A DNA stretch of 6,166 nucleotides, taken from a virus (taxonomy: Duplodnaviria; Heunggongvirae; Uroviricota; Caudoviricetes). The position numbers and the translations under genes were made by a program. Shown piece after piece: positions 1 through 6,166 of the stretch. The notes beneath the pieces were generated by a model that saw nothing but the letters and a program-made list of their open reading frames with translations, made no database searches and was not told the origin of the DNA. The number at the start of each line of letters is the position of its first letter. Within the stretch, counting starts at the first letter, position 1. The stretch lies in the IMG/VR virus record IMGVR_UViG_2609459801_000011. The stretch is one strand, 5' to 3'.

Positions 1-72
1 CATTTCCGCGCAGACGATGACGTCACTGCCCGGCTGTATGCGCGAGGTTACCGACTGCGGCCTGAGTTTTTT
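1..72 (-). CDS. insB: IS1 InsB (InsAB' transposase) N-terminal portion, partial; continues past the window start
   Basis: The reverse complement of 1-47 translates in the -1 frame relative to insA to ...[11 protein letters not shown], matching the start of the InsB frame. The A6C frameshift motif lies at 66-72. The 5' limit is approximate. Confidence 0.65.
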
Positions 73-323
73 AAGTGACGTAAAATCGTGTTGAGGCCAA
101 CGCCCATAATGCGGGCAGTTGCCCGGCATCCAACGCCATTCATGGCCATATCAATGATTTTCTGATGCGTACCGGGTTGAGAAGCGGTGTAAGTGAACTG
201 TAGCTGCCATGTTTTACGGCAGTGAGAGCAGAGATAGCGCTGATGTCCGGCAGTACTTTTACCGTTACGCACCACGCCTTCAGTAGCTGAACAGGAGGGA
301 CAGCTGATAGAAACAGAAGCCAC
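48..323 (-). CDS. insA: IS1 InsA, transposition inhibitor / DNA-binding protein (91 aa, GTG start)
   Basis: Full-length ORF in the six-frame track; the translation is near-identical to InsA as I recall it, including the Cys-rich zinc-finger-like N-terminus CPSC...CSHC and the C-terminal LKNSGRSR. Confidence 0.9.
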
Positions 324-378
324 TGGAGCACCTCAAAAACACCATCATACACTAAATCAGTAAGTTGGCACCATTACC

Positions 379-846
379 CTAGTGAACTTGCAAAACTGGA
401 AAAGCTAAAGAATCAGTATTCAAAGGAAGAATATAATAATCTTATCGCTCAAATAAATGAGCGTTATAAAGATCCAAAGCAACCAAAGGCGAAAGGTTAT
501 TCTGATGATGCAGCCCAACGAATGATTGATCATCTGAATCAACAGAATGCGTTACTAAGTTCACAAGCTGAGTTGACCGTTAAATTAAGTTCCTCTGAAC
601 AGGAACTGGTTAAGTGGCGTCAGCGGATTGCCGACCTAGAGTCACGACCATCATCGAAATTAACCCAGGATCAGAAATCGCTTCTCTTACACCGGGAAGA
701 AATAACCGCGTTGATGGAGAAAAATGTTGCGATTGAAAAGAATAACAGGCTAATCAAGGAATCCGCCGAAATAACAGCATGGCGTGATTCATTGCAGGCT
801 TCGATTGATAATCGTCAGCAGGGGTATGATATTCAGATTGCTGGTT
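379..846 (+). pseudogene. Internal fragment of a tail tape measure protein (lambda H-like), truncated at its 5' end by IS1 and joined at its 3' end to an I-gene remnant in another frame
   Basis: The reading frame is open from the first base after IS1 (379) to the stop at 941 (six-frame ORF 522-941 is its Met-started portion). The translation is coiled-coil-like (..SQAELTVKLSSSEQELVKWRQRIADLESR..LTQDQKSLLLHREEITALMEKN..) and resembles the central heptad region of lambda H (LQAELRTLEK...LSAQEKSLLAHKDETLEYKRQ) as recalled from memory. There is no start codon or RBS at the 5' end. Confidence 0.45.
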
Positions 847-1107
847 ATCCTGTTTTCTCTCGGTGCCAGTATGGTGCTCGGTGGTGTGGCGCAGATGCTG
901 GCACCGAAAGCCAGGACGCCCACGGCAGCAAGTACAGATAACGGCAAACAGAACACCTATTTTTCTTCACTGGATAATATGGTTGCCCAGGGCAATGTCC
1001 TGCCCGTTCTGTACGGTGAAATGCGTGTGGGGTCGCGCGTGGTTTCTCAGGAGATCAGCACGGCAGACGAAGGGGACGGTGGTCAGGTTGTGGTGATTGG
1101 TCGCTGA
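847..1107 (+). pseudogene. Tail assembly protein I, C-terminal remnant (about 85 codons, lacks the N-terminal two thirds)
   Basis: Frame-1 translation ILFSLGASMVLGGVAQMLAPKARTP...TDNGKQNTYFSSLDNMVAQGNVLPVLYGEMRVGSRVVSQEISTADEGDGGQVVVIGR* matches the C-terminus of lambda gpI. The upstream sequence is unrelated and in a different frame. The Mets at 784 and 826 are probably fortuitous. Confidence 0.75.
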
Positions 1108-1125
1108 TGCAAAATGTTTTATGTG

Positions 1126-1153
1126 AAACCGCCTCAGGGCGGTTTTGTCGTTT
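1126..1153 (+). terminator. Stem-loop between the I remnant and the J start (possible weak intrinsic terminator or RNA stability element)
   Basis: Perfect 8-bp inverted repeat AAACCGCC (1126-1133) / GGCGGTTT (1138-1145) with a 4-nt loop TCAG, followed by the T-rich but interrupted TGTCGTTT. Confidence 0.35.
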
Positions 1154-1167
1154 ATGGAGCGTGAGGA

Positions 1168-2979
1168 ATGGGTAAAGGCAGCAGTAAGGGGCATACCCCG
1201 CGCGAAGCGAAGGACAACCTGAAGTCCACGCAGCTGCTGAGTGTGATCGATGCCATCAGCGAAGGGCCGGTTGAAGGTCCGGTGGATGGATTAAAAAGCG
1301 TGCTGCTGAACAGTACACCGGTGCTGGACACTGAGGGGAATACCAACATCTCCGGTGTCACGGTGGTGTTCCGTGCCGGTGAGCAGGAGCAGACACCGCC
1401 GGAGGGGTTTGAATCCTCCGGCTCCGAGACGGTGCTGGGTACGGAAGTGAAATATGACACGCCGATCACCCGCACCATTACGTCTGCAAACATCGACCGT
1501 CTGCGCTTTACCTTCGGTGTACAGGCACTGGTGGAAACCACCTCAAAGGGTGACAGGAATCCGTCGGAAGTCCGTCTGCTGGTTCAGATACAACGTAACG
1601 GTGGCTGGGTGACGGAAAAAGACATCACCATTAAGGGCAAAACCACCTCGCAGTATCTGGCCTCGGTGGTGGTGGGTAACCTGCCGCCGCGCCCGTTCAA
1701 TATCCGGATGCGCAGGATGACGCCGGACAGCACCACAGACCAGCTGCAGAACAAAACGCTCTGGTCGTCATACACCGAAATCATCGATGTGAAACAGTGC
1801 TACCCGAACACGGCACTGGTCGGCGTGCAGGTGGATTCGGAGCAGTTCGGCAGCCAGCAGGTGAGCCGTAATTATCATCTGCGCGGGCGCATTCTGCAGG
1901 TGCCGTCGAACTATAACCCGCAGACGCGGCAATACAGCGGTATCTGGGACGGAACGTTTAAGCCAGCATACAGCAACAACATGGCCTGGTGTCTGTGGGA
2001 TATGCTGACCCATCCGCGCTACGGCATGGGGAAACGTCTTGGTGCGGCGGATGTGGACAAATGGGCGCTGTATGTCATCGGCCAGCATTGCGATCAGTCG
2101 GTGCCGGACGGTTTTGGCGGCACGGAGCCGCGCATCACCTGTAATGCGTACCTGACCACACAGCGCAAGGCGTGGGATGTGCTCAGTGATTTCTGCTCTG
2201 CGATGCGCTGTATGCCGGTATGGAACGGGCAGACGCTGACGTTCGTGCAGGACCGACCGTCGGATAAGGTGTGGACCTATAACCGCAGTAATGTGGTGAT
2301 GCCGGATGATGGTGCGCCGTTCCGCTACAGCTTCAGCGCCCTGAAGGACCGCCATAATGCCGTTGAGGTGAACTGGATTGACCCGAATAACGGCTGGGAG
2401 ACGGCGACAGAGCTTGTGGAGGACACGCAGGCCATTGCCCGTTACGGTCGTAACGTCACGAAGATGGATGCTTTTGGCTGTACCAGCCGGGGGCAGGCAC
2501 ACCGCGCCGGGCTGTGGCTGATTAAAACAGAACTGCTGGAAACGCAGACCGTGGACTTCAGCGTGGGTGCCGAAGGGCTTCGCCATGTACCGGGCGATGT
2601 CATTGAAATCTGCGATGATGACTATGCCGGTACCCGCTGGCATGAAGATTCCGTGCGTAACCGCTGGTTCAGCGTAATGGCGGGGCCGTCTGTGCGCGTG
2701 AATGAATGGTTCAGCGCGTATGCGATGGCGGGTGTGGCTTACAGCCGTGTGTCGACTTTCTCCGGGGATTATCTCCGCGTAATTGACAACAAGGGGAAAA
2801 CGCACGACGTGCTGACCGGAAGTGATGACGGTCGCCACAGCAACACGTCTCTGGCGTGGGGAGCTGGCGTGCAGTTTAACCCGACCGAATCCGTGGCCAT
2901 TGATATTGCTTATGAAGGCTCCGGCAGTGGTGACTGGCGCACTGACGGTTTCATCGTGGGTGTCGGTTATAAATTCTGA
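1168..2979 (+). CDS. Chimeric ORF: tail tip / host specificity protein J N-terminal ~488 aa fused in frame to the C-terminal ~115 aa of a Lom/Ail-family outer-membrane beta-barrel protein; probably a deletion-derived pseudogene
   Basis: AGGA 7-10 nt upstream of the ATG at 1168. The N-terminus MGKGSSKGHTPREAKDNLKSTQLLSVIDAISEGP... matches lambda J through ...EICDDDYAG (codon ending about 2631). From 2632 the translation switches to Lom-like sequence ending ...VAIDIAYEGSGSGDWRTDGFIVGVGYKF*, the characteristic Lom C-terminus. Lambda J is about 1130 aa, so roughly 640 J codons and the lom 5' half are missing. Confidence 0.85.
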   Translation: MGKGSSKGHTPREAKDNLKSTQLLSVIDAISEGPVEGPVDGLKSVLLNSTPVLDTEGNTNISGVTVVFRAGEQEQTPPEGFESSGSETVLGTEVKYDTPITRTITSANIDRLRFTFGVQALVETTSKGDRNPSEVRLLVQIQRNGGWVTEKDITIKGKTTSQYLASVVVGNLPPRPFNIRMRRMTPDSTTDQLQNKTLWSSYTEIIDVKQCYPNTALVGVQVDSEQFGSQQVSRNYHLRGRILQVPSNYNPQTRQYSGIWDGTFKPAYSNNMAWCLWDMLTHPRYGMGKRLGAADVDKWALYVIGQHCDQSVPDGFGGTEPRITCNAYLTTQRKAWDVLSDFCSAMRCMPVWNGQTLTFVQDRPSDKVWTYNRSNVVMPDDGAPFRYSFSALKDRHNAVEVNWIDPNNGWETATELVEDTQAIARYGRNVTKMDAFGCTSRGQAHRAGLWLIKTELLETQTVDFSVGAEGLRHVPGDVIEICDDDYAGTRWHEDSVRNRWFSVMAGPSVRVNEWFSAYAMAGVAYSRVSTFSGDYLRVIDNKGKTHDVLTGSDDGRHSNTSLAWGAGVQFNPTESVAIDIAYEGSGSGDWRTDGFIVGVGYKF

Positions 2980-3005
2980 TTAGCCAGGTAACACAGTGTT
3001 ATGAC

Positions 3006-3032
3006 AGCCCGCCGGTTCAGGCGGGCTTTTTT
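3006..3032 (+). terminator. Rho-independent terminator downstream of the J-lom chimera
   Basis: GC-rich 8-bp stem AGCCCGCC (3006-3013) / GGCGGGCT (3020-3027), 6-nt loop GGTTCA, then a run of six T (3027-3032). Confidence 0.7.
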
Positions 3033-3043
3033 GTGGGGTGAAT

Positions 3044-5923
3044 ATGGCAGTAAAGATTTCAGGTGTACTGAAAGACGGCACAGGAAAACCGGTACAGAAC
3101 TGCACAATCCAGCTGAAAGCAAAACGTAACAGCACCACGGTGGTGGTGAACACGCTGGCCTCAGAAAATCCGGATGAAGCCGGGCGTTACAGCATGGACG
3201 TTGAGTACGGTCAGTACAGCGTTATTCTGTTGGTGGAAGGATTCCCGCCGTCACATGCCGGGACCATCACCGTGTATGAAGATTCTCAACCCGGTACGCT
3301 GAATGATTTTCTCGGTGCCATGACGGAGGATGATGCCCGTCCGGAGGCACTGCGTCGTTTTGAACTGATGGTGGAAGAGGTGGCGCGTAACGCGTCCGTG
3401 GTGGCACAGAACACGGCAGCCGCAAAGAAGTCAGCCAGTGATGCCAGCACATCTGCCAGTGAGGCGGCAACCCGTGCGACTGATGCTGCAGATTCAGCAC
3501 GTGCAGCCAGCACGTCAGCCGGACAGGCCGCGTCGTCGGCTCAGTCAGCGACTTCCAGCGCAGGAACGGCATTAACAAAGGCCACTGAAGCATCAAAAAG
3601 TGCTGCCGCTGCAGAGTCCTCAAAAAGCGCGGCAGCTACCAGTGCCAGTGCCGCGAAAACGTCAGAAACGAATGCTGCAGCGTCACAACAATCAGCAGCC
3701 ACTTCTGCATCCACCGCGACTACGAAAGCGTCAGAAGCTGCCACCTCAGCCCGGGATGCGGCGGCTTCAAAAGAGGCGGCAAAATCATCAGAAACGAACG
3801 CATCCTCGAGCGCCAGTAGCGCAGCTTCCTCGGCAACAGCGGCAGGAAATTCCGCGAAGGCGGCAAAAACGTCCGAGACGAACGCTAAGTCTTCTGAAAC
3901 AGCAGCGGGACAGAGCGCCTCAGCTGCGGCAGGTTCAAAAACAGCGGCTGCGTCGTCTGCCAGTGCTGCGTCAACAAGTGCCGGGCAGGCCTCAGCCAGT
4001 GCCACCGCTGCCGGAAAATCGGCAGAAAGCGCCGCATCATCCGCTTCAACAGCCACAACGAAGGCTGGCGAAGCCACTGAGCAAGCCACTGCAGCAGCGA
4101 GGTCTGCTTCTGCAGCAAAAACCTCTGAAACAAATGCAAAGACTTCAGCAGACAATGCTGCTTCCTCTAAGGCGGCAGCCGCATCGTCCGCTGGTTCAGC
4201 GGCGTCATCGGCATCATCTGCGTCTGCTTCAAAAGATGAGGCGACCAGACAAGCGTCAGCAGCGAAAGGTAGTGCCACGACAGCAACAACGAAAGCATCA
4301 GAGGCGGCAGGCAGTGCGACGGCTGCATCTCAGAGCAAAGTTGCTGCTGAATCCGCGGCAACGCGTGCCGAAACAGCGGCAAAACGGGCAGAGGATATTG
4401 CTGATGCCGTATCTCTGGAAGATGCGAGTACGACGAAAAAAGGTGTGGTTCAGCTCAGTAGCGCCACTAACAGCCCGTCTGAAACGCTGGCTGCGACACC
4501 AAAAGCGGTTAAGGCGGTAATGGATGAAACGAACAAGAAAGCGCCCTTAAATAGTCCTGCACTGACCGGAACGCCAACAACGCCAACTGCGCCAAAAGGT
4601 ACTAATAATACTCAGATCGCAAGTACGGCTTATGTGATGGCCGCGATTGCCGCCCTTGTAGACTCGTCGCCTGACGCACTGAATACGCTGAACGAGTTAG
4701 CGGCGGCGCTGGGCAACGACCCGAATTTTGCGACCACCATGACTAACGCGCTTGCGGGTAAGCAACCGAAAGATGCCACCCTGACGGCGCTGGCCGGGCT
4801 TGCTACTGCGGCAGACAGGTTTCCGTATTTTACGGGGAATGATGTCGCCAGCCTGGCAACCCTGACAAAAGTCGGGCGGGATATTCTTGCGAAATCGACC
4901 GTTGCTGCCGTTATCGAATACCTCGGTTTACAGGAAACGGTAAACAGGGCCAGGAACGCCGTGCAAAAGAATGGCGATACCTTGTCCGGTGGGCTTACTT
5001 TTGAAAACGACTCAATCCTTGCCTGGATTAGAAATACTGACTGGGCAAAGATTGGTTTTAAAAATAATGCCGACAGCGACACTGATTCATACATGTGGTT
5101 TGAAACAGGCGACAACGGCAATGAATATTTCAAATGGAGAAGCCGCCAGAGCACCACAACAAAAGACCTGATGACTCTTAAATGGGATGCTTTGTCTGTC
5201 CTTGTTAAAGCCCTTTTCAGCAGTGAAGTAAAAATATCGACAGTCAATGCACTGAGGATATTTAATTCATCTTTTGGTGCTATTTTTCGTCGTTCTGAAG
5301 AATGCCTGCATATCATCCCTACACGAGAGAATGAGGGAGAAAATGGTGATATAGGGCCACTACGCCCCTTTACGCTTAATCTCAGAACTGGTCGGATAAG
5401 CATGGGGCATGGTCTTGATGTTACAGGGGATATATTTGCAAACCGTTTTGCAATTAACAGTAGTACCGGCATGTGGATTCATATGCGTGACCAGAATGTT
5501 ATTTTGGGACGCAATGCGGTATCCACCGATGGTGCGCAGGCATTACTTCGTCAGGACCACGCTGATCGCAAATTTATGATTGGTGGACTGGGGAATAAGC
5601 AATTTGGCATCTACATGATTAATAACTCAAGGACAGCCAATGGCACCGATGGTCAGGCGTACATGGACAACAATGGCAACTGGCTTTGCGGTGCGCAAGT
5701 TATTCCCGGCAATTATGGTAATTTTGACTCACGTTATGTGAGAGATGTCCGACTTGGTACACGTGTTGTTCAGACTATGCAAAAAGGCGTGATGTATGAG
5801 AAATCAGGTCATGCAATTACGGGGCTTGGCATTATCGGTGCAGTTGATGGCGATGATCCGGCAGTATTCAGACCAATACAAAAATACATCAATGGCACAT
5901 GGTATAACGTCGTACAGGTGTAA
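3044..5923 (+). CDS. stf: Side tail fibre protein Stf, apparently intact (959 aa from ATG 3044): lambda-like N-terminus, Ala/Ser/Thr-rich repeat shaft, different C-terminal receptor-binding-type domain
   Basis: MAVKISGVLKDGTGKPVQNCTIQLKAKRNSTTVVVN... matches the lambda Stf N-terminus as recalled. One uninterrupted ORF ends at TAA 5921-5923. The C-terminal part carries the GDTLSGGLTF motif common in tail fibre distal domains. GGGGTG lies upstream of the ATG. The six-frame track starts the ORF at GTG 3038, but ATG 3044 gives the conserved N-terminus. Confidence 0.9.
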   Translation: MAVKISGVLKDGTGKPVQNCTIQLKAKRNSTTVVVNTLASENPDEAGRYSMDVEYGQYSVILLVEGFPPSHAGTITVYEDSQPGTLNDFLGAMTEDDARPEALRRFELMVEEVARNASVVAQNTAAAKKSASDASTSASEAATRATDAADSARAASTSAGQAASSAQSATSSAGTALTKATEASKSAAAAESSKSAAATSASAAKTSETNAAASQQSAATSASTATTKASEAATSARDAAASKEAAKSSETNASSSASSAASSATAAGNSAKAAKTSETNAKSSETAAGQSASAAAGSKTAAASSASAASTSAGQASASATAAGKSAESAASSASTATTKAGEATEQATAAARSASAAKTSETNAKTSADNAASSKAAAASSAGSAASSASSASASKDEATRQASAAKGSATTATTKASEAAGSATAASQSKVAAESAATRAETAAKRAEDIADAVSLEDASTTKKGVVQLSSATNSPSETLAATPKAVKAVMDETNKKAPLNSPALTGTPTTPTAPKGTNNTQIASTAYVMAAIAALVDSSPDALNTLNELAAALGNDPNFATTMTNALAGKQPKDATLTALAGLATAADRFPYFTGNDVASLATLTKVGRDILAKSTVAAVIEYLGLQETVNRARNAVQKNGDTLSGGLTFENDSILAWIRNTDWAKIGFKNNADSDTDSYMWFETGDNGNEYFKWRSRQSTTTKDLMTLKWDALSVLVKALFSSEVKISTVNALRIFNSSFGAIFRRSEECLHIIPTRENEGENGDIGPLRPFTLNLRTGRISMGHGLDVTGDIFANRFAINSSTGMWIHMRDQNVILGRNAVSTDGAQALLRQDHADRKFMIGGLGNKQFGIYMINNSRTANGTDGQAYMDNNGNWLCGAQVIPGNYGNFDSRYVRDVRLGTRVVQTMQKGVMYEKSGHAITGLGIIGAVDGDDPAVFRPIQKYINGTWYNVVQV
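3400..4400. repeat. Intragenic imperfect repeats encoding the Ala/Ser/Thr-rich shaft of Stf
   Basis: Recurrent peptide motifs with matching nucleotide repeats: AAKTSETNA-like units at about 3649, 3775, 3860 and 4112; TATTKASEAA at about 3721 and 4270; AASTSAGQA at about 3505 and 3960. Codons are dominated by GCN/TCN/ACN. Confidence 0.7.
4911..4936. other. Candidate 26-bp DNA-invertase crossover site (gix/cix/hix-like) inside stf at the constant/variable junction
   Basis: TTATCGAATACCTCGGTTTACAGGAA differs at about 2 of 26 positions from the phage Mu gix site as I recall it (TTATCCAAAACCTCGGTTTACAGGAA) and keeps the conserved ACC-TC-GGTTT centre. It encodes ..VIEYLGLQE.., the point where similarity to lambda Stf ends. 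Confidence 0.55.
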
Positions 5924-5926
5924 TTT

Positions 5927-6166
5927 ATGCAGCATTTAAAAAATATTAAGTCTGGAAATCCAAAAACAAAAGAACAATATCAGCTAACAAAGAATTTTGA
6001 TGTTATCTGGTTATGGTCCGAAGACGGAAAAAACTGGTATGAGGAAGTGAAAAACTTTCAGCCAGACACAATAAAGATTGTTTACGATGCAAATAATATT
6101 ATTGTCGCCATCACCAAAGATGCCTCCACGCTTAACCCTGAAGGTTATAGCGTCGTTGAGGTTCCA
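5927..6166 (+). CDS. tfa: Tail fibre assembly protein Tfa, N-terminal 80 codons (partial, continues beyond the window end)
   Basis: ATG at 5927 lies 3 nt after the stf stop, with AGGTG 6-11 nt upstream. The frame is open to the window end ([41 protein letters not shown]...). Position directly after stf and resemblance to TfaR/TfaQ/TfaE-type proteins, from memory. Confidence 0.8.

Follow-up and report, generated by a model that had tools for sequence, protein, structure and literature searches.

The stretch of DNA analyzed here (6,166 bp, referred to as the window) corresponds to one complete draft contig of E. coli 3-073-06_S4_C3. It starts in a partial IS1 copy and continues with remnants of two phage tail genes, an open reading frame (ORF) composed of parts of J and lom, and the tail fiber genes stf and tfa (Table 1). 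J encodes the tail-tip (host specificity) protein, known in lambda as the tip attachment protein, and lom an eight-stranded outer-membrane β-barrel of the Ail/Lom/OmpX type. The window was compared with the MB10 prophage (NZ_CP073988.1; gpJ WP_257204657.1, Ail/Lom WP_001619152.1), whose positions are given as L002. The product of the IS1 frame at 48-323 matches Zn_ribbon_InsA and HTH_Tnp_IS1, and the homology to the MB10 tape-measure gene begins exactly at position 379. The tape-measure fragment matches Pfam TMP_4 (E = 1.1e-25), and the corresponding MB10 stretch lies within a coding sequence annotated as ‘phage tail tape measure protein’; the I remnant corresponds to the end of a ‘tail assembly protein’ coding sequence. 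The stf product contains phage_tail_N (Pfam, E = 8e-72) and Gp34_trimer domains, and the tfa piece corresponds to the MB10 coding sequence L002 14372-14899 (minus strand), annotated as ‘tail fiber assembly protein.’

Table 1. Features of the window (positions 1 to 6,166; a dot marks features without strand).
Feature	Start	End	Strand	Remarks
Partial IS1 copy	1	378	-	insA at 48-323; lies in the tape-measure gene; ends at contig end
Tape-measure gene, internal fragment	379	848	+	100% identical to MB10 L002 3001-3470
Second private deletion junction, tape-measure gene to I	846	848	.	TAT common to both parents
Tail assembly gene I, 3' remnant	847	1107	+	colinear with MB10 L002 6436-6696 and lambda I
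Hairpin with T-rich tail, I-J spacer	1121	1151	+	-15.2 kcal/mol, z = -2.9
Shine-Dalgarno GGAG	1156	1159	+	8 nt before the ATG at 1168; read from the sequence
Chimeric ORF J(1-488)::Lom(85-199)	1168	2979	+	603 aa; from the open-reading-frame list, BLASTP and Pfam
J' part, J codons 1-488	1168	2631	+	FNIII-A and Phage-tail_3 domains only
Deletion junction	2628	2637	.	imperfect 10-bp repeat; crossover within TA at 2631-2632
'lom part, Lom codons 85-199 and stop	2632	2979	+	without signal peptide and strands 1-3
Intrinsic-terminator-like hairpin and T run, downstream of lom	3006	3033	+	-18.6 kcal/mol, z = -2.9
Side tail fiber gene (stf), intact	3038	5923	+	961 aa; 3' end on the invertible segment
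Tail fiber assembly gene (tfa), 5' part	5927	6166	+	ends at contig end

All four blocks of the window are 99.8-100% identical to the MB10 prophage, and both share the gene order tape measure, I, J, lom, stf, tfa. The MB10 prophage is of the Rac type, as ydaY lies upstream, and the window is a near-identical, colinear match to part of the tail region of such a prophage (ydaY, tape measure ... J, lom, stf, tfa, invertible segment). MB10 encodes a full J of 1,160 aa and a full Lom of 199 aa, and its M, L, K, and I genes are present. Unlike MB10, the window lacks two stretches of 2,337 bp and 2,967 bp and carries the IS1 copy, and its stf/tfa invertible segment has the other orientation. Positions 2628-4948 are colinear with MB10, while positions 4951-6166 match the opposite MB10 strand at 100%.

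The ORF at 1168-2979 is an in-frame fusion of the J N-terminus to the Lom C-terminus, as the earlier note had read it from the letters and as BLASTP, Pfam, and the base-level comparison with MB10 now bear out. Its residues 1-488 align without gaps to residues 1-488 of lambda J (484/488 identities; 99% identity to the J of PDB 8iyk and others) with ...EICDDDYAG as the last matched residues, and this part has three mismatches to MB10 J. Residues 491-603 share 56% identity with residues 94-206 of lambda Lom (E = 4e-39; PDB 9wso, chain C). The lambda proteins used for BLASTP were taken from J02459. The lom-derived DNA (2631-2979) follows MB10 lom without a single mismatch, the identity starting at L002 10558. 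The Lom allele of the window is of the Rac/MB10 type and not of the lambda type. According to Pfam, the ORF contains FNIII-A_GpJ (PF24801) at 86-207 (E = 3e-41), Phage-tail_3 (PF13550) at 330-489 (profile positions 1-155 of 164), and Ail_Lom at 485-603 (profile positions 81-199 of 199) with 234 bits against a cut-off of 23. The tail of 115 residues (489-603) is Lom-like by both the lambda alignment and the Ail_Lom profile. PDB entry 9wso was also considered as a J-Lom complex, which was rejected because the entry has no J chain.

Base-level comparison with the intact MB10 prophage places the breakpoint exactly where the earlier note had put it approximately, at codon 488 around position 2631. 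The J-specific sequence ends at 2630 and the lom-specific sequence starts at 2633, with the TA at 2631-2632 common to both parents. Compared with MB10, the window has lost exactly 2,337 bp (3 x 779): J codons 489-1160 (about 58% of J), lom codons 1-84 (42%), and the 66 bp that separate the two genes. The proposal of a single deletion across the 3' part of J and the 5' part of lom is borne out by the comparison with this 99.8%-identical intact prophage, while the size of roughly 2 kb given for it needs correction to 2,337 bp. J and lom share one reading phase, and the number of bases lost is a multiple of three, resulting in a single ORF of 603 aa. The microhomology sought at the breakpoint consists of the TA inside an imperfect 10-bp repeat, CGGTATCCGC in J and CGATACCCGC in lom, which reads CGGTACCCGC in the window (8/10 match). 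An 8/10 match overlapping the junction is expected for 0.29% of random J x lom pairings (chance 0.0029); the perfect microhomology is only 2 bp, and at least 2 bp are expected by chance in 16%. One illegitimate recombination event between these two imperfect repeats, with a crossover in the common TA, would have connected codon 488 of J with codon 85 of lom at the loss of the intervening DNA. Judging from the imperfect repeat, this was presumably a short-homology deletion, probably RecA-independent, by replication slippage or end joining. As an observation, the J-Lom fusion is a deterministic fact of the sequence with no statistical signal attached, the kept frame (prior 1/3) being the sole chance element.

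Beyond residue 498, intact J contains two Ig-like domains (Ig_J and Ig_J_second), the tail-tip fiber domain (Phage_Tail_Tip), and the receptor-binding domain (Ig_GpJ_C), which in MB10 J are located at 610-1160. Pfam found none of these four domains in the window ORF, so the J receptor-binding C-terminus is lost, in line with the earlier prediction. By its sequence, the ORF is a fragment of a member of the TipJ/lambda gpJ family and not a functional member. The predicted loss of the Lom signal peptide was also correct: intact MB10 Lom starts with MRKLYAAILSAAICLAVSGAPAWA-SEHQ (a Sec signal peptide), while the ORF enters Lom at residue 85, after 488 J residues. Lom T85 aligns to OmpX A52, at a Lom-specific insertion between the blocks of strand 3 and strand 4. 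By the strand numbering and topology of OmpX (1QJ8), the break would fall in the loop between strands 3 and 4. About three of the eight barrel strands are gone and about five are kept according to this alignment and the OmpX topology, against the earlier statement that most β-strands were lost. The strands were counted from the OmpX alignment and not from an AlphaFold2 model, as the model of full-length Lom (P0038, 20-sequence alignment) had a mean pLDDT of 33.8 and was unusable for this purpose. The C-terminal aromatic β-signal is kept, the ORF ending in ...DGFIVGVGYKF as in both lambda and MB10 Lom. The predicted product would thus consist of the J FNIII-A and Phage-tail_3 (hub) domains followed by a signal-less Lom fragment with about five of the eight strands. 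This fragment could be neither exported nor closed into a barrel, which would make the ORF a chimeric pseudogene. Judging from this domain content, the fused gene is almost certainly dead.

The ORF retains expression signals, as the earlier note had pointed out: the ribosome-binding site, the intact frame, and the terminator are all present (Table 1). The Shine-Dalgarno region is the native J translation start region and is colinear with lambda. The hairpin downstream (3006-3027) has eight pairs, seven of them G-C, followed by TTTTTT; it is native to the lom-stf spacer and homologous to lambda. The hairpin in the I-J spacer, which was not flagged by a consensus terminator scan, is native to lambdoid phages and could stop transcripts that are not antiterminated. 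A promoter scan returned five promoter-like sites with 5.0 expected from shuffles, i.e., no excess. Provided that transcription reaches the ORF, a protein could be produced.

In lambda, J and lom are separate genes of 1,132 and 206 codons, respectively. The homology to lambda also covers the 3' end of lom, the spacer, the terminator, and the 5' end of stf (87%). The earlier note had suggested Rac of K-12, with its disrupted lomR, as the equivalent locus, but the case is not equivalent. Both belong to the same prophage family: at K-12 Rac ynaA (tmpR)/lomR (b1368, b4570), lom is also truncated at its 5' end by an internal deletion, stfR-tfaR are kept downstream as in the window, and the right breakpoints are only 51 bp apart. 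However, the K-12 deletion is a different one: it spans 8,457 bp (MB10 L002 2051-10507), starts in the tape-measure gene instead of J, and is out of frame, leaving no J sequence at K-12 Rac. In addition, K-12 lomR is split by an IS5Y. A third arrangement, J - lom' - 'J - lom, is found in E. coli S42. It was considered as the reciprocal duplication of the same crossover and rejected, since its joint connects lom (MB10 10664) to J (MB10 7673) at other positions.

Decay is also visible elsewhere in the window. The second deletion removed 2,967 bp, and the frames of the tape-measure gene and I do not match across it, making it out of frame; none of 5,426 complete E. coli genomes has its junction. 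The tail operon upstream of the chimera is thus broken by both IS1 and this deletion, from which it follows that the tail module was already dead or died simultaneously. Read in this way, the window is the product of multi-step prophage decay with two deletions and an IS1 insertion. Very probably, it represents a remnant of a Rac-type lambdoid prophage in the E. coli 3-073-06_S4 lineage, in which one deletion created the chimeric pseudogene as one step of this decay. Resolved to the base, the chimera illustrates the erosion of cryptic lambdoid prophages by IS insertion and short-homology deletions. Such deletions create chimeric ORFs as part of ordinary prophage decay, and this one is of little importance in itself.

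The J' and 'lom-stf parts might instead have different origins, joined by recombination between two different lambdoid phages, resident or incoming. Lambdoid prophages recombine often, and the two J 3' copies of S42 differ in their identity to MB10 (95.5% vs 97.2%). Yet, both sides of the junction match one and the same MB10 prophage at 99.8%, and for the tape-measure fragment as well as the inverted stf/tfa segment the match to this prophage is 100%. Moreover, J and lom are not homologous, and homologous exchange between phages would not yield a joint of this kind. We consider an origin from two phages very improbable compared to a deletion within one prophage.

The same junction was found in one sibling isolate, S4_C1, with only two synonymous differences in 1,922 bp, and the exact chimeric protein occurs on these two contigs only. 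The assemblies of S4_C1 and S4_C3 are GCA_000700485.1 and GCA_000704965.1. The J488/Lom85 junction is absent from the 5,426 complete E. coli genomes and from all phage records searched. Scans for the exact 24-mer junction in species-representative genomes and metagenome contigs gave zero hits, which shows rarity only. At least ten other J'::'Lom chimeras were found, all with other breakpoints and none with the J488/Lom85 joint; P0008 (J56::Lom83), P0016 (J220::Lom51), and P0053 (J776::Lom70) are examples from E. coli. These deletion-derived ORFs have the same parents, fused in frame and in the same order, and occupy the same place in decayed lambdoid prophages, with I upstream and stf or host genes downstream. 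At least some of them are located in different prophages, such as a DLP12-like one (L009) adjoining appY-ompT-envY-nfrA, and two J fusions checked in their context were both in other decayed prophages. Fusions of the Lom C-terminus to pieces of other genes also occur (I, L, U, Z, tail tube, portal, terminase, and lysozyme). As the survey worked on proteins and started from the Lom C-terminus, fusions of this type are all it can find. A hotspot at Lom residue 85 was considered and rejected, as the other chimeras enter Lom at points spread over residues 12 to 118. Judging from these sequences, this kind of fusion is common, while the individual junction is restricted to a lineage.

The recurrence of such fusions also bears on an assembly artefact, in which the contig would join J and lom of different prophages and no such molecule would exist in the cell. 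The window is a short-read draft contig ending in repeats (IS1 at the left, tfa at the right), sequences resembling parts of the window occur at a median of 13 places per E. coli genome, making for a repeat-rich assembly graph, and both assemblies come from colonies of one sample and probably from one pipeline. However, the homology between the parents at the joint (two perfect bases, or 8/10) is far below any assembler k-mer, and no graph path would therefore lead to the chimera. Two independent assemblies contain the junction, on contigs that differ in their ends (1,922 and 6,166 bp), and its in-register short homology is a signature of real illegitimate recombination. Finally, many analogous fusions are present in complete long-read genomes, with P0008 on a 4.7-Mb contig. 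We consider an artefact very improbable.

Equally hard to credit is the idea that the chimera is expressed and selected for a new role of the cytoplasmic Lom C-terminus or the J N-terminus, or that deletions ending in lom are favored for preserving a useful lom-3'/stf/tfa/pin module. The retained expression signals would fit, as would the many Lom fusions in E. coli and the independent loss of DNA in K-12 Rac up to 51 bp from the same lom breakpoint. A preprint describes activity of a signal-less C-terminal fragment of K-12 LomR in a heterologous vibriophage assay, in which lambda Lom without its signal sequence and OmpX were likewise active (10.1101/2021.11.15.468771). On the other hand, only two sibling isolates carry the junction and the frame would be kept by chance in 1/3 of cases, the other two deletions compared (window 846-848, K-12 ynaA/lomR) being out of frame. 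The promoter-like sites do not exceed the shuffle expectation, the Lom start points show no hotspot, and a survey seeded with the Lom C-terminus finds only such fusions. Carrying the LomR-B3 activity over to the chimera is weakened as well, as the A-P-D residues essential in K-12 LomR-B3 are encoded by the IS5 end, in an IS5-derived leader, and are absent in the window. It is thus hardly probable that the chimera is made and its signal-less Lom domain is active in or released from the cell or, more broadly, that deletions ending in lom are kept as useful.

A dead gene left by prophage decay, the preferred reading, also affects how database entries of this type are read. The chimera has been deposited as KDU23939.1 and KDZ76933.1 under the name ‘enterobacterial Ail/Lom family protein,’ a misleading label for a product of 603 aa, four-fifths of which come from J. 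Other J'::'Lom chimeras are also labelled ‘Ail/Lom family’ in databases. Such chimeras pollute protein clusters, the present one being located inside a J cluster of 16,895 members.

The window is identical, as checked, to the whole draft contig JNRZ01000112.1 (assembly GCA_000704965.1) of E. coli 3-073-06_S4_C3. Its chimeric ORF continues in frame from the tail protein J into Lom. Residues 1-488 align without gaps to lambda J 1-488 (484/488 identities, ending in EICDDDYAG), while residues 491-603 match lambda Lom 94-206 with 56% identity (E = 4e-39; both by BLASTP against the J02459 proteins). The Pfam assignments agree, and both the J-to-Lom fusion and the Lom-like nature of the C-terminus, as proposed in the earlier note, are thus borne out. 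The evidence supports the fusion as genuine and the interpretation given in that note, with minor corrections. A deletion produced this chimeric pseudogene, which is confined to a single E. coli lineage and lies within a Rac-type prophage that has been damaged several times. Its GenBank name, ‘enterobacterial Ail/Lom family protein’, is a misnomer; the corresponding 90%-identity cluster contains 16,895 proteins, mostly partial J.

Features of the window, the chimera, the MB10 reference and other J-Lom fusions (L002, tail region of the MB10 prophage; P handles, proteins from the collection search; Jn/Lomm, last J and first Lom residue)
Sequence	Feature	Coordinates	Details
Window	Partial IS1	1-378	minus strand; insA 48-323, Pfam Zn_ribbon_InsA + HTH_Tnp_IS1
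Window	Tail tape-measure gene, internal fragment	379-848	
Window	Tail assembly gene I, 3' end	847-1107	
Window	Chimeric ORF	1168-2979	603 aa
Window	Terminator-like hairpin	3006-3027	
Window	Side tail fibre gene (stf), intact	3038-5923	961 aa
Window	Tail fibre assembly gene (tfa), start	5927 to contig end	
Chimera	FNIII-A_GpJ	86-207	Pfam
Chimera	Phage-tail_3	330-489	Pfam, cut at profile position 155/164
Chimera	Ail_Lom	485-603	Pfam, profile positions 81-199 of 199
Window/L002	Tape-measure gene	379-848 / 3001-3470	100%
Window/L002	I 3' end + J 5' part	846-2637 / 6435-8226	99.8%
Window/L002	lom 3' part + stf	2628-4948 / 10554-12875	99.8%
Window/L002	stf 3' end + tfa	4951-6166 / 15875-14660	100%, opposite strand
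MB10 J	FNIII-A_GpJ	86-207	Pfam
MB10 J	Phage-tail_3	330-498	Pfam
MB10 J	Ig_J	610-714	Pfam
MB10 J	Ig_J_second	716-818	Pfam
MB10 J	Phage_Tail_Tip	872-1000	Pfam
MB10 J	Ig_GpJ_C (receptor-binding)	1037-1160	Pfam
P0008	Fusion	J56/Lom83	
P0026	Fusion	J62/Lom74	
P0054, P0070, P0075	Fusion	J212/Lom35	
P0016	Fusion	J220/Lom51	
P0020	Fusion	J256/Lom56	
P0004	Fusion	J484/Lom118	
P0030	Fusion	J646/Lom17	
P0064	Fusion	J766/Lom28	
P0053	Fusion	J776/Lom70	
P0092, P0113	Fusion	J ~822 / Lom51 and Lom99	

The partial IS1 copy, within which the contig ends, interrupts the tape-measure gene at about codon 629 (MB10 gene numbering). A long repetitive Ala/Ser/Thr-rich stretch of stf (window 3400-4400) gives rise to several spurious long ORFs in either orientation, e.g., 3541-4278 (-) and 3600-4520 (+), and the original GenBank gene calls break stf into pieces.

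The nearest complete genome is that of E. coli MB10 (NZ_CP073988.1), whose prophage is an intact Rac-type prophage since it has a full tail module with ydaY upstream. The window was aligned to this locus in four blocks. Between J and lom it lacks 2,337 bp, in keeping with the single deletion of roughly 2 kb suggested before, and the breakpoint lies where it had been placed (about codon 488, nt about 2631). The joint reads GCCGGTATCCGCACC in the parent J, AGCGATACCCGCTGG in the parent lom and GCCGGTACCCGCTGG in the window: base 2630 is the last J-specific base, both parents have TA at 2631-2632, and lom-specific sequence begins with base 2633. Because the codon phase is equal in both parents (J GGT|ATC, lom GAT|ACC) and 2,337 equals 3 x 779, the frame runs on from J codon 488 (Gly) into Lom codon 85 (Thr). 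Compared with MB10, the Lom-derived DNA (2631-2979) is free of mismatches, and three occur in the J-derived DNA. Among random J x lom joints, 16% would be expected to show perfect microhomology of at least 2 bp, and only 0.29% an in-register 8-of-10 match that overlaps the joint; this homology fits short-homology illegitimate recombination, which we infer as the mechanism. A second deletion joins the tape-measure gene to gene I at a common TAT (window 846-848) with the loss of 2,967 bp; it is out of frame, so that the tape-measure frame continues to a stop at 941. Among three deletions compared at the DNA level, the frame is preserved in one and lost in two, matching the neutral expectation.

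It is highly improbable that the J/lom joint is an assembly artefact: the parents share no k-mer-length sequence there, leaving no assembler path to the chimera, and the sibling isolate 3-073-06_S4_C1, from the same sample but separately assembled, has the same joint on a 1,922-bp contig that corresponds to window 1086-3007 (two differences, both at third codon positions). The contiguous junction is missing from all 5,426 complete E. coli genomes; J matches in these genomes end at window 2632 and Lom matches begin at 2628-2631. Nor was it found in phage records, and an exact 24-mer spanning it had no match in species-representative genomes or metagenome contigs. The exact chimeric protein occurs in two contigs only. 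The tape-measure/I junction is equally private (0 of the 5,426 genomes). Both deletions are recent and confined to the 3-073-06_S4 lineage.

Intact MB10 J is 1,160 aa long, and the chimera retains only FNIII-A_GpJ and Phage-tail_3 of its six Pfam domains. As anticipated earlier, the receptor-binding C-terminus of J is lost, and so is the Lom signal peptide, which is a typical one in intact Lom (199 aa; MRKLYAAILSAAICLAVSGAPAWA), the chimera joining Lom at residue 85. Lom T85 aligns with OmpX A52 (2m06, 1qj8), where an insertion specific to Lom, flanked by two conserved strand blocks, ends; we take this entry point to be extracellular loop 2 of OmpX, which links strands 3 and 4. Most β-strands had been presumed lost, but by the OmpX alignment the Lom part would keep about five of eight (an AlphaFold2 model with pLDDT 33.8 was set aside). 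Lacking the signal peptide and lying behind 488 cytoplasmic residues, this part is predicted to be neither exported to the outer membrane nor able to form a closed barrel. Likewise, the J part would be unable to build a tail tip, being without the C-terminal 672 residues, the tape measure, M, L, and K. A lambda Lom chain has been solved (PDB 9wso).

Expression of the chimera appears possible but is unsupported. The RBS, unbroken frame and terminator claimed for it are all there, namely the Shine-Dalgarno GGAG (1156-1159) of J and the terminator of lom, both native, the latter being a hairpin followed by a T run (-18.6 kcal/mol). Promoter-like sites show no excess (5 vs 5.0 in shuffled sequence), the I-J spacer contains a hairpin (-15.2 kcal/mol) with a T-rich tail, and the operon upstream is broken by IS1 and the tape-measure/I deletion. 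Lambda J is transcribed from a distant late promoter under Q antitermination. That the chimera is both expressed and useful is very unlikely. Signal-less Lom fragments have been reported as active, since a VP882 vibriophage reporter in E. coli was induced by a signal-less 3' fragment of K-12 lomR, and also by lambda Lom without signal sequence and by OmpX (Bassler laboratory preprint, 10.1101/2021.11.15.468771). However, the essential residues of the K-12 fragment (‘LomR-B3’ activity) are A7-P8-D9 (10.1101/2021.11.15.468771), and the sole A-P-D upstream of the Lom-derived part in K-12 belongs to a leader (MAHDVPLGCAPDEYDD...) that is encoded in the IS5Y end rather than in lom. This leader is missing from the window ORF, which makes the precedent weak. 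The chimera is a further instance of a type of prophage decay that is common and well understood.

K-12 Rac lomR, which the earlier note offered as the equivalent locus, is not equivalent and results from a different deletion. In K-12 MG1655 (L003, 2455-4985), the tape-measure fragment ynaA directly joins lomR, L002 2051-10507 (8,457 bp) is missing, and the lom breakpoint (10508) lies 51 bp upstream of that of the window (10559). The joint in K-12 does not keep the reading frame, and IS5Y additionally splits lomR. Decay of the two Rac remnants was independent.

Other Lom fusions were retrieved from a collection of 5.8 billion proteins using a query of 100 aa of J and 115 aa of Lom, and mapped to MB10 J and Lom. 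The Lom C-terminus has further fusion partners, among them fragments of I, L, U, Z, tail tube, portal, terminase and lysozyme. The gene for P0008 is flanked by I and stf and belongs to a decayed prophage on a 4.7-Mb contig, and that for P0016 is found between I and appY-ompT-envY-nfrA in a DLP12-like remnant. Lom residue 85 was rejected as a hotspot because entry points in the other fusions are scattered over residues 12-118. Seeded with the Lom C-terminus and limited to continuous ORFs, the survey is biased and silent on selection for in-frame joints. In the locus with the J56::Lom83 fusion (L007, 12720-14619), a gene pair of an RVT_1 reverse transcriptase and SLATT_5 just downstream of stf is probably anti-phage defence cargo. 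In E. coli S42 (NZ_CP010236.1; L006, 2186-9359), J is followed by a 5' piece of lom, a 3' piece of J and then lom, with lom joined at MB10 position 10664 to J at MB10 position 7673. Although this resembles a duplication, the J 3' copies are not alike (95.5% vs 97.2% identity to MB10), and recombination between two phages is the likelier origin.

The stf 3' end and tfa are on an invertible segment, flipped relative to MB10 with a boundary at about window 4949. A candidate gix/pix-like crossover site, TTATCGAATACCTCGGTTTACAGGAA, is located at window 4910-4935 and presumably resembles Mu gix.

Follow-up and report, generated by a model that had tools for sequence, protein, structure and literature searches.

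The 26-bp sequence at positions 4911–4936 of the window, which is the complete 6166-bp draft contig JNRZ01000112.1, is an already described DNA-invertase crossover site and the left edge of a cassette that switches tail-fibre tips. It is very probably the left (bixL-type) crossover of an invertible tail-fibre cassette of the Mu G/Shigella B type, carried on a lambda-type stf gene. The mechanism is textbook knowledge (Mu G, P1 C, e14 P, and Shigella B), and the site itself is conceptually nothing new. The downstream half of the cassette was deduced from relatives, with three prophages (L001, L002, and L005) that are 99.2–99.8% identical to the window serving as references.

The site, TTATCGAATACCTCGGTTTACAGGAA, lies on the plus strand and occurs only once in the window (both strands, up to three mismatches). 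It is composed of two imperfectly symmetric 12-bp half-sites flanking a 2-bp core, with the ACC-NN-GGT centre kept. The outer half-site (4911–4922) remains with the constant part of stf, the inner half-site (4925–4936) is part of the invertible segment, and the core dinucleotide TC (4923–4924) is the expected point of strand exchange. The reverse complement of the site, TTCCTGTAAACC GA GGTATTCGATAA, coincides with bixL at all 26 positions (PMC3241671, Table 3). Sites for comparison were taken from sequence records or from the table in PMC3241671: gix was extracted from the Mu record at the annotated boundaries of the G segment, and the bix sequences are those of the table, the comparison with the B segment being made at the level of the sites. 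The first-pass annotation had claimed a near match to the Gin, Cin, Pin, and Hin sites, and alignment against gix, cix, pix, and hix bore this out, with 24 of 26 positions shared with gixL and gixR of Mu, 21 with hixL and with cixR of P1, and 18 with pixL of e14. The pix sites gave no match to the window site at up to seven mismatches and were located through an inverted-repeat search instead. The match to bixL is far above chance; by simple arithmetic, about 3e-12 exact matches to a 26-mer are expected in about 12,000 positions.

The 26-mer is translated in frame within stf as V-IEYLGLQE, and a different account would be that the 26 bp are kept for the linker peptide IEYLGLQE and are no recombinase target, swaps and inversion proceeding through RecA-dependent homologous recombination. 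A kindred peptide, VLEYLGAGE, does occur in lambda Stf, which has no invertible segment, and many database matches gain or lose homology less than about 30 bp from the site, as for any conserved linker. However, the differences from gix, at site positions 6 and 9, fall on first codon positions and are non-synonymous (E for Q and Y for N), whereas every synonymous position is kept. The third codon positions in the site are all as in Mu, suggesting a constraint on the DNA beyond that on the peptide alone. Lambda retains the outer half-site only, and the window site equals published sites reportedly used by Din invertases (PMC3241671). Together with the properties of the partner site described below, these observations make the linker account very improbable.

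The stf open reading frame is intact and encodes 959 aa, from the ATG at 3044 to the stop codon at 5923. Its constant part (3044–4910, plus strand) is equivalent to Sc of Mu and P1. Residues 1–134 match the lambda-type prophage tail fibre N-terminal domain (Pfam phage_tail_N), and the first 623 aa are identical (623/623) to those of the Stf of MB10, which bears the other C-terminus. The variable C-terminal part (4937–5923, plus strand), present in the expressed orientation, is similar to Sv of Mu, with 73% amino acid identity and with nucleotide identities of 95% over 4911–5212 and 82% over 5402–5740; a Pfam Gp34_trimer match is located at residues 667–777 of Stf. The gene is followed by a Mu U-like tail-fibre assembly gene, tfa, which is cut by the end of the contig so that its 5' 240 nt are present (5927–6166, plus strand), and 73 of the 80 aa of the partial product are identical to Mu U.

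A mosaic junction had been placed at the site in the first-pass annotation, and this placement stands with respect to lambda and Mu. The DNA homology to lambda stf spans 4268–4923, and the homology to Mu starts at 4911, the first base of the site; at the protein level, the homology to lambda Stf stops at ..VAAVIEYLGLQE, where lambda has ..VADVLEYLGAGE. The placement fails, however, with respect to the P88-type phages. The stretch 3038–4515 is common to lambdoid phages, and the sequence from 4429 on is common to the P2-like phage P88. The window is 91.9% identical to P88 over 4429–6165, a stretch that starts about 480 bp before the site, and P88-like phages are therefore the likely donor type of the entire distal module. 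The true lambdoid/P2-like joint lies near 4429–4515, about 400–480 bp upstream of the site.

In the three reference prophages, the genes are arranged in the order stf, tfa (+), tfa' (−), the alternative fibre C-terminus (−), bixR, a 55-bp spacer, and the invertase gene. The inverted partner site predicted by the first-pass annotation is thus found in these relatives about 3 kb downstream, identical to bixR at 26 of 26 positions, and the opposite-strand alternative fibre C-terminus and tfa, which had also been predicted, are present as well. The core is TC at both sites when read from the outside. The crossover site is located inside the fibre gene at the border between the constant and variable parts, and the two tips, each with an assembly gene, are in opposite orientations. 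An extended inverted-repeat arm of about 42 bp (4907–4948, plus strand) is common to the partner end of the segment in the relatives, and 25 bp within it (ACCTCGGTTTACAGGAAACGGTAAA, 4920–4944) are the same in both arms and hold the exchange point by which the two orientations can be told apart. The region 18761–21070 of L001 exhibits 93.6% identity to U, U', S'v, gixR, and gin nt 1–191 of Mu, and the alternative, flipped tip, an S'v-type sequence (..GGAAACGGTAAATCAGGCTTC..), is 96% identical in amino acids to Mu S'v. Two scans with loosely specified degenerate consensus sequences found no additional strong site inside the L001 segment, suggesting a two-state switch and not a multi-site shufflon. 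The partner site also bears on the linker account: its outer half falls outside any fibre reading frame, yet it matches bixR at 26 of 26 positions, and the repeat is merely about 42 bp long and adjoins the invertase gene. We infer from the high identity of the prophages that the source strain has the same downstream half.

The same segment was found in both orientations among natural isolates. MB10 (L005) bears the same 3087-bp segment in the flipped state, positions 17743–20829 of L001 corresponding to 20919–17833 of L005 with 99.8% identity, and the flanks are collinear. In this comparison, the exchange falls within 25 identical bp that include the core. Compared with L005, the window shows 99.8% identity over the constant part and 99.76% identity when aligned with the inverted copy. 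Both fusions compared between the strains are intact open reading frames, of 959 and 945 aa, with the same 623-aa constant part. In a survey of 5426 E. coli genomes, the left junction was present in the window orientation in 358 genomes and in the flipped orientation in 127, and the right junction together with a truncated invertase was present in 59 and 97 genomes for the two orientations. At the level of assembled sequence, these comparisons showed that both orientations exist and that their breakpoints fall inside the site, in agreement with the earlier claim of an invertible cassette with alternative fibre C-termini and tfa genes. The orientation polymorphism could partly stem from inversions that preceded the truncation of the invertase and then spread by homologous recombination.

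The claim of a pin-like invertase downstream was correct as to the gene, which starts 55 bp past the partner site in the relatives, but not as to an active enzyme. In all four lambda-type relatives examined (L001, L002, and L005 at att-lambda/bio, and L014 near trp), the gene is a 64-codon remnant, which matches positions 2–73 of the 145 positions of Pfam Resolvase and lacks the HTH. Codon 65 is an in-frame TGA that closes the remnant, and beyond it come a deletion and a fusion to a 3' fragment of tfa. No adjacent functional serine invertase (about 190 aa with the catalytic domain, E helix, and HTH) was found in these relatives, and the earlier hedge that the cassette "once" was driven by such an enzyme fits this finding. 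The first 110 nt of the remnant are 100% identical to Mu gin and take in the region that corresponds by homology to nt 19–90 of P1 cin, where an enhancer is annotated. Nine invertase 5' regions were compared for conservation of the enhancer stretch in the stubs, and few differences were found among them. The truncated junction occurs in 536 genomes, about 10% of the complete E. coli genomes, at no fewer than two attachment sites. The source strain's own invertase is probably a 64-codon remnant as well, as judged from the relatives.

These findings make it very unlikely that the cassette is an autonomous switch, driven in cis by an intact pin/gin-like invertase just past the window in the manner of Mu, P1, and e14. 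Such an arrangement does exist for the same cassette in P2-like prophages and P88, where it is adjoined by intact invertases of 195–199 aa and the site pairs are the same or nearly so (one has a single bixR change). However, every intact copy inspected was in a P2-like prophage or phage P88, and the window is 99.2–99.8% identical to the three att-lambda carriers with the remnant. In the phage collection, we found neither a lambda-type phage or prophage combining the same stf with an intact invertase nor an isolated lambdoid phage carrying the window stf across the site. The remnant in the lambda-type relatives implies that flipping would need an invertase in trans. An intact P88-type invertase is present in about 8% of E. 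coli genomes, some of which also have the truncated cassette; NZ_CP103508.1, for example, has the truncated cassette at one locus and an intact P88-type invertase at another.

The inversion mechanism is carried over from the Gin/Hin family, where it is established. A dimer of a Din-family serine invertase would bind the window site, and a second dimer would bind the inverted partner about 3 kb away. Fis bound at the enhancer within the 5' part of the invertase gene would enable synapsis of the two sites, and cutting at the central 2 bp (TC, 4923–4924), 180-degree rotation, and religation would flip the segment. In the state seen in the window, the constant 623-aa Stf would be produced as an in-frame fusion to the Sv-like tip, followed by the U-like tfa; in the other state, it would be fused in frame to the S'v-like tip, followed by tfa'. 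The swap of tips would alter the receptor specificity of the fibre. Any flipping today would depend on another prophage providing the invertase in trans. A further reading, whose probability falls a little short of even, is that the lambda-type prophages carry an orphan B/G-type cassette, with a stub that keeps the enhancer-homologous stretch and with perfect bixL and bixR. The switch would then stay competent in cis and be flipped in trans by invertases encoded by P2-like, e14, or Mu-like elements in the same cell. If this reading is true, one prophage sets the fibre specificity, or a surface or defence phenotype, of another.

The prophage in the window is lambda-like and decayed and has lost tail genes: the end of an IS1 lies at 378, a deletion of 2.96 kb runs from H to I, and J is fused to lom. 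The whole window is collinear in no complete E. coli genome; the best matches cover 94% of it, broken into three pieces by the IS1 and the two deletions. Given the loss of tail genes, the switch probably has no remaining role in virion host range in this prophage. This decay, together with the in-frame TGA that cuts the invertase at codon 64 and the deletion behind it in the examined lambda-type relatives, raises the possibility that the site is a genuine former site in a locked cassette, the invertase being dead, no compatible enzyme being present in the cell, and the prophage being defective. The contig is also continuous through the site with no sign of a mixed-orientation population, which is weak evidence. 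We consider such a locked state conceivable but rather doubtful. The presence of the same truncated junction in the two orientations (59 and 97 genomes) is difficult to account for unless inversion took place after the truncation, the genomes with an intact P88-type invertase include some with the truncated cassette, and Pin-family enzymes work in trans. The sole difference between a locked cassette and one flipped in trans is whether a trans-acting invertase is present in or absent from the source strain. In the lambda-type carriers, the invertase is dead and yet both orientations occur, so that natural isolates could serve to test whether one prophage controls the fibre switching of another in trans.

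For annotation, the distal stf and tfa in this prophage family are correctly described as one of the two states of a tail-fibre host-range switch. The inverted half is often labelled "hypothetical" or "partial" by annotation pipelines, and the stub of the invertase often appears as a "recombinase family protein".

Among the known systems, the closest at the site level is the invertible B segment of Shigella with pinB and bixL/bixR (GenBank D00660; Tominaga et al. 1991, tabulated in PMC3241671). The window site and the partner in the relatives equal bixL and bixR, respectively, with the same core (GA/TC). The 1991 paper is said to have described a working pinB, instead of which the lambda-type relatives have the 64-codon remnant. 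The Mu G segment (Gin; gixL/gixR; S/U and S'/U') has the same organisation and the same TC core, with a site match of 24 of 26. It differs in that the constant part here is a lambda-type Stf (a siphovirus side tail fibre) and not Mu Sc, the protein identity to Sv is just 73%, and the invertase is truncated in the relatives of the window. P88 (Xuanwuvirus) and two of the three P2-like prophages examined have identical bixL and bixR, and the third (L009) has one bixR change; unlike the lambda-type relatives, they have the intact 195–199-aa invertase and a myovirus fibre N-terminus. PinQ of prophage Qin has been experimentally documented to invert the e14 P segment in trans (PMC12529663), a precedent for an invertase encoded by one cryptic prophage inverting the fibre cassette of a second, although the segment and sites differ from those of the window. 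Fibre chimeras of cryptic prophages with a cellular role are described in the same paper, and PinQ/StfE2 is a precedent for such an effect of one prophage on the phenotype of another (PMC12529663). The P1 C (Cin) and e14 P (Pin) segments have sites of the same 26-bp family inside the fibre gene at the constant/variable border. They differ in site identity (21 of 26 for cixR and 18 of 26 for pixL), in the core (TT/AA versus TC/GA here), and in the content of the segment. The peptide motif at the site is alike, reading ..VIQYLGLRE.. in P1 and ..ALENLGLGE.. in e14.

The 26-bp crossover-type sequence at positions 4911–4936 (plus strand; TTATCGAATACCTCGGTTTACAGGAA) occurs once in the window, where it is in frame with the side-tail-fibre gene stf and codes for V-IEYLGLQE. 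The first-pass annotation had claimed a near match to the Gin/Cin/Pin/Hin crossover sites and proposed an alignment with gix, cix, pix, and hix. The gix reference was taken from the Mu genome record, in which gixL and gixR are identical (TTATCCAAAACCTCGGTTTACAGGAA) and lie across the annotated ends of the G segment. For P1, the crossover points marked in the record gave the cix sites; for e14, the pix sites were recognised from the inverted repeat that delimits the P segment; and the hix and bix sequences are those tabulated for the Din family in PMC3241671 (Table 3). The alignment bore out the claim: read on the minus strand, the window site coincides with bixL of the Shigella B segment (the PinB system) at 26/26 positions, and it matches gix at 24/26, hixL at 21/26, cixR at 21/26, and pixL at 18/26. 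Both changes from gix are at first codon positions and alter the amino acid, and all synonymous positions in the window site are kept, which indicates a constraint on the DNA itself. Judged by its sequence, the site is a known bixL/gix-type crossover site of a known kind of host-range inversion cassette.

Since the window ends with its contig at 6166, the downstream view was taken from complete genomes. Strains MSI001 and PSS-13 carry prophages at the lambda attachment site, adjoining ybhB-bioA, that show 99.2–99.3% identity to window positions 2628–6166. In both, stf and then the tail-fibre assembly gene tfa lie on the plus strand, followed by two elements predicted in the first-pass annotation: a second tfa and then an alternative fibre C-terminus (start-less), both on the minus strand, and the site in inverted form, differing at two positions (TTATCTAAAACCTCGGTTTACAGGAA) and identical to bixR when read on the plus strand (26/26). 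A recombinase gene lies 55 bp beyond the bixR copy. No further strong site was found inside the segment, suggesting a two-state switch. MSI001 positions 18761–21070 showed 93.6% identity to Mu U, U', S'v, gixR, and gin nt 1–191, and window positions 4911–5212 showed 95.4% identity to the start of Mu Sv, with the Mu homology opening at the first base of the site. This homology led us to conclude that the cassette is a homologue of the Mu G and Shigella B segments, attached here to a constant part that is a lambda-type Stf (Pfam phage_tail_N, residues 1–134).

Both orientations, which the first-pass annotation had suggested looking for, were found between strains. In strain MB10, whose prophage is the same and occupies the same locus, the 3087-bp segment is reversed relative to MSI001: MSI001 17743–20829 aligns with MB10 20919–17833 at 99.8% identity, and the flanks are collinear. 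Comparison of the four junction sequences placed the exchange within 25 identical bases (ACCTCGGTTTACAGGAAACGGTAAA), the central TC included. MB10 is the closest relative of the window (99.8% in the constant part and 99.76% to the inverted variable copy of MB10). The 623-residue constant part of Stf is identical in the two and is followed by alternative tips, Sv-like in the window (73% amino acid identity to Mu Sv) and S'v-like in MB10 (96% to Mu S'v); both ORFs are intact (959 and 945 aa, respectively). When 5426 complete E. coli genomes were searched with a 526-bp left-junction probe (at least 80% coverage), the window orientation was observed in 358 genomes and the flipped orientation in 127. 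The initial observation is confirmed, and its reading as an invertible host-range cassette is supported.

The pin-like invertase expected downstream was found only in part: the gene is present in the relatives, but it is a 64-codon stub in all four lambda-type carriers examined, namely MSI001 (stub region 20880–21206), PSS-13, and MB10 at the lambda attachment site and a further carrier (L014) at the trp operon. The opening of approximately 190 nt, up to codon 64, is gin/P88-like, and an in-frame TGA stands at codon 65. Beyond it are about 15 pin-like codons, after which the rest of the gene is deleted and the sequence passes into the terminal approximately 30 codons of a resident TfaR/TfaQ-like tfa. 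Pfam analysis of the stub detected only the N-terminal half of the resolvase catalytic domain, and an HTH was not found. Nucleotides 1–110 are 100% identical to Mu gin and include the stretch that corresponds by homology to the annotated P1 cin enhancer (nt 19–90). A probe for the truncation junction was present in 536 of the 5426 genomes, and the same junction occurs at no fewer than two chromosomal loci, adjoining ybhB-bioA and adjoining the trp operon. By extrapolation from the near-identical relatives, the cassette of the source would be competent in cis and would need an invertase in trans.

Intact invertases (195–199 aa) beside the same cassette were found only in three P2-like prophages (L008, L009, and L013) and phage P88; the bixL/bixR pair is identical in three of these four, and L009 has one change in bixR. 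The 3' part of the intact gene, used as a probe, was present in 454 genomes. Cassettes joined to the truncated invertase were in the window orientation in 59 genomes and flipped in 97, which implies, if the truncation arose once, that inversion took place after the death of the invertase and hence in trans. Such a route is plausible, because PinQ, encoded by prophage Qin, inverts the P segment of e14 (PMC12529663) and because, in the ST131 strain 5506 (NZ_CP103508.1), a truncated cassette coexists with a near-full-length P88-type invertase gene 0.5 Mb away (approximately 2.611 and 3.144 Mb). This strain is a natural candidate for inversion in trans. The site and the cassette type are already known, and the sole mildly new aspect is the widespread "orphan" cassette in lambda-type prophages.

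The first-pass annotation had also noted that Stf leaves its likeness to lambda Stf at the site, which holds: nucleotide homology to lambda stf stops at 4923, and protein homology stops at ..VIEYLGLQE (..VLEYLGAGE in lambda). Its description of the site as the mosaic junction is valid only relative to lambda and Mu, and the joint itself lies at about 4429–4515. In the phage collection, the match of lambdoid phages is confined to window positions 3038 to about 4515, no isolated lambdoid phage has this stf across the site, and P88 matches 4429–6165 at 91.9%. Given these extents, the distal module (collar region, bixL, segment, bixR, and invertase 5' end) was most likely derived from a P2-like phage. 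Many other genome matches gain or lose homology within approximately 30 bp of the site, suggesting that it is also a general module boundary. At the homologous position in lambda stf (J02459, 2302–2327), the outer half-site can still be recognised (TTCTTGAATACC); TT comes next, and the sequence past it is unrelated. This half-site matches the outer half of the window site at 10/12 and, at 11/12, the left half of hixL (TTCTTGAAAACC), and it appears to be the remnant of a Din-type site in a phage without an invertible segment.

The window corresponds, over its full length, to contig JNRZ01000112.1 (6166 bp) of the draft assembly GCA_000704965.1. It starts inside IS1 (terminus at 378; insA 48–323, minus strand). 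Next to the IS1 end are 470 bp from within the tail tape-measure gene (379–848), which run straight into the 3' part of a gpI-like tail-assembly gene (849–1107); approximately 2.96 kb is absent compared to MSI001 (the tape-measure 3' end, gpM, gpL, gpK, and the gpI 5' end). A second deletion, of approximately 2.27 kb compared to intact relatives, runs from the J 3' part through the lom 5' part and made an in-frame gpJ-lom fusion (1168–2979, 603 aa; junction at about 2628–2637, with a 5–10-bp overlap), which combines the N-terminal part of the tail-tip protein J with the C-terminal beta-barrel of Lom. The intact stf (ATG 3044, stop 5923) follows, and then the opening 240 nt of tfa, which the contig end at 6166 interrupts. 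With this gene content, the prophage of the window can no longer build a tail, and because it is tail-less the switch would no longer serve phage host range here.

An identical J-Lom fusion protein is encoded in a second assembly (a GCA_000700485.1 contig). The contig break within tfa is away from the inverted repeat; we speculate that the assembly may have stopped there because the genome has another U/U'-type tfa of nearly the same sequence, e.g. in a P2-like prophage that carries this cassette too and, perhaps, an intact invertase. The stf gene is intact in the window and MB10, whereas its annotation is partial or split in MSI001 (15880–18270) and PSS-13 (12532–15411), both among the closest relatives, suggesting that the fibre gene is decaying in some carriers of this prophage. 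Window positions 3953–4267 are an extra 315 bp (105 aa) compared to lambda stf, within the Ala/Ser/Thr-rich repetitive shaft, and the long antisense or out-of-frame ORFs in the shaft (e.g. 3541–4278, minus strand, and 3600–4520, plus strand) look like low-complexity by-products.

Follow-up and report, generated by a model that had tools for sequence, protein, structure and literature searches.

The window, i.e., the whole 6,166-nucleotide (nt) stretch of DNA that was analyzed, carries on its plus strand an intact open reading frame (ORF) at positions 3044 to 5923, the side tail fiber gene stf, which codes for a 959-residue protein. Translation from an alternative GTG codon at 3038 would lengthen it to 961 residues. 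Pfam searches identified a phage_tail_N domain (PF08400) at residues 3 to 136 (E = 8e-72) and a Gp34_trimer domain (PF21446) at residues 669 to 779. Downstream on the same strand, positions 5927 to 6166 hold the first 80 codons of tfa, coding for a tail fiber assembly chaperone of the Mu U type and cut by the end of the contig. Upstream of stf, the window contains a J'-'lom junction, an exact 44-mer of which had no match in genome contigs; in relatives, J and lom are intact at this place. At least five further E. coli contigs encode the identical 959-residue Stf, preceded by J and lom. The N-domain is that of lambda-type Stf proteins, which are likewise encoded behind J and lom in lambdoid tail operons. 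The prophage in the contig of the window lacks most tail genes owing to an IS1 and two deletions. As it cannot build a tail, its intact stf probably represents a stored module, not a working fiber.

Long ORFs that overlap stf or run antisense to it (3541 to 4278, minus strand; 3600 to 4520, plus strand; 4630 to 5472, minus strand) were rejected as composition artifacts because they lie inside the continuous stf frame, whose exact product recurs on the E. coli contigs mentioned above. In automatic annotations the gene appears as "prophage tail fiber N-terminal domain-containing protein" or is split into spurious genes.

The proximal block of stf (3044 to 4436, plus strand) is of the Rac/lambda type and codes for the tail-attachment N-domain (residues 1 to 136) and an Ala/Ser-rich shaft (residues 137 to 465). 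Its nucleotide identity to stfR of the K-12 Rac prophage is 100 to 80% as far as about position 4443, the first 200 nt being 100% identical. Identity to lambda ranges from 77 to 94%, except between 3953 and 4256, a stretch missing in lambda, and many lambdoid phages are 90 to 93% identical up to 4515. Comparison of the window with lambda by blastn yielded matches at 2852 to 3952 (87%) and 4257 to 4926 (76%) and no similarity past 4926; with megablast, similarity ended at 4923. A previous interpretation made from the DNA alone, hereafter called the sequence-only reading, had stated that the N-terminal 620 or so residues follow lambda Stf and that the last 330 or so do not resemble its C terminus. 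The latter statement agrees with the points at which both alignments stop. The former is correct as to collinearity but overlooks the 304 additional nt of Ala/Ser-rich shaft (3953 to 4256) and a much closer relationship to Rac StfR, with which residues 1 to 499 share 93% amino acid identity. Tandem repeats were rejected as the origin of the added shaft length, as Tandem Repeats Finder (TRF) gave only two trivial repeats of 12 to 13 nt; the shaft is of low complexity and degenerate, with no clean repeat array.

The rest of the constant portion, its C-terminal 160 or so residues, is encoded between 4437 and 4923 (plus strand), as delimited by identity profiles and blastn block boundaries. This constant-part tail is common to lambda Stf (72 to 83% nt identity) and to H of phage P88 (86 to 100% nt identity). 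The same profiles and boundaries place a graft zone, where Rac-type sequence gives way to P88-type sequence, in its first 100 or so nt (4437 to 4541, plus strand).

From 4925 to 5923 (plus strand), stf codes for a variable distal part, Sv (residues 628 to 959), of the type of Mu S in the G(+) state, P1 S in the C(+) state, and P88 H. The distal 328 residues share 70.6% amino acid identity with residues 167 to 501 of Mu S, and PDB entry 5YVQ ("Tail fiber protein S") was matched with an E value of 2.9e-145 (query residues 1 to 326 against residues 175 to 502 of the chain). At the nucleotide level, the distal part is 92% identical to that of the P2-like phage P88, the first 100 nt after 4924 are 99% identical to Mu, and at least 80% of Sv is covered in 46 phage records. 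No similarity was found between Sv and the T4 gp37-like distal part of lambda Stf, and at the protein level lambda orf314 aligned with Stf residues 566 to 631 only, with no similarity beyond its own residue 66. Over its 80 available residues, Tfa shows 100% identity with P88 Tfa and with the 175-residue Caudo_TAP protein of L004, an E. coli relative; identity to U is 96% for P1 and 91% for Mu, and lambda Tfa is unrelated. In relatives, where the gene is complete, its product matches PF02413. Full-length homology to the 5YVQ domain and a cognate Caudo_TAP chaperone gene directly downstream are features of Mu S-type fibers; a T4 gp37-like distal domain with a chaperone of the lambda Tfa/gp38 type is not what we found here. 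The horizontal exchange of a receptor-binding module, as put forward in the sequence-only reading, is well supported by the matches to Mu S, 5YVQ, and P88 and by the lack of any lambda-like distal sequence. From its homology to Mu S, P1 S, and P88 H, Sv is the predicted receptor-binding region.

We picture the fiber as made of four parts: the PF08400 N-domain, expected from the example of lambda Stf to anchor it to a siphovirus tail, the long Ala/Ser-rich shaft, the conserved constant tail, and the Mu S-type distal domain, whose folding and trimerization would be aided by the Mu U-type Tfa encoded downstream.

Analysis of the boundary between the constant and variable parts revealed a 26-bp site of the gix/cix type, i.e., a crossover site for a Din-family serine invertase, at 4911 to 4936 (plus strand). 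This site, TTATCGAATACC-TC-GGTTTACAGGAA, is composed of two imperfect 12-bp inverted half-sites around a 2-bp core (4923 to 4924), lies inside the fiber ORF, and sits in an inverted repeat of about 42 bp (4907 to 4948). It is identical to Mu gix at 24 of 26 bases, and matches were obtained in 0 of 200 shuffles; the same pattern finds both annotated boundaries of the Mu G segment with 0 mismatches and also matches cixL and cixR of P1. At nucleotide 4924, similarity to Mu S rises abruptly from about 50% to 99%, and lambda keeps the left half-site TTCTTGAATACCTTGG and diverges thereafter. The start of the distal module thus coincides exactly with an invertase crossover site, and the presumed older break, separating lambda-type from Mu-type distal parts, falls on the crossover dinucleotide. 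The start at 4937 proposed earlier was nearly right, being 13 nt off the true breakpoint at 4923/4924; the gix-type site that causes this boundary had been missed. Both P88 and E. coli relatives have an inverted copy of 4907 to 4948 at a distance of 3.05 kb downstream, the TC core and the inner half-sites being identical between both sites. These features indicate that the boundary is a site-specific recombination site and that the module represents one arm of an invertible switch, more than a fossil joint.

As the window comprises the whole of contig JNRZ01000112.1 and ends at 6166 within tfa, the partner site, the alternative gene set, and the invertase were deduced from relatives. Between 2628 and 6166, L004 and the window are 99.9% identical, and the inverted partner site is found about 3.05 kb downstream in relatives of that identity (L004, L003, and L005) and in P88. 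L004 contains gixL at 11868 to 11893 (plus strand) and gixR at 14946 to 14921 (minus strand), with tfa (plus strand), tfa' and Sv' (both minus strand), and a Resolvase fragment. Relatives thus carry two oppositely oriented fiber ends, each with its own Tfa and fused in frame; the window holds the first arm alone. An inverted junction modeled in silico was in frame, giving a 945-residue protein that ends in INGTWYNAGSI, like Mu S'. This junction exists in nature at 100% identity over 1,600 nt, and the 945-residue gene of the inverted form is annotated in L015, L016, and L017. L004 and L015 differ by a clean inversion of 11864 to 14950 bounded by the sites, and L016 and L017 are likewise inverted. 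Among complete E. coli genomes, at 99 to 100% identity, the orientation of the window occurs in 20 and the inverse in 42. These comparisons indicate that the segment inverts, as seen at the population level. A Din-family serine invertase would recombine both sites and so swap Sv-U for the oppositely oriented Sv'-U', yielding the in-frame 945-residue fiber with a tip of the Mu S' type.

In every relative examined, the invertase gene of the cassette is a truncated remnant of about 99 codons with internal stops. A functional serine invertase adjacent to the cassette was thus not found among these relatives, an intact pinR lying nearby in L017 only, about 220 bp downstream. Intact Din invertases are common in E. 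coli prophages, e.g., pinE and pinR of K-12. The invertase remnant is identical over 301 of 301 nt in L004, L005, and L006 (plus orientation) and in L016 (minus orientation). With one and the same dead gene present in both orientations, an invertase acting in trans must have catalyzed one flip or more. As the cassette invertase is a pseudogene, many strains may now have the switch locked in one state.

This state of the invertase in all relatives checked invites the view that the module arrived through an invertible cassette whose switch is dead, leaving the site at 4911 to 4936 as a scar and the gene as a fixed mosaic. The contig also crosses the gix site without an assembly break, arguing that one orientation prevailed in the culture that was sequenced. 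However, the occurrence of both orientations among genomes with an identical pseudogene implies that flipping went on after the cassette invertase had died, the core and inner half-sites are the same in both sites, and intact Din invertases are at hand in some strains. We therefore regard a dead switch as unlikely, with a real chance of being right. A bolder extension of the invertible-switch reading, which we propose only tentatively, is that the segment is an orphan cassette with its own invertase dead, still flipped in trans by PinR, PinE, or P2-like Cin/Gin homologues, even in tail-less prophages. If so, the chromosome would hold the receptor-binding modules as a two-state library, open to capture by superinfecting lambdoid phages through recombination in the conserved constant tail, 4437 to 4923.

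The flanks of the cassette suggest how it was acquired. Relative to stfR, the left flank is about 92% identical up to position 5518 of L009, and similarity resumes on the right at the 3' end of tfaR, from which the right flank in L017 runs on at 98.8% through pinR and ynaE. In relatives, identity to P88 extends through U', Sv', gixR, and the first 190 or so nt of the invertase gene. We infer that a 3.8-kb P88-like cassette comprising the constant tail, gix, Sv, U, U', Sv', gix, and that first part of the invertase gene replaced distal stfR and most of tfaR in a Rac-type prophage. The newest graft between lambdoid and Mu/P2-type sequences lies at 4437 to 4541, some 400 to 490 nt upstream of the distal boundary, and this left joint of the cassette was probably made by homologous recombination in a conserved fiber motif. 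The region from 4937 to 5923, in turn, is the variable Sv of an invertible host-range cassette like those of Mu (G), P1 (C), and P2-like phages, set in frame on a Rac/lambda-type fiber.

The position of the newest joint raises the question of whether homologous recombination at conserved fiber motifs made the whole mosaic, the coincidence with gix being incidental. The joint falls in the motif ...KGVVQLSSATNSPSETLAATPKAVK..., away from gix; patches within Sv (5224 to 5423 and 5737 to 5836) are devoid of a known site; and recombination between lambda and Rac stf by relaxed homologous recombination has been reported (PMC3945230). Against this, the two independent comparisons, i.e., the end of lambda similarity and the start of Mu similarity, break within 3 nt of the crossover dinucleotide, and the 3.05-kb inversions are clean and bounded by both sites. 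Both homologous and site-specific processes clearly contributed, so that the purely homologous explanation holds for the newest joint alone and is improbable for the gene as a whole.

The nucleotide composition changes along the gene, the GC content being 0.566 at 3044 to 4936, 0.446 at 4937 to 5923, and 0.362 at the start of tfa. The maximum-likelihood change point is at 4995 (2-lnL interval, 4879 to 5028), with a log-likelihood ratio (LLR) of 31.4 compared with a maximum of 8.5 in 200 shuffles. The profile is thus not flat, and the drop in GC after about 4940, staying low through tfa, had been correctly noted before. The fall is largely a codon-position-2 effect of the composition of the Ala/Ser-rich shaft (38% Ala, 23% Ser), whose GC2 is 0.79 versus 0.42 in the distal part. 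At the third position, shaft and distal part are alike (GC3 of 0.419 and 0.422), and only the 486 nt just upstream (GC3 of 0.556) deviate at synonymous positions (P = 0.007). The GC content of Sv plus U is 44 to 46% in Mu, P1, P88, and the window alike. Because much of the drop stems from amino acid composition, GC is weak evidence of exchange, and we rejected GC and codon usage as sufficient proof of foreign origin. In the sequence-only reading, the foreign nature of the module was correctly recognized; the invertase site and the upstream graft at 4437 to 4541 were absent from it, and the weight given to GC is to be reduced. That no exchange took place at all, amino acid composition and faster evolution of the receptor end of a vertically inherited lambda-type stf sufficing, fits the codon-position-2 origin of most of the GC drop and the equal GC3 values but is almost certainly wrong in view of the distal matches to P88 (a myovirus), Mu S, and 5YVQ, the absence of any recognizable resemblance to the distal end of lambda Stf, and a Tfa of the Mu U type unrelated to that of lambda.

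Altogether, we favor the explanation that stf carries an invertible tip of the Mu/P1/P2 type on a Rac/lambda fiber, acquired as a P88-like cassette graft and probably binding the lipopolysaccharide (LPS) core, with a probability of about 0.88 for the reading as a whole. It places three nested exchange boundaries, namely, a homologous joint at 4437 to 4541, an invertase core at 4923/4924, and a tip patch at 5737 to 5836, and indicates that a lambda/Rac-type fiber can bear a complete flip-flop specificity cassette of the Mu/P2 type, which is of use for prophage fiber annotation, host-range prediction, and fiber engineering. The mosaic is of an ordinary, long-described type and leaves present understanding unchanged. 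Reports of mosaic fiber genes, of exchange linked to invertases, and of Din invertases that act in trans date back to the 1980s to 1990s. Exchange of stf among unrelated phages, probably driven by invertases, is well documented (PMC3945230), and a lambdoid phage carrying opposed fiber genes plus an invertase has been reported (PMC12315714).

Several known systems resemble this locus in part. The fiber shares with Stf of lambda (Ur-lambda) the PF08400 N-domain, the place after J and lom, 72 to 94% nt identity in a collinear arrangement up to the crossover core, and the left half-site, but lambda lacks the 304 nt of shaft, and its distal part and Tfa are T4 gp37-like and gp38-like, respectively. 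The K-12 Rac locus stfR-tfaR-pinR has the same gene order (J, lom, stf, tfa) and an N-terminal part much closer than that of lambda, but the 1,120-residue StfR has a lambda/T4 gp37-type end (...NIAFNYIVRLA), TfaR is of the lambda type, and there is no invertible segment; the portion kept by StfR/TfaR is replaced here by the Mu/P88-type cassette. The Mu G segment is alike in its crossover site and the place of this site in the fiber ORF, in Sv and the U-type Tfa, and, in relatives, in a segment of about 3.05 kb bounded by inverted repeats with an alternative arm ending like Mu S'. It differs in that the constant part here consists of 625 residues of a lambda/Rac-type siphovirus side fiber versus 170 residues in the myovirus Mu, identity to Mu S falls to only about 50% in the middle and at the tip of Sv, and the cassette invertase of the relatives is a pseudogene. 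H/Tfa of P88 (P2-like, Xuanwuvirus) is 86 to 100% identical at the nucleotide level from 4437 to the contig end, with an identical gixL, but the 420 or so N-terminal residues of H (baseplate attachment) are unrelated, the tip patch is 70% identical, and the invertase is intact. In the P region of e14 (stfP/tfaP, tfaE/stfE, pinE) and other fiber invertons of E. coli prophages, a Din invertase likewise swaps the fiber C terminus; e14 differs in its site, pix (CTCTCGAAAACCTTGGTTTGGGAGAA), in its Sv modules, and in having an intact pinE. Phase variation in these systems has been measured in cultures (PMC4272514); e14 is a defective lambdoid prophage.

By analogy with the Mu G(+) and P1 C(+) fibers, the expressed tip likely binds the outer LPS core rather than OmpC. 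The host ranges of Mu G(+) and G(-) differ, the Mu-type receptor being the LPS core (PMC4406740), and OmpC has been suggested as the receptor of Ur-lambda Stf (PMC11990801). Judging from the homologues, the receptor would differ from the one used by lambda Stf. The SfMu fiber, more than 95% identical to Mu S', uses the O antigen and not the LPS core (PMC4406740). Receptor specificity is uncertain given the sequence divergence within Sv: its middle (residues 735 to 829) is only 48 to 49% identical to Mu S and P1 S, and the last 50 residues (910 to 959) share 72% identity with both P88 H and P1 S and 51% with Mu S. Within the segment coding for these last residues, the nucleotide identity profile delineates a divergent patch near the fiber tip (5737 to 5836, plus strand), 70% identical to P88 versus 88 to 100% on either side, where a sub-module has been exchanged in comparison with P88, P1, and Mu.

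The intact side-tail-fibre gene stf (3044-5923) encodes a 959-aa protein and is followed at 5927-6166 by the beginning of tfa, 80 codons long. The sequence-only reading had described the last third of stf as an AT-richer distal domain joined to a lambda-like fibre by horizontal exchange. Divergence from lambda was confirmed at both nucleotide and protein levels. blastn against lambda yielded matches at 2852-3952 (87%) and 4257-4926 (76%) and none beyond, the megablast match stopped at 4923, and the alignment of lambda orf314 with the Stf protein was confined to residues 566-631. The lambda-like description of the proximal part held for its collinearity but not for an extra Ala/Ser-rich shaft of 304 nt (3953-4256, ~101 codons), which has no counterpart in lambda stf; the proximal part moreover resembles K-12 Rac StfR far more closely, sharing 93% of amino acids across residues 1-499 and all of the first 200 nt. 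Fibre length therefore differs among relatives, and TRF revealed no clean tandem array in the extra shaft.

Homology identified the source type of the distal module. Stf residues 624-956 share 70.6% identity with Mu S 167-501, and the solved structure of Mu tail fibre protein S (5YVQ, also 9KI1) was matched at E 2.9e-145 over 326 residues. From 4437 to the contig end, nucleotide identity to the P2-like phage P88 is 86-100%. The start of tfa shows identities of 100% (P88 Tfa), 96% (P1 U) and 91% (Mu U), but is unrelated to lambda Tfa. Horizontal exchange of a fibre module is thus borne out, the distal part being of Mu S/P88 type and Tfa of Mu U type. Conservation along the module is uneven: identity to Mu S and P1 S is 83-96% for residues 625-734 and 830-909, ~48% for residues 735-829, and 51% (Mu) to 72% (P1, P88) for the last 50 residues. 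Near the tip, identity to P88 falls to 70% over 100 nt (5737-5836) and is 88-100% on either side; this suggests a distinct, highly localized exchange or diversification at a place where contact with the receptor or Tfa is likely.

The initial observation was therefore correct and its interpretation supported, but incomplete. The boundary set at 4937 lies near the break, but the site itself had been missed: 4937 is the base directly after a Din-family invertase crossover site spanning 4911-4936, TTATCGAATACC-TC-GGTTTACAGGAA, with the core dinucleotide at 4923-4924. This sequence has 2/26 mismatches to a pattern present with 0 mismatches at both annotated boundaries of the Mu G segment; the pattern also recurs at P1 cixL and cixR with additional mismatches, and it was matched in 0/200 shuffled windows. 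Similarity to Mu climbs from ~50% to 99% at 4924. Lambda stf keeps the left half-site TTCTTGAATACCTTGG (4558-4573 of the lambda sequence used) and a cix-like TT core before diverging, at the very point where the T4 gp37-like distal part of the gene starts. Three independent sequence comparisons, i.e., the end of lambda similarity, the rise of Mu similarity and the lambda half-site, break at the crossover core.

The fall in GC noted after about 4940, continuing into tfa, is real: GC is 0.566 in 3044-4936, 0.446 in 4937-5923 and 0.362 in tfa, with the best single change point at 4995 (2-lnL support interval 4879-5028; LLR 31.4 versus at most 8.5 in shuffles). Its use as a sign of exchange was less secure. 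In-frame analysis gave the Ala/Ser shaft a GC2 of 0.79 (38% Ala, 23% Ser) and a GC3 of 0.419, the same as that of the distal part (0.422); GC3 is elevated only in the 486 nt directly upstream of the boundary (0.556, p = 0.007). Composition by itself is thus no proof of foreign origin, which comes from the homology data. The variable end plus U (Sv+U) has a GC of 44-46% in Mu, P1, P88 and the window alike, indicating that low GC moves with the module.

The exact 959-aa Stf is encoded in several Escherichia coli genomes, within an intact tail operon. One relative, L004, is 99.9% identical to window 2628-6166 and carries, 3′ of tfa, an opposed tfa′, an opposed fibre C-terminus (Sv′), an inverted gix site (14946-14921) and a serine invertase remnant. 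Modelling the inverted junction, by joining the constant part up to the core to the reverse complement of the segment's far end (1600 nt), gave an in-frame 945-aa fibre with a Mu S′-type end. Complete genomes were found to contain this very sequence (100% identity), the inverse orientation occurring in 42 genomes versus 20 for that of the window (at least 80% coverage). Comparison of L004 with strain YJ6 shows a clean inversion whose limits are precisely the two sites, and L016 and strain 2017.02.04CC are also inverted, each with an annotated 945-aa fibre. The contig runs through the site unbroken, so the sequenced culture was mostly in one orientation.

The cassette's invertase remnant contains internal stops, and both orientations share one pseudogene (loci considered: L004 15001-15288; L016 9119-9419; 2017.02.04CC 9535-10125); the outward flank with the remnant and the host junction is present in 94 genomes. 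Over 301/301 nt the remnant is identical between L004, L005 and L006, in the window orientation, and the inverted L016. The parsimonious reading is that flipping went on after the death of the cassette's own invertase, catalysed in trans. The invertases Gin, Cin, Pin and Hin cross-complement. Strain 2017.02.04CC retains an intact Rac pinR ~220 bp downstream, a candidate trans-acting enzyme; in YJ6, IS2 additionally splits the remnant.

In L004 the P88-like block is 3.8 kb long, starting at the counterpart of window position 4437 and ending ~190 nt into the invertase gene. Its left neighbour is ~92% identical to Rac stfR and its right neighbour is the final ~80 nt of tfaR; in 2017.02.04CC, identity on this side extends through Rac pinR and ynaE at 98.8%. 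Rac-type flanks on both sides indicate that, in a Rac-type prophage, a whole Mu/P2-type cassette took the place of distal stfR and most of tfaR. Judged by sequence, its left joint is in a conserved fibre motif (4437-4541). In strain 2018-02-2CC, the left prophage flank (1-3200) holds the Rac-type genes trkG and a ynaK-like ParB gene, and the prophage is followed (19340-23062) by a diguanylate cyclase gene, ybhB and bioA, the attB-lambda neighbourhood. As 2017.02.04CC has pinR-ydfK-ynaM instead, the right end of the prophage varies between strains.

PMC3945230, citing Haggard-Ljungquist 1992 and Sandmeier, describes fibre-module exchange between lambda, Mu, P1, P2 and T-even phages as well documented and probably invertase driven. 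Like this locus, the lambdoid element e14 (PMC4272514) and the lambdoid phage LLS (PMC12315714) have invertible fibre ends. The locus is a further case of an invertible lambdoid fibre, its Rac-type fibre carrying a P88/Mu-type cassette; mechanistically it is nothing new and its novelty is low. We found no earlier description of this exact combination.

By homology, the PF08400 N-domain would attach the trimeric fibre to a lambdoid tail, the Ala/Ser-rich shaft and constant tail would give reach, and the Mu-S-type distal domain would bear receptor specificity and fold with assistance from the U-type Tfa. Mu uses the outer LPS core (PMC4406740), which by analogy may be the receptor here too. This assignment is uncertain because near-tip residues have diverged and because the near-identical S′ fibre of SfMu uses O-antigen (PMC4406740). 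OmpC has been suggested as the receptor of Ur-lambda Stf (PMC11990801).

The window is the whole draft contig JNRZ01000112.1 (assembly GCA_000704965.1), in which IS1 and two deletions remove most tail genes, so that the intact stf cannot serve its own virion. An infecting lambdoid phage could rescue the gene by recombination, a process demonstrated between lambda and Rac stf (PMC3945230). The IS1 end (insA, 48-323, minus strand; IS1 part 1-378) truncates the lambdoid tape-measure gene, a fragment of which lies within the 1-1107 region upstream of the 3′ end of gene I, all that is left of that gene. One deletion, which compared with L004 spans ~2.3 kb (7257 to 9585), occurred across a 10-bp microhomology (junction 2628-2637) and created an in-frame J′-′lom fusion ORF (1168-2979, 603 aa), in which J breaks off at residue ~489 and continues into the last 119 residues of Lom (Pfam Ail_Lom 485-603). 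A second assembly, GCA_000700485.1, encodes this fusion protein too. The other deletion, of ~2.96 kb, joins the middle of the tape-measure gene to the 3′ end of gene I within 379-1107 (window 379-848 = L004 2032-2501; window 846-2637 = L004 5466-7257; 3 bp common at the joint); it takes out M, L, K and most of I, leaving the prophage unable to build a tail.

The contig end at 6166 falls mid-tfa, in a stretch 100% identical to P88, and is probably where the assembly broke at a repeat (another copy of a U-type cassette or prophage in the genome) rather than a biological end. The assembly's gene calls cut stf into spurious genes (3541-4155, minus; 4155-4520 and 4961-5923, plus), the long ORFs in other frames or on the opposite strand within 3541-4520 arising because the shaft is Ala/Ser-rich and GCN-rich. 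PGAP likewise divided the near-identical gene of 2018-02-2CC into a pseudogene and a "phage tail protein."
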